DNA from: a bacterium
Lineage (GTDB): Bacteria > UBA8248 > JACPRG01 > G963555815
Assembly: GCA_965218795.1 (NCBI GenBank)
Contig: OZ244653.1
Coordinates: forward strand, 3,712,001 to 3,776,000
Length of the DNA: 64,000 bases
Reading direction: 5' to 3'
Position 1 is the stretch's first letter. Every line of letters starts with the position of its first letter. Shown here piece after piece: positions 1 to 64,000 of the stretch. The notes under the pieces were generated by a model. The model did not search any database. It was not told the DNA's origin and was given only the letters and a program-made list of their open reading frames with translations. The position numbers and the translations under genes were made by a program.

Positions 1-626
1 TCCGGGTGGCAATCGCAGTGGAAGTGAAGCACTTCCCCGTGACGCTCGATGATCATCTCGGGCGTGAGGGTGTGCTCCCGGTCCCCGAGGATGCCCTCGT
101 GCACCCAGGAGAAATGTCCCAGGTCGATGAAGTTCTCGATGGCGCGGCCCGCGCCGCATTCCCAGATTCCTCTGTCCCGAATGACGACGTGGTAATTCTC
201 ATCCTCATACGCCGGGTATTCCGGAATGGGCGCCCGCGGATTCTCCGACTGGGAGACCCAGACGACGCCGTACCGCTCGGCCGCCCGGTAGCGAGTCAGA
301 CAGGCCTTCTTCGGGATGGGATGCCCGGGCGGTATGGATGGAATTCGGGTGCACCGTCCATCCGCGTTGTAGGACCAGCCGTGATAGGCGCAGACGATCT
401 CCCCGTTCTCGATCCAGCCCATGGAGATCGGGGTTCCGCGATGGACGCAGAGATCGGAGAAGGCGCTGATGGTGTCGCCCAGGCGGCAGACGACGATGTC
501 CTCGCCCAGGAGCTTGACCGGCAGGGGCTTGTCGGTCACCTCGCGGGCGTAAGCCACCGGGTGCCAGTAATCCGCCAGCGCCGGCCAGACCGTCACTTCG
601 TTCAGCTTGCCGTTTCCCGGTGTCAC
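1..626 (-). CDS. Rieske aromatic-ring oxygenase/demethylase alpha subunit (runs off the window, 3' part missing)
   Basis: Not in the ORF track. Manual translation from GTG at 626: MTPGNGKLNEVTVWPALADYWHPVA...DLCVHRGTP...VCAYHGWSY...ENFIDLGHFSWVH. Has the Rieske CxH...CxxH motif and the mononuclear-iron DxxHxxxxH motif. RBS GGAGGG upstream. Confidence 0.9.
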   Translation of the reverse strand, partial: MTPGNGKLNEVTVWPALADYWHPVAYAREVTDKPLPVKLLGEDIVVCRLGDTISAFSDLCVHRGTPISMGWIENGEIVCAYHGWSYNADGRCTRIPSIPPGHPIPKKACLTRYRAAERYGVVWVSQSENPRAPIPEYPAYEDENYHVVIRDRGIWECGAGRAIENFIDLGHFSWVHEGILGDREHTLTPEMIIERHGEVLHFHCDCHP

Positions 627-670
627 GCGCCCTCCGATTTCCCCGCATGATTTCTTGCGGGTTTCCGGCT

Positions 671-1039
671 TCAATCCACCTCGTCGTCGCTTGTGCCGGT
701 TTTCCCGACAGGGTTGACCTGGGACCAGTCCAGCACCATGTCCCGGATGAACGTGTCCCGGACGCTGGGAAGCGGCTCGATGGTCATGTCTCCCTTTTCG
801 GCGATCTCGGTGCACGCCAGCCGGGTGCGGCCGTTCACCTTGACGTGACAGGCCACGCACTTCCCGACGCGGCATGACCCGTAGAAGCAGACGGACGGGT
901 CGAGCTCGTCGTAGATATACGCCAGGATGTTGAGGATGCTCCACCCCTCTTCGATGGGCACCTGGTATTCGTCGAAATGGGGCTCTTTCTCGGTGACCGG
1001 GTTCAATCGTTCCAGTTTGACGGTGTAGGTTTTTGCCAT
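671..1039 (-). CDS. Stand-alone 2Fe-2S protein resembling the SdhB/FrdB N-terminal domain
   Basis: SCRVGKCVAC...RLAC motif and IEPL...IRDMVLD; no 4Fe-4S/3Fe-4S domain. Confidence 0.85.
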   Translation of the reverse strand: MAKTYTVKLERLNPVTEKEPHFDEYQVPIEEGWSILNILAYIYDELDPSVCFYGSCRVGKCVACHVKVNGRTRLACTEIAEKGDMTIEPLPSVRDTFIRDMVLDWSQVNPVGKTGTSDDEVD

Positions 1040-1046
1040 GGCTCCC

Positions 1047-2819
1047 TCACTCGGCGTCCCAGTACTTGTAGACCTTGCGCGGCAGCTCTATCGTCGTTGT
1101 GACGACGGGCTCGGTCCGAAGATTCATTTGATCGCCCTCCCCATAGATGATGACGTTCTTGAGCCAGTTGATTCCGTCCGTGTCGTTGAAGTCCCGGCGG
1201 AACATGGCGCCCCGGCTCTCCTCTCGGAGAAGGCTGGCTTTGCCGACCATTTCCATCATGGTCAGCAGATTCTCCGTCTGGAGGGCTTCGATCCACTCCA
1301 TGTTGTACTGGAGTAAATCGGGGTTTTTCGTGCAGACGGTTTTCTCCTGCTCCTTGAGCTCCTCGACCTTCTGGAGGGTCTCCTCCAGGTTCTTGCCGTC
1401 CCGGACGGCGTTCAGGTAGAGGTGGGACAGCCGGCGCGTCTCCTTCCGGATTTCGATGGGGCTCGCGCCGGACTTGCGGTTCAACGGAGCGAAAATTTTC
1501 TCCTTCAACGCTCCGGCCTGCTCCGCGTCCACTTCCACCCGTCCCTGCTCCTTGACGAACTTCGCGGCGGCTTCTCCGGCCCGCGGACCCCAGACCTGCG
1601 TCATGGTCAGCGCGTTTCCCGACACGCGGTTCCCGCCGTGAATGCCGCCCGTTCCCTCGCCCGCCGCGTACAGGCCGGGCACGTTGGTCTCGCAGTGCTC
1701 GTCGATCTTGACGCCGCCGGTCCAGAAGTGGCACGCCGGGGCGCACTCGATGGCGTCCTGGCTGAGGTCCGGCAGGAACTCCTTCATCTTGAAGGCTCCG
1801 TAACGCCACCGGCCGATCATCTTGGGGAGCCAGTCCGAGCTGCGGTCGAGGATGTTCCGGGGGATGTGCTTCAGAGACAGATAGGTCCCGTCATTGGGGC
1901 TTCCCCGCCCCTCCAGAACCTCCATCATCTGGGCGATGGCATTGACGTCCCGGGTGCTCTGCGCCAAGCGCATCCGGTCCCACTTGATCATATACTCCTG
2001 GCCCATCCGGTTCAGGGCCTTGGCGTCCAGGTAGGCGCTCAGCAGGTACGGAAAGTCGATGCTGTTGACGGCGTCCGGCTTGATCAGGATGTAGGGCAGG
2101 AACATGGGAAACTCCATGTCCATGAGCTCCGCGCCGGCCCGGTAGGCCGCGGCCAGGCCGTCGCCCGTCAGCTCCTCAGGGGCCGTCGTGTACCGGTACA
2201 TCCGCATCGCCCCGCCGGTGCAGAGGATGACCGCCGGCGCCTCAAAGGCGATGGTCTTCCCGTTCCGGTAGTCGAGGCCGATGGCGCCGACGCACCGCCC
2301 GGCACTCGTCAGGAGGTCGGTGAGCATGAAGGTTTCGATCAGCCGGATGCCTGGACGCTTTCGGATTTCCTGGGTCAGCACCCGGGCGAACTCCGGGCCT
2401 TCGATCCAGATCCCGCGGGGATACTGATGGCCCGGGGCGTGGGTCAGCCGTTCGATGCGGATCCCCCAGTCGACGAGATCCTTCACCCGGGGCCCCGCCT
2501 CCTCCGCGTGGATCTCGACGAGCCGCTGGTTGTTGAGCCAGTCCCCCTCGTGCACCATGTCCTCAAAGAAGGTCTGGATGCTGTCGTCCGGGTGCCCGGG
2601 CAGGTTGAAAAGCTTGATGCAGGATTGGCTGTCCACGTCGATGTCCGCATCGGCCGTCAGCGTTGCGCCGCTCTTGCCCACGAACCCTTTTGTGACCACT
2701 GTGACGGACACGCCGGCGTCGTGGGCCGAGATCGCCGCGCGCGCCCCGGCCCCTTCGCTTCCCGCAATCAGCACGTCCGTCTGGATGACCTCATCCACTA
2801 CGTCTGCCAAGCTGGCCAT
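1047..2819 (-). CDS. Succinate dehydrogenase/fumarate reductase/L-aspartate oxidase family flavoprotein
   Basis: DVLIAGSEGAGARAA, ILCTGG, TGDG, HFWTGG, GLYAAGE, HGGNRVSGNAL and REESRG motifs. Start placed at the ATG after the AGGAGG RBS. Confidence 0.9.
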   Translation of the reverse strand: MASLADVVDEVIQTDVLIAGSEGAGARAAISAHDAGVSVTVVTKGFVGKSGATLTADADIDVDSQSCIKLFNLPGHPDDSIQTFFEDMVHEGDWLNNQRLVEIHAEEAGPRVKDLVDWGIRIERLTHAPGHQYPRGIWIEGPEFARVLTQEIRKRPGIRLIETFMLTDLLTSAGRCVGAIGLDYRNGKTIAFEAPAVILCTGGAMRMYRYTTAPEELTGDGLAAAYRAGAELMDMEFPMFLPYILIKPDAVNSIDFPYLLSAYLDAKALNRMGQEYMIKWDRMRLAQSTRDVNAIAQMMEVLEGRGSPNDGTYLSLKHIPRNILDRSSDWLPKMIGRWRYGAFKMKEFLPDLSQDAIECAPACHFWTGGVKIDEHCETNVPGLYAAGEGTGGIHGGNRVSGNALTMTQVWGPRAGEAAAKFVKEQGRVEVDAEQAGALKEKIFAPLNRKSGASPIEIRKETRRLSHLYLNAVRDGKNLEETLQKVEELKEQEKTVCTKNPDLLQYNMEWIEALQTENLLTMMEMVGKASLLREESRGAMFRRDFNDTDGINWLKNVIIYGEGDQMNLRTEPVVTTTIELPRKVYKYWDAE

Positions 2820-3029
2820 TCCATCCTCCTGTTCATCGAAATCCGAGGCCGCCCCGCGGACCTGTGTCGCGCATTCGGGCGTCTTCGCGGACACTCACGG
2901 AGTGAACACTCACGGATGCGGGCGCTCCCCGCCTCCTGAATTCATGGAATAGTGGGATTTACCGGGATTTTATGGGAAATTGCCCGGCACACCCGCCTCC
3001 TGAATTCATGCGGTCCATTCCATCGTGAC

Positions 3030-4199
3030 TCAGTCGGCGGGCTGCGCGACCAGCAGATCCCGCCGGCACCGGCTGAGAATCTCGCTCCCGTCTTCGGTGA
3101 TGAGAATGTTGTCTTCCACGTGAAAGCACCCGTCTTCCCGCATCCAGCCCGGCTCGACGGTAATCACCATCCCCGGCTCAAGGACCGTGTGGTCGTACGC
3201 GGCGACGTGCGGCGGTTCGGTGATCATCGTCCCCATGCCGTGCCCGATGCGCCCGCCGGCGAAGTCGATCGCGTTGTAGTCGTATCCCGCCTTTTCGAAG
3301 AGCCCGTCGTTTACGGCCTGGACGTCCGAGCATGTCATGCCGGGCCGGACCGCCTCGATGGTCTTTTGGGTGATATCGACGATCAGGTCGTAGACGCGGC
3401 GCTGTTCGTCGGAAGGCTCGCCGAGAAACACCATCCGCGTGAAGTCGGACCAGTAATCCCCCACGCAACATCCGCCGTCCATCCAGAGGACATCCCCGGC
3501 CTTCAGGGTCCGATCGGCCGGCCCGCCGCAGGGGATGTCGTAATTTTCAGGACCCGAGTTGATGAGGAACCAGGGGCTCCCTCCGCCTCGATCCATGTGC
3601 AGCCGGATGAATTGGTCGACGACCCCGGCTTCCGTCATGCCTGCGCGGACGGTGGAGAACAGGGCTTCGTACACCTCTCCGGTGATCCGCCCGGCCTCCC
3701 GAAGCCGTTCGATCTCCGCGGGGGATTTCACCATTCGGCATCCCCAGATCACCGCCGATCCGTCCTGAAAATCGGCGGCCGGGACGGCATCGGCGATAGC
3801 TTGGAGGTCCTCGCGCGATATGCCGAGGCGTTGTTCATATCCCAGCTCACAACCGATTTTCCCGGATCCCAGCCCGGCGTCTTTCAGGGCCTGGGCGACG
3901 GTCTCTACGGGCGCGCCTCCCAGGGTTTCAAACACCCGAATGTCGTCGATATACGTGCTGCGGGCTGTCAGGTCCTTGAAGAACTTGTGAACGATGCAGA
4001 CGGGGTCGCCCGAACGCGGCAGAAGAAACGTCGTCGGGCGCGAAAAGGAGAAATCCGGATTCCCTCCGCAGAAGTAACCGTAGTTGGTCTTCTCCGTGAT
4101 GAGAAGACCGTCCAGTCCGGCCTCGTCCATTTTTCGCTGGGCGGTTTGCCACCTGGCTTCATACTCGGGTTTCGGAAACCGGTGATAATGGATCGCCAT
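3030..4199 (-). CDS. M24 (Xaa-Pro peptidase/creatinase-like) hydrolase
   Basis: VKSPAEI, D...SDFTR, GHGMG, VEPG and HVEDN metal ligands intact. Confidence 0.9.
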   Translation of the reverse strand: MAIHYHRFPKPEYEARWQTAQRKMDEAGLDGLLITEKTNYGYFCGGNPDFSFSRPTTFLLPRSGDPVCIVHKFFKDLTARSTYIDDIRVFETLGGAPVETVAQALKDAGLGSGKIGCELGYEQRLGISREDLQAIADAVPAADFQDGSAVIWGCRMVKSPAEIERLREAGRITGEVYEALFSTVRAGMTEAGVVDQFIRLHMDRGGGSPWFLINSGPENYDIPCGGPADRTLKAGDVLWMDGGCCVGDYWSDFTRMVFLGEPSDEQRRVYDLIVDITQKTIEAVRPGMTCSDVQAVNDGLFEKAGYDYNAIDFAGGRIGHGMGTMITEPPHVAAYDHTVLEPGMVITVEPGWMREDGCFHVEDNILITEDGSEILSRCRRDLLVAQPAD

Positions 4200-4216
4200 G
4201 GTTCCAGTTGTCTCCG

Positions 4217-4786
4217 TCAAGGGTTCGACGTGCCGATCACGAGGGCCTCGCAATCCTTTCCGCCGAGGGCCCGGGCGCCATGCATCCGCTCCGCGTCGAT
4301 GTAAAGACTGTCTCCCTCCTGGAGCGTCAGACGCTTGTCGCCATAGATGAATTCCAGTTCCCCTCTTAATACGAACAAGAATTCTTCTCCGGCATGGTGG
4401 GAGGTGGGTATCTCCAGGAGATCGTGGGGATAGACCAGGAGAAAGGGAGACATCCGCCGGCCTTTTCGCGGCGGGGCGAGGGAATAGTAGGTATAACCAA
4501 TCTGGTCATCGGTGAGAGAGAGCAGCGTTCGCTCATTTTTCCGAACGAGGGAGGGATCGTCGCCGTTCTCCTCGCTGAAAATCCCGGAAAGCGAAATGTT
4601 CAGGGCGGTACAGATTCGCGAGTAGGTCGAAATCGGCGAGCTCACCTTTCCGTTCTCGATTTTTGACAGGACGCTTTTCGAGATGCCGGCCTGTTCGGCC
4701 AACTGCTCCAGCGTGTATTGCTGCGATTTTCGAAGCTCCCGTATCCGGGCTCCGACCGTCTCCTCAACGGAGAGAGTTTGTTCCAT
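4217..4786 (-). CDS. XRE-family HTH-cupin transcriptional regulator
   Basis: N-terminal HTH (LAEQAGISKSVLSKIENG) plus cupin (HAGEEFLFVLRG...GDSLYIDA..MH). Confidence 0.92.
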   Translation of the reverse strand: MEQTLSVEETVGARIRELRKSQQYTLEQLAEQAGISKSVLSKIENGKVSSPISTYSRICTALNISLSGIFSEENGDDPSLVRKNERTLLSLTDDQIGYTYYSLAPPRKGRRMSPFLLVYPHDLLEIPTSHHAGEEFLFVLRGELEFIYGDKRLTLQEGDSLYIDAERMHGARALGGKDCEALVIGTSNP

Positions 4787-5075
4787 GGGTTTTCACCAGC
4801 GAGGGTTCTTCTGAGTGGAAAATAATATCATCTGATGATACTTGAGCCGGTTGAGGCTGTCAAACGTGATTTTCGGGGTTTATCGTGAGATAGACCATGA
4901 TAATCTAAAAATGACAGCTGCAAAGCGAGAAGAATTTTCTGGGTTTTATGAAGAGATCACTCTTGGCTTGCGTCCTGGTACGAGGTAGGCCGGGCGTCCC
5001 GCCCGGCAGGGGTTCCGGGTCTTGTCGATGACTGCACCCTCGAAATCCGGCTGGATTCAGCCGGCTTGGAAAAGG

Positions 5076-5936
5076 ATGCATAAGATGCCGATCTTTCGGA
5101 GGAAATATTTCGGATTGAGTGGCGGGCCCCGCTGGACGGCGGCGGGGATCCTGCTGACCCTGCTGGCCTTCCCGCCGGGGGTCTGGGCGAGATGCGCGCT
5201 GAACGTCGCCGACGGCTCGGGCGCCGCTCCGGTTCCCATGATCGTGAGGGTGTCCGGTGATGGTCTTCCGGCTGTGCCGGCGGGTCACCTGCGGGTGACC
5301 TTCCTCGGGCATTCGAGTTTTCTCGTGACGACCCCGGGCGGGGCCTCCATTGTCACCGATTACAATGATCGATTCCTTCCGGCCAGGCCGCCGCACGCGG
5401 CGACGATGAGCAACTCCCACCACCTGCACAGCTCGGAAACCATTGAGCCGGCGTTGACCCGGCCTCTGCGCGGATGGGACCCCGAAGGCGGAATTGCAAG
5501 AGTCGAAATCATGATCAAGGACGCCAAGGTCTTCAATGTCCCGACGAACTTCAGCGGGGCCGGAGGCATCCGGATCAACGGGAATTCCATTTTCATCGTG
5601 GAAGCGGCGGGCCTTTGCGTTGCTCACCTCGGCAACTTGCGGCACCTCCTCGACAAGAAGGGCTTGCGGGATCTGGGGCGGATTGACGTCCTCTTTATCT
5701 CCGCCGACGGCTCATGGACGCTCAGCCATCCGGACGCGATCCAGCTGATCCGCCAGATCAGCCCGTCTATCGTCATTCCCATGCAATATGGATTCATGGG
5801 TCCGCACCCGTTTGCGGTCGCTGCGATGCGGTACTTTCCGGTGAAAGAGTTGAACCGAAGCTCGTTTTTGATCAGCCGGAAGACGTTGCCCCGTCGCACG
5901 GAAGTGTTTTTTGTCCGGCCCCTTCAGGAAGGATAG
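5076..5936 (+). CDS. Exported MBL-fold metallo-hydrolase-like protein, paralog 1
   Basis: FLGHSSFL, SNSHHLH, AHLGNL, RIDVL, VIPMQY; hydrophobic N-terminal signal. Start uncertain. Confidence 0.85.
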   Translation: MHKMPIFRRKYFGLSGGPRWTAAGILLTLLAFPPGVWARCALNVADGSGAAPVPMIVRVSGDGLPAVPAGHLRVTFLGHSSFLVTTPGGASIVTDYNDRFLPARPPHAATMSNSHHLHSSETIEPALTRPLRGWDPEGGIARVEIMIKDAKVFNVPTNFSGAGGIRINGNSIFIVEAAGLCVAHLGNLRHLLDKKGLRDLGRIDVLFISADGSWTLSHPDAIQLIRQISPSIVIPMQYGFMGPHPFAVAAMRYFPVKELNRSSFLISRKTLPRRTEVFFVRPLQEG

Positions 5937-5938
5937 GC

Positions 5939-6841
5939 GTGAGCGTGTTCCATCAACCGTCTTTTCGATTGAAGGAATGGATGGAGCGGCGATTCGGGCC
6001 GATGGGGTGGCTCGGCTGTGTGGCGGTATGGCTGCTGCTGTCCTCCGGCATTGCGTGGGGCGCTTGCTCCCTGAACATGGTGAACGAAGACACGCCATCG
6101 GGTGGGCCGGGCGTCCCGCCCGATGGCGTTCAGGGGATCCGGCTTGTTGCATCGACCGGTCCGGATGCTGTCCCCGCCGGGCATCTGAGGATTTATTTTT
6201 CCGGACACTCAAGCTTTTACCTGGAGACGCCCGAGGGCGCGCGGATCTTCACCGATTACAATGCCCGGGATCTTCCTCCCGTGATTCCCGAGATCATCAC
6301 CATGAGCAACCCGCATCCGACGCACAGCGTGCAGGTGATCGATCCCGGCCCGGCGAAGATTCTTCGAGGCTGGAACCCGAAAGGGGGCAGTGCGAAGGTT
6401 GACCTGAAGCATAAGGACGCCCGAATCTTCAACCTCCCGACAAATCGGACGGAGATCAACGGGAAGAGCTATTTTTTGAACTCCATCTTTATCGTTGAGG
6501 CCTCAAGACTATGCGTGGCTCACCTGGGAAACCTGAATCACCTTCTTGCTCCCGAAGACGTGGGAAAACTGGGCCGTGTGGACTTGCTCTTCGTGCCGAT
6601 TGGAACCATCGGCGCGCTCAGCCCGGCGGATGCGGTGGCGGTGATCCGGCAGATCCGGGCTCCCCTCGTGATCCCGATGCACTTCGACACGACCAACCCC
6701 AATGTGTTCGTGGCGCTGGCCCGGGAGTCATTCCCGGTTAAAGTTCTGAACGGGAATCATATGTTGGTCAGCCGTGAATCCTTGCCGAAGACCACGGAGA
6801 TCGTGTTCATGCTGGTCGAGCCCGTCCCGGAAGAGAAATGA
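5939..6841 (+). CDS. Exported MBL-fold metallo-hydrolase-like protein, paralog 2
   Basis: SGHSSFYL, SNPHPTH, AHLGNLNH, VIPMHF. Confidence 0.85.
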   Translation: MSVFHQPSFRLKEWMERRFGPMGWLGCVAVWLLLSSGIAWGACSLNMVNEDTPSGGPGVPPDGVQGIRLVASTGPDAVPAGHLRIYFSGHSSFYLETPEGARIFTDYNARDLPPVIPEIITMSNPHPTHSVQVIDPGPAKILRGWNPKGGSAKVDLKHKDARIFNLPTNRTEINGKSYFLNSIFIVEASRLCVAHLGNLNHLLAPEDVGKLGRVDLLFVPIGTIGALSPADAVAVIRQIRAPLVIPMHFDTTNPNVFVALARESFPVKVLNGNHMLVSRESLPKTTEIVFMLVEPVPEEK

Positions 6842-6848
6842 GCCGCCT

Positions 6849-7733
6849 TTGAGCTTCCATCCTTGGATTTCTGCCGCAGGAAGGAAAAGTCTGTTGTCTA
6901 CAAGGATTTTTGGACCGATTGGAAGCTGGATTGCAGGGCTGATCGGCATTGGATGGGTCGGTTTCACAGGGGTGGCCTGGGGGGCATGCGTTCTCGACGT
7001 TGCGCGCAACGACCCGGCGGTCCCGGGCCCTTGGATTCGCCGGGTCTCGACCGGAGCGCCTTCCGTTCCCCCGGGGCATCTGCGGATCACCTTCAGCGGC
7101 CATTCGAGCTTCTTGATCGAGACCCCGGGCGGGGCCTCCGTCATCACCGATTACAATGCGCGAAACCTTCCCTCCGTGAGGCCGGACGTCGTCACGATGA
7201 GCAATCCTCATGACACCCACAGCAGCGATGTGGTGGACCCCGCCATCCCGATGGTCCTGAGGGGATGGAACCCTGTCCGCGGCGTCGCCCGCCATGATGT
7301 CAGGATGAAGGACGCGCGAATCTTCAGCATCCCGACGAATTTCATCGAGGCCGGGGGTATCCACACCAACGTCAATTCCATTTTCGTGGTAGAGTCGGCG
7401 GGACTCTGCGCCGCGCATCTGGGCAATCTCAATCACGTCCTCGAGACTGAAACCCTGAAGAAGCTGGGACGCATCGACGTTCTGTTCGTCCCCATCGATT
7501 CGAGATGGACGCTGAACCACGCGACCGCCATTCAGGTGATTCGGCAGGTCGGTCCCGGTTTGGTGATTCCGATGCATTATGATTTTATGTTTCCGGAGGA
7601 ATTTGCGAGCCTTGCGAGGAAGTCGTTCCGGGTCAAGGTGCTGGATCGGGGGGTCCTGCTTGTCAGCCGCAAAACCCTCCCGCGCGCAACGGAGATTCTG
7701 TTCATGCGGGACGTCCGACTGGGCGGGCCGTGA
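6849..7733 (+). CDS. Exported MBL-fold metallo-hydrolase-like protein, paralog 3
   Basis: SGHSSFLI, SNPHDTH, AHLGNLNH, VIPMHY. Start uncertain. Confidence 0.85.
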   Translation: MSFHPWISAAGRKSLLSTRIFGPIGSWIAGLIGIGWVGFTGVAWGACVLDVARNDPAVPGPWIRRVSTGAPSVPPGHLRITFSGHSSFLIETPGGASVITDYNARNLPSVRPDVVTMSNPHDTHSSDVVDPAIPMVLRGWNPVRGVARHDVRMKDARIFSIPTNFIEAGGIHTNVNSIFVVESAGLCAAHLGNLNHVLETETLKKLGRIDVLFVPIDSRWTLNHATAIQVIRQVGPGLVIPMHYDFMFPEEFASLARKSFRVKVLDRGVLLVSRKTLPRATEILFMRDVRLGGP

Positions 7734-7790
7734 CTCGGAACCTTTGATGTCCGCCTGTTCCCTATGAATCAAACCACGGAGGCTAAGAAA

Positions 7791-8531
7791 ATGGCCGTCA
7801 ATGCCCGGAACATCGAAATCAGCGTCAATGGCAATCAGGTGCCCGCCTACCTCGTTCTCCCGGAAGGTCCGGGGCCCCATCCCGGCCTTTTGATCATCGA
7901 GGAGATTTTCGGCGTCAACGATCACATCCGGGACATCTGCCGACGCTACGCAGGATACGGGTACGCCACCCTGTCCGTCGAGCTGTTCCATCGCGAAGCC
8001 GAACCCCAAACGCCGTATACCGAGTTCGAGACGGCCCGGGACAAGAGAACCCGACTCAAGGATTCCGAGGTCGCCGCGGAGATGCGCGCCGGCGTGGCTC
8101 ACCTGCGGGGACTGGACGAAGTCAACGCGGACAAGGTCGGGATTCTGGGCTACTGCATGGGCGGGCGGATGTCTTACTTTGCCGCGACCCAGATACCGGA
8201 CCTGGCCGCGTGCGTCGTTTATTACGGCGGGGGCATCGTCACCGACGCTCTGAATGAGAACACCCCTGCGGCCCCGGTCTCGCTGACGGGGGACATCCAA
8301 TGTCCCGTCATGTGCCACTTTGGTGAGACCGATCACGCGATCCCGTTGGACCAGGTGGACCAGATCCGGAAGGCCCTCGCGGATGCCGGGAAGACCCACG
8401 ACGTTTTCGTCTATGATGGCGCGGGCCACGGCTTTTTCTGCGACCAGCGGGAAGGTCATTTCCATGAGGAGGCGGCGAAGCTCTCACTGGAGCGGACGTT
8501 GGCCTTTCTGGGGAAACAAATGAAGAACTAG
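7791..8531 (+). CDS. Dienelactone hydrolase family protein
   Basis: EIFGVNDHI, GYCMGG nucleophile, FGETD, AGHGF. Confidence 0.92.
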   Translation: MAVNARNIEISVNGNQVPAYLVLPEGPGPHPGLLIIEEIFGVNDHIRDICRRYAGYGYATLSVELFHREAEPQTPYTEFETARDKRTRLKDSEVAAEMRAGVAHLRGLDEVNADKVGILGYCMGGRMSYFAATQIPDLAACVVYYGGGIVTDALNENTPAAPVSLTGDIQCPVMCHFGETDHAIPLDQVDQIRKALADAGKTHDVFVYDGAGHGFFCDQREGHFHEEAAKLSLERTLAFLGKQMKN

Positions 8532-8611
8532 ATGTTCAAGCGGATTCCACTCGTAAGGACGTTTCGGGGAAACCGATCGGAAAATCGCCGGTGGATGAAG
8601 GAGGCAGACTG

Positions 8612-10975
8612 ATGAGCGGTGTCGCTGCCGAGAAAGAATTGAAGTGGGTCGGCAAGAATCTGGACCGCGAGGATGGGGCTGACAAGGCGACGGGCATGGG
8701 CGTTTTCGTGACGGACATGCAAATGCCCAACATGCTGACGGCCAAGTTTCACCGCAGCAAGCTGGCCCACGCCCGGATTCGAAACGTGGACGTTTCCAAG
8801 GCCCTGAAGGTTCCGGGCGTGAAGGCGGTCCTCACGTCGGAGGATTGCCCCAAGGATGAGAACGGAAACCTCTACGGATTCGGGGCCTACATGTTCGATT
8901 ATACCATCCTGGCCCACAAGAAGGTCCGGTTCGTATCAGAGCCCATTGCGGTGGTCGCGGCGACCCACGAGGACGCGGCCGAGGAAGGGGTGGACCTCAT
9001 CGAGGTCGAATACGAGGAGATGCCGCCTGTCTTCGACCCCCTGGAGGCCATGGAAGACGGCGCCCCCATCATCCATGAGAACCTCGAACAGTACCCGGTC
9101 GTCCCCGGCTTCACGCCGGTGCGGTTCGGAAACGTGGCGTGCCAGCTCCGGTTCGCCATGGGGGATGTGGAGAAGGGTCTGAAGGAAGCCGACCTCGTCT
9201 TCGAGGACGAATACAGCACCGTGACCAACCACCAGTCCTACATGGAGCCCCATGCCGCCATCGCGCAGGTAGACGCCAAAGGGAGGGTGACGGTCTGGAC
9301 GAGTACGCAAACGGTGGCCGAGGTGCGCCGCGAATTGGGGGACACCCTGAAAATTCCCGCCAGCCAGATCCGAGTCGTTGCGCCGTACATCGGCGGAGGG
9401 TTCGGGGGGAAGCTCGACATCCGCGTCGAGCCCCACGCCATTCTGCTCGCGCAGATGACCCGGCGGCCGGTCAAGATTGTTCTGAGCCGCGAGGAGGAGA
9501 TGAACTCCGGCCACCCGCGCCATCCCTTCATCCTGAAGTACCGGACCGGGATGATGAAGGACGGGCGGATCCATGCCCGGGACATCAAGGTCATCGCCGA
9601 CTCCGGGGCCTATTGCCACCAGGGGATGGGCGTGATGGCCGCATCCAGTATTCACGCGCGGGGTCCTTACAAGGTCCCCCACGTCGTCGTGGACGGAAGT
9701 CTCGTCTATACGAACAAGCTGCCCTTCGGCGGTTACCGCGGCTACGGGACCCCGCAGGTGACCTTCGCGGGCGAGTCCCAGTTGGAGGACATCGCCAGGG
9801 AGTTGGGGATCGACCCGGTCGAGATCCGCATCAAGAACGCCATCGCGGCGGGCGATCGGTATGTGACCGGCCAGCCGGTTACGCATACGGCGATTGAAGA
9901 GACCCTGAAGCGCGCGGCGGAGAGCGCCGGCTGGGACTTGAAAGAAGGGAAGCGGCCCCGGCGCGAGCCGGCCGACCCGAAGAAGAGGTATGGAATCGGG
10001 ATGGGGTGCATGCAGCACGTCGGCGCGGTGTTCGCCTCGAGCGCGCTCATTAAAATGGAAGAGGACGGGGGCATCACCGTGATGGCGGGGGGCACGGAAA
10101 TCGGGGCGGGGCAACGCACGGTCCTGTCCCAGATCGCCGCCGAGGGCCTCAGCATCCCCTATGAGAAGGTGTCCATCGTCCTCTCCGATACGCTCGTCAC
10201 GCCCTACGATTGGTCGACCGACGCCAGCCGAACGACCTACAACACCGGGAACGCCATCCTGCGGGCCTGCAAAGAAGTGAAAGACAGGCTTCTCGAAATC
10301 GGGGGCATGATGCTGGAGGCGGACCCCAAGGACCTCGACGTGGATACCGGGGAGATCTATGTCAAGAGCGCGCCGGACCGACGGGCCTCCTATCACGACG
10401 TCGTCATGTTCGGCCTCTACGTGGACGGGGGCGTGGTTCTGGGCAAAGGCTCCCACTTCGACCCGCCAAAGTTCGATCCGCCGAAGGACGTCAAGCTCGA
10501 GGGAGTCAGTTTTCCTCCCTTCCCGGCCTATATTTTCGGTACGCAGGTCGCCGAGGTCGAAGTCGATACGGAGACGGGGCGCGTGGAGATCATCGCCCTC
10601 CATTCAGCCCATGACGTGGGGAAGGCCATCAGCCCCGCCGGGTGTGAGGGGCAGATCGAGGGCGCGGCGTCCATCGGCCTCGGCTGGCTCCTGTCTGAGG
10701 AAATCGCATTCGAGAACGGCGTTGTGACCAACCCCACGTGGCTCGATTACAAGCTGCCCACAACCCTCGACATGCCGCCGGTTTATCCTCTTCTGGTCGA
10801 GGAGCCGGATGAGACGGGTCCGTTCGGCGCCAAGGGAATCGGCGAGCCGGCGCTGGTTCCCACGCCCGCTGCCGTGGCCAATGCGATTTGCGACGCCATC
10901 GGCGTGCGGATGACGGACATGCCTTTCACGCCCGACCGTGTCCTGGCCGCCATGCGGGAAAGCGGGGCTGATTGA
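8612..10975 (+). CDS. Xanthine dehydrogenase/CoxL-family molybdopterin-binding subunit (no adjacent small or medium subunit)
   Basis: GGGFGGK, YRGYG, HDVGKAI, GQIEG, GPFGAKGIGE. Confidence 0.93.
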   Translation: MSGVAAEKELKWVGKNLDREDGADKATGMGVFVTDMQMPNMLTAKFHRSKLAHARIRNVDVSKALKVPGVKAVLTSEDCPKDENGNLYGFGAYMFDYTILAHKKVRFVSEPIAVVAATHEDAAEEGVDLIEVEYEEMPPVFDPLEAMEDGAPIIHENLEQYPVVPGFTPVRFGNVACQLRFAMGDVEKGLKEADLVFEDEYSTVTNHQSYMEPHAAIAQVDAKGRVTVWTSTQTVAEVRRELGDTLKIPASQIRVVAPYIGGGFGGKLDIRVEPHAILLAQMTRRPVKIVLSREEEMNSGHPRHPFILKYRTGMMKDGRIHARDIKVIADSGAYCHQGMGVMAASSIHARGPYKVPHVVVDGSLVYTNKLPFGGYRGYGTPQVTFAGESQLEDIARELGIDPVEIRIKNAIAAGDRYVTGQPVTHTAIEETLKRAAESAGWDLKEGKRPRREPADPKKRYGIGMGCMQHVGAVFASSALIKMEEDGGITVMAGGTEIGAGQRTVLSQIAAEGLSIPYEKVSIVLSDTLVTPYDWSTDASRTTYNTGNAILRACKEVKDRLLEIGGMMLEADPKDLDVDTGEIYVKSAPDRRASYHDVVMFGLYVDGGVVLGKGSHFDPPKFDPPKDVKLEGVSFPPFPAYIFGTQVAEVEVDTETGRVEIIALHSAHDVGKAISPAGCEGQIEGAASIGLGWLLSEEIAFENGVVTNPTWLDYKLPTTLDMPPVYPLLVEEPDETGPFGAKGIGEPALVPTPAAVANAICDAIGVRMTDMPFTPDRVLAAMRESGAD

Positions 10976-11008
10976 TCAGGATCGGAAATAACTGTAGGGG
11001 CCAAAATA

Positions 11009-11047
11009 CCGTGGTTATCCGTGGAATACCGTGGAATACCGTGGAAA
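11009..11047 (+). repeat. Four tandem 10-bp units (CCGTGGAATA-like)
   Basis: CCGTGG at 11009, 11019, 11029 and 11039. Confidence 0.8.
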
Positions 11048-11504
11048 AGTGGCGGTGGGTGCCGTCGGCGCGCTGCGCAATGTGCGCGTGAACGCCTGAT
11101 CCTGCGGCCCGAAATCCGACCGTCGCATTCCTGCCTCAAACGCCTGATAATCGCGTAACAAGCGCCTTTTCCGGGCCAAATGAAAGGCATGAGGGGTTTG
11201 AACAGCCGTGGGGCCGGGATGGGCGGACAGCGCGCCGCTGAGCGTCTGACGGCGCACCCAGGAGAAAGACCGGACGACCCACCGGAAAGACCCAAAACCC
11301 AAAAAGAATAACGGAATGATAAGTTATGGGCTTTTGGATGGTTTCTCTATGTTGCTCGCTGTACTGTGGGCCGCCGTAGTGGTCTCATGTTTGACCAATT
11401 CTTCCGGACTCGGTTCTTCCGGACGGACCCACCCGGGATCTCCCGTGAGTCTCTCCATCGCCATTCTTTGCCGCCTTTTTTCCTCTCGCTTCCTCTCTCT
11501 TTTG

Positions 11505-11830
11505 TCAGTCATATGTCTCAACCCCTGGTAGCCTTGGTTGCTGAAGCCCTCGCCCGACGACGCCGGGCGTGTGAAACCGCTTTCCCTCCAGTATCTCTCC
11601 AGCCGTTAGCATCTGCATCCGGCTGTATTTGACGCCACCGACTTCCAGGTCACCGGCCTGAGCCATATCCCGATGAAAATTCCGGTCCTTCGTCGGCCCT
11701 GGAGGGTCCATGATGATCAGGCCGGCCATGAGCGCCTCGTCATTGTCTGGGACACCCTGAAGGGCGCGCAAGTCGCGTATGGATACGATCTTACCGCCCT
11801 TGACCTCACTCAATCGCCATGCTCTGAAGG
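11505..11830 (-). pseudogene. C-terminal remnant of a Mrr-like restriction nuclease domain (methylase-fused type)
   Basis: EVKGGKIVSIRDLRALQGV..EALMAGLII...QMLTAGEILEGKRF; no credible N-terminal domain upstream. Confidence 0.55.
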
Positions 11831-12363
11831 GATTTCTCTTTGGGAACGGCGAAATACAGGCGACCGTCAATTCCGCCGTCCGCCGTCCGTTTCGTGGTGA
11901 CAAAGCCGTCCACTTCCTCGACAGCCCATTTCTGAAAGAGTGATACTTATCCCGCGTCCATAGGTCTTTTGCGCCTTCTGGAGCGCGTAACAAGCGGCTT
12001 TCCGGGTCATTTTCCTTCGGCGAGACGGACGAAATTCGGCGCGCGGAAAAGCCGAACCCCCCCCCCAAAAAAAGTCGTCAAAACTGCGGCGTGATTGACC
12101 TGCCCTCTTGATATGTTCTAGACTTTTTCTCAAGCAAATATCTTGAGGGAACCCTTCAGATAATCGTGTAACAATTCGCAGTGATTTCCGATCCGCTACA
12201 TCCGCGGGATCGTCTGGATGATCCGGGGTCTGGCCATCGGCGGGCGGATGTCGTTGACCCCTTCCACGGCCGCGCGCGGCTGGGGCGGCCGGCCGTGTCC
12301 TCGGTCAGGCTGACCCCTCGGCGGGCCGTCATTCCATCGCACTTCTGTCATTGGAGGAATCAA

Positions 12364-12684
12364 ATGGCCTGGATCTATCTATTCGGCGCGGGTGTGTTCG
12401 AGATCGGCTTCGCGACGTTTCTGAAAATGTCGAACGGCTTCACGAAACTCGTCCCGTCCATCGCGTTCTTGATTTCGGGGGCCCTGAGCCTGTGGCTTCT
12501 GACCCGGGCCATGCAGACCATTTCCCTGGGGACCGCCTACTCGGTGTGGACCGGCATCGGGGTCATCGGCACGGTTGTCATCGGCATCGTCTATTTCGGC
12601 GACCCGGCGGGCGCCGCGCGCATCGTCCTCCTGATGATTCTGGTCGGCGCGATCATCGGCCTGAAGATCGTCTCCCCGGCCTGA
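12364..12684 (+). CDS. SMR/DMT family small multidrug or cation exporter (SugE-like)
   Basis: MAWIYLFGAGVFEIGFATFLKMS, GTAYSVWTGIG, 4 TM helices; RBS GGAGG. Confidence 0.9.
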   Translation: MAWIYLFGAGVFEIGFATFLKMSNGFTKLVPSIAFLISGALSLWLLTRAMQTISLGTAYSVWTGIGVIGTVVIGIVYFGDPAGAARIVLLMILVGAIIGLKIVSPA

Positions 12685-12852
12685 GCGGAACCCGTTCGGT
12701 TCCGCGGCGGAGCGGCGTCTGTTCGGAGATGGGCGGGGTCGGCCTGGACCGCGGCCCGGAATCGAAACGCGAATACGCCGGCCGCGTCCTTGTCCGGGTT
12801 CTTCGAGGGGCGGAGGCGCGCCGCCTCCCCCCCTCCCCCCCTGTCTTCTCTC

Positions 12853-13320
12853 TCAGGAGTTCTTCTCCGCGGCGGAGCGGATGGCCTTCAGGATTTCGGG
12901 ATGGGCCCCGCAGCGGCAATAGTTTCCGAGAAGGTATTCCCGAACCTCTTCGTCGGAGGGGTTCGGCATCTCCGAAAGCATCGCCTTCACGGCCAGCATC
13001 ATCCCCGGGGTGCAGAAGGCGCATTGAAACGCCGCGTTCTCGAGAAAGGCTTCCTGGACCGGATCCAGCCGATCCCCTTGAGATAGCCCCTCGACGGTCG
13101 TGACCTCCTGGTCGGAGCGAAGCCGGGCGGCGAGCGTCAGGCAGGAGCTGACGGGCTTGCCGTCAATCAGGACCGTGCACGTTCCGCACGCGCCGACCGA
13201 GCACCCTTCCTTCGTCCCGGTCAGGTGGAGTTTTTCCCGGAGGACGTCCAGGAGCAGGGCCTGATCGTTGATCTCGAGGGTTTCCCGCTCGCCGTTGATG
13301 GTCAGATCGACGGTCCTCAT
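12853..13320 (-). CDS. Mo-hydroxylase small 2x[2Fe-2S] subunit (CoxS-like)
   Basis: GCSVGACGTC, FQCAFCTPG, NYCRCG. Confidence 0.93.
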   Translation of the reverse strand: MRTVDLTINGERETLEINDQALLLDVLREKLHLTGTKEGCSVGACGTCTVLIDGKPVSSCLTLAARLRSDQEVTTVEGLSQGDRLDPVQEAFLENAAFQCAFCTPGMMLAVKAMLSEMPNPSDEEVREYLLGNYCRCGAHPEILKAIRSAAEKNS

Positions 13321-15665
13321 GGCGTCCCGCCGTTTCCGTTTTCACCGCGCAGCGCCCGCAGAACGCTCTCCGGCGTGATGGGGATCTCGTGAATCCAAAT
13401 GCCGACGGCGTCGAAGACCGCGGCCGTAATGGCCGGGATCGTCGCCATCGTGCCCGTTTCGCCCACCCCCTTCGCGCCGTAGGGTCCGTCCCGGTGCGGC
13501 GTCTCGAGGACGTGGGAGGTCAACGTCCGGGGCACGTCTCCGAACGCGGGGAGGATGTAGTCCAGGAAGGACTGGTTCGTGATCTGCCCTTCCTCGAACC
13601 GCATGGTTTCGAAGAGCGTCAGCCCGAGGGTCGTAATCGCCGCGCCGAGGATCTGCTGGTCGCAATGGGCGGGGTGGATGGCCTTGCCCACGTCGGCGCC
13701 GCCGGCGAAGTTCAACACCTTCACGGTCCCGGTTTCGCAGTCCACCTCCACTTCGGCGGCCGAGGCGCCCCCGAACCAGTAGGCCGTCATATTCTCCGAC
13801 TGCCCCGTTTCCTTGTCCGTCGGGGCGACGGATGTCTGAAAGACTCCTTGGCCGACCAGCGTGGTTCCTTTCGCGCCCTTGAACTTGTGGGCGAAGACCT
13901 CCTCCTGGGTCATGCGCCGGTCCGGCATGCCCGTCACCCGAACCCCCTCCTCGTGATACTCGATCTGATCTTCACTCACCTCCATGGCGTCCGAGGCGAT
14001 CTCGATGAATTGCCGCTTGAGATCGTCGGCGGCGAGCTGGACGGCGCGTCCCATATGGAAGGTCGAGCGGCTCCCGGCCGTCAGCGTGTCATACGGCGTC
14101 ACATCGGTATCCGGCCGCACGACGCTCACCTTTTCGAAGGGGACGCCCATCTCCTCCGCCGCGATCTGGCACAGGATGGTGTCGGAGCCCTGTCCCATCT
14201 CGACCGTCGAGGTCAGGACGTTGACGCTGCCGTCGCTGCCCATCTCCACAATCGATCCGGAGGTGGAAGGCGTCAGGACCGCCTTGAGAGCGAGGGCGCA
14301 TCCCTTGCCGCGGCGTTTGCCTCTTGCGGGCGGCGGCGAGGGCGGCTTCCGCGGACCCGGCTCCCAGCCGATGGCCTCGGCGCACTTCTCCAGCGACTCC
14401 TTGTGACCCAGGCTGTGAAGCCTGGTTCCCGAGGCGAAGAAATCGCCCTCGTCGTAGGCGTATTCCAGGCGGAGTTCCACCGGGTCCCGCCCGAGATGGT
14501 GGGCCGCCTTGTCCATGTGGGATTCATAAGCGAAGGCCACCTGAGGCACGCCGAACCCGCGAAACGGCCCGGCGGGCGTCTTGTGGGTATAGACGCAGTA
14601 GGAATCGATCCATACGTTGTCGATCTTGTAAGGGCCGGCGCCCGTGAATCCGGTCTTGTAGGCGATGCGGGGGCCGATCTCCGCAAAAGCGCCCGTGTCG
14701 TAGTAGACGGCGACTTTCCGTGAGCTGATCTTCCCGTCCTTGGAAACGCCCGTCTGCATTCGACAGACCGCGCCGTGCTTGGAGGACGTGACGAAAACCT
14801 CCTCGCGGTTCAGGATCCACCGCACCGGCTTTCTCGTCACCCTGGCCAGCAGGGTCGTGATGGGCTCGAGCTTGTCGTAGAGCTTGGCGCCGTAGGCCCC
14901 GCCGAGGTAGGGCACGATCACGCGAACCCGGTTCAAGGGGACGTTGTAGATGTTGGACAGATCATTCCGCACCAGCGAGGGGCTCTGCGTAGAGGTCCAC
15001 ACGGTCACCTTGCCGTTGGCGTCCCAGTTGGCCATGACCCCGTGGGGCTCCAGATGGGCGTGAGAGGCGGGGGGCGAAACATAGTCATCCGAGAACACCA
15101 CAGCGGCTTCCGCCAGCGCCTTTTCCGCGTCTCCCCTGCGCAGCTTGAAATGGTAATTGATGTTCGAGTTTCCGCCTTCCAGATGGGCCAGGTCGGCGAA
15201 GGTCTTGGCCGACTCCAGTGTCTCGTGGACGAGCGGGGCTTCGGGCCGGATGGCGTCGAGCACGTTGTGAACGGCGGGCTGGGGCTCGTATTCGACCTCG
15301 ACGAGGGAGAGCGCCTTGTCCGCCGCTTCACGGGTGTCGGCGGCAACGGCGGCCACGCACTCGCCCACGTGGCGGACCCGCTCGACGGCCAGGATGGGCT
15401 GATCGCGGAAGGCCGGCCCGTAGAAGGGCGAGATTCCCTCCATCTCGAGAATGTCCGGGCCCGTCAGGACGGCTTTGACCCCGGGCGTCTTTCGCGCTTC
15501 CGTTGCGTCGACCCTGGTCAGAAGGGCGTGGGGGTGCGGGCTCCGAAGGACCGCCGTATGCAGCATGCCGGGGAGAGAGAGGTCCGCGACGTACTGGGCG
15601 TTTCCGGTGATCTTGGGAAGTCCGTCGATGCGGGGAATGGATTCTCCGATGATGGATGTGGTCAT
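13317..15665 (-). CDS. Mo-hydroxylase large molybdopterin subunit (CoxL/XdhA-like)
   Basis: RSPHPHA, GGAYGAK, FRGFG, GPYGAKGVGE. Confidence 0.93.
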   Translation of the reverse strand: MTTSIIGESIPRIDGLPKITGNAQYVADLSLPGMLHTAVLRSPHPHALLTRVDATEARKTPGVKAVLTGPDILEMEGISPFYGPAFRDQPILAVERVRHVGECVAAVAADTREAADKALSLVEVEYEPQPAVHNVLDAIRPEAPLVHETLESAKTFADLAHLEGGNSNINYHFKLRRGDAEKALAEAAVVFSDDYVSPPASHAHLEPHGVMANWDANGKVTVWTSTQSPSLVRNDLSNIYNVPLNRVRVIVPYLGGAYGAKLYDKLEPITTLLARVTRKPVRWILNREEVFVTSSKHGAVCRMQTGVSKDGKISSRKVAVYYDTGAFAEIGPRIAYKTGFTGAGPYKIDNVWIDSYCVYTHKTPAGPFRGFGVPQVAFAYESHMDKAAHHLGRDPVELRLEYAYDEGDFFASGTRLHSLGHKESLEKCAEAIGWEPGPRKPPSPPPARGKRRGKGCALALKAVLTPSTSGSIVEMGSDGSVNVLTSTVEMGQGSDTILCQIAAEEMGVPFEKVSVVRPDTDVTPYDTLTAGSRSTFHMGRAVQLAADDLKRQFIEIASDAMEVSEDQIEYHEEGVRVTGMPDRRMTQEEVFAHKFKGAKGTTLVGQGVFQTSVAPTDKETGQSENMTAYWFGGASAAEVEVDCETGTVKVLNFAGGADVGKAIHPAHCDQQILGAAITTLGLTLFETMRFEEGQITNQSFLDYILPAFGDVPRTLTSHVLETPHRDGPYGAKGVGETGTMATIPAITAAVFDAVGIWIHEIPITPESVLRALRGENGNGGTP

Positions 15666-15849
15666 GGGCGTCAAAAATCCTTGTTCCGTGGGGGCCTTTT
15701 CGAAAGCCGGCCCCAACCCTCCGAAAAAGTTTTCATTCACGGCGGCGGGCTTCGCGCGCCATCGCGAAAACGGACGGGAACTGCGTTCCGCGCGGTCCGA
15801 TCGACGCTTCCCGGATTCCCCCGGACGAAAAAACTCCCTGCCGCTCGTT

Positions 15850-16716
15850 TCAGGCCGGCTCCAGCAGGGCCTCGATGCCCCGCCTCACGTGGACCTTCAC
15901 CATCTCCCGCTTGTACCAGCCGGAGCCTCTGTGGTCTTCGATGGGCCGGGTCTGGGCGGCGGCCGCATCCGCGACGGCCTCGATCCGCTCCTCGCTCAGT
16001 TCCTGTCCCACGGCCAGATCCTCCAGCCCCGAGACCTTCACCGGCGTCTCGGCGACCGACGTCAGGACGACGCGGAGATCCCCGCAGGTCCCGTTGTCCA
16101 TGCGCAGCATGACCGCCGTTCCGAGCGTCGGCCAGTCGGCCGCGGCGTTTCCCACGTACTTGAGGTAGATCCCCTTCAGGCCGTCCGTCGGGGGAGGCAG
16201 CGTCACGGCGGTGACGATCTCTCCCTCCTCTTTGGCGGTCGCATAAAAACCGGTGAAGAATTCTTCCAGCGGCAGATCGCGCTCCCCGCCGGCGCCGTGC
16301 AGGCGGATCCGGGCGTCCAGGGCGATCAGCGGAGCGGGCGGGTCGATTCGGAAATCGCCGTGGGCCAGGTTGCCCCCGACCGTGGCGCTGTTGCGCACGC
16401 GGACGTTCGCCACGCGGGCGTACGTGCTCGAGAGAACGGGATAGTGTCCGGTGACGGCCGGGTGAAGCTCCACCTCCCGGTGGGTCGCCAGGGCCCCCAG
16501 ACGCAGCCCCTCCTTCGGGTCGAACCGGATCTCGGACAGCTCGCGCAGGGCCTTCAGGTTGATCAGGTGATTCGGTGCGTACAAGCCGTTCTTCATCAGG
16601 ATGAGAACGGCGGTTCCGCCCGCGATGGGGGCGGCCTCGTCCCCGAAATCGGAGAGCATCCTGCAGGCTTCATCCGGCGTGGCTGGATCGTGAAGGGTGA
16701 AGGGGGGGAGAGCCAT
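15850..16716 (-). CDS. Mo-hydroxylase FAD-binding medium subunit (CoxM-like)
   Basis: IAGGT, VRNSATVGGNL, DHRGSGWYK. Confidence 0.93.
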   Translation of the reverse strand: MALPPFTLHDPATPDEACRMLSDFGDEAAPIAGGTAVLILMKNGLYAPNHLINLKALRELSEIRFDPKEGLRLGALATHREVELHPAVTGHYPVLSSTYARVANVRVRNSATVGGNLAHGDFRIDPPAPLIALDARIRLHGAGGERDLPLEEFFTGFYATAKEEGEIVTAVTLPPPTDGLKGIYLKYVGNAAADWPTLGTAVMLRMDNGTCGDLRVVLTSVAETPVKVSGLEDLAVGQELSEERIEAVADAAAAQTRPIEDHRGSGWYKREMVKVHVRRGIEALLEPA

Positions 16717-16755
16717 GATTTTTCCAATTGACTCGCAAGGGCGCCGGCGGGTTCG

Positions 16756-17553
16756 TTAGAACTGCTGTCCCACGTCCCACCGGATGACCAGTTTTTCGAG
16801 GCCCACGATGATCCCGTACAGGGTCACCCCGACAAGGCTCAGCATGGTGAGGGCGGCCATGAGCATGGGCGTATCGACGTTCCCCTCCGAAAAGATGATG
16901 AGGTACCCGAGTCCTTCCTGGGCGGTGACGAACTCGGCCACGATGATGCCGATGACCGAGAACGTGATGCCGATTCGGAGCCCGCTGAAGATGTAGGGCA
17001 GGGCGTTGGGGAACTCGATTTTCCGGAAGATCTGCCACCGCGTGGCGCTGAACGCCCTCGCCATCCGGACCATGATGGGGTCGGTCGATTCGATCCCCGC
17101 GTAGGTGTTCACCACCATGGGGAAGAATGCGATCACGAAAGCGAGGAGGGTGCGCGACGTCGACCCCAGGCCGAACCAGACGATGAACAGCGGGGCGAGG
17201 GCGACCTTCGGGACGACCTGGAAGGCGATGATCAGCGGGTAGATCCCGTTCCGGAAGAATCGGGAGATCGCCAGCAGGATTCCGAGACTCACCCCGACGC
17301 CCACGGACAACAGGAACCCGGCGAGACATTCCCGCGTCGTCGGCCAGGTATGCTGGATGAGGAGCTCGATCCGGAGGCCGATGGTGTGCAGGATCACCAT
17401 GGGCGCGGGAAGGATCGCCTCCGGGATATTCTGCGTGACGACCCAGATCTCCCACAGGATCAGCAGGACGATGAAGATGCAGGCCGGCAGTATCAGCCGC
17501 CGCAACTGGGCCAATGCCTTTGCGCCCAAACCTCTTTCGGCCTCTTGCGCCAT
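16756..17553 (-). CDS. ABC transporter permease (SsuC/TauC-like)
   Basis: VPKVALAPLFIVWFG and EAA-like loop ARAFSATRWQIFRKIEFPNALP. Confidence 0.92.
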   Translation of the reverse strand: MAQEAERGLGAKALAQLRRLILPACIFIVLLILWEIWVVTQNIPEAILPAPMVILHTIGLRIELLIQHTWPTTRECLAGFLLSVGVGVSLGILLAISRFFRNGIYPLIIAFQVVPKVALAPLFIVWFGLGSTSRTLLAFVIAFFPMVVNTYAGIESTDPIMVRMARAFSATRWQIFRKIEFPNALPYIFSGLRIGITFSVIGIIVAEFVTAQEGLGYLIIFSEGNVDTPMLMAALTMLSLVGVTLYGIIVGLEKLVIRWDVGQQF

Positions 17554-17566
17554 CCCTTCGGGCTCC

Positions 17567-18358
17567 TTACCCCTTCACGGGCGTTTCCTCGATGTGCCCC
17601 TCGATGGACTTGCGAAGGTCCGCCACGTACTTGTTGAACTCGGGCGTTTCCTCGATCTCCAGCTGCCGGGGCCGGGGAAGCGAAATGTCGACCACCCGGC
17701 TGATCATGGCTGGCCGGGGCGACATGACGAACACCCGATCCGACAGGTACACCGCCTCCCGGATGCTGTGAGTCACGAACAGAACGGTTTTCTGGAACTC
17801 CTGCCAGATGCGCAGAAGCTCCTGGTTCATGTAGTCGCGCGTCATGGCGTCCAGCGCGCTGAACGGCTCGTCCATCAGGAGGAGGCTCGGGTTGTGGATC
17901 AGGGCCCGGCAGATCGCCACCCGCTGCTGCATCCCGCCGGACAGCTCCGTGGGAACGTTGTCCTTGAATTCCGCCAGGCCCGTCATCTCCAGAAGCTCGA
18001 CCGCCCGGGACTCATAGTCCTTCTTGGGGAGTCCGAGGGTCTCGATGGGGAAGAGAACGTTCTTCATCAGCGAGCGCCAGGGCATCAGGACCGGGGACTG
18101 AAAGACCACGCCGGTCTCCCTGCGGGGGCCCGTCACCTCTTGTTGCTCGATGAGGATCGTCCCGGCCGTGATGGGCAGCAGCCCGCCGATGGCCATCAGC
18201 AGCGTGCTCTTTCCGCACCCGCTCGGGCCCAGGATGGAAACGAACTCCCCGTCCTGGACGTCCATCGAGACGGATCGGATGGCTTCGATTTCATCCCGGC
18301 GGGTCTGGTAGACCTTGCGGACGTTTGCGATATGAACGTGCGTGGAATTCCGGCTCAT
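17567..18358 (-). CDS. ABC transporter ATP-binding protein (SsuB/TauB-like)
   Basis: GPSGCGKST, LSGGMQQR, LLMDEPFSALD. Confidence 0.95.
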   Translation of the reverse strand: MSRNSTHVHIANVRKVYQTRRDEIEAIRSVSMDVQDGEFVSILGPSGCGKSTLLMAIGGLLPITAGTILIEQQEVTGPRRETGVVFQSPVLMPWRSLMKNVLFPIETLGLPKKDYESRAVELLEMTGLAEFKDNVPTELSGGMQQRVAICRALIHNPSLLLMDEPFSALDAMTRDYMNQELLRIWQEFQKTVLFVTHSIREAVYLSDRVFVMSPRPAMISRVVDISLPRPRQLEIEETPEFNKYVADLRKSIEGHIEETPVKG

Positions 18359-18453
18359 CGTCAGAAAGAGATTGCGTCAACCCACGGGGGAAAAGGAACC
18401 TCCCCGCCGTCCCGATATGGACGGGCGGGGAGGTCCATGCGATGCAACGGCGG

Positions 18454-19584
18454 TTACGACTTTTTGGACGGGGCGAAGGGAGTGGCCCAGGCCTTGGCCT
18501 TGGCCCACTCGTCGGCCGTCAGCTTGACGTTCCCCGCGAAGCTGTTGTCGAAGAGTTTCTCGATCGGCGGAACGTTCTTGGCCTTCATGTACTTGATGAC
18601 GATGTCCCGGGTGATCTTCTGGTCTTTGGGGTCCATCCACCCGAGACCGTACTTTTCAACGGTCGGACCGAGCGAGAGGACGTTGGTGTTGCCCATATGG
18701 GTCAACAGAAGTTCCCGGGGCTTCGTCTCCAGCTCCGGCTTGGCCTTGATGAAGATATCCAGCGCCTTTTCGGGCTCGACGAGCTGCATCTTGAGGCCTT
18801 CCATGGCCCCGTCCACCATGTCCTGGACCAGCTTCTTGTCCTTCTTGATCATGTCGCTCCGGGTGATGAGCCCCAGGTCCAGGGTCTGCATGCCGTAATC
18901 GGCGTACAGGAAATGGATGGAGGGGACCCGGTACCCCAGAGAAGCGGCGTTGCTGACGAAATAGGTTCCGCAGCAGTCCGCCTGATTGTTGACGACGGTG
19001 CTGATGAGCTTCGCGGGGGACACGTGCGTGATCTTCACCTTGGAGGCGTCGATCCCCGTCGCGTTGACGAAGCCCGGCCAGATCACCGCGTCGCCCGAGG
19101 CGGCCCACTGAAGGAGGTGGCGGCCTTCCAGATCCTTGACGGTCCGGATGCCCGAGTCCTTCCGGCAGGAGATGGTCTGGGGGGCTTTTTGCAGCTTCGC
19201 GCCGATGGCCACCACGTCCAGCCCCTTGGAGATGCCGGCGATCATGACGTTGTAGCTGGCTTCGCCGAACATCGCCTTCCCGGCCGAGATGGTTTTGGTC
19301 GCCGCCCCGGAGCCGTAGCCGCGGTGGATCAACACGTCCAGGCCCCGCTTCTTCCAGCCCTGGGCCTGGGCGACGAACTCGAAGGCGTGACCGCCCACGA
19401 AGAGCCACGGCAGCATGAAGGAGACCTTGCGCATCTTGGATGCGCCCGCCTCGCTGATAAAGGCCGGCGCGGTGCCGCTGGCGACGATGACGCTCATCCC
19501 GCCGATGCCTTTGAGAAACGAGCGGCGGGTCACATCCACTTTCCGATCCTTCCCGATTGTGTAACGCTTGGTGTCGTCAGCCAT
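18454..19584 (-). CDS. ABC substrate-binding protein, NMT1/THI5-like, Tat-exported
   Basis: TRRSFLK twin-arginine motif; RGYGSG; position within the ABC operon. Confidence 0.85.
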   Translation of the reverse strand: MADDTKRYTIGKDRKVDVTRRSFLKGIGGMSVIVASGTAPAFISEAGASKMRKVSFMLPWLFVGGHAFEFVAQAQGWKKRGLDVLIHRGYGSGAATKTISAGKAMFGEASYNVMIAGISKGLDVVAIGAKLQKAPQTISCRKDSGIRTVKDLEGRHLLQWAASGDAVIWPGFVNATGIDASKVKITHVSPAKLISTVVNNQADCCGTYFVSNAASLGYRVPSIHFLYADYGMQTLDLGLITRSDMIKKDKKLVQDMVDGAMEGLKMQLVEPEKALDIFIKAKPELETKPRELLLTHMGNTNVLSLGPTVEKYGLGWMDPKDQKITRDIVIKYMKAKNVPPIEKLFDNSFAGNVKLTADEWAKAKAWATPFAPSKKS

Positions 19585-19904
19585 GTCCTTCCCTCCATTC
19601 ATGCATGTGGTCTCGACGAGAATGGGTGGATGAGACCCTTCCCCGGGCCCCTGTGGATTTGCGCGCGTGAAGTTTCAGAGGGCCACCATTCTCCAGCAAA
19701 AGATCTCCGAGGACGAACCAGCAACTTCAACCAAAGAGATTTCAGACATTTTAACGCGAACTCCGCGAAATAAACAGCATCAATCCCAAAAAGTCAAACC
19801 TCCCGGCCCCTCAGTGATTCCCGGTTTCAGGGTAAGCGCTCCGGGAGGCGGGCGGGGCCTGTCCCCCGATGAAAGCTTGTCCCCAATAGCTCAGGTCGGG
19901 GGCA

Positions 19905-20270
19905 TTCGAGAGTCTGCTCCGCGGGAATGACAAGCTGAGTCCCCCGCCCGTCATTCCTGCGTGCTTCAGGCGGGAGTCCAGGGAAAACGCCAAGGGTGCA
20001 GGAGGCATTGTTGGGCCCCCACTCAGGCCACTCCCCCCCTTGAGGGGGAGTCGGCAAGACTAAGGACGGAGTCCGCAGGCGCGCCGGTGGGGGGGACGGT
20101 CGAAGATACGCGGCCAAGGCCCCCCCAACCCTCTCCCTCCAGGGAAGAGGGAGAGGATCCCGGAACCGTCGCGCCATGCTCGCCGGTCCCTGTGCACCCA
20201 CCGACCAGTCACCCGCGAGAGTTTCTGTCGGGGGTCCACTTCCTGGATTCCCGTCTGCGCGGGAATGACA
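19905..20270. repeat. Mosaic palindromic intergenic repeat cluster (modules A, B, C)
   Basis: Module A GGATTCCC-N8-GGGAATGAC; module B CTCCCCC(C)TTGAGGGGGAG; module C AACCCTCTCCCTCCAGGGAAGAGGG. All recur throughout the window. Confidence 0.85.
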
Positions 20271-20330
20271 GGCCGGCGCGGTCACCCCCGGCCCTGGTTT
20301 CGAGGTTTCTCAAGGCGGACGGTTGCCGCG

Positions 20331-20927
20331 CTACAGCTTGTTCAGCTCCACGTCGATGGTGATATGCACCTCGTTGCCCACGACGAGCCCGCCCGTTTCG
20401 ATCAGGCGGTTGTACTTCACCCCGAAATCCTTGCGGTTGATCCGGGTGGTGGCGCTCGCGCCCATCTTCGCGCCCCCGCCCATCTTGAGCTCCTTGCTGA
20501 TATCGGCCACCTTCAGGACCACTTCTTTCGCGACGCCGCGGATGGTCAGGTCCCCGACCAGGTCGAAGCTGTCCGGTCCCGCGTTCTTCACGGACCTGGA
20601 CTTGAACGTCAGTTGGGGATGCTTCTCGACGAGCAGGAAATCGTCGGTCCGGAGATGGTTGTCGCGCCGCGCGTTCCGCGTGTTGACCGAGGCGGCGTCG
20701 ACGACGATGTCCGCCGTCGCGGCTCCGGGGTTCTTCCGGTCGTAGCGGACCTTGCCCGACACCTTCTGGAATTCCCCCCGCACCCAGGTGACTCCCAGGT
20801 GACGCACCTTGAAGGTCACCGTCGTGTGGGCCGGGTCGATTGCCCAGTCCGCGGCGTGCGAGAGAACTGGAGCCGTCAGCCATGCCGCCGCGATCACCGT
20901 CGCCGCGCGCTTCGCAAATCGGTTCAT
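20331..20927 (-). CDS. yceI: YceI-family periplasmic lipid/polyisoprenoid-binding protein
   Basis: Signal peptide, WAIDPAHT, RDNHLR..DF, GDLTIRG, INRKDFG. Confidence 0.93.
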   Translation of the reverse strand: MNRFAKRAATVIAAAWLTAPVLSHAADWAIDPAHTTVTFKVRHLGVTWVRGEFQKVSGKVRYDRKNPGAATADIVVDAASVNTRNARRDNHLRTDDFLLVEKHPQLTFKSRSVKNAGPDSFDLVGDLTIRGVAKEVVLKVADISKELKMGGGAKMGASATTRINRKDFGVKYNRLIETGGLVVGNEVHITIDVELNKL

Positions 20928-21049
20928 GGGTCTCGTTCCTCTGTGTCAATGGGTTGGAGTGATGGAAACGGCCTGTTCCCGCCATTTTCAGACACGATGG
21001 ATCAATGGATCAAATGTGCAACAGTGGGGAGTATTCTACACATGACTCA

Positions 21050-21198
21050 AGGTCTTTCATGAGACGCCCTTCGACTCTGCAGGCGTCCTGCCGTGTTCTG
21101 ACCGTTTCCACGAATTCTCCCTTTGCGGGTCGGATGGTCGATGCCGGACGGGACCGAGCCGGCCATTCGCTCCATTCGCGGGGGTCGGTCGATGCGGG
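21050..21198 (-). pseudogene. 149-bp duplicated internal fragment of the CDP-alcohol phosphatidyltransferase gene (source 56199-56347)
   Basis: Manual alignment gives about 11 mismatches in 149 bp; the copy ends in a module-A repeat. Confidence 0.9.
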
Positions 21199-21729
21199 AA
21201 TGACGAAATAGGACACGCATACCTCCCAGCCCGTCATTCCCGCGTAAGCGGGAATCCAGCTTGACCGGCTCATGCGGGTTCGGTCTCAACGCATAATCGG
21301 GCAGGAATCCATATGGCAGGGTGGGAGGGGTGCAGGAATGACAAACGAGGCCCGCGCACAATAGCCTGTCATTCCCGTCCTCGACTGTCTGGGATCGGAA
21401 ATAATTGTAAATGGTATTATGCGGGATTGTGTGGAACCAGGCGGGACAAGATACGGAGAATCAAAGGGTTGGGGGCTATCGGGGCAGCCGTCAGAAAGAA
21501 ATAATTGTGAATTTTTCGGGAAAAACGGGGAAAACGGCCAAAAAACAGAAATTTTAACGGCGTCTCAGGGTCGTTTTTTCTGGGGGAAGAATTCGTTGGA
21601 CTCCTCTCAATCCGGTTATGGAATGATGGCGGCGACCCGTCCGCCGAAGGAGGTCCGTCAGACACGGCGGGCCGGACAGCGCGGCTGAACAGCGCGGCTG
21701 AACAGCATGGCTGGAAAACGGAGGTCACG

Positions 21730-22950
21730 ATGCGCGAGGTGAAATGGCCTTATGGCTGGGGGCGCGTCCCCTATGACTGGGAAACGCGCCGGAAGTGGAT
21801 GCACCTGCCGTTCCCGGTCGAGGAATACGAATCGCGGGTCGACCGGATTCGCGACGGTTTGCGGCAGCGGCGGCTCGACGGGCTCATTGTCCACGGGACC
21901 CGGGACGACCGGGCGGCCATCCGGTATCTGGCCAATTTCGAGGATTTCTACGCGGGCGAATCCCTCTTCGTCCTCCCGCTGGACGGAGAACCCTCCTTCC
22001 TGACCAACGCCGTCATGCACAGCGAGCCCATGCATTCCGGCATACAGGAGACCTGGCTGCGGGACGTCCGCTGCGCCCCCCACCCGAGAACCCTCGTGGA
22101 GCCGGCCACGTCGATCTACGACCACCTTGAAGATGTCCTGAACGAGCGGGGATTGCAGAAATCCGTCCTGGGCCTGTCGGGAGCGGGCCGGGCGGGGCTG
22201 GCCGACCGTCTGGCCGAGATGCTCCCCTCGGCCCGATGGGAAGACCCCGGCCGGATCCTGCCCGACGCCATGGCCGTCAAGTCCGAGGCGGAGGTGGAGA
22301 TTCTCCGCAAGGCCGCGCGCGTGGCGGACGCGGGACTGACGGCGCTGATGGAGGCCTGCCGCGAGGGGGTGAGCGAGTTCGATCTGGCCGGGGAGGCCAA
22401 CCGGGCCATGTTCGCGGCGGGTGCGGAAGACACCTCGCTGCCCATCGCCGTGGGCTCGGGTCCGCGGTCCGGCTTCAAGCACGTCGCCCCCACGGACCGG
22501 AAACTCCTGCAAGGCGACTTCGTCTATACGGACCTGGGCGCGCGGTACATGGGGTACTGTTCGGACATGTCGAGAAACCGGACGGTCGGCCCGCCCACGG
22601 ACGAGCAGCGGCGCTTCATGGAGGACCAGATCGACATCGTCCACGCGGCGATGGACGGGTCCGGGGCGGGCTCCCGTATTGGGGATCTGGCGGACATCGC
22701 GGAAGAATCGGCCAGGGAGAGGGGCGTTTCGGAGTACCTGTACTTCAGGGGTCACGGGATTGGCACGGCCACCCACGTGCCGCCGTCCCTCGCTCCCGGC
22801 AGCGATACGCTGCTGGAGGAGAACATGGTGTTCTGCTTCGAGCCGATGCTGGTGAGATACGGGTTCGGGACGGCCTGCGTGGAGCACATGTACGTCGTCC
22901 GGAAGGACCGCTGCGAAAATCTCTCCACCTGCCCCGAACGGTTCTGGTGA
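21730..22950 (+). CDS. M24 family peptidase/hydrolase
   Basis: FPVEEYESR, VKSEAE, DLGARYMGYCSD, GHGIG, FEPM, VEH. Confidence 0.9.
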   Translation: MREVKWPYGWGRVPYDWETRRKWMHLPFPVEEYESRVDRIRDGLRQRRLDGLIVHGTRDDRAAIRYLANFEDFYAGESLFVLPLDGEPSFLTNAVMHSEPMHSGIQETWLRDVRCAPHPRTLVEPATSIYDHLEDVLNERGLQKSVLGLSGAGRAGLADRLAEMLPSARWEDPGRILPDAMAVKSEAEVEILRKAARVADAGLTALMEACREGVSEFDLAGEANRAMFAAGAEDTSLPIAVGSGPRSGFKHVAPTDRKLLQGDFVYTDLGARYMGYCSDMSRNRTVGPPTDEQRRFMEDQIDIVHAAMDGSGAGSRIGDLADIAEESARERGVSEYLYFRGHGIGTATHVPPSLAPGSDTLLEENMVFCFEPMLVRYGFGTACVEHMYVVRKDRCENLSTCPERFW

Positions 22951-23446
22951 GAAGTGGATACCCGCTTTATGCGATAATTTGAAGGCAAAGTGGTCACCGA
23001 AGGCGGGAAGGCTCAAGGGGATTCGTGTTGATTGGGGCGCCTGAGAAAATAGACGCTCCAAGAAGTCCATATGGGTCAGGGCTCGCATCCCCCAATCCGT
23101 CATTCCCGCGCAAGCGGGAATCCACCGGGGAATCCCGGTCTCCAATTTCCTGGATTCCTGCGTGCGCGGGAATGACGGACAAAAAGAACGGCTCCAGGAT
23201 GTGTCTGGCAGGCGCAGGAATGGCGGACAGAAGGACCCGCTCCTGCATGTATCAGACAGGGGCAGGAACGACAAGGGTCACCCCGGTTATCAGCCTGTCA
23301 TCCCCGCGAATACGGGAATCCAAGGGAGTGCCGGCGTGGGAATTGCTGGACAGCCTGTCAACGGCGGCTTGTAGTGAATGGGAGGATGGTGGCGAAGCGC
23401 ATCTTTGGATGGATGGACGCTTTCCACCCCCACCGAAACAGATGGA

Positions 23447-24739
23447 ATGGGGGAATTCTTGGGGCAAAGGACATTCGAGTTCAGATGCCCGATTTACGGG
23501 TTCATTACCCTCTCGGACTGGGAGAGGGTAATCATCTCGCAACCTGCGTTTCAGAGGCTGAGACGCATCGGTCAACTCGCCTTTACGAACTATGTCTACC
23601 CTGGAGCAATGCACACGCGCTTCGAGCATTCGCTCGGCGTCATGCACATGGCGACGATGCTTTATGACGGGATCGTGAATCGCTCCAGAGAACTGCTGAA
23701 AAGCGAGTTCGGTTACGATGAGGCAGGTTTTAGAAGATATCGCGCCTTGGTTCGATTGGCCGCGCTTCTTCACGATGTTGGTCATTCGCCGTTTTCACAC
23801 GCCAGCGAAGAGATCTTCCCGCCAAAGGACGATTCCGTCGGACAGAAACGATATACACATGAAGAGTATTCCACTGCAATTATACATCGTTGCTTCGCGG
23901 ATGTTATCGGCGATCATCCCACGAATAGTAATTACGGATTTACCGCCGATGATGTAGCTGCGCTCCTGGAAGGAAGCGCGGACACTGAGAGCGCGCTATT
24001 TTGGCGTGATCTCGTAACAAGCCAGATGGATGCGGATCGGATGGATTATCTCCATCGGGATTCTTATCATACGGGGGTCGATTATGGCCGTTTCGATTGG
24101 CGACGCCTTGTGCAAACGGTCGAGGCGGTTCCGGGCGTGGGTGGCGGCAGCCCAACTCTCGGAGTATCCGAAGGCGGATTGCACGCGGCGGAAGGCTTGA
24201 TTCTCGCGCGCTATTTCATGTTCACCCAGGTCTATTTTCATAAGTCGCGCGTCGCCTACGATCATCATCTTCAAGAAGCGCTCAAGGAGATTCTTCCTGG
24301 AAATCACTTTCCGCCGCCGACTTCGGAGCGCCTCGCTGATTATCTCGATTGGGACGATTGGCGGGTCCTGGGCGCTCTGAAAAGTGGCGAAGGCGGCGAG
24401 CATGGACGGAGAATTCTCGACCGGGATCACTACCGGGAGATATGGCATACGCCCGAAATACCGGCTCCCGATGACGAGAAGAAATTGAAAGAACAGAGAG
24501 AAAAATTGGGCGAACTGGTTGCCGCGGAAATACCGGCGGAAAAATCCTGGTACAGCACAGGAAGCTCCGACATTCCTATTTTCACGGAAACTCCTCGTCG
24601 CGAGCGAAAACCGCTTTCTTCTTTTTCGTCGGTTGCGAGCAGCATCAAACCGATTCGCCAGATTAGATTATATGTGAGGGCCAAAGATCGAGATGAAGCC
24701 AATCGGCTACTAGGACAGGGAGAGAATGACAATGGATAA
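23447..24739 (+). CDS. HD-domain dNTP triphosphohydrolase-like protein (SAMHD1/YwfO type)
   Basis: FQRLRRIGQL, HTRFEHSLG, LLHDVGHSPFSH, DADRMDYLHRDS, QVYFHK. Confidence 0.9.
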   Translation: MGEFLGQRTFEFRCPIYGFITLSDWERVIISQPAFQRLRRIGQLAFTNYVYPGAMHTRFEHSLGVMHMATMLYDGIVNRSRELLKSEFGYDEAGFRRYRALVRLAALLHDVGHSPFSHASEEIFPPKDDSVGQKRYTHEEYSTAIIHRCFADVIGDHPTNSNYGFTADDVAALLEGSADTESALFWRDLVTSQMDADRMDYLHRDSYHTGVDYGRFDWRRLVQTVEAVPGVGGGSPTLGVSEGGLHAAEGLILARYFMFTQVYFHKSRVAYDHHLQEALKEILPGNHFPPPTSERLADYLDWDDWRVLGALKSGEGGEHGRRILDRDHYREIWHTPEIPAPDDEKKLKEQREKLGELVAAEIPAEKSWYSTGSSDIPIFTETPRRERKPLSSFSSVASSIKPIRQIRLYVRAKDRDEANRLLGQGENDNG

Positions 24740-25292
24740 TTCAGGATGGAACAGACTAGGCTTGATTTGCAGCTTGGTTGAAAAGAACGATGGACAAGCC
24801 GGAAGAACCGCGCTGATGAAATTCGTTTATCTTTTGAAAGAGATCAAAGGAGTCTCGCTCGACTATCGCTTCACACTTTACACCTACGGCCCTTTTGATT
24901 CTCATCTGCTGGATGACCTGAGCTACGCCGAGTCGCTGGAAGCGGTGGAGAGTTCGCTGGTTCGTTTTTCCGGTGGATATGGCTATCAATATTCACCAGG
25001 CCCCAAAATAGGGGAATTCAAAGATCGCGCACAAGGTTTCCTGGCGAAATACGATGGGGAGATCGCCTCGGTAGTTGAGGAATTCGGCTCCAAAACCGCG
25101 GGTGAATTGGAAATGCTGAGCACTATAATCTACGTTGACCGGAGCGCTAAGGAGCGCGGGTCTCGAAATTCAATGGATGAACTCTCCAACAAAGTTGTCA
25201 AAATCAAACCTTATCTCGATTTGAAGGATGTCCGTGATGAGGTCGAGCGCCTCCGTGAACGCGGATATCTTCGAGCCGTAGACGCGCAATAA
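24726..25292 (+). CDS. YwgA/DUF4065 (SocA/Panacea)-like wHTH partner protein
   Basis: GRTALMKFVYLL...YRFTLYTYGPFD; overlaps the HD gene stop. Confidence 0.65.
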   Translation: MTMDNSGWNRLGLICSLVEKNDGQAGRTALMKFVYLLKEIKGVSLDYRFTLYTYGPFDSHLLDDLSYAESLEAVESSLVRFSGGYGYQYSPGPKIGEFKDRAQGFLAKYDGEIASVVEEFGSKTAGELEMLSTIIYVDRSAKERGSRNSMDELSNKVVKIKPYLDLKDVRDEVERLRERGYLRAVDAQ

Positions 25293-25379
25293 ATAAGCTA
25301 TACGCCTTAGTTGAGCTGGAGCAACTCCACCAGCGCTTTCTCATCGGAAATATCGCTAGACTAACAATATGCGGCGGAC

Positions 25380-25532
25380 GTGGAGGTCTCTCAGCGGTCG
25401 GGGTCGCGTGTGCTTCTGAAGAAGGGAACAGAACGGATGGTGGTTCACCGGCCCCATCCGGAGCCGGAGACCGGGAGAACGACGGTGCGCGACATCGCCG
25501 CATTTCTCGAAGCCGTAGGAGTCAAGCCATGA
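25380..25532 (+). pseudogene. hicA: 5'-truncated HicA toxin
   Basis: Manual translation VEVSQRSGSRVLLKKGTERMVVHRPHPEPETGRTTVRDIAAFLEAVGVKP*. GSR and HRPHP motifs present; N-terminal helix absent; stop overlaps the hicB start. Confidence 0.75.
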
Positions 25533-25861
25533 TGGAATACAGGAGATACACCGCTACCGTCGAATTCGACGAATCCGTGGGCCGTCTTCACGGACGGGTC
25601 GTCAACAGCGGCGCTTATCCCATCGCAACCTTTGAAGCAACCGATGTTGATGGGATTCGGCGCGGGTTCCACCGATCTGTCGACGAGTATCTTGAGTCCT
25701 GCAAGGAGGATGGCATCGAGCCCCGGAAGCCTTTTTCAGGCAAGCTTCATGTTCGACTCGGGCCGGACTTGCATCAACGCGTTGCACGCTCGGCGGCCGA
25801 GAGCGGCCTGAGCCTGAACCGTTGGATCATGCAAGCGCTGGAGAAGAGCTTGTCCCGATGA
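25529..25861 (+). CDS. hicB: HicB antitoxin
   Basis: YRRYTATVEFD...SVDEYLESC...PRKPFSGKLHVRLGPDLH...SLNRW. Confidence 0.92.
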   Translation: MMEYRRYTATVEFDESVGRLHGRVVNSGAYPIATFEATDVDGIRRGFHRSVDEYLESCKEDGIEPRKPFSGKLHVRLGPDLHQRVARSAAESGLSLNRWIMQALEKSLSR

Positions 25862-26140
25862 TCGAAGACCTCCTCCTGCTTCCTGATCCGGGATGGGCGG
25901 TCGGCCGACGCCTGTAAGCAGGACACGACACCGAATCGAGACGCCCCTCGTTCAGCCGCCGATAGACATCCGTTCCCTTGAGCGGGGAATCCGCTTTGAT
26001 ATGATCCCGCGGCGTTCGGCCCTGATCGTCTCTCGCCGGGACCTCGAAACCTTGTCGACAAGGTCGTGTAAATGTAATTTATTGACTCTTGCGGGCCCGA
26101 AAACCGGAACACCGGGATGGCGGAACAGTGAGGAAAGGCT

Positions 26141-27736
26141 TTGGCCGAAGTCTATGACATCATTGTCATTGGTGGAGGACACAACGGGCTGATCCTCGGT
26201 TGCTACCTGGCCAAGGCGGGGCTTCGGCCCTTGGTATTGGAGCGTCTTTCCACCCCGGGCGGGGGCGTCAGCTCGCGAGAGGTCGTCCCGGGATACACCT
26301 TCAGTCTCCACGCCAACAACCTCAATTGGGTCCACATCGGGCCCATCCTCGAGGATTTGGAGCTCGACCGATTCGGCGTCCGGTTCCTCTTTCCCCGGAC
26401 GATCTGCAGCCAGGTCTTCAGCGACGGTCGGAGCCTGACCCTGCACCGGGATTTGGACCGCACCGCCGCCGAGATCGGCCGGTTCTCCCGCAATGACGCT
26501 GACCGATACCGGGACTGGGTTCGTCGGCAAGAGCCCGCCTTCGAGGCTTGCGTGCGGAATCTGTTCTCACCCCCGGTCCCTCCGTCCGTCGGTTGGGCCG
26601 CGCTGGAGGAAAGCCATGAAGGACGGGAGATCTTGCGAACCTCGCTGATGAGCATCGCGGATGTGGCGGAGGAGCTTTTTGAAAACGATCGCGTTCGAAC
26701 CTGGATGGTCAACTACTGCCTGCAAGCCATCAACGATCCCTTCGCAAAAGGTACGGGCCTGATTCCGCTCCTTCTTCATGTGAACCAGCACCGATCCGGT
26801 GGGAACTCCCTGGTTGCGGGGGGCGCCCAGGGTATGGCCGACGCGCTTGTCGCCTGTCTGGAGTCCCATGGCGGGGCGGTCCGGCTGGAAAGCCACGTTT
26901 CGCGTTTGCGCATGGAAGGCGGACGGGCCCGTGGGGTCACCCTCTCCGACGGAACGGAGTTCGAGGCCGCACGGGCCGTGGTCAGCAACGTCGAGCCCAA
27001 ACAGGTCTTCTTGCAGATGATGGACGAGAGCGAGATGGACCCGGGGTTTCTGGGCCAGATCCGCCGGTTTCGATTCAGCCATTACACCTCATTCGGCGTC
27101 CACCTGGCCCTCGACGCGGATCCCGTCTATCGGTCCTCATCCGAAGCTCCCAACCAGGCCTATAACGTCATGATCGGAAAGGAGACCATGGAGGATATTC
27201 GCACCCTCTACTACCACCTGGACATCGGAGTCCCACCGGAGCGAAAGGGCTTCATGGTCGTTCACCCCACGCGATTCGACCCGTCGATCGCCCCTCCCGG
27301 CAAACACTACGCCATCCTGTGGCAATACGCGCCCATCGAGCTGCGGGACAAGAACACCCGGTGGCGAGACATCAAGGAAGCCTTTGCCGACGACTGCGTG
27401 GCGCTTTTGAGCCGCTTCACGAAAAACATGGATGCCGACGCGGTCGTGGGACGCGTGGCCTACAGCCCCGAGGACGCCGGCCGGGAGCTCATCTCGATGG
27501 TGGGCGGGGATCAGGAATGCGGAGCGACCACGCAAGACCAGATGGGCATCTTCCGCCCCTTCCACGGCTGGCCGCCCTACCGGACCCCGATCCGGGGACT
27601 CTACCTTTGCGGCCCCAGCACCCACCCCGGCGGAGGTGTTCACGGGGCCAACGGATACAACGCGGCCGGAGCCATTGCCGACGATCTCGGAATCGAGAAG
27701 TGGTGGGCCGGCCGAGGATTCAAGGTCTTGCGGTAA
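26141..27736 (+). CDS. Phytoene desaturase-family NAD(P)/FAD oxidoreductase
   Basis: IIVIGGGHNGL, YRTPIRGLYLCGPSTHPGGGVHGANGYNAA. Confidence 0.9.
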   Translation: MAEVYDIIVIGGGHNGLILGCYLAKAGLRPLVLERLSTPGGGVSSREVVPGYTFSLHANNLNWVHIGPILEDLELDRFGVRFLFPRTICSQVFSDGRSLTLHRDLDRTAAEIGRFSRNDADRYRDWVRRQEPAFEACVRNLFSPPVPPSVGWAALEESHEGREILRTSLMSIADVAEELFENDRVRTWMVNYCLQAINDPFAKGTGLIPLLLHVNQHRSGGNSLVAGGAQGMADALVACLESHGGAVRLESHVSRLRMEGGRARGVTLSDGTEFEAARAVVSNVEPKQVFLQMMDESEMDPGFLGQIRRFRFSHYTSFGVHLALDADPVYRSSSEAPNQAYNVMIGKETMEDIRTLYYHLDIGVPPERKGFMVVHPTRFDPSIAPPGKHYAILWQYAPIELRDKNTRWRDIKEAFADDCVALLSRFTKNMDADAVVGRVAYSPEDAGRELISMVGGDQECGATTQDQMGIFRPFHGWPPYRTPIRGLYLCGPSTHPGGGVHGANGYNAAGAIADDLGIEKWWAGRGFKVLR

Positions 27737-28110
27737 GAGCGCGCCCCCGCTCATGCCTCATCCGCGCTGACCATGTTCCTCGTGGCCGGACGCGGAATGG
27801 CCCATGCCGCCCAATCACTCCCCCCTGCCTGTTCGGCTCGCCTGGCCGGCCTGCCTGGCCGGCAGACAGGCAGACAGGTCGCACGCAGACAGGCGGGAAT
27901 CCGGTTCTTTGTCCTTGTCCGGTTTGGACATCGTCGTGTCCCCTCCTGCTCCGCTCCTCCTTCGCAGCCCGTCGCTTGCCGTTCCCACGGTCGCGCCGGG
28001 CTCCCGTCGGCCAACACCCGAGGGGCGGATGACCCGGTCGAGGCAGGCCGCTTGACACCACAGTCAAACTTAGTCATATAATTAGCTAAACTTGTTTCGA
28101 GGAACCGGCG

Positions 28111-28344
28111 ATGCCCGTGGTGAACGTCCACGAAGCGAAAACCCATTTGTCGCGTCTGCTCGCGCAGGTCGAGGACGGCGAGGAGGTCGTGATTGCCCGC
28201 AACGGCAATCCCGTCGCCCGGCTCGTGCGTGTCCAGGAGCGGGGCAATCGGCAATTCGGCTCCATGAAGGGCCGGATAAAACTCGACGAGGGCTTCTTCG
28301 ACCCGCTGCCGGAAGAGGAGTTGGCTGCCTGGGAGGGTCGTTGA
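28111..28344 (+). CDS. vapB: Phd/YefM-family antitoxin
   Basis: VNVHEAKTHLSRLL...GEEVVIARNGNPVARL. Confidence 0.92.
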   Translation: MPVVNVHEAKTHLSRLLAQVEDGEEVVIARNGNPVARLVRVQERGNRQFGSMKGRIKLDEGFFDPLPEEELAAWEGR

Positions 28345-28347
28345 GCG

Positions 28348-28734
28348 TTGCGTCTCCTGCTCGACACCCACGCGTTCTTTTGGTGGTTTTCCGGGAGCAG
28401 CCGCCTGTCGCTACCCGCGCGGCAGGCGATTGCGGATGACGGCAACGACGTCATGGTCAGCGCGGCGTCGGCGTGGGAGATCGCGACGAAACATCGGATC
28501 GGCAAGCTCCCGGACGCGGATGCGCTGGCCCTTGACATGACCGGGGCAATCGCCGGACAGGACTTCGAGGAACTGCCCATCACCGTAGAGGACGCCGCGC
28601 GGGCCGGATCGTTGCCGGGTTCCCTTCGCGATCCGTTCGATAGAATGCTCATCGCGCAGGCGCTCGCCCACGATCTCGTTCTCATCACGATGGAGACGCT
28701 CTTCGACCGCTACGGCGTTCGCCGTCTCTGGTGA
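28348..28734 (+). CDS. vapC: VapC PIN-domain toxin
   Basis: LLLDTHA, SAWEIATK, RDPFDRMLIAQA. Confidence 0.92.
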   Translation: MRLLLDTHAFFWWFSGSSRLSLPARQAIADDGNDVMVSAASAWEIATKHRIGKLPDADALALDMTGAIAGQDFEELPITVEDAARAGSLPGSLRDPFDRMLIAQALAHDLVLITMETLFDRYGVRRLW

Positions 28735-29143
28735 TCCGGATCCGCCCCTCCGTATTCTGGATTCCTGCTTGAAGCACGCAGGAATGACGAACACGTTGCA
28801 AAGCGCATGCACGAGCCTTGCAACGACGTTTCGGAGACCTTTTTCCCCTAACGGGAGACAGGGGGCTTGGGCGTTGCGCGGGATTTATCGGGTGCGTCGG
28901 CGTCCGATTGCCCCCTAAGCTGTCTACCCCCCACCGGCTCGGCTGCGGACTTCGTCCTTGCCTCACCGACTCCCTCTCAAGTGTAGCCGACGGAAAGTCG
29001 CTGCCCACGCCGATAAATTGCCGGGAAAAGGGGGCCGGTCAGCCCGCGAACCGAAGCAACTCCTGAAGAACCCGATCTGAATGAGATAGCGGGGACGGAG
29101 AACGCGCCGCCCCTTATGGATCTACGGCTCGTCGCCGACATGT

Positions 29144-29515
29144 TTAGCGGTGATTAAACAGTGAACCGCTATGGACGATGATACCGCCGACCTTGTGCGA
29201 CATGCCGGACTTGCCGTCGAAGTTGTGGATGGTGGTGTTGCCGACCTTGTGCGACATACCGGACTTGCCGCCGAAGTTGTGGATGGTGGTGTTGCCGACC
29301 TTGTGCGACATACCGGACTTGCCGCCGAAGTTGTGGATGGTGGTGTTGCCGACCTTGTGCGACGTGCCGGACTTGCCGCCGCAATTGTAGTAGGTGGTAT
29401 GACCGAACGTCTGCGATATGCAGCCGGCGTATGCAGGACCATTCGACGACAGGGCGGCGGCGAGAAAGACAAAGATACATCCAGCTACGGTCCAGCCGTG
29501 CTTGTTCAGTGGCAT
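29144..29515 (-). CDS. Small secreted protein with 18-aa tandem repeats
   Basis: Signal peptide ending PAYA; Cys pair; about 3.7 copies of GGKSGMSHKVGNTTIHNF (54-bp DNA repeat). Confidence 0.7.
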   Translation of the reverse strand: MPLNKHGWTVAGCIFVFLAAALSSNGPAYAGCISQTFGHTTYYNCGGKSGTSHKVGNTTIHNFGGKSGMSHKVGNTTIHNFGGKSGMSHKVGNTTIHNFDGKSGMSHKVGGIIVHSGSLFNHR

Positions 29516-29646
29516 GTCTTCTCCCTCCGCTCCTCAGGTTCGATAGCTTGACTTGTATAAGCCTGATTTTTGTTCGGATCAATTATGTGTGTCAACTCCA
29601 CAGAGCCCACGGTCGCCGTCCGTGTTCCGCGAGCCGGCGCGCTGAA

Positions 29647-30450
29647 TCAACGCTGCCAGCGGAACCGGTACATGATCGCCAGGCGCACGACGCCAAGCCT
29701 GGTTTCAATGTCGTAGGGGCAAGGCCTTCGAGGGTTTCCCGGCCCGCAAGAGTTGTTGCCGGAGCGGTTCACATGATAGGTGCTCGACCCGAAATCCAGG
29801 TACGAGCCGTCGAGCCGCAGGAACCAGGCATCGGACAGCGGAACCTCGACCCCGGCCCCGATCACCCAGCCGATGTCCGTTGACGTGTCGCGGAAGGAAT
29901 CGTCGGGGTCCACCCGCGTCGGGTCGGAATCGATGTCGATGACCGAACGGGCGACCCGGGCGACCGCCAACCCGCCGCCGGCGAATACGGTCGCGCCCCC
30001 CACGGCGTGTTCGACGCCGGCGCGCGTCGTGACAATCCATCGAAACTCCGATTCCGCCGTCTCGTCCAGACCTTCGGGATCGAGCTGGTTCGTTTTCGCC
30101 GACATGTCGCCGAACGTGGCATCGATCTCGATCCGGAACGGCACGCCGCCCATCTCGAACCTCTTCCCCGCCAGTACGCCGCCGGCGAACCCGGCATCGT
30201 CGTAACTGACACCCGAACCGGGATGACCCCAGTTCGCAAAGCCGTCCACGTCGACGATCCGGTTGCTCATTCGACCGAAGCCGGCGAAGACACCGGCGTA
30301 CGTCCCCGCCCGGATGGAATCGAGAGCGGCATCGCCGCTTCCCGCGCTCGCGGGACCGCCGTTCGCGAGCATGAGAAGGGCCGTCAGCGCAAGAAGCGCC
30401 GAGCGCCATGCGGAGCCATGCCTGGCGCCAAGCCCGGATTTTTCTTTCAT
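29647..30450 (-). CDS. Outer-membrane beta-barrel protein (OmpA-like/Omp31 type)
   Basis: Signal peptide, YAGVFAG, GWVIGAGVE, YLDFG, C-terminal YRF. Confidence 0.8.
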   Translation of the reverse strand: MKEKSGLGARHGSAWRSALLALTALLMLANGGPASAGSGDAALDSIRAGTYAGVFAGFGRMSNRIVDVDGFANWGHPGSGVSYDDAGFAGGVLAGKRFEMGGVPFRIEIDATFGDMSAKTNQLDPEGLDETAESEFRWIVTTRAGVEHAVGGATVFAGGGLAVARVARSVIDIDSDPTRVDPDDSFRDTSTDIGWVIGAGVEVPLSDAWFLRLDGSYLDFGSSTYHVNRSGNNSCGPGNPRRPCPYDIETRLGVVRLAIMYRFRWQR

Positions 30451-31537
30451 GGTCGTCTTATCGCCTCACTGGTATAGGGTTGAATAGATTCAAGAGCTTG
30501 TGATTCAGCCGGTTTGCAGCAACTGGAAGATCACATGGCCTGAACGGAAATCACTTGCCCGGAATATGAATGCAAAATGGCTCGGGCCGCTTATCACTTG
30601 GTTCCGGTTGTCTCGAGATGTTGCAGGTGACGGATTTTGCGCGGACGGCAATGTCGAACAAGGTTGGCCTGGATGGCATTCGGGCAGGCTGTGTTCTCAT
30701 CGGTTTCCATCCGCCAGATTCATCCCCGGCAGCTCCCGCGGCGCATCATCATCGGCGATGTCGGAGGTCCCCGGCCCGTGGTGGCCCTGCGCGTCACGGC
30801 GACGCCCGAGATAGTGAGCCATGTTGAGTATATAGAGATCTTCCTTAATCTGTAACCGCGTAAGATGAAGCCCGCACATTGAATCTTGTCCATATGGACT
30901 TGTGACATATGGAAATGCAGATGACAATTCATCCCCTTTTCATCGCCCTTTCAGGTCCATTATAAGATCCATTGAACCCCCCCACCGCCTCACTCCCCCC
31001 TTGAGGGGGAGTCGGCAAGACAAGGACGAAGTCCGCAGCCGAGCCGGTGGGGGGCGGTCGAAGATGCACGGCCAATGCCCCCCTCATCCCAACCTTCTCC
31101 CTCCAGGGGAGAGGGAGAGGATCCCGGAAACGTTGATGCACCGCCAATGCACCACCCGTGCACGCGCCTTGCCGTTCGACGGGATGACGGAGCGCAGTTC
31201 TGGAAGCAGGCGCAACGGTTGATGCGGATAAAGAACCTCTTTCCGCCACCCGGGGCGGTCAGAAGATAGTTCGACGCTCATCGCAACAGGATGTTTCCCG
31301 CCTCGAACACTCGGGGGTAGGCTTCAGGCGGGGGTCCACATTGCCAGTCACCCCGGCAAGTTTCAGGCCGGGGTCTACTCCTCTGGATTCCCGCTTCCGC
31401 AGGAATGACGGGATTCAGCTCTCCGTTGAGATTTTGAACCAGTCAGTCACACCGGCAGGCCCCGGGCTCAAGCGCTCGGGAATGACGGGGCGCGGCCGGC
31501 GACCCGGCGTCATCGTCTCACCTTAGTTATGGAAGGC

Positions 31538-32071
31538 TCAGTGGTCCGGGTCCACGCCCAATGCGTTGGCCCTCCGGTTGGTGTAATTGAAGTAGCCGAC
31601 GATCTGGACCACGTCGTAGATGTCTTCATCCGTCAGCCCTTCCGCCCGGAGCGGCGCCAGGTCGTCCTCGGACATCTCCCGGGGATGGAGGGTCAGCTTC
31701 TCCGCGTACTCCAGGATGCGCAGGGTCCTGGCGTCGAGTTCCGCCTTGCGGTAATCCACGATGATCTGCCGTGCCAGGGCCTCGTCCCCGGTCGCTTCAC
31801 GGAGAGACTCTCCGTGATGCTGCACTCAGTACACGCATCCGTTGATGGCGGAGACCACGATGGCGATCATCTCTCTCTGCGCCTGGCTCAGGCCCGAATC
31901 GCCGAACATGACGGCCCCGTAGAGCGTGCTGAGGCCGATCATGACCGGCGGCCGCAGGCTCATGAGCTTGAAGATCCCCCGGACCCGCCCGTCCCGCTCG
32001 ACGAGCTTCTCGTAGAAATCCTTGACCTCTCCTGTCGCTTCTTCCGGCTCGATTTGACGGATGTACGCCAT
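31538..32071 (-). CDS. AhpD/CMD-family peroxidase-related selenoprotein (in-frame UGA read as Sec)
   Basis: ORFs 31826-32071 and 31538-31825 are contiguous in one frame: ...VVSAINGCVY[TGA]VQHHG... This matches the AhpD CxxC-xx-H motif with the second Cys encoded by UGA. Confidence 0.85.
31797..31817 (-). promoter_or_regulatory. Candidate bacterial SECIS hairpin
   Basis: 8 nt after the UGA: TCACGGAGA-GTC-TCTCCGTGA, a perfect 9-bp stem with a G in the apical loop. Confidence 0.7.
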
Positions 32072-32122
32072 GGCGGCCTCCTTTGCATGAGTTGAACATC
32101 GGCTTCCCGTTTCGGGAAGCGG

Positions 32123-34411
32123 TCACGGTCTTTCGCCCATGGCGGCGAGAACCCGTTCCGGCGTCATCGGAAGCCGCCGCACCCTGGCGCCCACGGCGTT
32201 GTAGACCGCGTTGGCCACGGCGCCCGCCGTGGGGTTGATGGCCGTCTCGGCCACGCCTTTGCCGCCGAAGGGACCCAGCGGGTCCATGGTTTCGACGAAG
32301 ATGGGGTCGCATTCCGGCGCGTCCATGGAGGTCGGGATCAGGTAGCCTTCGAAGTTGTTGTTCACGACGACCCCGTCTTCCTTCTTGATCTCCTCCATGA
32401 TGCCGAACCCGATCGACTGGGCCGCCCCGCCCTCGATCTGTCCTTCCGCGCCCAGCGGATTGATGGCCCGTCCAAGGTCGTGGGCGCAGGCGACGCGCTT
32501 GACCGTCACCTCGCCCGTTTCCCGGTCCACCTCCACCTCCGCGGCGTGGGCGGCGAAGGAATAGGTCGGCGCCGTGTGGCCGTAGCGGGTCACGGGGTCG
32601 AAGCTTTCGCCAGTGGAGACGTACAGGCTCTGCTCGGCGATCGGCTCCCCGCCCGTCTGCTCGATGACTTCGCCGAACGTGAGGGATCTGGCGGGCGCGC
32701 CTTTCACGGAGACCCGGCCTTCCTCCGGGACGAGTTCCGACGGTTCGACCTCCAGCGCCTGCGCGGCGCGCTTGAGAAGCGTTTCCTTGGCCGACTGGGC
32801 CGCGAGAAGGGTCGCGTGGCCGCCCATGAACGTGGCCCGGCTGGCATAGGTTCCCAGGCCGTAGGGGTGCCGGAAGGTGTCCACGTGGGGCACCTGGATG
32901 CCCCGGTAATCCACCCCCAGCTCTTCGGCGGCGATGAGGGCCATGACCGTGGCCGCGCCTTCGCCCAGCTCCGCTTCGCCGGAGAGGACGCTGACCTCGC
33001 CGTCCGCGGCGATGACGACTTCGCCCTCCGCCTCGTCCTTTCCGTTCCGGAAGTGGGAGGCGTGGGTGCTGTTGCTGGTCACGTGGATGGTGCAGGCCAG
33101 GCCGACGCCGCGCAGCTTCGTCGATCCGTCGGGCGGGCCGCCGCCGTTCCGGTTGTCACGCCAGCCGATCGACGCCGCGGCCTTCTCCACGCACTCGCGG
33201 ATCCCGCAGGTCGAGATGCGCCAGCCGTGGACCGTCGTCTCGCCGGGTTCGGTGAAGTTCCGCATGCGCAGGTCGATCGGGTCCATCCCCAGGCCTTCGG
33301 CCGCCGTGTCCAGATGAGACTCCCAGCAGAAGCTGGCCTGAAGATTGCCGAAGCCGCGGAACTGGCCGGAGGGTTCGGTGTTGGTGTAGACCAGGCGGCC
33401 GGTCACGAGCACGTTGGGGGTCTTGTAGAGGGAGTCCGTCCGGACGGCCATGGAGGAGGCGATGGCCGGGGAGAACGAGCAGTAGGCGCCGTTGTCCGCG
33501 GTCACGTCGACGATTTTCCCGAGCAGCTTTCCGTCCTGGGCGAACGCGGACCGGATGTGGAACCGGGCCGGCATCCGGGGGCGCATGGTGGAGATGTCCT
33601 CCTCCTGCGACAGGAGGATCTGCACCGGCCGCTTCGCCTCCCGCGACAGGAAGGCGGCCAGGAGGAGGAGCTTCACGTCCAGTTTTCCCCCGAAGGCTCC
33701 GCCCGACCGCGTCTGGATCACCTGGATCCTGTCTTCCGGGAGCTGGAGTCCGGGGTTCAGCATATACTCCCGCACCGTGAAGGGAGACTGCAGGGGCCCC
33801 CACACGGTGACGGCGCCGTCGGCTTTCCAGTGGCCCATCACGCCGGTGGGCTCGATGTACGCCTGGTGGACCATGTGTGTCTGGAACGTCTCTTCGAAGG
33901 TCTTGTGGGCGCTCCGGAAGGCTTCCTTCACGTCGCCCCGTTCCACCTTGAAATCCGAGGCGAAGTTCTTTTTCCCTTCCTCATGGATGGCGGCCGCCCC
34001 CTCCGCCATTGCCTCTTCCGTCGTCAGGGAGACGGGCAGGGGCTCGTAATCCACGTCGATCAGGGAGAGGGCCTCGTCGGCGACCCGCGGCGTTTCCGCC
34101 GCCACGGCCGCGACCTCGTCCCCGACGAACCGGACCTTGTCGTGGCAGAAGGCCTGTTCGTCGGGCACGAAGATTCCCCACCGGACGGGCGGGGTGTTTT
34201 CGCGGGACACGACGCCCAGGACCCCCGGCAGGCGCTCGGCCTTGGAGGCGTCGATGGTACGGATCCGGGCGTGGGGGTGAGGGCTTCGAAGAACCCTTCC
34301 GTACGCCATGCCGGGCAGCTGGATGTCGGCCAGATACTCCGCGTCTCCCGTCGCCTTGATGGGGCTGTCGATGGCCGGAAGCCGCTTGCCTATCAATCGT
34401 TCTTGACTCAC
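32123..34411 (-). CDS. Xanthine dehydrogenase/4-hydroxybenzoyl-CoA reductase alpha-like Mo subunit (no adjacent small or medium subunit)
   Basis: GGAFGGK, FRGFG, HDLGRAINP, GPFGGKGVAE. Confidence 0.92.
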   Translation of the reverse strand: MSQERLIGKRLPAIDSPIKATGDAEYLADIQLPGMAYGRVLRSPHPHARIRTIDASKAERLPGVLGVVSRENTPPVRWGIFVPDEQAFCHDKVRFVGDEVAAVAAETPRVADEALSLIDVDYEPLPVSLTTEEAMAEGAAAIHEEGKKNFASDFKVERGDVKEAFRSAHKTFEETFQTHMVHQAYIEPTGVMGHWKADGAVTVWGPLQSPFTVREYMLNPGLQLPEDRIQVIQTRSGGAFGGKLDVKLLLLAAFLSREAKRPVQILLSQEEDISTMRPRMPARFHIRSAFAQDGKLLGKIVDVTADNGAYCSFSPAIASSMAVRTDSLYKTPNVLVTGRLVYTNTEPSGQFRGFGNLQASFCWESHLDTAAEGLGMDPIDLRMRNFTEPGETTVHGWRISTCGIRECVEKAAASIGWRDNRNGGGPPDGSTKLRGVGLACTIHVTSNSTHASHFRNGKDEAEGEVVIAADGEVSVLSGEAELGEGAATVMALIAAEELGVDYRGIQVPHVDTFRHPYGLGTYASRATFMGGHATLLAAQSAKETLLKRAAQALEVEPSELVPEEGRVSVKGAPARSLTFGEVIEQTGGEPIAEQSLYVSTGESFDPVTRYGHTAPTYSFAAHAAEVEVDRETGEVTVKRVACAHDLGRAINPLGAEGQIEGGAAQSIGFGIMEEIKKEDGVVVNNNFEGYLIPTSMDAPECDPIFVETMDPLGPFGGKGVAETAINPTAGAVANAVYNAVGARVRRLPMTPERVLAAMGERP

Positions 34412-34966
34412 GGAATGGGTCTCCTTAGGGGATCGTCGTTTTACGTCCAGAGGATATTATATGAGAAAGGGCGGGAAAAGGGGGAGGGGGATTGCTTCGG
34501 GACCGGGCGTATCCCGACCGCGCGGGTCTCAAGCGGGGAGCACGCGGGAATGACAATCCGAGGGCCTGCCCTCGAACGCCGCGCCGCCCCGCGGGCGCGC
34601 CGGTGGGGGAGTTGGTCGAATATGCCCGGCCGATACCCCACTTTCCCTCCACGGGAGAGGGGGTCCCGGAAACGTCGATGCCCTGCCCATGCAACGCCCG
34701 TGCACGCCCCTTGCACGGTGTTGCTTGCCGGGACCACCCGTCCGTTGTTCTTCCCTTGCGGGAGAATCGATGGAACCGCGGTTCCATCGGGATCCCCGCC
34801 CTTCAATCACTCCCCCCTTGAGGGGGAGTCGGCAAGGCGAGGGCGAAGTCCGAAGCCGAGCCGGTGGGGGGAGGGAAAGTCGAGGATGCGCGGTCGACCG
34901 GAAGAGAGGGGGGAGCGGGCGTGGGCTTGCGGGTTTTCCCCGCGCCGCTGGTGGGAGGGCAGCCGC

Positions 34967-35173
34967 CTAATTCGCCGTGGCCCGCCCCGTGCGCGCGATG
35001 AGCTCCTTCAGAGCCGTCATCGACTCGGCGTGAGCCGCCATCGTCTCGCCGTGGCGTCTTTCGCCTTCCTGGTTCCGGCGTTCGCTCGTCACCAGCATGG
35101 TCCGCAGCCCATAGGCGATCAGCGCGCATTGAAGGATGCCGATGAGCGAAGCGATCCATTCGTACATCGTCAT
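34967..35173 (-). CDS. Small single-TM / helical protein, copy 1
   Basis: MTMYEWIASLIGILQCALIAYGL...; GGAGAG RBS; three conserved copies in the window. Confidence 0.7.
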   Translation of the reverse strand: MTMYEWIASLIGILQCALIAYGLRTMLVTSERRNQEGERRHGETMAAHAESMTALKELIARTGRATAN

Positions 35174-36076
35174 CTCATTCTCTCCTCGCCGGCGTCCATT
35201 CGCCGCCATTGACTCACTGACAATATATGACGTTTTCATGGCTCATCAACAGGCCGTTCCCTTTTTCAGGGGTGTCGGGCCGTGCACGCGTCCGTCATTC
35301 TTTCTGGATTCCCGTCTTCGCGGTAACGACAAGCAGAGGGCCCGCCCTCGAACCCCGCGCCGCCCATCACTCCCCCTTAGAGAAGGGATCGGCAAAAGCG
35401 CCGTGCACCGATGCGGCCCCTTCGGACATCTTCCCCCCCTTGAGGAGGAGGGAGCAGTTCCCGGAAACGTCGATGAACGGCGTCGAGCTGACCGCCGTCA
35501 TGGCCGGCGCGATGGGTTTCAAGGCGAACGCATCGGCGGAGATACCGGAAATGGAGGGAGATGCGCCGTTCGGGTGCAAGGCTCCCCCGGTTTGTCTTGG
35601 AGTCGAGCGGAACGGATTGCGCAAACCATGGGCTTGTCACGGGAATGTGGTAGAGTGCATCCGGGCGAAAGCGGATAGCGCTTGTCCCGGCGAAGCCGTC
35701 CAGGTCGTTGATTTCACCTGCCGTCGCGGCTTCAATCCGACCGGCGGATTGGAGGCCGTGCGGCGGCGCGCCGGCGCGCGATGCAGCGGCCAGGGACTGT
35801 CAGGCTGCGATCACGTTCACCGAACCCGGCGCACCGGATCAATCCAGGCTGACGATCGCCGTTCCAAAGGGCATGCTCACCGACCTCTGCTCGGTTCCGC
35901 GCCCCGTATGGCGGATTGTCAATCGTGTCGGTCCGCGTCTCGAAGCGATCATGTTCCACGACCGGTTGTACGTCGCCCGGCGGGTGGAAAAGATCGGGCC
36001 GACCGGTCTTCGGTTTTCCGCGCATGCGTCGACGTGCTGCACGCGGCGGAAGGGAAGCGCGAAGGGGTAGGTAGTC

Positions 36077-37732
36077 TTGGAAACTCCCATTCGGCCTGGG
36101 ACTCCCGCGGGAGGCGCCTTTTCCGCGCGCGGGATCGGCGAGCTCCAACGAAATCTGGTCCGCCGCGGCAAGAGGAACCAGAAAATGGCGGGGTTCTACC
36201 TCGTCCTCGTTTTCGTCGTGTTGGCTGTCGGTCTCTGGGGTATCGTCGAGGCGCCCGGCTACATCAAGAGCGAGCGCGAGAGACTGCAATCCAGGACGCA
36301 GAGCCTCGTCATTGGTTCCAACATAAAGAGAATCGAGGAGATCAACCGGGGATTAGGGGAGATCAACCGGGAATTTGAGGAAGCCAACCGGGTATTGGAA
36401 GAATTGGACAGGTCCCGGATGCTCGGCGGCGCGGCTCTCGCCGCCGACGGTCGCCGGGGCATCGCGGTGGGAGCCGGCGGCGCCGTGTTCACCACCGCGG
36501 GCGGCGCGGCCCGATGGACCCGGAGTACGAGCAATACGACATCTTTCCTTTACGGCGCGGCTCTCGCCGCCGACGGTCGTCGGGGCATCGCGGCGGGAGC
36601 CGGCGGCGCCGTGCTCACGACCGCGGACGGCGGCGTCCGCTGGACCCCGAGGAAGAGCGGTACAGGTCTTCGCCTTGTCGGCGTGGCCCTCGCTGCTGAC
36701 GGCCGTCGGGGCATCGCGGTGGGAGATCGCGGCACCGTGCTCACCACCGGAGACGGCGGCGCAAGCTGGATCCCGAGGAAGAGCTATATGACGTCTTTCC
36801 TGTTCGGCGTGGCCCTCGCCGCCGACGGTCATCGGGGCGTCGCGGTGGGAGATCGCGGCACCGTGCTCACCACCGGAGACGGCGGCGCAAGCTGGATCCC
36901 GAGGACGCGCAAGACAGGTCTTCGCCTTGTCGGCGTGGCCCTCGCCGCCGACGGTCGTCGGGGCATCGCGGTGGGCGATCGCGGCGCCGTGCTCACCACC
37001 GGAAACAGCGGCTCCACCTGGACCCGGAGGAAGAGCAGGACGACATCTTTCCTTTACGGCGTGGCCCTCGCCGCCGACGGTCGTCACGGCGTCGCGGTGG
37101 GAGCCGGCGGCGCCGTGCTCACCACCGGAGACGGCGGCAAGAGCTGGACCCCGAGGACGAGCAATACGGGTCTTCGCCTTTACGGCGTGGCCCTCGCCGC
37201 CGACGGTCGTCGGGGCATCGCGGTGGGCGATCGCGGCACCGTGCTCACCACCGCGGACGGCGGCGTCAGCTGGATGTACGTCCGGAAAGCGGTTGCAGCG
37301 AAACGCAAGCTCGTCCTCGCCGAAAAAAGTTTCTTCCTCAACGAGAGAGAACGGCTCGTCCGGGAAAACCGCGAGCTGGAAACCGGCCGTGCGACACGGC
37401 CGTCCGACAAGGGGAAGGACACGGGCATGGATGACGGGTCGGAAAAAGACCGATGGGATGATCTGATGACGACAGCCTCCTGGCGTTTGTCTGTTCTGGG
37501 CCTGGCCCTGTTCATCATCTGGATACTGGCCCGTCTCAACCGCTACAACAGGCGCCTTGCAGCGTTCTACTTTGCGCGCGCCGATCTGCTCCTGATGCTG
37601 CGCGCCGAGCCCGATTCGGTTCCGCTTGACGTCGTGGAACGCCTGATGTCGATGCTTGCTCCGGACCACTTGGACTTCGGCAGGAGGCCCAAGGCCGTCG
37701 CTCGACACGCTATGGGGTCGGCGCGGAAATGA
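36077..37732 (+). CDS. Membrane-anchored Ycf48/BNR-repeat beta-propeller protein
   Basis: TM helix, coiled coil, 7 x 42-aa repeats (GVALAADGRRGIAVG..G.VLTT.DGG.SW), second TM helix. Confidence 0.85.
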   Translation: METPIRPGTPAGGAFSARGIGELQRNLVRRGKRNQKMAGFYLVLVFVVLAVGLWGIVEAPGYIKSERERLQSRTQSLVIGSNIKRIEEINRGLGEINREFEEANRVLEELDRSRMLGGAALAADGRRGIAVGAGGAVFTTAGGAARWTRSTSNTTSFLYGAALAADGRRGIAAGAGGAVLTTADGGVRWTPRKSGTGLRLVGVALAADGRRGIAVGDRGTVLTTGDGGASWIPRKSYMTSFLFGVALAADGHRGVAVGDRGTVLTTGDGGASWIPRTRKTGLRLVGVALAADGRRGIAVGDRGAVLTTGNSGSTWTRRKSRTTSFLYGVALAADGRHGVAVGAGGAVLTTGDGGKSWTPRTSNTGLRLYGVALAADGRRGIAVGDRGTVLTTADGGVSWMYVRKAVAAKRKLVLAEKSFFLNERERLVRENRELETGRATRPSDKGKDTGMDDGSEKDRWDDLMTTASWRLSVLGLALFIIWILARLNRYNRRLAAFYFARADLLLMLRAEPDSVPLDVVERLMSMLAPDHLDFGRRPKAVARHAMGSARK

Positions 37733-38054
37733 TCGGTCGGCCGCGGTCCTCGAAACCGCGGCGCCTGACGGCATCGGCAGATCCGGCGGCGCCGGCCGGC
37801 CGTTTCTCTCGCCCGCGCCCGAGCCCCGGAATCGTTCCTCCCCGTTGAGAAGGGATAAGCGAAAGCCCCGTCCATTGATGCGGCCCCTTCCATCACTCCC
37901 CCCTGCCTGTTAGCGCACCGTCGGATTGGACTTTGACAAGCCGCTCACCAGCCCTGCGAAAGGAATCCCTTGGACCGTCAAAGACGGCTTCTTATCCCCG
38001 CTTATCGGATTTCCTTGGGCTTTCGGTAGAATTTGTCCGTGGGTTGGCGATTGA

Positions 38055-38345
38055 CTAGATGGCGCCTTGCTCTTCGAGCTGCCGTTCGTACTGGTCGCGG
38101 GAAAGCGGGCATTTCACGAGATCCTCGAATTCCTGTTTTGCGAGCTTGCACTGTCTCGCCATTGTGCTGACTAGCGCGGAACCGATATCCCTGTGCTTGG
38201 CGCCGTGAGATGTCTTTGTGAATACTTTCGTTTTCTTCCCTTCTTCTTCTGTGAAGTAGATAAAGAAGTTGTGGTTTCCTTTCTCTTTCCGTCGAAACCC
38301 TTTCTTCTCAAGCGCGGCTTCGACGTCACGCCGCTTAAGCGCCAT
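38055..38345 (-). CDS. HicA-like (dsRBD-fold) toxin
   Basis: MALKRRDVEAALEKKGF..KGNHNFF...TSHG...DIG.ALVSTMARQCKL. Confidence 0.65.
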   Translation of the reverse strand: MALKRRDVEAALEKKGFRRKEKGNHNFFIYFTEEEGKKTKVFTKTSHGAKHRDIGSALVSTMARQCKLAKQEFEDLVKCPLSRDQYERQLEEQGAI

Positions 38346-39417
38346 CGCACACGTCTCGAATTCGCTCCCGAAGTTCGTCTCGCATCTGCTGCGCCTGAGG
38401 CGACAAGCGCTGCGGTTGCCCCTGACCGTACTCGGTCCACAGCATCGCCAATGTCTCGTCGAGCGCGTCTTCGAGTTCAGGGCGGGCCTCGGCGGACAGG
38501 GTAACGTCGAAGTCACCCTCAAGGTTGTAGAGATGATCCTCCCGATTGAAGGAGACCTCGAAGCGTAGCGGCGGATCCGCCCGGTAGCGAGTGTTGGAGA
38601 CAGTCAGTTCACGGATTTCGATCGGGCTCTCGTCGACTGCGATGATCTCGTCCACCTCGGCGAGTGAAGTTGGTATTCCTTGATCATCATAGGTCACATC
38701 GCCGTGCACCTGGATCAAATCGCGCGGATGATCGAGCAAAACCGGCTCGAAGTCGTCACCGTAGGTCGCGTCGAGTCCGCGGCCGTTCAGCAGCTTGAGT
38801 TGCAACCGCCGCTCTTCGAAGTGCATGCGGACCAGGGTGCCGGTCACGTAAGCCAGCGTATTGTCACCATTCGCACCGACTAGACTCCTATCGAGTTCAG
38901 TGAAAGAGTGCTCAATCTTGGATCCGTCGAGGAGTTTCCTGTGCTCGCTGTCCTCGATCGAAAACACCAACCCGAATCGTTTCGGCGGCTGGGCCGCCTT
39001 GAACGATTCGAGCAGTGATTTCCGGTAAGCGCCGTCTGGCACCACACGGCGCAGCCGGTCTAGACTTCCTTGGGCTATCGCTTGGGTGACCTCATGAAAC
39101 GCGCGGCTCACCTTCTTGATTTCACCATCGTCGAATAGATCATTCTCCGACGCGGAAAGATCGCCAATCTCGGCCGCCAAGGCATAGCTGCCTTCCTCCG
39201 GCACCTTACACACCAGAGCAAAACGCTTTTCGAGGTCGTGCGAGGGCCGTGCTCGTTGTCTGAACTCGTCGCCCCGATGAAACTTGGCCAACAGGTAGAT
39301 AATCTGTTGCACCTGCCGAAGGGACTCCACGAGCACACGCGCCGGCACCATGTGAGCAGGGCTGCCGACACTTTCGAAATGTAGGCGAATCTTACGCTGG
39401 TTGTCGGGATCGGACAT
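38335..39417 (-). CDS. Hypothetical protein with a possible C-terminal HicB-like domain
   Basis: Long ORF overlapping the HicA-like start; C-terminus LSAEARPELEDALDETLAMLWTEY. Confidence 0.6.
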   Translation of the reverse strand: MSDPDNQRKIRLHFESVGSPAHMVPARVLVESLRQVQQIIYLLAKFHRGDEFRQRARPSHDLEKRFALVCKVPEEGSYALAAEIGDLSASENDLFDDGEIKKVSRAFHEVTQAIAQGSLDRLRRVVPDGAYRKSLLESFKAAQPPKRFGLVFSIEDSEHRKLLDGSKIEHSFTELDRSLVGANGDNTLAYVTGTLVRMHFEERRLQLKLLNGRGLDATYGDDFEPVLLDHPRDLIQVHGDVTYDDQGIPTSLAEVDEIIAVDESPIEIRELTVSNTRYRADPPLRFEVSFNREDHLYNLEGDFDVTLSAEARPELEDALDETLAMLWTEYGQGQPQRLSPQAQQMRDELRERIRDVCDGA

Positions 39418-39552
39418 GGTTCGACCCATTCTTGGGTTGCCCTACCTCACCGTCCGGGTGCGCTGGTTGAGCCCGAACCCCGCGCCGCGGGTCCGTTTCA
39501 ATGGCGAGACGACAGGCAGAGAGAAGGGAAGAAATACTTCCCCCGGCAGGCC

Positions 39553-39636
39553 GCTCCTGTGGGGGAAACGGTAAACGCACCGGCTTTGGAAGCCGGCGGC
39601 CTTCAAGCCTTGCGGGTTCGAGTCCCTCCAAGGGTA
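39553..39636 (+). tRNA. tRNA-like RNA: type II (Leu-like) body with TGG (Pro) anticodon, possibly a pseudo-tRNA
   Basis: D-loop GGTAAACG; anticodon arm CCGGC-TTTGGAA-GCCGG; variable arm GGC-CTTCAA-GCC; T-loop GGTTCGAGTCC; discriminator A. One mismatch each in the acceptor, D and T stems. Confidence 0.65.
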
Positions 39637-40116
39637 GTATGGATTGCCTTACATGGAAAAAAGAATATTGGACTGGCTCGCGGCATGTCAACCTCTTGCC
39701 TTCGCTCCCCTGGCCGTCCGCGCAGTGGTATGGACCCCTGGTGAGGGCTCTCGGGGACAAGCTTCAATCAAGGGGCCGGGATCCATTTCCTGGATTCCCG
39801 CGTGCGCGGGAATGACCGTCTGAGGGCCTGTCCTCGAACGCCGCGCCGCCCATCAAAATCCCCGTCCGTCGATGCACCGCCGTTGCAAGGCCCGTGCATG
39901 CCCCTTGCACGGTGTCGCCGGCCGGCAACCCGTCGATCATTCCTGCCTTGAAGAAGAATCGATGGAACCCCGGCCCAATCGGGATCCCCGCCCTTCAATC
40001 ACTCCCCCCTTGAGGGGGAGTCGGCAAGGCGCGGCCGAGCCGGTGGGGGGAGTGGTCGAAGACGCGCGGTCCACGCCCGCCCGTTTCAGCTTCTTTTTTC
40101 CGGGGATTCTCGAAGC

Positions 40117-41502
40117 CTAGAACTGGCGGACGAAACGCAGCTCGGCCCGGGTGCGCTTGTAGTCGTACAGCTGGGCGTTGGATGCGCGTTCCTCGTTCAC
40201 CACCACGAGCTGCGGGCTGAACCCGAAGACCGTGAAAACGCGGTTGAACACCGAGGCCTGCACGATCCGGGTCCGGTCCTCCCGGGACGAGTCGTCCGTC
40301 GTGAACGGGAACCACCCGCCTTCGTATTGCGTCCAGCGCATCTCGCCGCTGCCGCCCACCGTGAAGCCGTAAGGCAGGGCGATGGAGGCCCCGAGCCGCG
40401 CCCAGCCGGTCTTGTTGCGCCAGGGCTGCGACTCCGTGCGTTCGCGCCCGTAGCCCACCGTGGCGTGGGTCCGGATCGTGGACGTGGCCAGCCAGGCGCC
40501 GCCCAGCGAGGCGGCCAGGCTCGAGCCGTCCAGGTGCTCCCTTTCCTCGTACGTCCGCTCGTGCCAGGAGGCCCGCCCCCGGGCCGTCAGTTTTCGGGTG
40601 AAGCGGTGATTGACCTCGAGGCGGGCGCCGAGCGCAGTGTCGTTGTGTGCATCGTTGTCGACTACACTGTCCTGGATCTTGCCGCCGGTCCAGCGCCGGC
40701 GGGCGCTGCCGAGCAGGCTGAGTTCCGTGGCCGGGCCGGCCCTCCAGCGCGGCCCGGCGTGCAGCGAGACGAACATCTGATCGAATTCGTTGCCCTCGTA
40801 TTCCCGGCGGGACACGTCCGCGCCCAGGCGCAGCCCCAGGCGCTTGCCCAGCGGATGCTGGTATTCGCCGCCGCCCCACAGGATGAGCCCCACCCCCGAG
40901 CTTTCTCCTTCGAACGCGTTGCGGCGGAAGGGCAGGTCGTGGATGTAGATGATCTCCGAGTCCGAGACCGCGCTGATGTTGGTGTCCGGCGCGATCGAGA
41001 AGCCGAAATAAGTGCGCCAGCGCCGGCGCGCCCGCATCGCCGTCAGGAAACGCCGGACATTCTTGGCCACCAAGGGCGGCGGCTTCCCCGCCAGCACGCG
41101 CTCGAAATGCTCCCGGGACAGGCCGTCCTCGCGTTTGAAGAAGAACGCCCGGGCCAGCTCCAGGCGCACGCGCACCAGGCCGGGACGGTTGATCAGGATG
41201 GCGCGCAGCGCCGCGATCGCCTCGTCCAGCAGGGTGGTCTTTTCCTTCTCCTTGCCTGCCGGCAGACGCCTGGACGCCTCGATGGCCGACAGGCCGACGA
41301 GAAACAGAACCTCCGTCCTGTCCCGATGGCCCTTGGCCAGCGGGCGCAGGATGCGCAGCGCCTCGATATGGCGGCGTTGTTTCATCAGGGCCCGCGCGTT
41401 TTCTACCCGGGGGTCTTTGGAAACATGAGAGCGGGCCTGGGCGTCCGGGGCCGGGACGTGGAAGAGGAGGATGAGCACGAAGGCGAGGATCGATTTTCTC
41501 AT
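40117..41502 (-). CDS. Surface lipoprotein assembly modulator (Slam/DUF560, type 11 secretion) outer-membrane protein
   Basis: Signal peptide; TPR-like RVRLELARAFF; APDTNI; C-terminal barrel ending SNAQLYDYKRTRAELRFVRQF. Confidence 0.85.
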   Translation of the reverse strand: MRKSILAFVLILLFHVPAPDAQARSHVSKDPRVENARALMKQRRHIEALRILRPLAKGHRDRTEVLFLVGLSAIEASRRLPAGKEKEKTTLLDEAIAALRAILINRPGLVRVRLELARAFFFKREDGLSREHFERVLAGKPPPLVAKNVRRFLTAMRARRRWRTYFGFSIAPDTNISAVSDSEIIYIHDLPFRRNAFEGESSGVGLILWGGGEYQHPLGKRLGLRLGADVSRREYEGNEFDQMFVSLHAGPRWRAGPATELSLLGSARRRWTGGKIQDSVVDNDAHNDTALGARLEVNHRFTRKLTARGRASWHERTYEEREHLDGSSLAASLGGAWLATSTIRTHATVGYGRERTESQPWRNKTGWARLGASIALPYGFTVGGSGEMRWTQYEGGWFPFTTDDSSREDRTRIVQASVFNRVFTVFGFSPQLVVVNEERASNAQLYDYKRTRAELRFVRQF

Positions 41503-41560
41503 GGATGATGTTTTCTCATGGACGATGGACGGAAAAGGAGGGCGGCCGCGCGGCCGATGT

Positions 41561-42047
41561 CCTGAATCTTCCTCATCTTTTCAGAAACCGGCCGTGTTTT
41601 CAAGTCCGTTCAAATCCCTGGTTACGGCCCGTTAACCCCCGATTTACGGGCCTTTTTCCATGATGGCGATGATATGCCCGACGCGCGCCGTCGCGGAGGA
41701 TGGCGAATTCCCGATCCCCTGGTTCCCGCCCGCCCCGCCTGGCGTGCAGCCGTTGCCGGTCGGTGCACACGCCCGTCATTCCCACGGAGGCAACCGGAGC
41801 CTGTCACCCCGGCAGGCTTCAGGCCGGGGTCCACTTTCTGGATTCCCGCGTGCGCGGGAATGACAAGCAGAGGCCCTGCCCTCGAACGGTCATCCCCGAA
41901 GGTGGTAGTCGGGGGGTCCAGGGGCAGAAACCGCCCCATCCCCCATCCCGTTTTACCCCTGCAACACCCGTCCGTCATTCCTGCGTGCTTCAGGCAGGAA
42001 TCCAGGAAAAACGCCAAGGGTGTATGAGGCATTGTTGGACCCCCGCC
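41561..42047. repeat. 487-bp direct repeat, copy 1 (copy 2 at 44917-45403)
   Basis: Near-identical sequence; duplicated spurious ORFs at a constant 3356-bp offset. Confidence 0.95.
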
Positions 42048-42604
42048 CGCAAGCGCGCCGGTGGGGCCGGGTTCCCAAGGCGTCGCGTCTCCGCAACAGA
42101 CTGCTTCGCATGGATGAATTCATCTCCCTTTGTCATGCCGGCGCCGGTGTGCCCAATGAAAGACTGGCGACGGTCCTTGCAGGCCCGAGAACAGTCGGGC
42201 GAAGCGCGCAAGGAGCAAGGGCGGGAATGACAAGCAGAGGCCCTGCCCTCGAACTCGGAATATCTTCCCCTGAAAGCTCGGTCCATTGATGCGGCCCCTT
42301 CCGACATCACTCCCCCCTGCCTGTCTGCCGACTAGGCAGGCCGGCCAGGCAGGGGGGAGTGGTTGGAGCGTCGCCCTCAATGTCTCGTTATCTATCCGGC
42401 GCATTGCTCTGGGAGGGGAGTGATTACAAGGATCGACACGCGGCCCGTCATTCCTGCGAAAGCTGGAATCCAGAAAGAAACTCAGACCGTGCGGTGGCTG
42501 CATCGAGAATGACGGCGGCGGACGTGGACGTTAGCATCGGCCTGGGTGTTACCGGACTTGTGCTGAGAGTTCTGGCGTGATTCGGCTGGTTGCCCCTTGA
42601 GCCT

Positions 42605-43090
42605 TCATACGGAGAGGGAGAATGATCCGTCAGGGCCGTTGTATACGAACAGGCAATTCGCCAGCATGTCCCGCCCTATCAATGCGATCAATCCCTGGGG
42701 TTCAAGATTCGCTCCATACGCTCTTGTCGTCTCTATGTTTTGAGGGAGGCCTGAGATATTCAAGCGGCCAGCGAATATTGGCACTATCTCATTCTGATGA
42801 GTCGCTGAGGTCATTGGCCCGCTATCGACAAGGGCCAGCCCCGCTTTTTGAGCTGTCTTCTGATCAATGCAGGTCGAGCTTGCTCCCGAATCAATCAGTG
42901 CCCACCCCACAACAGGTGTCGGCGGAGTCTCGCCTTTGTCGGCGAAGGATTTGATCTGAGCTTCGAGGGGAGACAGCGTGATTTGCACTCTCGGACCAAG
43001 CTGTTGCAGGCCCGCGCCCGGAGGTGAAGGGACAGGCTCCCCATGCTGGTCCTTCCTCTGAGCTTCGACGCGTCCATTAAGGATCGGCAA
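42605..43090 (-). CDS. Retropepsin-like (clan AA) aspartyl protease
   Basis: ALIDSGASST and ALIGRDML motifs. Confidence 0.85.
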   Translation of the reverse strand: MPILNGRVEAQRKDQHGEPVPSPPGAGLQQLGPRVQITLSPLEAQIKSFADKGETPPTPVVGWALIDSGASSTCIDQKTAQKAGLALVDSGPMTSATHQNEIVPIFAGRLNISGLPQNIETTRAYGANLEPQGLIALIGRDMLANCLFVYNGPDGSFSLSV

Positions 43091-43340
43091 CGAGCGGAAC
43101 TCCTACAGACAGCGCGGGGATGCTCGGTGCCTCCAAATCATCAGGCTGCAAGACCGACCGAACCAGAAAAGGTCCCGCCCCGAATAACTTGGCGCCATCG
43201 GTTACGCCCTGCTCATAGGTCTCGAAGGCTCCATGGATAACGTTCCCTTTGATGAGCAAGTACTTCCCCGGATATTTTTCTGCAAGTTCCGGTTGATTCG
43301 CCCTCAGATATACCTTCTCTTCAGCAAGGGGATCCGTCAT
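43077..43340 (-). CDS. DUF5678-like small protein, translationally coupled to the protease
   Basis: ELAEKYPGKYLLIKGNVIHGAFET; overlaps the protease start. Confidence 0.7.
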   Translation of the reverse strand: MTDPLAEEKVYLRANQPELAEKYPGKYLLIKGNVIHGAFETYEQGVTDGAKLFGAGPFLVRSVLQPDDLEAPSIPALSVGVPLVADP

Positions 43341-43821
43341 TTGTCCATCTCCCGTCCCGCGTCCTGTGCTCCTGCAATGTGTTTTGATTGGCATATTCAG
43401 GACATTCAACCCCGTTGGGTTATTGGAGTCAACAAGCTATTGCTCGCCGGCCGGGCCGCCGGCGTAGGCTGACAGGAATCTCAGGCCGTGTGGCGGCTAC
43501 ATCGGGACGGCGGCAAGCAAGACGCCTTCGACCGTCTTCTCCCCCCGACGGGCGCGGCTGCGGACTTTGTCCTTGCCTGAGTGCCCCCCCACCGCATCAG
43601 CCTTCGCCTGACGGCTCGGCTTCTCCCCCCCTCAAGGGGGGGTGATTTGCGAGGGCGGATTCACCGTTTCGAACGATCAGACAGGCAGACGCAAGGCCGG
43701 TTCGTCCGGCGGTCGGGCGTTGCCGTTTTCTACATGGGAACTGGGAACGATGGGAGCGGATTGCGGGTTCTTCCTCACGCCGTACGACTAAGGAAAGGGC
43801 CGCCGGTGGGAGGGCAGCCGC

Positions 43822-44061
43822 CTAATTCGCCGGGGCCGGTCCCGTGCGCGCGATGAGCTCCTTCAGGGCCGTCATCGACTCGGCGTGAGCCGCTTCGTGA
43901 GCTTCCATGGTCTCGGCGTGGGCCTGCATGTACTCGGCGTGGCGTCTTTCGCCTTCCTGGTTCCGGCGTTCGCTCGTCACCAGCATGGTCCGCAGCCCAT
44001 AGGCGATCAGCGCGCATTGAACGATGCCGATGAGCGAAGCGGTCCATTCGTAGATCGTCAT
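43822..44061 (-). CDS. Small single-TM / helical protein, copy 2
   Basis: Paralog of 34967-35173 with extra HAExM units. Confidence 0.7.
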   Translation of the reverse strand: MTIYEWTASLIGIVQCALIAYGLRTMLVTSERRNQEGERRHAEYMQAHAETMEAHEAAHAESMTALKELIARTGPAPAN

Positions 44062-44590
44062 CTGATTCTCTCCTCGCCGGCGTCCATTCGCCGCCGTTCA
44101 CTCACTGATAATATATGACGTTTTCAGTTCTCATCAACAGGCCGCCCCCTTTTCAGGGCCGTCGGTGAGGCGAGCGACGAAGTCCGAAGCCGAGTCGGTG
44201 GGGGGGGTGGACAGGTGAGGGGGACATCGGACGCCGACGCACCCGGCAAGCTCTAAGCATCGCTTATGCCCGCCTTCCTTCAGGGGAGAAAAGGTCCCCG
44301 GAAACGTCGATGCAAGGGCGTTGCAAAGCCCGTGCACGGGTCTTGCACGCGGGCCGGGCAGGTCGGGGAACACGCCGGTGGACACCCCCCACCGCATCAG
44401 CCTTCGCCTGGCGGCTCGGCTTCTCCCCCCCTCAAAGGGGGGAGTGGTTGTTAGGACCGCTCGTCCGTCATTCCTGCGTGTTGCAAGCAGGAATCCACAA
44501 TCAAGGGGGGGAGAGGAGCGGGCGTGGGGTTGCGGGTTCTTCCTCACGCCATACGACTAAGGAAAGGACCGCCGGTGGGAGGGCAGCCGC

Positions 44591-44812
44591 CTAATTCGCC
44601 GGGGCCGGTCCCGTGCGCGCGATGAGCTCCTTCAGGGCCGTCATCGACTCGGCGTGAGCCGATTTGTAAGCCTCCATCGCCTCGGCGTGGCGTCTTTCGC
44701 CTTCCTGGTTCCGGCGTTCGCTCGTCACCAGCATGGTCCGCAGCCCATAGGCGATCAGCGCGCATTGAAGGATGCCGATGATATTCGCAGCGATCCATTC
44801 GTACATCGTCAT
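44591..44812 (-). CDS. Small single-TM / helical protein, copy 3
   Basis: Paralog of copies 1 and 2. Confidence 0.7.
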   Translation of the reverse strand: MTMYEWIAANIIGILQCALIAYGLRTMLVTSERRNQEGERRHAEAMEAYKSAHAESMTALKELIARTGPAPAN

Positions 44813-44916
44813 CTTTTCCTATCCTCGCCCGCGTTCATTCGCCGCCATTCATTCACTGATAATATATGGCGTTTTCGGATGGCGTCCCGCTTCGCCGACG
44901 GCATGGTCGTCGGCAC

Positions 44917-45403
44917 CCTGAATCTTCCCCATCTTTTCAGAAACCGGCCGTGTTTTCAAGTCCGTTCAAATCCCTGGTTACGGCCCGTTAACCCCCGATT
45001 TACGGGCCTTTTTCCATGATGGCGATGATATGCCCGACGCGCGCCGTCGCGGAGGATGGCGAATTCCCGATCCCCTGGTTCCCGCCCGCCCCGCCTGGCG
45101 TGCAGCCGTTGCCGGTCGGTGCACACGCCCGTCATTCCCACGGAGGCAACCGGAGCCTGTCACCCCGGCAGGCTTCAGGCCGGGGTCCACTTTCTGGATT
45201 CCCGCGTGCGCGGGAATGACAAGCAGAGGCCCTGCCCTCGAACGGTCATCCCCGAAGGTGGTAGTCGGGGGGTCCAGGGGCAGAAACCGCCCCATCCCCC
45301 ATCCCGTTTTACCCCTGCAACACCCGTCCGTCATTCCTGCGTGCTTCAGGCAGGAATCCAGGAAAAACGCCAAGGGTGTATGAGGCATTGTTGGACCCCC
45401 GCC
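44917..45403. repeat. 487-bp direct repeat, copy 2
   Basis: Matches 41561-42047. Confidence 0.95.
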
Positions 45404-45580
45404 GCATCAGCCTTCGCCTGTCGGCTCGGCTTCCGCGACTCCCCCTCAAGGGGAGAGTGGTTGTTGGGGCCGCCGCCACACGGTCTGTCATTCTTCCTGG
45501 ATTCCTGCTTCCGCAGGAATGACAGGATTTAGTTTTCATTCTGAGGCGAGCGACGAAGTCCGAAGCCGAGTCTGTGGACA

Positions 45581-46681
45581 TTCCTGCTTCCGCAGGAATG
45601 ACAGGATTTAGCTCTCCGTTGAGATTTTGAGCCAGTCCGTCACCCCGGCAGGTCTCAAGCATGCCCTCGAATGCTTGAATCGGGGGCAGGGGTCCACTTT
45701 CCTCTGGATTCCAGCCAATGCCTGTGGCCGCAGGTCTTCAGGAAGGTCGGGTGTGTCGGCGCACGATTACTCCCCCGCCTGTTCGTCCCCCCACCGGCTC
45801 GGCTGCGCCTTGCCGACTCCCCCTCAAGGGGGGAGTGGTTGATTAGGTTGGCCCTCCGTGTCTCATTCATCAGGCGTATGGCTCGGGGACGGGGGAGTGA
45901 TTGATAGAGCCGCCAGCCAGCCCGTCATTCCTGCGTGCCGCCGCCACACGGCCTGTCATTCTTTCTGGATTCCTGCTTCCGCAGGAATGACAGGATTTAG
46001 CTCTCCGTTGAGATTTTGAGCCAGTCCGTCACCCCGGCAGGTCTCAAGTATGCCCTCGAATGCTTAAATCGGGGGCAGGGGTCCACTTTCCTCTGGATTC
46101 CAGCCAATGCCTGTGGCCGCAGGTCTTCAGGAAGGTCGGGTGTGTCGGCGCACGATTTCTCCCCCGCCTGTTCGTCCCCCCACCGGCTCGGCTGCGCCTT
46201 GCCGACTCCCCCTCAAGGGGGGAGTGGTTGATTAGGTTGGCCCTCGGTGTCTCATTCATCCGGCGTATGGCTCGGGGACGGGGGAGTGGTTGTTGGGGCC
46301 GCCAGCCAGCCCGTCATTCCTGCGTGCATCCGCCACACGGCCTGTCATCCTTCCTGGATTCCTGCTTCCGCAGGAATGACAGGATTTAGCTCTCCGTTGA
46401 GATTTTGAACCGGTCCGTCACCCCTGCAAGTTTCAAGCATGCCCTCGAATGCTTGAATCGGGGGCAGGGGTCCACTTTCCTCTGGATTCCAGCCAATGCC
46501 TGTGGCCGCAGGTCTTCAGGAAGGTCGGGTGTGTTGGCGCACGATTTCTCCCCCGCCTGTTCGTCCCCCCACCGGCTCGGCTGCGCCTTGCCGACTCCCC
46601 CTCAAGGGGGGAGTGGTTGATTAGGTTGGCCCTCGGTGTCTCATTCATCCGGCGTATGGCTCGGGGACGGGGGAGTGGTTG
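45581..46681. repeat. Tandem array of about 2.8 x 389-bp units built from palindromic modules
   Basis: Unit starts at 45581, 45970 and 46359; the ORF track shows triplicated ORFs at +389. Confidence 0.95.
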
Positions 46682-46756
46682 AAGGAATGATGCGCGGGCG
46701 GGCAGGGGAGAGGGTGCGGCGGGGGTGAGTTTGCGGGTTCTTCCTGGACGCCGGAC

Positions 46757-46790
46757 AAAAAAAGGAGGGCGGCCGATTGGCCGCCCTCCT
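46757..46790 (-). terminator. Rho-independent terminator of the lipoprotein gene
   Basis: GGAGGGCGGCC-AATC-GGCCGCCCTCC followed by T7. Confidence 0.85.
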
Positions 46791-46831
46791 CGTCGTTATG
46801 TCTTGAAGCGATGTGCTTCCAGCTTCTACTA

Positions 46832-48871
46832 CTACTCCTTCTCAGCGCCGAACGCGCCGACCATCCGGCCGATTGTGCTGAACTCGGAATAGAACGTGCC
46901 GGTTACACTGGTCGGGATGTTGCTGCCATCGCCGACCGGGGCGTTTCCGGGCTTCTCGTCGTACATCTGCCCGCTCCAAGTGCCAGACTCCGCCGCCTTG
47001 TTGCCGTCGATGGACCAGACGGTGCCTTCGGCAGTGGTGTTGGTCGTGTCAGCCGTTGACGTAAACGCGCCATTAGTACCCCACTGTGCACGGTTCAAAG
47101 TGACACTCCACGGCACCGACTTATCGTTGGCCATGAAGTTGTCGATCGTTCCGGAAACGCCTCCGTTGTTTGGAGCATCGTTCGTCCCGAACTTGGCGGT
47201 CAGGGTAGCGTCCGCCGTGAAGTGGCCGCCGTCGCCGGTGCCATCAACCGGGTTGTTCATGGCGAATTTGCCGGCGGCGTGGCCGGCATAGGTGGCGCTG
47301 CCTGTGACCGCCGACTCGGGATCGTCAGTCAGAGCGTCAATCATGCCTCCTATGCCAGTAAACGCGCTGGCCGCCGTCGGCATGCCGTCCTTGTCCTTGC
47401 TCACCCACCAGCCGTAATACAGGTAGTTGGCATCGGGTTGATGCGCCATCGCATTGGCACCGGCGTCGGGCTTGAAATGCCAGGTTCCACCCAATTCGCT
47501 CGGGCTGCCCTTGTCGTCGTTGGCCGAGGAGCAAGTCCCCGTGCAACGGTACCTCCCCGGTGCGCCGTCGTAGGTGCCGCGGGTGTAGAACGCGTTACTC
47601 TCGTCGGGTATCGGGTGATTCTGCGTTCCCGAGTGCGCGAAGGCGGTGGCCATGACGTACGTGAGGTTTTCGTCGATCACCTCCACGTAACCCTTGTTCG
47701 GGCCATCTGCTGTTATGATGATATGTCCTGCATCGGCAAAGGACACCGTCTTCCCTGATCCCTTGTTCGTGTACACCACTGCCGCGTTCATCACCTTCGT
47801 ACCGGCGTCCGTGTGGGCGTAGTTCATGCCGTTCCAGGACCCCAGCGCCCCGGCGGAATCGCCAGCCTTGAGGATCGCGACGGGCGGGGTCACGCCGGTA
47901 GCGTGCGCTCCCGCGCCGGCAGCGGCGGTAACCGTGAGATCTGTCGCCCCTAAGGCTACTGTGGCGTTATCCAGCGCGGTCGTGTTGGCCGTATCGGTCC
48001 CCGCCAGCGCCGCGTACATGGCCTTGCCTGTGTCGGCCATGGCCTTCATGTCCGCCATGTTCTTCTTGTCTATGGCAAGGTCTATGGCAACCATGCGGCT
48101 CTTCTTGGCGCTGGAAAGCTGGCCCCCAAGCGTGTCGAGCGTTCCTTGGGCGCTGGCAACGTCAGCATCGCCTTCGGGAAGGTCTTCCGCGCCGCCAATC
48201 GCTGCCTTGAGAGCGGCAACCGCATTGTCGGCCGCCGTCACCTGAGCATCGGTGGCGTCATCGTCCACCATGTTGACCGCTGACCGGGCCGCCGTGACGG
48301 CGTTTGAGATATCCGTGCGCTGCGCCATCATCCGCCCTGCGGTGTCGAGACCGGTCTGCGCCATTCGCACGGCTTCGCCGGCCGTGTCGAGCTGCGACTG
48401 GTATATGGCCTTGTCGGCGTCGCTCACGTCGTCCGCTGCGTCCAGCGCCGCCTGAAGCGCGACGATGGCGGTGTTCGCAGCGGCGATGGCTTCCGCAGTC
48501 GACAAGTCGGACGTGTCGACCATGTCGGCGGCCGTCATCAGCGCTTGCTTTTGATCCGCTTGCCGAGTCATTGCCATCAGCGCATCGACGCGGGAGTCGA
48601 CCGCGGCTTGCAGCTTCTCGCCCTCTGCGGCGGTGACGTCGTCTTTAACCGCGTCGTAAGCCGCCTGGGCGTCTTCCGCCGTCTCGGCTCCCGCGATGGC
48701 CGCTTTTGCCTTCTTGTACGCCGTCGGCTCAGGCATCGTCATACCATCACCGTCCATGTCGGCCGTGCTGGTGCTGCTGCCGCCGCCGCAGCCCGCCACG
48801 GTAACCGCGAACAGGAGCGCCAGCGCAACCACGTGAAATTTGCTGATCGACTTCTTCAAACAGAACAACAT
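46832..48871 (-). CDS. Surface lipoprotein with Ala-rich helical stalk and C-terminal TbpB-like beta-barrel (probable Slam cargo)
   Basis: Lipobox VAGC-GGGSS; YLYYGWW, GSATYAGHAAG, FTADATLTAKF, SGTIDNF; ends VGAFGAEKE; GGAGG RBS before ATG 48871. Confidence 0.85.
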   Translation of the reverse strand: MLFCLKKSISKFHVVALALLFAVTVAGCGGGSSTSTADMDGDGMTMPEPTAYKKAKAAIAGAETAEDAQAAYDAVKDDVTAAEGEKLQAAVDSRVDALMAMTRQADQKQALMTAADMVDTSDLSTAEAIAAANTAIVALQAALDAADDVSDADKAIYQSQLDTAGEAVRMAQTGLDTAGRMMAQRTDISNAVTAARSAVNMVDDDATDAQVTAADNAVAALKAAIGGAEDLPEGDADVASAQGTLDTLGGQLSSAKKSRMVAIDLAIDKKNMADMKAMADTGKAMYAALAGTDTANTTALDNATVALGATDLTVTAAAGAGAHATGVTPPVAILKAGDSAGALGSWNGMNYAHTDAGTKVMNAAVVYTNKGSGKTVSFADAGHIIITADGPNKGYVEVIDENLTYVMATAFAHSGTQNHPIPDESNAFYTRGTYDGAPGRYRCTGTCSSANDDKGSPSELGGTWHFKPDAGANAMAHQPDANYLYYGWWVSKDKDGMPTAASAFTGIGGMIDALTDDPESAVTGSATYAGHAAGKFAMNNPVDGTGDGGHFTADATLTAKFGTNDAPNNGGVSGTIDNFMANDKSVPWSVTLNRAQWGTNGAFTSTADTTNTTAEGTVWSIDGNKAAESGTWSGQMYDEKPGNAPVGDGSNIPTSVTGTFYSEFSTIGRMVGAFGAEKE

Positions 48872-48898
48872 AGAGTGAGTCCTCCCCGTTCTCGTGAT

Positions 48899-48971
48899 AA
48901 GGCCCCTGTGACTAGGCCCCTCTGAAAAGGCCCCCGTGAAAAGGCCCCCCGTGAGAAGGCCCTCCGTGAGA
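48899..48971. repeat. Five 14-15-bp tandem units AGGCCCC(C)(C)GTGA upstream of the lipoprotein gene
   Basis: Directly visible; C-tract length varies between units. Confidence 0.8.
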
Positions 48972-49873
48972 CTCGCTAGCGTCAATTTACCACCTTTTGT
49001 CATCGTGTCAAAGCCTTTGTCATGGAGTCGAAGTCCATGCCGCGCCTGCCGGCCGTGAGGCTGAAACTTCTCGCCGCCCGCCCGATGCGCGCGGAATCCG
49101 TTTTTCATTGCGACAAAACCATGAACCCTTTCTTCTGACTTACCACACCCGTTTCGTCGATTCAACCTCCTTTCCCTTGCCGGCTTTCCGACTCCCATGA
49201 CCGTCTTACCGAAACTTCGCGCCGGCCGCCCGATGCGGCCGGAATCTTTTTTTACTGAAATGGAATGCTGAATCGTCTCTTGATCTACCATATCCGTTTC
49301 GTCGGTTCAACCTTTTTTTGGCCCGGATGAGGTTGAGGCCGAGAGGCTGAACAACCTGGTTCCATGACTTCCTGATACGCGCCTGAAAAGCCCATGAAGC
49401 CCGCGATGCCTGAACCGCCGCCGGCCCGAGGGCCGCGCGAACAGGTTGGAATTCTATCGCCCTTCAAAAACAGTTGACGGACCCTGCGTCATTCCGCGGG
49501 GGGGCGTTTGCTGAATGGACGTATTAATTTGCTACATCCTCACGTATAAAGTCAACCCCTTTCTCGGCTCCGGCGGGCGAACCCTCACCCCTGCAACACC
49601 CACACGTCATTTCTCCGGGGATGCCGACCAGAGCCGCGCCGGTCTCTCCGCCCGTGATTCCTGCACAACCCCCGGCCCGTCATTCCCGCGGAAGCGGGAA
49701 TCCACTTCAGCAGAGAATCCCCAATACCCTGGATTCCTGCCGAAGCCTGTCTCTGACCATCTTCTACCAGCTACCTATGCCTGCCCCTTTTGTTATATCG
49801 AAGACTTTGGGTGCGGACAGGCCCTTTCCCGACTGCGTAACATGATGGATGAATGATCGTCAGGGGATTGGGG

Positions 49874-49935
49874 ATGACAAAAGCGGTGCTCTTCGATTTC
49901 GGCGGCGCTTTGGATTCCGACGGAATCCAAAGTGC
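49874..49935 (+). pseudogene. N-terminal remnant of a HAD hydrolase cut by an IS
   Basis: MTKAVLFDFGGALDSDGI (HAD motif I-like) stops at the IS end GGTAGTG. Confidence 0.6.
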
Positions 49936-50718
49936 GGTAGTGTCTCAGTTTGAATCCCGCTTATCAATCAGCTCCACGATCCACCTCACATCATGAAGCG
50001 TGTCGGTGACGCCGGCCGCCATCGCGGGGGACATTCTCAGCGTCTTGTGAATCCGGCGGAAGTTGTAATGCACGAAGTACAGGCTCAGCGTGTGCAGGTG
50101 ATTTTCCAGCTTCTTGCTGAACGCATTGGTCAACCGGGTGAACCGTCTCATGCCCATCCGCATCGAGAGGTTCCGGCGTTCGATGTGTGACGTGCTGATC
50201 CGGTCAACGTCGGGATCCCCCTGAACGCGGAACTTGCGCGTCCCGATGCAGGCGTCAGTCCCATCGCCGTATAGTTTCACCAACTGGGCAAATCCACGTC
50301 GCTTCCGAAAGCCCCCTCAACGGCTTCCAGGTACGCCTTGTGCCCGTCCGTGGTCAATTGTACCCTGTTGGCTAATCTCCCCCTCAGATTGTTCATGAAC
50401 TCCCTGGCGGTCCGCGCCGAGCGATCCCCCACCTCATAGGCTCAGGATCATCTTGCTGTCGCTGTCGAGGGCGCTCCAGGTCCAAACGTCTCCAGCGCCT
50501 TCAGGAGCGGATTTGGCACTGGGGACGTTCTTGGCCTTTGCGTAGCAGAAAGACCAGATCTCATCGCACTGTACGCGCTGAGCCTTCACTTCCCGCACGG
50601 TCTCGTCGTGATAAGCCGCACACGCCTTGCCAGCGTCAACCAATAGCTTTGTCACGGTGTTGATGGAGACGCCCACCGTGCGACTGATAGAGCGCATGAA
50701 TCCCAATCTAGCAAGCAT
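49936..50718 (-). mobile_element. IS1-family (ISMhu11-like) transposase pseudogene
   Basis: VQCDEIWSF, GDVWTW, TTDGHKAY, ISTSHIERRNLSMRMGMRRFTRLTNAFSKK, YNF.RIHKTLR.SPAMAAG. Frameshifts near 50440 and 50290. Terminal GGTAGTGTCTCAGTTTGAA. Confidence 0.88.
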
Positions 50719-50884
50719 TATTATCAGTTAATTGGTATTGGGTTTACCGAATAGGGATGTTAAATGCCAAAAAGATGTAAAGGGAAAAGCGCCCTCACCG
50801 GGTGGGAACCCAGGGATGGCTTATGGGACTGGATATTCAAATAGGACAAGGCGCCCCTCTTGAAAATGGCGATTCTAGAAGCTT

Positions 50885-51331
50885 TTATTTCGTGACACGC
50901 CTCATGAACAGGACCGGCACTCCGTAAGCAGGTCCATTCACGTCCTCCAATTTCATATGCTCAATGTCTTCAAGGGGTCCAAGCTTGCTCGTCCACCGTC
51001 CATTGCTCAGTTGCTTGGCCGCATGCGTGGGAACAAGGTCTCCGCTGACATCACGCCGAGCAAACAGCGCCGCCTTTTCGTACCTTTCCTCCAAGGCGCC
51101 GTCTTGGCATTCTTCATACCCAAGTGTTGCGAATGCGGCCACAAATGCGGACAGAGACTCTTCTCTGGGAACACCCTGAGGCCAAAAGCCCTTATTGTTC
51201 GGCCACCACCACTGAGTGTCAGAATCAGCCGCCCAAGCGATGCAATTATAACGTTTCTTGCACGGGCTCGTTATACGGTGATTCTGGGAATCAAGGTTCG
51301 GCAAGCAACCGTGCTTCCAACTACCAGACAT
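50885..51331 (-). CDS. Hypothetical protein with papain-like Cys/His motifs (DUF7689-like)
   Basis: YNCIAWA...THAAKQL..GRWTSKLG..EDIEH. Confidence 0.65.
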   Translation of the reverse strand: MSGSWKHGCLPNLDSQNHRITSPCKKRYNCIAWAADSDTQWWWPNNKGFWPQGVPREESLSAFVAAFATLGYEECQDGALEERYEKAALFARRDVSGDLVPTHAAKQLSNGRWTSKLGPLEDIEHMKLEDVNGPAYGVPVLFMRRVTK

Positions 51332-51815
51332 TCCTACCTTCCGCCCACAAAAGCCACACCTCGGCCATTTTCACTGTGTCGCCGTAAGCATCTTCTGGAA
51401 CCGGATCCTCACCTGTTATGGCCTCAAGAGCGGTAAACCAATGATCGGGGTCATCACCCTCGCGTCTGAGTTGGGCCAATATCAGAGGGAGTGCCTTTTC
51501 TCCCATGCCGATAATCTGTAAGTACGAAGTACAAGCAGTTATCTCTGAGAGAGAAGACGTGATTCCCCTCTCCGCGTGCCACTGTTCTACCTTCCGGACG
51601 AACGCGGCCTCGTCCGGAATGAGAACAGTGTGATCACGCGTCTTTGTTGTTTGATATTCGCAAGTCGTGTAACAGCCAGTTGTTTCTTCCGTCCAAACCT
51701 CTTTGTCTGTTTTTGTCCCTGAAAAGAACAAAAAAATCCAATCAAACGGGCGGTCATATCTAGGGGAAAGAAACGGTCTCGTCGCGATGAGTTCTCCGGA
51801 AAAGATAGCATCCAT
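51321..51815 (-). CDS. Hypothetical protein (helical C-terminal domain) coupled to the papain-like gene
   Basis: YLQIIGMGEKALPLIL..L....DHWF.ALEAITGEDP; overlapping stop/start. Confidence 0.65.
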   Translation of the reverse strand: MDAIFSGELIATRPFLSPRYDRPFDWIFLFFSGTKTDKEVWTEETTGCYTTCEYQTTKTRDHTVLIPDEAAFVRKVEQWHAERGITSSLSEITACTSYLQIIGMGEKALPLILAQLRREGDDPDHWFTALEAITGEDPVPEDAYGDTVKMAEVWLLWAEGRNVW

Positions 51816-51819
51816 CTCA

Positions 51820-52125
51820 CTAGGCCTTCTTTTTGAGTCCCTCTAATGAGTAAGTGACGGCCACGATGTTTTGACTCTTGAGGATATACACTGGGTGGCC
51901 TTCATTGTCCCACTGGTTATCCAGGCGAATAGCCTCAACCGCAACAATCTTGGTTTTAAGGATTGTTCCGTCCTCAAGCGTTAACTCGCTAAACCGCTCG
52001 GTAGATTCAGCAACATCGACAACAGTACCTTCGACCAATTTGCCGAATTGGTCTTTCACCTGTTTTCTGCGCTCCACTATATCCCCCTTTTGGGATTTAA
52101 GGATAGACGCTTTTACAGAGGTCAT
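51820..52125 (-). CDS. Hypothetical beta-rich protein (IS passenger)
   Basis: Low-GC ORF tightly packed in the cassette. Confidence 0.6.
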   Translation of the reverse strand: MTSVKASILKSQKGDIVERRKQVKDQFGKLVEGTVVDVAESTERFSELTLEDGTILKTKIVAVEAIRLDNQWDNEGHPVYILKSQNIVAVTYSLEGLKKKA

Positions 52126-52134
52126 AAGACCTAG

Positions 52135-52362
52135 CTAGTCAGATTTTTTCCATCTCGCGGAAGCAGCTTTACGTGCGATGTCCGAACGCTCATCAGCCGT
52201 GAGTTTTTCGGCCCTGGCCTTTCCTCCCGCGGCACAGCCCTCGACCTTTTTAGGGTACTTGTGGCCAGTTTCCTCCAGCTCCCCCGTTGCGATCCGGGCT
52301 ACGGTTACAGCGTTTCCGACAACATCAGCTGGGCGCTTCTGACCCTGCGGTCCTTTCGCCAT
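52135..52362 (-). CDS. Small basic IS-associated protein
   Basis: KRPADVVGNAV.VARIATGE...GGKARAEKLT..ERSDIARKAA..RW; GGAGG RBS. Confidence 0.75.
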   Translation of the reverse strand: MAKGPQGQKRPADVVGNAVTVARIATGELEETGHKYPKKVEGCAAGGKARAEKLTADERSDIARKAASARWKKSD

Positions 52363-52873
52363 AGTCCATCTCCCTCCCTCCGGGAGCCTCAAAGAAATAT
52401 TTACAATTCATAATATATAACTAAACAGTCATTGGTCTATACCCCTTTTTCTTCAAAGGGAGATACGACCCAAAGTGTGTACGACTAGGTATATTCCCGA
52501 ACAAATGATATTTTGCAAAGGGGGAGCGAGAACCCCCGGATGACGGAGAGGGAGGACGGCAGGGAAGAAGGTTGTGAAGCAGCGACTCAGCGCCCTGCAG
52601 CCGGCCGAGGCCCTGGGCAACGTATCGCGCGGGGCCTGCCCTCCGACGAATACACTCGGGGACAAGCCCCCTGCCGGCTACATGCGGGTAGGCCAGCGGG
52701 AATGACGGGTTGGGAATCCTGGTGGCGGGTGTGAGGCGTCGCCCCTGCAACCTGCGATTCCCGCCTGCGCGGGAATGACAAGCCGGGGGGTCTGCATGGT
52801 CCTGTTCTGTCATTCCTGCCCTCGAATGTCTTAGTCGAGGGCAGGCTGCAGCAGGAATCCAGTCGATCGTACG

Positions 52874-53812
52874 GTGGATGCGGGTCGGCCGGAAGATATC
52901 GCCACGGCCGAGCGTTTCATCAATGAGGGCCAGCCTGAAGTGCATCAGGTCGACCGCGCCATATTGGGGATTACCCGAGAACCGGGGATTACCCGGGTAC
53001 CTGAGTTTTCCCCAGGGAAAGAAGAAGCCGATTCCGCCATCCTGCGGTTGACCTTCGACTGGCTGGCCGCCCGGGAGGTGAAAACCCGGAGGGCCGCCGC
53101 GGAGGATCCCGGAACCTGGGGAGAGCCGCCCGGCGTTGTCCTCAGCATGGCGCAAGGCGAGAAGGCCCTGAGCCGTCTGGCGCAGTGGGAGGCGGAAGGG
53201 GTGGCCGTGTTGAATACGACGGATTCCGTCAGAGCCTGCTCCAGGCGGGAGTCTCTGTTCGCCGTTCTTCAGGACACCCCTTTCGAGGGTTTCGCCCTTC
53301 CTCGAACGGTGTCGATGGGGACCGGCGGACATGCGGCCTCCGGGGATGCCCCGAACGCGGTGGAGGCGTGGAATTTTCCGGTCTGGATGAAGCGCGGCGA
53401 TCTGCACGCCCTCGGCCCCCGGGACGTGTTGAAGGTCAACGCCCCCGAGGGACTGGGGTCCGCCCTGTCCTCCTTCGCCGACCGCGGTATCGACAGAGCG
53501 GTTTGCCAGGAGCACGTAGGGGGAGAAGAGATCAGGTTTTACGGGGTGGGGCGAGAGCGTTTCTGGTTCTGGCGGAGCGTGGCCGATCGCCGCCACCTTC
53601 CGTTTTCTGATGCTCTTTCCGCCATGGGACGGGATGCGTCGAGCCGGTTGGGGCTCGATATGTACGGCGGAGACGCCGTGATCACCCCCGACGGCGATAT
53701 CTTTCTCATTGATCTGAATGACTGGCCGAGCTTTACGGGTTGCCAGGCCGACGCCTCCGACGCCATCGCGGACCTGGCTTGCATGAAGCTGGAAGGTGCG
53801 CCGGGTTCCTGA
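52874..53812 (+). CDS. ATP-grasp-like protein, preceded in frame by a nucleotidyltransferase C-terminal remnant
   Basis: FSPGKEEADSAIL, FPVWMKRGD, QEHVGG, MYGGDAV, IDLNDWPSF. Leading D..RPEDIATAERF resembles an NTP-transferase tail. Confidence 0.75.
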   Translation: MDAGRPEDIATAERFINEGQPEVHQVDRAILGITREPGITRVPEFSPGKEEADSAILRLTFDWLAAREVKTRRAAAEDPGTWGEPPGVVLSMAQGEKALSRLAQWEAEGVAVLNTTDSVRACSRRESLFAVLQDTPFEGFALPRTVSMGTGGHAASGDAPNAVEAWNFPVWMKRGDLHALGPRDVLKVNAPEGLGSALSSFADRGIDRAVCQEHVGGEEIRFYGVGRERFWFWRSVADRRHLPFSDALSAMGRDASSRLGLDMYGGDAVITPDGDIFLIDLNDWPSFTGCQADASDAIADLACMKLEGAPGS

Positions 53813-53901
53813 CAATCAGGCGGGGGGATTCTTTGCCCCAGGCCATGAAAATCCCCAACATATCGTGACAGAGAGGCGCCCGGTCCCCGGTTTCCGGCGA
53901 T

Positions 53902-54231
53902 CTATGGGACACCCTCCCGATATATGCTGATGCCCTTTTTTCGTCCTGGTTTCCGCCTTTGCAGGATACGGCCCCATGCCTCCTCAAGCCTTTTAGTCTC
54001 CCTCACCCCAACCCTCTCCCAGGGGGAGAGGGGGCCGCCTGTCCTCTCATGGCGCCGTATCCTCTCGCTCTTTTCCTCGGATACCTCACCCGGAAGAAAG
54101 TCCCTCCGGTTCCCGACCCTTGCCAGCAGGGGCTTGACCTTCACCCGATCGTTGCCCCTGCCTGAGATATGCCCCGCTGCGTAACGTGATGGAGGAATCC
54201 TGGCGCCACGGCCCCGTGCGATCCTTGCCAT
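53902..54231 (-). mobile_element. Internally deleted REP-associated tyrosine transposase (RAYT/Y1) pseudogene
   Basis: N-terminal MARIAR/AVAPGFLHHVTQRG joined directly to C-terminal HISG...VKVKPLL...IRRHERTG.PL...LEEAWGRIL.RRKPGRK. The HUH/Tyr core is missing. Confidence 0.7.
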
Positions 54232-54510
54232 GCACGGCCATGCACGGACGCTCTGAATTCCTGCTGCAGCCTGCCCCCGAAGGCTTTTGTCGGGGGCAGG
54301 AATGACCGAGAGCCTGCCCCTGCATGGTTTCGGCAGGGGGCGCACCCATCCGAAAGTCATTCATCAAGTAGGGTGTCCCCGGAATCCCAGTATCCGATGG
54401 CCTTGACCGGCTCATTCGTCCGGTTATGCCTGACGGGATGAAAACACCGGGGATTTTCTCCCAACAAAGTGGTCCAGACTTCGGGGAGCAGACCACCCGG
54501 GAAATGCAAG

Positions 54511-54846
54511 TCAGGTTTGCGGTTGGGATAAGATTGCCGCGCACGTAGAGGCAAGCTCGCTGTCGGGTTTCTCGTCGCCAGGCACTGTCGCCCAACCCTG
54601 TTTTGCTACGTACTCACCTCTCTCCCAGGAGTCTTCTTTTTTCATGGCCGCGAGCTTCTGCTCTTTCTCCGAATCCTGGTTGAACTGCCCAACACAAATC
54701 GGGACCAGGCGATCCGCAACGGCCTCCGTGACCATTTCTTGTGAACTGCCGCCCGTAACCCATCCACCCCACGCGAAGCCGATGATCATGACTACAATTG
54801 CACCACCAACGGCACCCAACAGACCTGTTTTGATTTTCTCCACCAT
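54511..54846 (-). CDS. Conserved hypothetical membrane-anchored protein
   Basis: GAVGGAIVVMIIGFAWGGWVTGG...LVPICV.QF...GWATVPG; AGGAG RBS. Confidence 0.75.
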   Translation of the reverse strand: MVEKIKTGLLGAVGGAIVVMIIGFAWGGWVTGGSSQEMVTEAVADRLVPICVGQFNQDSEKEQKLAAMKKEDSWERGEYVAKQGWATVPGDEKPDSELASTCAAILSQPQT

Positions 54847-54942
54847 CTGTACGTCTCCTTTTGAGCGAACCTTCCCTCCAACCACTTCACATTTTTCAAA
54901 TATATATAAATAAAATCTATCATGATTCGGTCCTCATAAGCA

Positions 54943-54978
54943 AACCCTCAGCGCCGCTCATGAGCGGCGCTGAGGGTT
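54943..54978. repeat. Perfect loopless 36-bp palindrome
   Basis: AACCCTCAGCGCCGCTCA|TGAGCGGCGCTGAGGGTT. Confidence 0.9.
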
Positions 54979-55519
54979 GGGGTCAAGTCTTGACATTAGA
55001 TATGAAGGCCAAGGCAGTGGAGCAATAAGCGCACGGGCGAGGTGCTCCAGGTGCCCCGCGGCATCGACCCGGGATTCGGCCACAACGTGGGGATGGTCGA
55101 TCCCGTCCAGCAGGCCCGGGACACCTTGAACCAAAAGATCACGACGGCGCCGGAGAGTGCGGCCCCCTGCCAGAGGCACGCAGGGGTGACCGGATTGAGC
55201 CTGTCCCCGACGTGGGCGGGTTCGCTGAACACGATTCTGCCGGCGCGAAATGAAAGTTTTTGAGGGGGGTTTGGGGGGACAATTTTCAAAATGTCCCCCC
55301 AATTTATGCACTTGCATGCCTGCTCATCAAGCTATCGCATGGACGTGCGCCACAGAGGCCATGATTCTGAGAAAGATTCTCATCCGCGAAATGGCCGGCG
55401 CGCAAGCGCCCAAAATGTCCCCCCACGTAATTCCGTGCCAATTCCGGGGACACCATACTTGCGTCCCCAGAATCTTGTGGTGTCCCCCCCCATCCTCCGG
55501 CACGCCGCCGGCCGAACGG

Positions 55520-56770
55520 TTATCTGCGCGCGTAAAGGATGAGCAGGCTCAGAAAGAAGAGGTTTCCTCCGACGGTGCTCGCCCACAGGAACCACTCGAG
55601 TTTCCCGAAGGCGGCCAACGGAACCAGCAGGTAGATGAAGTCCCGGCGGGCCAGGAAGTCGTCGATGTCCCGGAGCCACTCCTGTTTCGGCTGCTCCCGG
55701 CGGGCGGTCTCCCCTTCCGTCGATTCGGCGACCGATACGAAAAAGTTCCCTTCCCCCGATTTGTGCCGAAGTATCTTCCAGGAGACGATTCCCGCGGAGA
55801 GCAACACGCCCACGCAGGCGAATACGCCCAGCCAGAGAAACCGCTCTGCAGGGGCCTCCCGGTACAGGCCGACGGCGATGGCGGCGAAAACCGCAACGTG
55901 CACGACGTTGTCGGCCCAAATATCCAGCCAGCCGCCCAGTTCGCTTTGCTGAAATTTCAAACGCGCGATCTCGCCGTCGCATCCGTCGACCATCGAGGAA
56001 AACAGGAACAGCAAGGACCCGAGAACCTGAAGCCGGACAACCGGCTGGGCGAACAAAAGGGCGCCAAGCAGGCCGGCGGCCGTATGAATGAGGGTCATCT
56101 GGTTGGGGGTGATCGAGGTTCGCGCGAGACGCCGGGTGATGAACAACGAGATGGGCCGGTTGATGTGCCGGGCCAGAAAGCTGTCCGTTTCCTTGACCAG
56201 GCCTTTCATGAGACGCCCTTCGGCTCTGCCGGCGTCCTCCTGTGTTCTGACCGTTTCTACGAATTCTCCCTTTGCAGGCCGGATTGTCGATGCCGGACGG
56301 GACCGAGCCAGCCATTCGCTCCATTCACGGGGGTCGGTCGATGCGGGCCGGTCGGGTTCAGCGAGCGGAGCCCGGCAGTACGCGAGCCCCAGGAAGCGCT
56401 GGTGCTCATCCCGGACGGACACGCAGCCGCCTTCCGGCGGAGCTTCCTGAAGGAGAGCGTCGAGCAGGCTCGGCGAAAACACACGATCGGCGAACGCGAG
56501 CAGAAAATCTCCTTCAGCGAACTCCTGCAATTCAGGGCTCTCTGTGATCGAGGCGATGCGGACGGATTCCAGGCGGGCATCCCGGCGTATCTCCGCTTCG
56601 ATGGATTCTTGCGGGCCCTCCGTCAGTACGGTCGTCTTAAAGATTCCGGCCCGGTTCAATGCCAGGAGGCATCGAACCAGAACGGTCAATCCGCCGACCC
56701 CCATCCGGGGCGGCGCGGAAGCGGGCAGAACCACGAGCGCGCGATGCGAAGTGTTCGAAACGGAGGGCAA
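55520..56770 (-). CDS. CDP-alcohol phosphatidyltransferase with degenerate N-terminal NTP-transferase-like domain
   Basis: NRPIS, ITPNQMT, DGCDGEIARLK..SELGGWLDIWAD. Confidence 0.9.
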   Translation of the reverse strand: MPSVSNTSHRALVVLPASAPPRMGVGGLTVLVRCLLALNRAGIFKTTVLTEGPQESIEAEIRRDARLESVRIASITESPELQEFAEGDFLLAFADRVFSPSLLDALLQEAPPEGGCVSVRDEHQRFLGLAYCRAPLAEPDRPASTDPREWSEWLARSRPASTIRPAKGEFVETVRTQEDAGRAEGRLMKGLVKETDSFLARHINRPISLFITRRLARTSITPNQMTLIHTAAGLLGALLFAQPVVRLQVLGSLLFLFSSMVDGCDGEIARLKFQQSELGGWLDIWADNVVHVAVFAAIAVGLYREAPAERFLWLGVFACVGVLLSAGIVSWKILRHKSGEGNFFVSVAESTEGETARREQPKQEWLRDIDDFLARRDFIYLLVPLAAFGKLEWFLWASTVGGNLFFLSLLILYARR

Positions 56771-56910
56771 TTCGGCTGCTTTCGTCCCGAGGAATCTTAC
56801 GGAATGGGTGCGGCTCCTAAAAGCTGTGATATTGTAGCAAAGGTTTTTTCTTTGATGGCCAATCCATCCAGGGGTTTGAAGAGGAAGCGGCGCGTCCGGA
56901 CGGGAAACCT

Positions 56911-57939
56911 GTGCTTGACAAGGTGAAAATCGGATGGTGGATCAGTCTGCTGTTCCTGGCCGCGGGTTTGGCCTTCTTCGGGGTACTGGTCTACACCCTC
57001 GATGCGGGGGCGATCTGGAGAGAGTTCAGCCGGGCAGGCGTCTATTTTCCCATCATTGTTTTCCCATACTTTCTTGCCTATGCCTTCGATACCGTCGGGT
57101 GGCGGTATTGCTTCCCGGCGAGACCCTCAGTCAGCTTGAACCGCCTTTTCTGGGTTCGATTGATCGGTGAAACGATGAACACCATTACCCCCGCGGCGTA
57201 TTTCGGCGGGGAGCCGGTCAAGGTGCTGCTGCTGGAACGCCATGGGGTCAAGCCGATGGATGGCGCGTCATCGGTCGTCGTGGCCAAGACGGTGATTACG
57301 ATCTCAGAGGCCATCTTTGTCCTGATCGGGATCATCATCGCGATCACCCAGGTCGGGACCGGTCCACCCTTGATCAAGGCCCTCATGTGGGCAATGGTGG
57401 CCTTCATCGTCGTCTGCGTCTTGCTCCTGGTATTCCAGCGGATGGGCATGTTCGGCGCAATCGTTCGGTTCCTCCGCCGCTTGGGGATGAGGGGGCAACT
57501 TTTCAACCGAGTGGAACACTGGATGCAGAGACTCGACGAGAGTCTTTACCGGTATTACCGGGAAAATCCGAGGGGTCTGATCCTTGGAATCCTGTTCCAT
57601 TTCATTGGATGGGTTATGGGTGTTGTGGAGACGTACATCATTCTTCGTCTCCTCGGTATCCCCGCGGATTGGGGGATGGCCTTCGCTATTGAGTCCATCG
57701 GGGCCATGATCAAAGGGGCGATGTTATTCATCCCGGGCGGCCTGGGGGCCTCGGAGGGCGGCAACGTCCTTATCTTCGCGGCGTACGGGCTCTCCGGGTC
57801 CACAGCGCTGTCCTACAGCATCCTTCGCCGATTCCGCGAGATATTTTTCATATCCATCGGACTTCTCCTTTTTTCCCGGTCCGAGCTGTCGGTGATGCAC
57901 CGATTCTCCCCGAAGGCGGCCGAGCTCCAGCCCGAGTGA
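56911..57939 (+). CDS. Lysylphosphatidylglycerol-synthase TM region / UPF0104 flippase-like protein
   Basis: NTITPAAYFGGEPVK, FIPGGLGASEGG, multiple TM helices. Confidence 0.88.
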   Translation: MLDKVKIGWWISLLFLAAGLAFFGVLVYTLDAGAIWREFSRAGVYFPIIVFPYFLAYAFDTVGWRYCFPARPSVSLNRLFWVRLIGETMNTITPAAYFGGEPVKVLLLERHGVKPMDGASSVVVAKTVITISEAIFVLIGIIIAITQVGTGPPLIKALMWAMVAFIVVCVLLLVFQRMGMFGAIVRFLRRLGMRGQLFNRVEHWMQRLDESLYRYYRENPRGLILGILFHFIGWVMGVVETYIILRLLGIPADWGMAFAIESIGAMIKGAMLFIPGGLGASEGGNVLIFAAYGLSGSTALSYSILRRFREIFFISIGLLLFSRSELSVMHRFSPKAAELQPE

Positions 57940-58624
57940 TACCTCCACCGATGCGGCCCCTCGGACGTCACTCCCCCCTTGAGGGGGAGTCGCAAGACAG
58001 GGATGAAGTCCGCAGACGCGCCGGTGGGGGGCGGTCGAAGATGCACGGCCAATGCGCCCCCTCACCCCAACCCTCTCCCTCCAGGGGAGAGGGATCGGCT
58101 CCCGGAAACGTCGATGCCCCGCCAATGCCCCGCCCGGTCTGTCACCCACCCCTGCAACACGCGCCCGTCATCCCTGCAGGCTTCAGGCAGGAATCCATGA
58201 TCCGGGGTCCACTTCTTTCTGGATTCCCGCCTGCGCGGGAATGACAAGCTGAGGGTCTGCCCTCGAACGCCACGCCGCCCATCACTTCCTTTTTGAGAAG
58301 GGATCAGGCAAAGCCCGGTCCACCGATGCGGCCCCTCGGACATCACTCCCCCCTTGAGGTGGAGTCGGCAAGACAAGGGCGTCAGCCCGCAGACGCGCCG
58401 GTGGGGGGAGTGAGCTGGGAGGACGATCTGGTTCGGAGTCGTCAAAAGCTGCGTCGCCCGCGCGGCCTGGACCGCTCCCCACGGCCGGATGAGACGCTTG
58501 CCCAGGATTTTGATGGTCCATCGCCGCCCCCTTCCTTTGTCGCCACGCGAGAAAAAGCGTCCTTCATGAGGAAACCCGAGGCGCCAAAGGCACGGGCGGC
58601 CACGATCTGGATCTGGAAGGGAGA

Positions 58625-59761
58625 TCAGCGGCTCAGCAGGGCGTGAAGGATCCGTTGCTGGGCCCTGGAGAGCGGGAGCTGGTCGAGCTCATCCGGCTTG
58701 ACCCATCGGACCTGCGCGTAGGCCCCGGGGGCTTTTTTCGCCTGCTTTCCCGACTGGACCCTCTTGGCTGCGAAGATTCGATAGGTGATACGGCGGTGCG
58801 TCAACGTTGCCGATATTTCTTTCAGCATTTCTCCAAGTGTGACCCGTAGCCCCGCACGCTCGAAAAGTCGTTTCGACAGACCTTTTTCAGGCGACGAATT
58901 TTCCGTGAACTCCGCGCCGGGAAGTTCCCAGAGCCCCCCGAACAGGCCGTTGTCGGGATTCCGGGCCATGAGCGCGCTCCCGCGACGCCGCGCCCAGATG
59001 CATCCGACCGTGACGGCGGTCGGAATCGGCTTCCGGGTGGAGCCCGTGATCGATTCCTCTTGTCCGGCAAGGCGGGCGGCGCAGTCCGATCGGAGAGGAC
59101 AGAGCAGGCACTTGGGATGCCGGGGGAGGCAGATTCGGGCTCCCAGATCCATCAAGGCCTGGTTGACGTCGCCCGGGCGGGTCGGGCGGCCCCGCGACAC
59201 CAGCGCTTGGGCGAGGGAATCCACCTTTCGGCGGGTTCCCGGTTCGACCGGGTCGCTTTCGATCCCGAACAGGCGGGAGAGGACCCGGCGGACGTTGCCG
59301 TCCACGGCGGGCAGAGGGAGGTCATAGGCGATGCTGCCGATGGCCCCCACGCTGTAGACTCCGATGCCGGGCAGCCGGCCGAGGGCCTTGGGGTCATCGG
59401 GCAGGGCTCCGCCGTGTTCGCGGACAATGATTTTCGCCGCCCGGTGAAGGTTCCGGGCGCGTCCGTAATAGCCCAGCCCCTCCCACATCTTGAGGACGGT
59501 CTGAAGCCGTGCCCGGGCGAGGGCGCCTGCGTCGGGGAAGCGCCTCAGGAAGCGCTCGTAGTACGGAAGGACGGTTTCGACGCGCGTCTGGTGGAGCATG
59601 ACTTCGGAGACCCATATCCGGTAGGGTTCCCGTGTCCGCCGCCAGGGCAGGTCGCGCTTCTCGCGGTCGTACCAGCCGAGGATTTTTCTCCAAATGCCGA
59701 TGATTTTCCTCTGGTCCTGTATGTGGCTTGACTGAGGGATGCTTTCTTTCGTTCGGGTCAT
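58625..59761 (-). CDS. mutY: A/G-specific adenine glycosylase
   Basis: RDLPWR, WVSEVML.QT, WEGLGYYGRARNLH, LPGIG, VDGNVRRV, Fe-S cluster CxxxxPKCxxCPxxxxC. Confidence 0.95.
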   Translation of the reverse strand: MTRTKESIPQSSHIQDQRKIIGIWRKILGWYDREKRDLPWRRTREPYRIWVSEVMLHQTRVETVLPYYERFLRRFPDAGALARARLQTVLKMWEGLGYYGRARNLHRAAKIIVREHGGALPDDPKALGRLPGIGVYSVGAIGSIAYDLPLPAVDGNVRRVLSRLFGIESDPVEPGTRRKVDSLAQALVSRGRPTRPGDVNQALMDLGARICLPRHPKCLLCPLRSDCAARLAGQEESITGSTRKPIPTAVTVGCIWARRRGSALMARNPDNGLFGGLWELPGAEFTENSSPEKGLSKRLFERAGLRVTLGEMLKEISATLTHRRITYRIFAAKRVQSGKQAKKAPGAYAQVRWVKPDELDQLPLSRAQQRILHALLSR

Positions 59762-59878
59762 GGGCTTCTTAGATGGGAGGCGCCCAGAGCGGCGCGTCCG
59801 CTTGTCGATAGTCTCTGAAAAGAAGACGGCATTGAGGTCGAATCGCCATTTCGGATTGCATCCGTTCGTTCATCATAA

Positions 59879-59990
59879 ATGAAAGCAGCCCTCTCCATTC
59901 ACTTTTGGTGGTACAGTTTCGGACGGGTTCATAGAACCCTCCAGGTTACTCCGGCAATGGAGGCGGGAATCACAGAGTCGCATCTGGGCA
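59879..59990 (+). mobile_element. 3' remnant of an IS1-family transposase
   Basis: AALSIHFWWYSFGRVHRTLQVTPAMEAGIT resembles the tail of the transposase at 49945. Confidence 0.65.
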
Positions 59991-60016
59991 ATGGAGCAAC
60001 TTCTGGAGTCGTGTCA

Positions 60017-60944
60017 ATGAGCCAGGCAAAAGAGGCAGTGGGCTACAAAATGGCCGTGGAGAAATATAACCTCTACCACGCTGATTGCTTCACTTGGATG
60101 CAGCAACAACCTGAGAATTCCATTCACGCAATTGTGACTGCCCCCCCCTACGGCTTGAAAGGGTATACCCCTGAAGAGAAAGAAAAATTACGTAAGCGAC
60201 GCGGCGGTGTTTGGCGGATTCCGCCTTCTTTTGATGGATGTCAAAGAGGTCCACTGCCCAGATTCACCGTATTAACACAGGAGGAGCGAAAATGCCTCTT
60301 CAGCTTTTTTGTGACTTTTGCCGAAAGGGCTTTCAAGGTTTTGGTCCCTGGCGGGCATGTCTTCATCGCAACAAATCCTATTCTTTCACAGTTGGTTTAT
60401 GTTCCGCTCATTGACGCTGGATTTGAAAAAAGAGGAGAGGTGATACGCCTCGTTCAAACACTTCGTGGAGGGGATCGGCCAAAAAACGCCCACTAAAGAA
60501 TTCTCGGATGTGACAGTGATGCCCCGGTCCGGTTGGGAACCATGGGGGCTTTTTCGGAAGTCGTGTGAAGGCCGTGTTCAAGACAACCTGAGAAAGTGGA
60601 GTCCTGGGGGCCTTCGGCGAGTCTCGGATGACATCCCATTTTCGGATGTCATCCCTTCTGCACCGACGAGGCCGGAAGAGCGGGCCATTGCACCTCATCC
60701 ATCGCTGAAACCCCAGGCGTTTATGCGGCAAATTGTTCGAGCGTCACTCCCACTGGGTAGAGGAATTGTTCTCGATCCTTTTATGGGGAGCGGATCTACC
60801 ATTGCCGCAGCAGTCGCCGTCAACTATGAGAGTATCGGGCTGGAGATTGATTCGGCGTATTATCGAATGGCTGTTAAGGCTATTCCCAAGCTTGCGGAAT
60901 TCAAGAATGGAAATCGGGCAAAACCAGGGGCAAATGGCATTTGA
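60017..60944 (+). pseudogene. N4/N6 DNA methyltransferase (beta class), inactivated
   Basis: Catalytic DPPY reads APPY; +1 frameshift at about 60494; HPSLKP and VLDPFMGSGST lie in the second frame. Confidence 0.85.
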
Positions 60945-61610
60945 CGCTGAAGGGTTCTGACAGAACGGTTGCACTCCCACCAGGGCTCAGAATTGCCCAT
61001 ATCCGCAATGCGATAGCCTACATTGAGGAGAAGGCTGACGACCTCATTGACCTATTATTATGAGCAAAGCAATGTTTTTAGTGGCGTAGTCGGTATTTTC
61101 GGCATCAAGGCCCTTGACTCCTTCAGCCCATACAAAAAACACAAACATCCCGACATTGCCCAACAAAGATTCCCGGACTTGTCTCTTGACGGAAAACTTA
61201 ACCCACCCTCCGAGCAAGCCCTGGAGTCAAAGGGAAGCACACGGCCATGGGCTATTCAGTCCCATTACAACCACGCTGGCTGGTACATTGTTTGGCGTTA
61301 TGCCGTCGATCCAACCAAACGGATGAAACCGGGCCGAACAGTCGCAATCTGGCGTGTTGATATCCCTTTTCTTCAGGAAAGCGATTGGGAATATGAAACC
61401 AGCAAGGCTGGTGAAGGCAAAGGGGGTCGAACCCACACATTCGGAGTCAAAACTCCTGCAAAGCGGCTTCAAGAGAGTATCATATATGCCACTCCTGAAA
61501 TTGTTCTCCAGCGGGGTGGTCCAACACTCGCAAATGGAGCGAATTCAAATCAGGACACGACCGGGGAATTAATTTTCGATAGACTTTTGTATTCTCTACG
61601 TCTATATTGA
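60934..61610 (+). pseudogene. Probable cognate type II restriction endonuclease, frameshifted
   Basis: Overlaps the MTase stop; FPDL...ALESKG (PD-ExK); 5' part broken by a stop and frameshifts. Confidence 0.65.
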
Positions 61611-61734
61611 GGGCAATGAAACTCTTCAAAGAGGTCAAGACCCAACCAGGAATCCATCCGTTATCGACCCATTCCCGGGAGTACTCCGCCCCTCCGACGA
61701 TCCCGGAATATGGATTGAAATTCTGGAGAGCACG

Positions 61735-62775
61735 ATGACGTTTTCCTCTTTTCGAACAAACGCCATTCTTCAAAGAGGCGATGGGCCAAGTGAGGCGGCC
61801 AAGGACCTCCAACGGGACCTGAGGCGGCTGGGGTATCTGAGGACGGGGATCGGCGGGCAATTCGGGCCCGGGACGGAGCGGGCGGTCAAGGCCCTTCAAT
61901 ACGACCTGCTGAACAATCACGGACGCAGCACGAGGGGCGACGGCGACGCGCCCGTCTCGGTGGCGGATTACAACAAGGGCCGCGTGACGGACATCACGGG
62001 AATCTGCGACCGGCCGCTGGCCCGATGCATCTCCGACATGCTGAGGGATCCGGCCTTTCCCAAGCTGCCCTCGGCGGAAAATCCGAGAGAGGAAAACGCA
62101 AGAGCCCTCCGCGCCGTCGGAGACATGCGGGAACTGAAGACCCCCCTCCCGTTCCTGATGGCCATTCTGGCCCAGGAGAGCAGCCTGCGTCACTATCGCG
62201 TGCCCACTTCGAGGAACGAAGACAACTTCATCACCGTCGGTCTGGACACGAACGCTTCCGAAAAATTCATCATCACCTCCCGCGGGTACGGCATGGGGCA
62301 ACACACGCTCTTCCATCATCCGCCCCAGCCCCAAGAGGTCCGGCAAATCATGCTGGATCCGGTCCGCAACGTTCAGCGGGCGGTCGAAGAGCTCCGGGAG
62401 AAGTTCGACCGCTTCGTCAACGGACGGACCTCGGGCACGCGGGCGGACGACCGGATCAAAGAGGCCGGGACCGGGAATCTCCGTGTGTGCGTCTTCAAGC
62501 GAACCCAGCCGGAACAATACCTGCGGGCCTGCCAGGAGTGCATGAGGAACGCGGGGGAATACGACATCATCGCCCACCAGACGCTCTTGTACGCCGGTTC
62601 CTCACATCGTTACCGGCCTACGCAGTATCATCCCAAGGAAAGATATGAAGGCGTTCCGCGACGCAAGAACATTCCCTGCGACTGGCCCTACGCGGCCCGC
62701 CGCTACAACGGGGCGGGCGTGAATTCCTATCACTACCAGACGCAGGCACTGCTTCGGATTCTCAAGCGGGGGTGA
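61735..62775 (+). CDS. Peptidoglycan-binding domain plus lysozyme/transglycosylase-like protein
   Basis: LQRGD....LQRDLRRLGY....GQFGPGTERAVKALQ; AILAQESS, GYGMGQ, RRYNG. Confidence 0.75.
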   Translation: MTFSSFRTNAILQRGDGPSEAAKDLQRDLRRLGYLRTGIGGQFGPGTERAVKALQYDLLNNHGRSTRGDGDAPVSVADYNKGRVTDITGICDRPLARCISDMLRDPAFPKLPSAENPREENARALRAVGDMRELKTPLPFLMAILAQESSLRHYRVPTSRNEDNFITVGLDTNASEKFIITSRGYGMGQHTLFHHPPQPQEVRQIMLDPVRNVQRAVEELREKFDRFVNGRTSGTRADDRIKEAGTGNLRVCVFKRTQPEQYLRACQECMRNAGEYDIIAHQTLLYAGSSHRYRPTQYHPKERYEGVPRRKNIPCDWPYAARRYNGAGVNSYHYQTQALLRILKRG

Positions 62776-62832
62776 GGTTCGAATCCAGATGACTTATCCT
62801 GGAGGGTGGGCATTTTGGGCACAGGCCCGGGA

Positions 62833-63580
62833 CTACGTTATGCTCGGAAGAGAAGAACAAATTTTCAATTTGGTGATTTGCACTGTAGATATGGAGGGCG
62901 ATAATGGAACCATTCGCACGCCCCATCTAATAATATTAGTGGCTCGTGCCAGAATGTTCCGTTCTGCTTTGAATAACCGTGGTTGAAGCTTTTCGTGCGC
63001 TCTAGGATCATTGTGTTCCCATTTTCGGAAAACTGACCAACTACAATAATCGGCCACCTGAATCCAAGCATTGCTCGTGCGGTGGTGATGGAACGATTCA
63101 AAGGGCATTTTTCGAGGAAGTTCAGCTCGGCATGCTCTTTTGATGGCTTTTTCTACGGAGACTCGGGGTGTCTTCATCGGTAGAGAATCGGTAAACACCA
63201 GGATGCGAGATGTGGAAGGCTGGATTCTTCTTAGTATGAATCGGATTACATGAGACGCAAATCTTGGATAGAAACGGTGGGGTTCCCGGAGCATCGGAAG
63301 AAGCTTGGCCTTTTCTACAACAATCGCCACAAAATTCCAACTTTCGTGGCGAAGCAGGATTTCTATAACCGCTGACTTATGATCGAGTTTGTCCTCGACA
63401 GCGTGAAAAGCCTCAATATTGTGTCCTTTTATTTAAGAGGGAAAAGCGAAGCGAAGTCAGATCGTTAGCCAGGGGCGCAGAATTATACGTCCAGGCCGCC
63501 GCGAAAACATAGTACTTTGTTCCGGTTGGTTTAAAATGAAAGTTGCCGGATTCATCCAGATGGATATGCAGGGTGGCCAC
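62833..63580 (-). pseudogene. DUF3800-family protein, frameshifted
   Basis: Manual N-terminus VATLHIHLDESGNF; frameshift near 63430; C-terminal WIQVADYCSW (QxAD motif). Confidence 0.75.
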
Positions 63581-63598
63581 ATGGTCCCCAAACGCGTG

Positions 63599-63653
63599 AC
63601 CTCCCCGCCTAGCCCGAAGGCCAGCCCCCTGGGGGCTCTTTCAGCGGGGAGGT
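63599..63653. ncRNA. Candidate structured RNA (three-way junction) beside the DUF3800 gene
   Basis: ACCTCCCCGC/GCGGGGAGGT 10-bp stem enclosing GCC-CGAA-GGC and AGCCCC-CTG-GGGGCT hairpins. Confidence 0.5.
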
Positions 63654-63847
63654 ACCTTTTCCTAAGCATCCTATAATTGCAACTCTGCAAGATATGTCCA
63701 ATGATTCAAATTTGCAAGACGTGTTTCCTCATTTTTTCGCTTGGGAAATTGATGGGATCAAGTCTCAAATTCCAAAACTGCGGGAGAACGGATTTTTCTG
63801 AAAATTGACTGGTCTCACCGGAACACGATCACCCCATACGATAAGCG

Positions 63848-64000
63848 TCAGTCCTCGTATTCCCGATACGGCGCAATGTCCGACTCGATGTCCATGCCCT
63901 CGCTGAGCTTGTTGAGCCCCTCGAAATAATCCACCACCGCCAAGACTTCGACCAGCGCGGCGTCGTCCATCCCCATCCGGCGAAGCGCGGTTACGTGCTC
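63848..64000 (-). CDS. C-terminus of a CMD/AhpD-like protein (partial, starts beyond the window)
   Basis: EHVTALRRMGMDDAALVEVLAVVDYFEGLNKLSEGMDIESD...*. Confidence 0.7.
   Translation of the reverse strand, partial: EHVTALRRMGMDDAALVEVLAVVDYFEGLNKLSEGMDIESDIAPYREYED

What the first reader, a model, noticed from the sequence alone, without database searches (positions are those of the whole stretch)
39553..39636. tRNA-Leu-shaped RNA with a proline anticodon, divergent from the TA pair
Seen: an 84-nt cloverleaf with long variable arm, A73 and a Leu-type D-loop, but anticodon TGG (39587-39589), one change from Leu-TAG. It has mismatches C5.A68, G11.G24 and C50.U64 and no encoded CCA. Known: bacterial LeuRS largely ignores the anticodon, and tRNA-Pro has a short variable loop. 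Inference: if expressed it could insert Leu at CCA/CCG codons, or serve as a decoy or regulatory RNA for the neighbouring RNase toxin. Otherwise it is a decayed tRNA from a mobile element.
Basis: partly seen in the sequence, partly recalled or inferred. Interest (0 to 1): 0.7.

Follow-up and report, generated by a model that had tools for sequence, protein, structure and literature searches.

The report
Leucine-type tRNA with proline anticodon
This is a real but worn copy of a widespread tRNA that jumping genes often carry; it has the body of a leucine tRNA and a proline anticodon, so intact copies may put leucine where proline is coded.

Summary

It is not a one-off pseudogene. Two other genomes of the class carry homologues that also have TGG, with compensatory stem changes. 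Pattern scans gave 113 distinct leucine-type tRNA(UGG) sequences: 101 from metagenome contigs, 7 viral, 4 from genomes, plus the window. 97.4% of stem cells pair, against 66% in shuffles.

Leucine determinants that the search pattern did not impose are kept: A73 109/113, U48 109/113, A20a 111/113, G18G19 113/113. The proline determinant G72 is present in 9/113.

An IS1595-family transposase lies within 2.5 kb in 48/113 loci. Inverted terminal motifs enclose tRNA plus transposase in 3 loci. Related transposases sit beside leucine-type tRNAs with Ser, Ala or ochre anticodons.

Best reading: a leucine-charged missense tRNA that travels as transposon cargo. The window copy is an orphan with no transposase and five weak or broken pairs, so it is probably decaying. 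Charging and expression are untested. I found no paper describing it.

The parts
39553..39636 (+). Class-II (long variable arm) leucine-type tRNA gene with anticodon UGG. This is an orphan, partly degenerate copy.
   Evidence: ARAGORN. Rfam RF00005, 35.9 bits. Family covariance model R1, 73.6 bits, where other members score 70-94 and canonical Leu tRNAs 78-86. Parse.
39587..39589 (+). Anticodon TGG (reads CCN, proline) in the loop TTTGGAA, with U33 and A37.
   Evidence: Position 37 is A in 85 of 113 family members and G in 28.
39479..39552 (+). About 75 nt upstream of the tRNA that is shared with the G036 copy. It holds two short hairpin-like stretches. It may be a leader or a remnant of the mobile unit.
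   Evidence: BLASTN homology with G036 runs from 39526 to 39633. The pairwise alignment A2 extends the conserved blocks back to about 39479. No sigma-70-like promoter was found on the + strand.
38335..39429 (-). Context only: a divergently oriented gene for a 364-aa conserved hypothetical protein. It is not shown to belong to the tRNA.
   Evidence: No Pfam family. 38 relatives of similar length. Found in G000 only among 51 genomes.
38055..38340 (-). Context only: a HicA-like small ORF downstream of the 364-aa gene. It is not shown to belong to the tRNA.
   Evidence: Pfam HicA_toxin, E 6.2e-5, 23.5 bits, which is below the curated cut-off of 27.

Best explanation
The locus encodes a class-II tRNA with the body of a bacterial leucine tRNA and the proline anticodon UGG. 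It belongs to a large, structurally conserved family found in soil, peat and sediment metagenomes, in viral or proviral contigs and in scattered genomes.

In many loci the tRNA lies inside or beside IS1595-family 'transporter' insertion sequences. Sister elements carry the same leucine-type body with Ser (GGA), Ala (UGC) or ochre (UUA) anticodons.

Bacterial LeuRS does not read the anticodon, and the family keeps the LeuRS determinants. Intact members are therefore most likely charged with leucine and compete with the resident tRNA-Pro at CCN codons, acting as transposon-borne Pro-to-Leu missense tRNAs.

The window copy has lost, or never had, the transposase and the terminal repeats. It carries five weak or broken stem pairs and encodes no CCA. 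It is most likely a decaying relic with little or no activity.

Shown: the fold, the conservation, the determinants, and the link to IS1595. Inferred: charging by LeuRS, decoding on the ribosome, and the state of this copy.
For: 1. Conserved anticodon and fold.
- G036 and G050 carry TGG homologues of 90 and 87 nt by the ARAGORN calls, with compensatory changes.
- There are 113 distinct sequences; 97 of them have no mismatch in the 17 acceptor, anticodon and T pairs.
- 97.4% of 2711 stem cells pair, against 66.1% in shuffles and at most 45% when partners are slid. 782 cells are changed on both sides, against 228 expected.

2. Leucine identity.
- Canonical Leu tRNAs of the class score 78-86 bits on the family model.
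- Determinants not imposed by the search pattern: A73 109/113, U48 109/113 (opposite A15), G18G19 113/113, A20a 111/113.
- The identity review names exactly these elements for E. coli LeuRS and says the anticodon is not read (passages in PMC9976931).

3. Poor fit to ProRS.
- G72 is present in 9/113 and G37 in 28/113; C48 in 3/113.
- G000 has only a bacterial-type ProRS: TIGR00409 693.7 bits, with TIGR00408 below its cut-off.

4. An extra tRNA, not a replacement. Canonical 77-nt tRNA-Pro genes exist in G000, G036 and G050.

5. Mobile link.
- A transposase with PF12762 and PF12760 lies within 2.5 kb in 48/113 loci.
- In 31 loci it is convergent and downstream; in 23 of these its stop codon is 2-100 nt from the tRNA 3' end.
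- Inverted copies of one terminal motif enclose tRNA plus transposase in L008, L216 and L183, giving units of 1.9, 2.8 and 3.4 kb.
- Diverged pairs of loci share blocks running from 150-330 nt upstream of the tRNA through the transposase gene.

6. Varying anticodon on a constant body. Among the 80 best transposase relatives in viral contigs, 10 have a leucine-type long-arm tRNA nearby: UGG in 5, UGC in 2, and GGA, UUA and a doubtful AGG in 1 each.

7. Decay of the window copy.
- G11.G24 is unique among the 113.
- C50.U64 is one of 3 unpaired cells at that pair, and C5.A68 one of 4.
- G1.U72 is seen in 4/113 and U3.G70 in 2/113.
- No transposase hit lies nearer than about 170 kb, and the terminal motif is absent within 2.5 kb.
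Against: - No aminoacylation, expression or proteome data exist. The public runs that hold the locus behave as DNA, and the RNA runs do not cover the tRNA.
- The family was collected with a pattern that demands a Leu-like D arm and UGG, so its 'leucine-like' look is partly built in. Only the features listed as not imposed count as evidence.
- 9 of 113 members have C1-G72, and 3 (L204, L206, L238) have the exact acceptor stem of the canonical tRNA-Pro. This hints at ProRS recognition in some lineages.
- The cargo claim is incomplete. A general search for inverted repeats beat shuffles in only 1 of 17 loci. Paired terminal motifs were seen in 3 loci only.
- Transposase and tRNA identities do not correlate overall (rho -0.05, 1476 of 2000 permutations as high). 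The closest pairs do co-vary.
- Of the 44 loci with at least 1300 nt of downstream flank, 22 have no transposase downstream.
- No sigma-70-type promoter is enriched upstream of the family tRNAs.
- The window copy still scores 73.6 bits on the family model, so it may retain some function.
Confidence: 0.6

Rival explanations
1. It is a true proline tRNA on an unusual scaffold. ProRS recognises G35, G36 and A73 and charges it with proline, so decoding stays correct. The mobile element would then simply supply an extra tRNA-Pro(UGG), or one resistant to nucleases.
For: - G35, G36 and A73 are bacterial Pro determinants (PMC9976931), and all three are present here.
- 9/113 members have C1-G72, and 3 have the canonical tRNA-Pro acceptor stem CGGGGCG/CGCCCCG.
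- G37 is present in 28/113.
Against: - G72, a strong determinant for bacterial-type ProRS, is absent in 104/113 and in the window copy, which has U72.
- The tertiary pair is the Leu type (A15:U48, 109/113), not G15:C48.
- G000 has only the bacterial-type ProRS.
- Sister elements keep the same body with Ser, Ala or stop anticodons. This fits a synthetase blind to the anticodon, not ProRS.
Confidence: 0.15
2. It is a non-translational tRNA-like RNA serving the element or its neighbours. It could be a processing or termination signal next to the transposase gene, a source of antisense transcription into its 3' end, or a decoy or substrate for neighbouring RNase-type toxins.
For: - In 23 loci the tRNA 3' end lies 2-100 nt from the stop codon of a convergent transposase gene.
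- Toxin-antitoxin-type or nuclease genes recur nearby: HicA-like here, an NYN-domain gene cluster found in 7 loci (NYN domain confirmed for 2 representatives), and Fic/Doc, Panacea and AbiEi in single loci.
- Mukai et al. report allo-tRNAs near toxin-antitoxin systems and inactive or toxic allo-tRNA(UAU) variants (passages in PMC5389517).
Against: - The neighbours are varied, and none is conserved across the family.
- The window's 364-aa and HicA-like pair is absent from the other two genomes that carry the tRNA.
- The family keeps aminoacylation determinants, a 7-nt anticodon loop with U33, and covariation in every arm including the anticodon stem. A mere processing signal would not need these.
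Confidence: 0.15
3. It is a private pseudogene: a duplicate of a resident tRNA-Leu that picked up an anticodon mutation and is decaying, with no relatives that share the change.
For: - This copy has 3 mismatches and 2 wobble pairs and encodes no CCA, whereas the canonical tRNAs compared from this genome (Leu, Ser, Tyr, Pro, Sec) encode it.
- TGG is one base away from TAG.
Against: - 112 other distinct sequences from other genomes and samples carry TGG on the same body.
- The nearest resident tRNA is only 73% identical.
- The G036 copy shares about 75 nt of upstream flank and the C5.A68 pair, which shows common descent of a unit and not a local duplication.
Confidence: 0.03

Closest known systems
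allo-tRNAs (Mukai et al. 2017, Nucleic Acids Res 45:2776, PMC5389517; I read passages and the abstract, not the supplements)
   Same: - Natural bacterial class-II tRNAs on a body whose synthetase is blind to the anticodon, carrying mismatched sense or stop anticodons.
- Found mainly in soil bacteria and metagenomes.
- Reported near transposon-related genes and toxin-antitoxin systems.
- Shown in E. coli to insert the 'wrong' amino acid and to be toxic when induced.
   Different: - allo-tRNAs have 8/4 or 9/3 acceptor/T geometry, a Sec-like D arm and serine identity.
- This family has the canonical 7/5 geometry and a Leu-type D arm, with A73, A15:U48 and A20a.
- The words UGG, tRNALeu and LeuRS do not occur in that paper's main text.
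Canonical bacterial tRNA-Leu (E. coli identity set as reviewed in PMC9976931; I read passages)
   Same: Long variable arm, a 3-bp D stem with a 13.22 mismatch, A14, A15:U48, G18G19, A20a and A73. Canonical Leu tRNAs of the class score 78-86 bits on the family model.
   Different: - The anticodon is UGG, not a leucine anticodon.
- Most copies (99/113) do not encode CCA.
- The copies are accessory and linked to mobile elements, not core genes.
Dual-identity proline tRNAs of Streptomyces and Kitasatospora (the tRNA-ProX type with ProRSx; review PMC11415595, where I saw the outline, a keyword search and section 18; details are recalled)
   Same: Naturally encoded bacterial tRNAs whose body and anticodon specify different amino acids, proposed to cause deliberate mistranslation.
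   Different: - The polarity is opposite: there a proline body carries Ala, Thr or Asn anticodons, together with a dedicated ProRS isoform.
- Here a leucine body carries a Pro anticodon, and the genome has no second ProRS.
IS1595-family 'transporter IS' (Siguier, Gagnevin and Chandler 2009, as cited in PMC3129680; I read passages of the citing paper only)
   Same: An IS1595-type DDE transposase with its zinc ribbon, and terminal inverted repeats enclosing passenger DNA.
   Different: - Here the passenger is a mismatched tRNA gene. My searches found no paper that reports this.
- The window copy itself has no transposase.

Membership tests
tRNA (Rfam RF00005) | A cloverleaf that reaches the curated score | tested here: met
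   35.9 bits against a gathering score of 29, covering the full model 1-71. ARAGORN also calls it.
Bacterial tRNA-Leu (LeuRS substrate) | Discriminator A73 | tested here: met
   The window has A at 39636. Family: 109/113.
Bacterial tRNA-Leu (LeuRS substrate) | The tertiary elements A15:U48, G18G19 and A20a | tested here: met
   The window has all four. Family: U48 109/113, G18G19 113/113, A20a 111/113. A15 was imposed by the search pattern, so it does not count as evidence. The elements are as listed in PMC9976931.
Bacterial tRNA-Leu (LeuRS substrate) | A leucine anticodon (NAG or NAA) | tested here: not met
   The anticodon is TGG.
Bacterial tRNA-Leu (LeuRS substrate) | Actually charged with leucine | not testable with these tools
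   This needs an aminoacylation assay.
Bacterial tRNA-Pro (ProRS substrate) | G35 and G36 in the anticodon, plus A73 | tested here: met
Bacterial tRNA-Pro (ProRS substrate) | G72 (the C1-G72 pair), G15:C48, G37 and a short variable loop | tested here: not met
   The window has G1.U72, A15:U48, A37 and a 15-nt variable arm. Family: G72 9/113, G37 28/113, C48 3/113.
allo-tRNA (Mukai 2017) | A 12-bp acceptor branch split 8/4 or 9/3, with a Sec-like D arm | tested here: not met
   A 7-bp acceptor stem and a 5-bp T stem are supported by covariation: 98.1% and 99.3% of cells pair. The D stem has 3 bp.
allo-tRNA (Mukai 2017) | Serine identity (G73 and related elements) | tested here: not met
   A73 in 109/113 and C2-G71 in 87/113. 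C2-G71 is listed as an antideterminant against SerRS in PMC9976931.
Cargo of an IS1595-family transporter IS | An adjacent IS1595 transposase | tested here: not met
   Window: tblastn with 12 family transposases gave no hit nearer than about 170 kb in the genome. Family: 48/113 loci have one within 2.5 kb.
Cargo of an IS1595-family transporter IS | Terminal inverted repeats that enclose the tRNA | tested here: not met
   Window: the terminal motif is absent within 2.5 kb on either side. Family: paired motifs enclose the tRNA in L008, L216 and L183 only. The general repeat search beat shuffles in 1 of 17 loci.

The most novel reading that the evidence does not exclude
IS1595-type (and, by earlier notes of this scan, IS1-type) transposons spread working tRNAs built on bodies whose synthetases ignore the anticodon. 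Here the body is leucine-type and the anticodon is proline. In sister elements it is serine, alanine or the ochre stop.

A jumping gene would then carry a switch that rewrites a fraction of the host's proteome (Pro to Leu), or acts as a dosed poison or addiction module. Most members also carry A37 where tRNA-Pro and Leu(CUN) tRNAs have G37 (m1G37 when modified). They might therefore also promote +1 frameshifting at CCN codons; that point rests on recalled knowledge.

The window copy would be a fossil of such an invasion in this lineage.
Probability: 0.3. Interest if true: 0.85.

Novelty: new variant of a known kind. Interest (0 to 1): 0.72.

Why it matters
Natural tRNAs that deliberately misread the code are known from a few cases: serine-type allo-tRNAs, proline-type tRNAs of Streptomyces, and the CUG yeasts.

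This would be a leucine-type counterpart that reads proline codons. It is abundant in environmental DNA and travels on insertion sequences. That would add a new amino-acid and codon pair, and would tie mistranslation to transposon biology.

It also gives a concrete set of at least 113 natural sequences for testing three things:
- how LeuRS and ProRS divide a tRNA that carries signals for both;
- what a mobile element gains from such cargo;
- whether proline-to-leucine substitution occurs in nature.

For genome annotation it flags a recurrent error, because ARAGORN, which names a tRNA by its anticodon, calls these genes tRNA-Pro.

Tried and rejected
- Recoding of the element's own transposase (Pro codons standing for Leu). 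Rejected. In 31 tRNA-linked transposases, no Leu-major column holds Pro and no Pro-major column holds Leu. Compared with 64 relatives that have no tRNA nearby, no column is Pro in one set and Leu in the other.
- Expression. The one search for sequencing runs gave no RNA run that covers the tRNA. X3 and X6 cover the locus evenly at a depth of about 5 and look like DNA. X9, guessed to be RNA, laid nothing. The RNA run X1 covers only 38480-38638 and a repeat. This says nothing either way about transcription.
- Promoters. No sigma-70-like site on the + strand upstream in the window. Across the family there is no enrichment: mean best score 5.5 at -90 to -1, against 6.0 in a control segment. No fixed-distance motif appears except T at -1 in 58%.
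- Single-sequence folding. Not informative.
- First genome contigs pattern. It was poorly chosen.
- Class-wide pattern search. The matches in G005, G007, G031 and G019 have the loop register TTGGAAA. I read them as Ser-GGA type by eye and did not run them through ARAGORN.
- Co-evolution of tRNA and transposase. No overall correlation.
- General search for inverted repeats. It beat shuffles in 1 of 17 loci.
- Plasmid collection searched with the G050 element. Only short transposase matches.
- Odd ARAGORN calls elsewhere in G000. The one near an IS1595 copy (4234820-4234910) appears to lie in an open reading frame, judged by eye, and looks spurious.
- Literature. Searches found no description of a leucine-body, proline-anticodon tRNA or of a tRNA carried by IS1595. 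I did not open the supplements of PMC5389517. They list irregular tRNAs and could contain members.

Full report
**1. The observation**

ARAGORN finds a single tRNA gene in the window, at 39553-39636 on the + strand. It is 84 nt long, with anticodon tgg at position 35. Rfam's tRNA model is the only family that reaches its gathering score in the 64 kb: 35.9 bits against 29.

- acceptor GCTCCTG/CAAGGGT with C5.A68, and also G1.U72 and U3.G70;
- G11.G24 in a 3-bp D stem;
- C50.U64 in the T stem;
- a 15-nt variable arm;
- A73;
- 3' flank GTATGG instead of CCA.

The minimum-energy fold of the lone sequence is not a cloverleaf and is no better than shuffles (z -1.04). The case therefore rests on the covariance model and on comparison with relatives.

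**2. The genome's own tRNAs**

The window lies at 3,712,001-3,776,000 of a single 5.17-Mb contig. ARAGORN lists 57 genes on it. These include canonical 77-nt proline tRNAs (UGG, CGG, GGG) and five leucine tRNAs, all of which encode CCA.

The candidate aligns with the leucine tRNAs through the D arm and T arm. It is not a recent copy of any of them. The best BLAST match in its own genome is tRNA-Leu(UAA), at 73%.

**3. Homologues keep the proline anticodon**

I searched 61 genomes (G000 plus 60 relatives). Matches came from G036 (80% identity) and G050 (79%), both in another family of the same class. ARAGORN calls both as long-arm tRNA(tgg), 90 and 87 nt.

The alignment shows compensatory changes in the acceptor, D and anticodon stems. 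The G050 copy has perfect stems. The G036 copy shares the C5.A68 pair and has G73.

The class holds 51 genomes, and 3 of them (G000, G036, G050) carry such a gene. All three also keep canonical tRNA-Pro genes.

**4. A large family**

I scanned with a pattern that demands a Leu-type D arm, the loop YTTGGR and a long variable region.
- In viral contigs it matched 13 loci. ARAGORN calls a long-arm tRNA(tgg) in 7 of them.
114 loci were called tRNA(tgg), 1 was ambiguous and 5 had no call.
It yielded 3 members among 120 loci, two of them in Terriglobia MAGs.

After removing duplicates there are 113 distinct sequences: 101 metagenomic, 7 viral, 2 from genome contigs, 2 from the class genomes, and the window. 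All of these counts are lower bounds.

**5. Structure is under selection**

On the 113-sequence alignment A3, 97.4% of 2711 stem cells form standard pairs. The figure is 66.1% in shuffles (0 of 500 as high) and 38-45% when partners are slid. 782 cells are changed on both sides, against 228 expected. 19 of 24 pairs show double changes, including the variable-arm helix.

97 of 113 sequences have no mismatch in the 17 acceptor, anticodon and T pairs. The window is one of 4 with two or more. Its G11.G24 is the only non-pair at that position in the family.

**6. Which synthetase?**

The search pattern imposed A14, A15 and the outline of the D stem, so those cannot count as evidence. The following were not imposed:
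- A73 in 109/113;
- U48 in 109/113, which with A15 gives the leucine-type tertiary pair;
- G18G19 in 113/113;
- A20a in 111/113.

The identity review lists A15-U48, G18G19 and A20a as essential for E. coli LeuRS. It states that the anticodon is not an identity element and that the sequence of the variable arm does not matter. It lists G73 as an antideterminant for LeuRS (passages in PMC9976931).

For bacterial ProRS the same review lists A73, G72, G15:C48, G35, G36 and G37. The family has G35, G36 and A73. However, G72 occurs in only 9/113, G37 in 28/113 and C48 in 3/113.

G000 encodes one bacterial-type ProRS (693.7 bits on TIGR00409) and no archaeal-type or second enzyme.

A covariance model built from the family scores the canonical leucine tRNAs of the 51 class genomes at 78-86 bits. 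That is the same range as family members, which score 70-94. The window copy scores 73.6.

Against this reading, three members (L204, L206, L238) carry the exact acceptor stem of the canonical tRNA-Pro. Some lineages may therefore be read by ProRS, or by both enzymes.

**7. Link to IS1595 transposons**

I clustered ORFs within 2.5 kb of the 113 tRNAs. One protein family occurs in 48 loci. Its representatives have the ISXO2-like DDE domain and the IS1595 zinc ribbon.

In 31 loci the gene lies downstream and converges on the tRNA. In 23 of these its stop codon is 2-100 nt from the tRNA 3' end. Other arrangements also occur: 6 downstream on the same strand and 11 upstream. Many contigs are short. 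Of the 44 loci with at least 1300 nt of downstream flank, 22 have the transposase there.

In G050 a 31-nt inverted repeat (81% complementary) encloses the transposase and the tRNA in a 1.9-kb unit. The same terminal motif, GGCGAT...ACTTGACAAACCCA, occurs at the transposase-proximal end of several elements. It occurs as an inverted pair enclosing tRNA plus transposase in L008, L216 (2.8 kb) and L183 (3.4 kb).

Diverged pairs of loci (67-86% identical) share discrete blocks. These run from 150-330 nt upstream of the tRNA to 1040-1100 nt downstream, with unrelated flanks on both sides.

Weaknesses of the cargo claim:
- a general search for inverted repeats beat shuffles in only 1 of 17 loci;
- transposase and tRNA identities do not correlate overall (rho -0.05), although the closest transposase pairs have related tRNAs;
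- in one Terriglobia group the shared block is an NYN-domain gene plus the tRNA, and it ends 2-48 nt after the tRNA.

IS1595 elements that carry passenger genes are known as 'transporter IS' (PMC3129680 citing Siguier et al. 2009).

**8. The anticodon varies and the body does not**

I searched viral contigs with an alignment of 21 transposases (A4). This gave 543 relatives, of which the best 80 were kept. ARAGORN calls tRNAs in 13 of these 80 loci. Ten loci hold a leucine-type long-arm tRNA with A73. The anticodons are UGG in 5, UGC (Ala) in 2, and GGA (Ser), UUA (ochre) and a doubtful AGG in 1 each.

A constant body that is blind to the anticodon, carrying changing anticodons, is what one expects if the amino acid delivered is leucine. 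It is hard to reconcile with ProRS charging as the purpose of the family.

Earlier notes of this scan describe serine-type mismatched tRNAs on IS1-type and other transposons, and an amber allo-tRNA-like gene in an IS1595 element. I treat these as leads only.

**9. What the tRNA is not for**

The transposases are not recoded. Leu-major columns never hold Pro, and Pro-major columns never hold Leu. No column is Pro in tRNA-linked copies and Leu in 64 copies without a tRNA.

No single neighbour is conserved apart from the transposase. TA-type or nuclease genes do recur in a varied way:
- HicA-like in the window (23.5 bits, below the cut-off);
- an NYN-domain gene cluster in 7 loci, with the NYN domain confirmed for 2 representatives;
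- Fic/Doc, Panacea and AbiEi in single loci.

Mukai et al. made the same remark for allo-tRNAs.

**10. The window copy**

No IS1595 transposase lies near it. The nearest tblastn hits in the genome are about 170 kb away. The terminal motif is absent within 2.5 kb.

About 75 nt upstream of the tRNA are shared with the G036 copy, and homology stops at the tRNA 3' end. No sigma-70-like promoter is seen on the + strand.

The divergent 364-aa gene is a real conserved hypothetical with 38 relatives. It occurs in G000 only among 51 genomes. The downstream Slam-type gene is 93% identical in G004, which lacks the tRNA segment. The tRNA therefore sits in accessory DNA.

With five weak or broken pairs, several of them rare or unique in the family (section 5), no CCA and no transposase, the copy looks like a relic under relaxed selection. 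Its model score of 73.6 bits does not exclude residual function. Public runs gave no usable RNA evidence.

**11. Comparison and novelty**

The closest described kind is the allo-tRNAs. These are natural tRNAs with mismatched anticodons on a serine body, shown to misincorporate serine and to be toxic in E. coli. This family fails their defining features: it has 7/5 and not 8/4 or 9/3 geometry, and leucine and not serine determinants.

It is also the reverse of the Streptomyces proline-body tRNAs. A 2024 review's section on other bacterial mistranslating tRNAs lists no such case (PMC11415595, section 18).

Seven literature searches found no description of a leucine-body, proline-anticodon tRNA or of a tRNA carried by IS1595. 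I did not read the supplements of PMC5389517, and they might list members.

I rate this as a new variant of a known kind. The specific copy in the window is of modest interest. The family it reveals is of high interest.

Noticed in passing
L007:9470-14686 (G036): The G036 copy of the tRNA (9955-10040, - strand) lies between a CRISPR array and cas1/cas9, where the array leader would be. At least 4 array repeats are seen, with a conserved core of about 36 nt by eye (the tool reports 49-nt copies) spaced 66 nt apart, ending near 9716.
   Followed up: partly
L144:4220-4309, the same contig as L274:3755-3844: A 90-nt serine-type long-arm tRNA with the alanine anticodon CGC lies on a viral contig about 1.3 kb from an IS1595-type transposase. 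This is another mismatched class-II tRNA, on a different body.
   Followed up: no
L325:3070-3153 (- strand): A leucine-type long-arm tRNA with anticodon UUA (reads the ochre stop codon) lies beside an IS1595-type transposase. Its acceptor 5' strand, GCTCCTG, equals that of the window copy. ARAGORN also calls a 76-nt tRNA with anticodon ACT about 450 nt away.
   Followed up: partly
L204, L206, L238 (metagenome contigs): Three family members carry the acceptor stem CGGGGCG/CGCCCCG, identical to the canonical tRNA-Pro of this genome, on the leucine-type core. They may be read by ProRS as well as by LeuRS.
   Followed up: partly
L057, L220, L024, L193, L160, L156 (Terriglobia-type loci): A 240-aa NYN-domain (RNase-like) gene lies divergently upstream of the tRNA(UGG). 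The shared block ends 2-48 nt after the tRNA. In L193 an IS1595 transposase gene ends 2 nt after the tRNA.
   Followed up: partly
window 39788-39816 and 39997-40038: Short repeats with very high copy number. Summed contig depth reaches the thousands in the DNA runs, and G036, G004 and G006 hold many near-identical copies. They translate as the recurrent 'FLDSR.RGND' pseudo-peptide seen in many spurious ORFs of the window.
   Followed up: no
window 40117-41502 (- strand): A surface-lipoprotein-assembly-modifier (Slam-type) outer-membrane gene is 93% identical at the DNA level to one in G004. G004 is placed in another genus, while the flanking DNA does not match. This may reflect recent transfer.
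   Followed up: no
window 38480-38638: A 161-nt contig from a metatranscriptome run labelled sponge metagenome (X1) matches this part of the 364-aa gene and HicA-like junction with no differences. The rest of the locus is not covered in that run.
   Followed up: no
window 49945-50718 (- strand): Two adjacent ORFs; the first carries a weak IS1 transposase match (PF03400, 23 bits, below the cut-off) and the second has no Pfam match, so this may be an IS1 remnant. They lie about 10 kb from the tRNA, next to a DUF7689 gene, and add to the accessory, element-rich character of the region.
   Followed up: no
G000 genome, outside the window (for example 2822551-2822636 and 4616140-4616230): ARAGORN also lists several odd long tRNA-like calls with poor stems: Lys-ttt of 86 nt and Arg of 91 nt. 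The one at 4234820-4234910 appears to lie in an open reading frame, judged by eye, and looks spurious. The others were not examined.
   Followed up: partly
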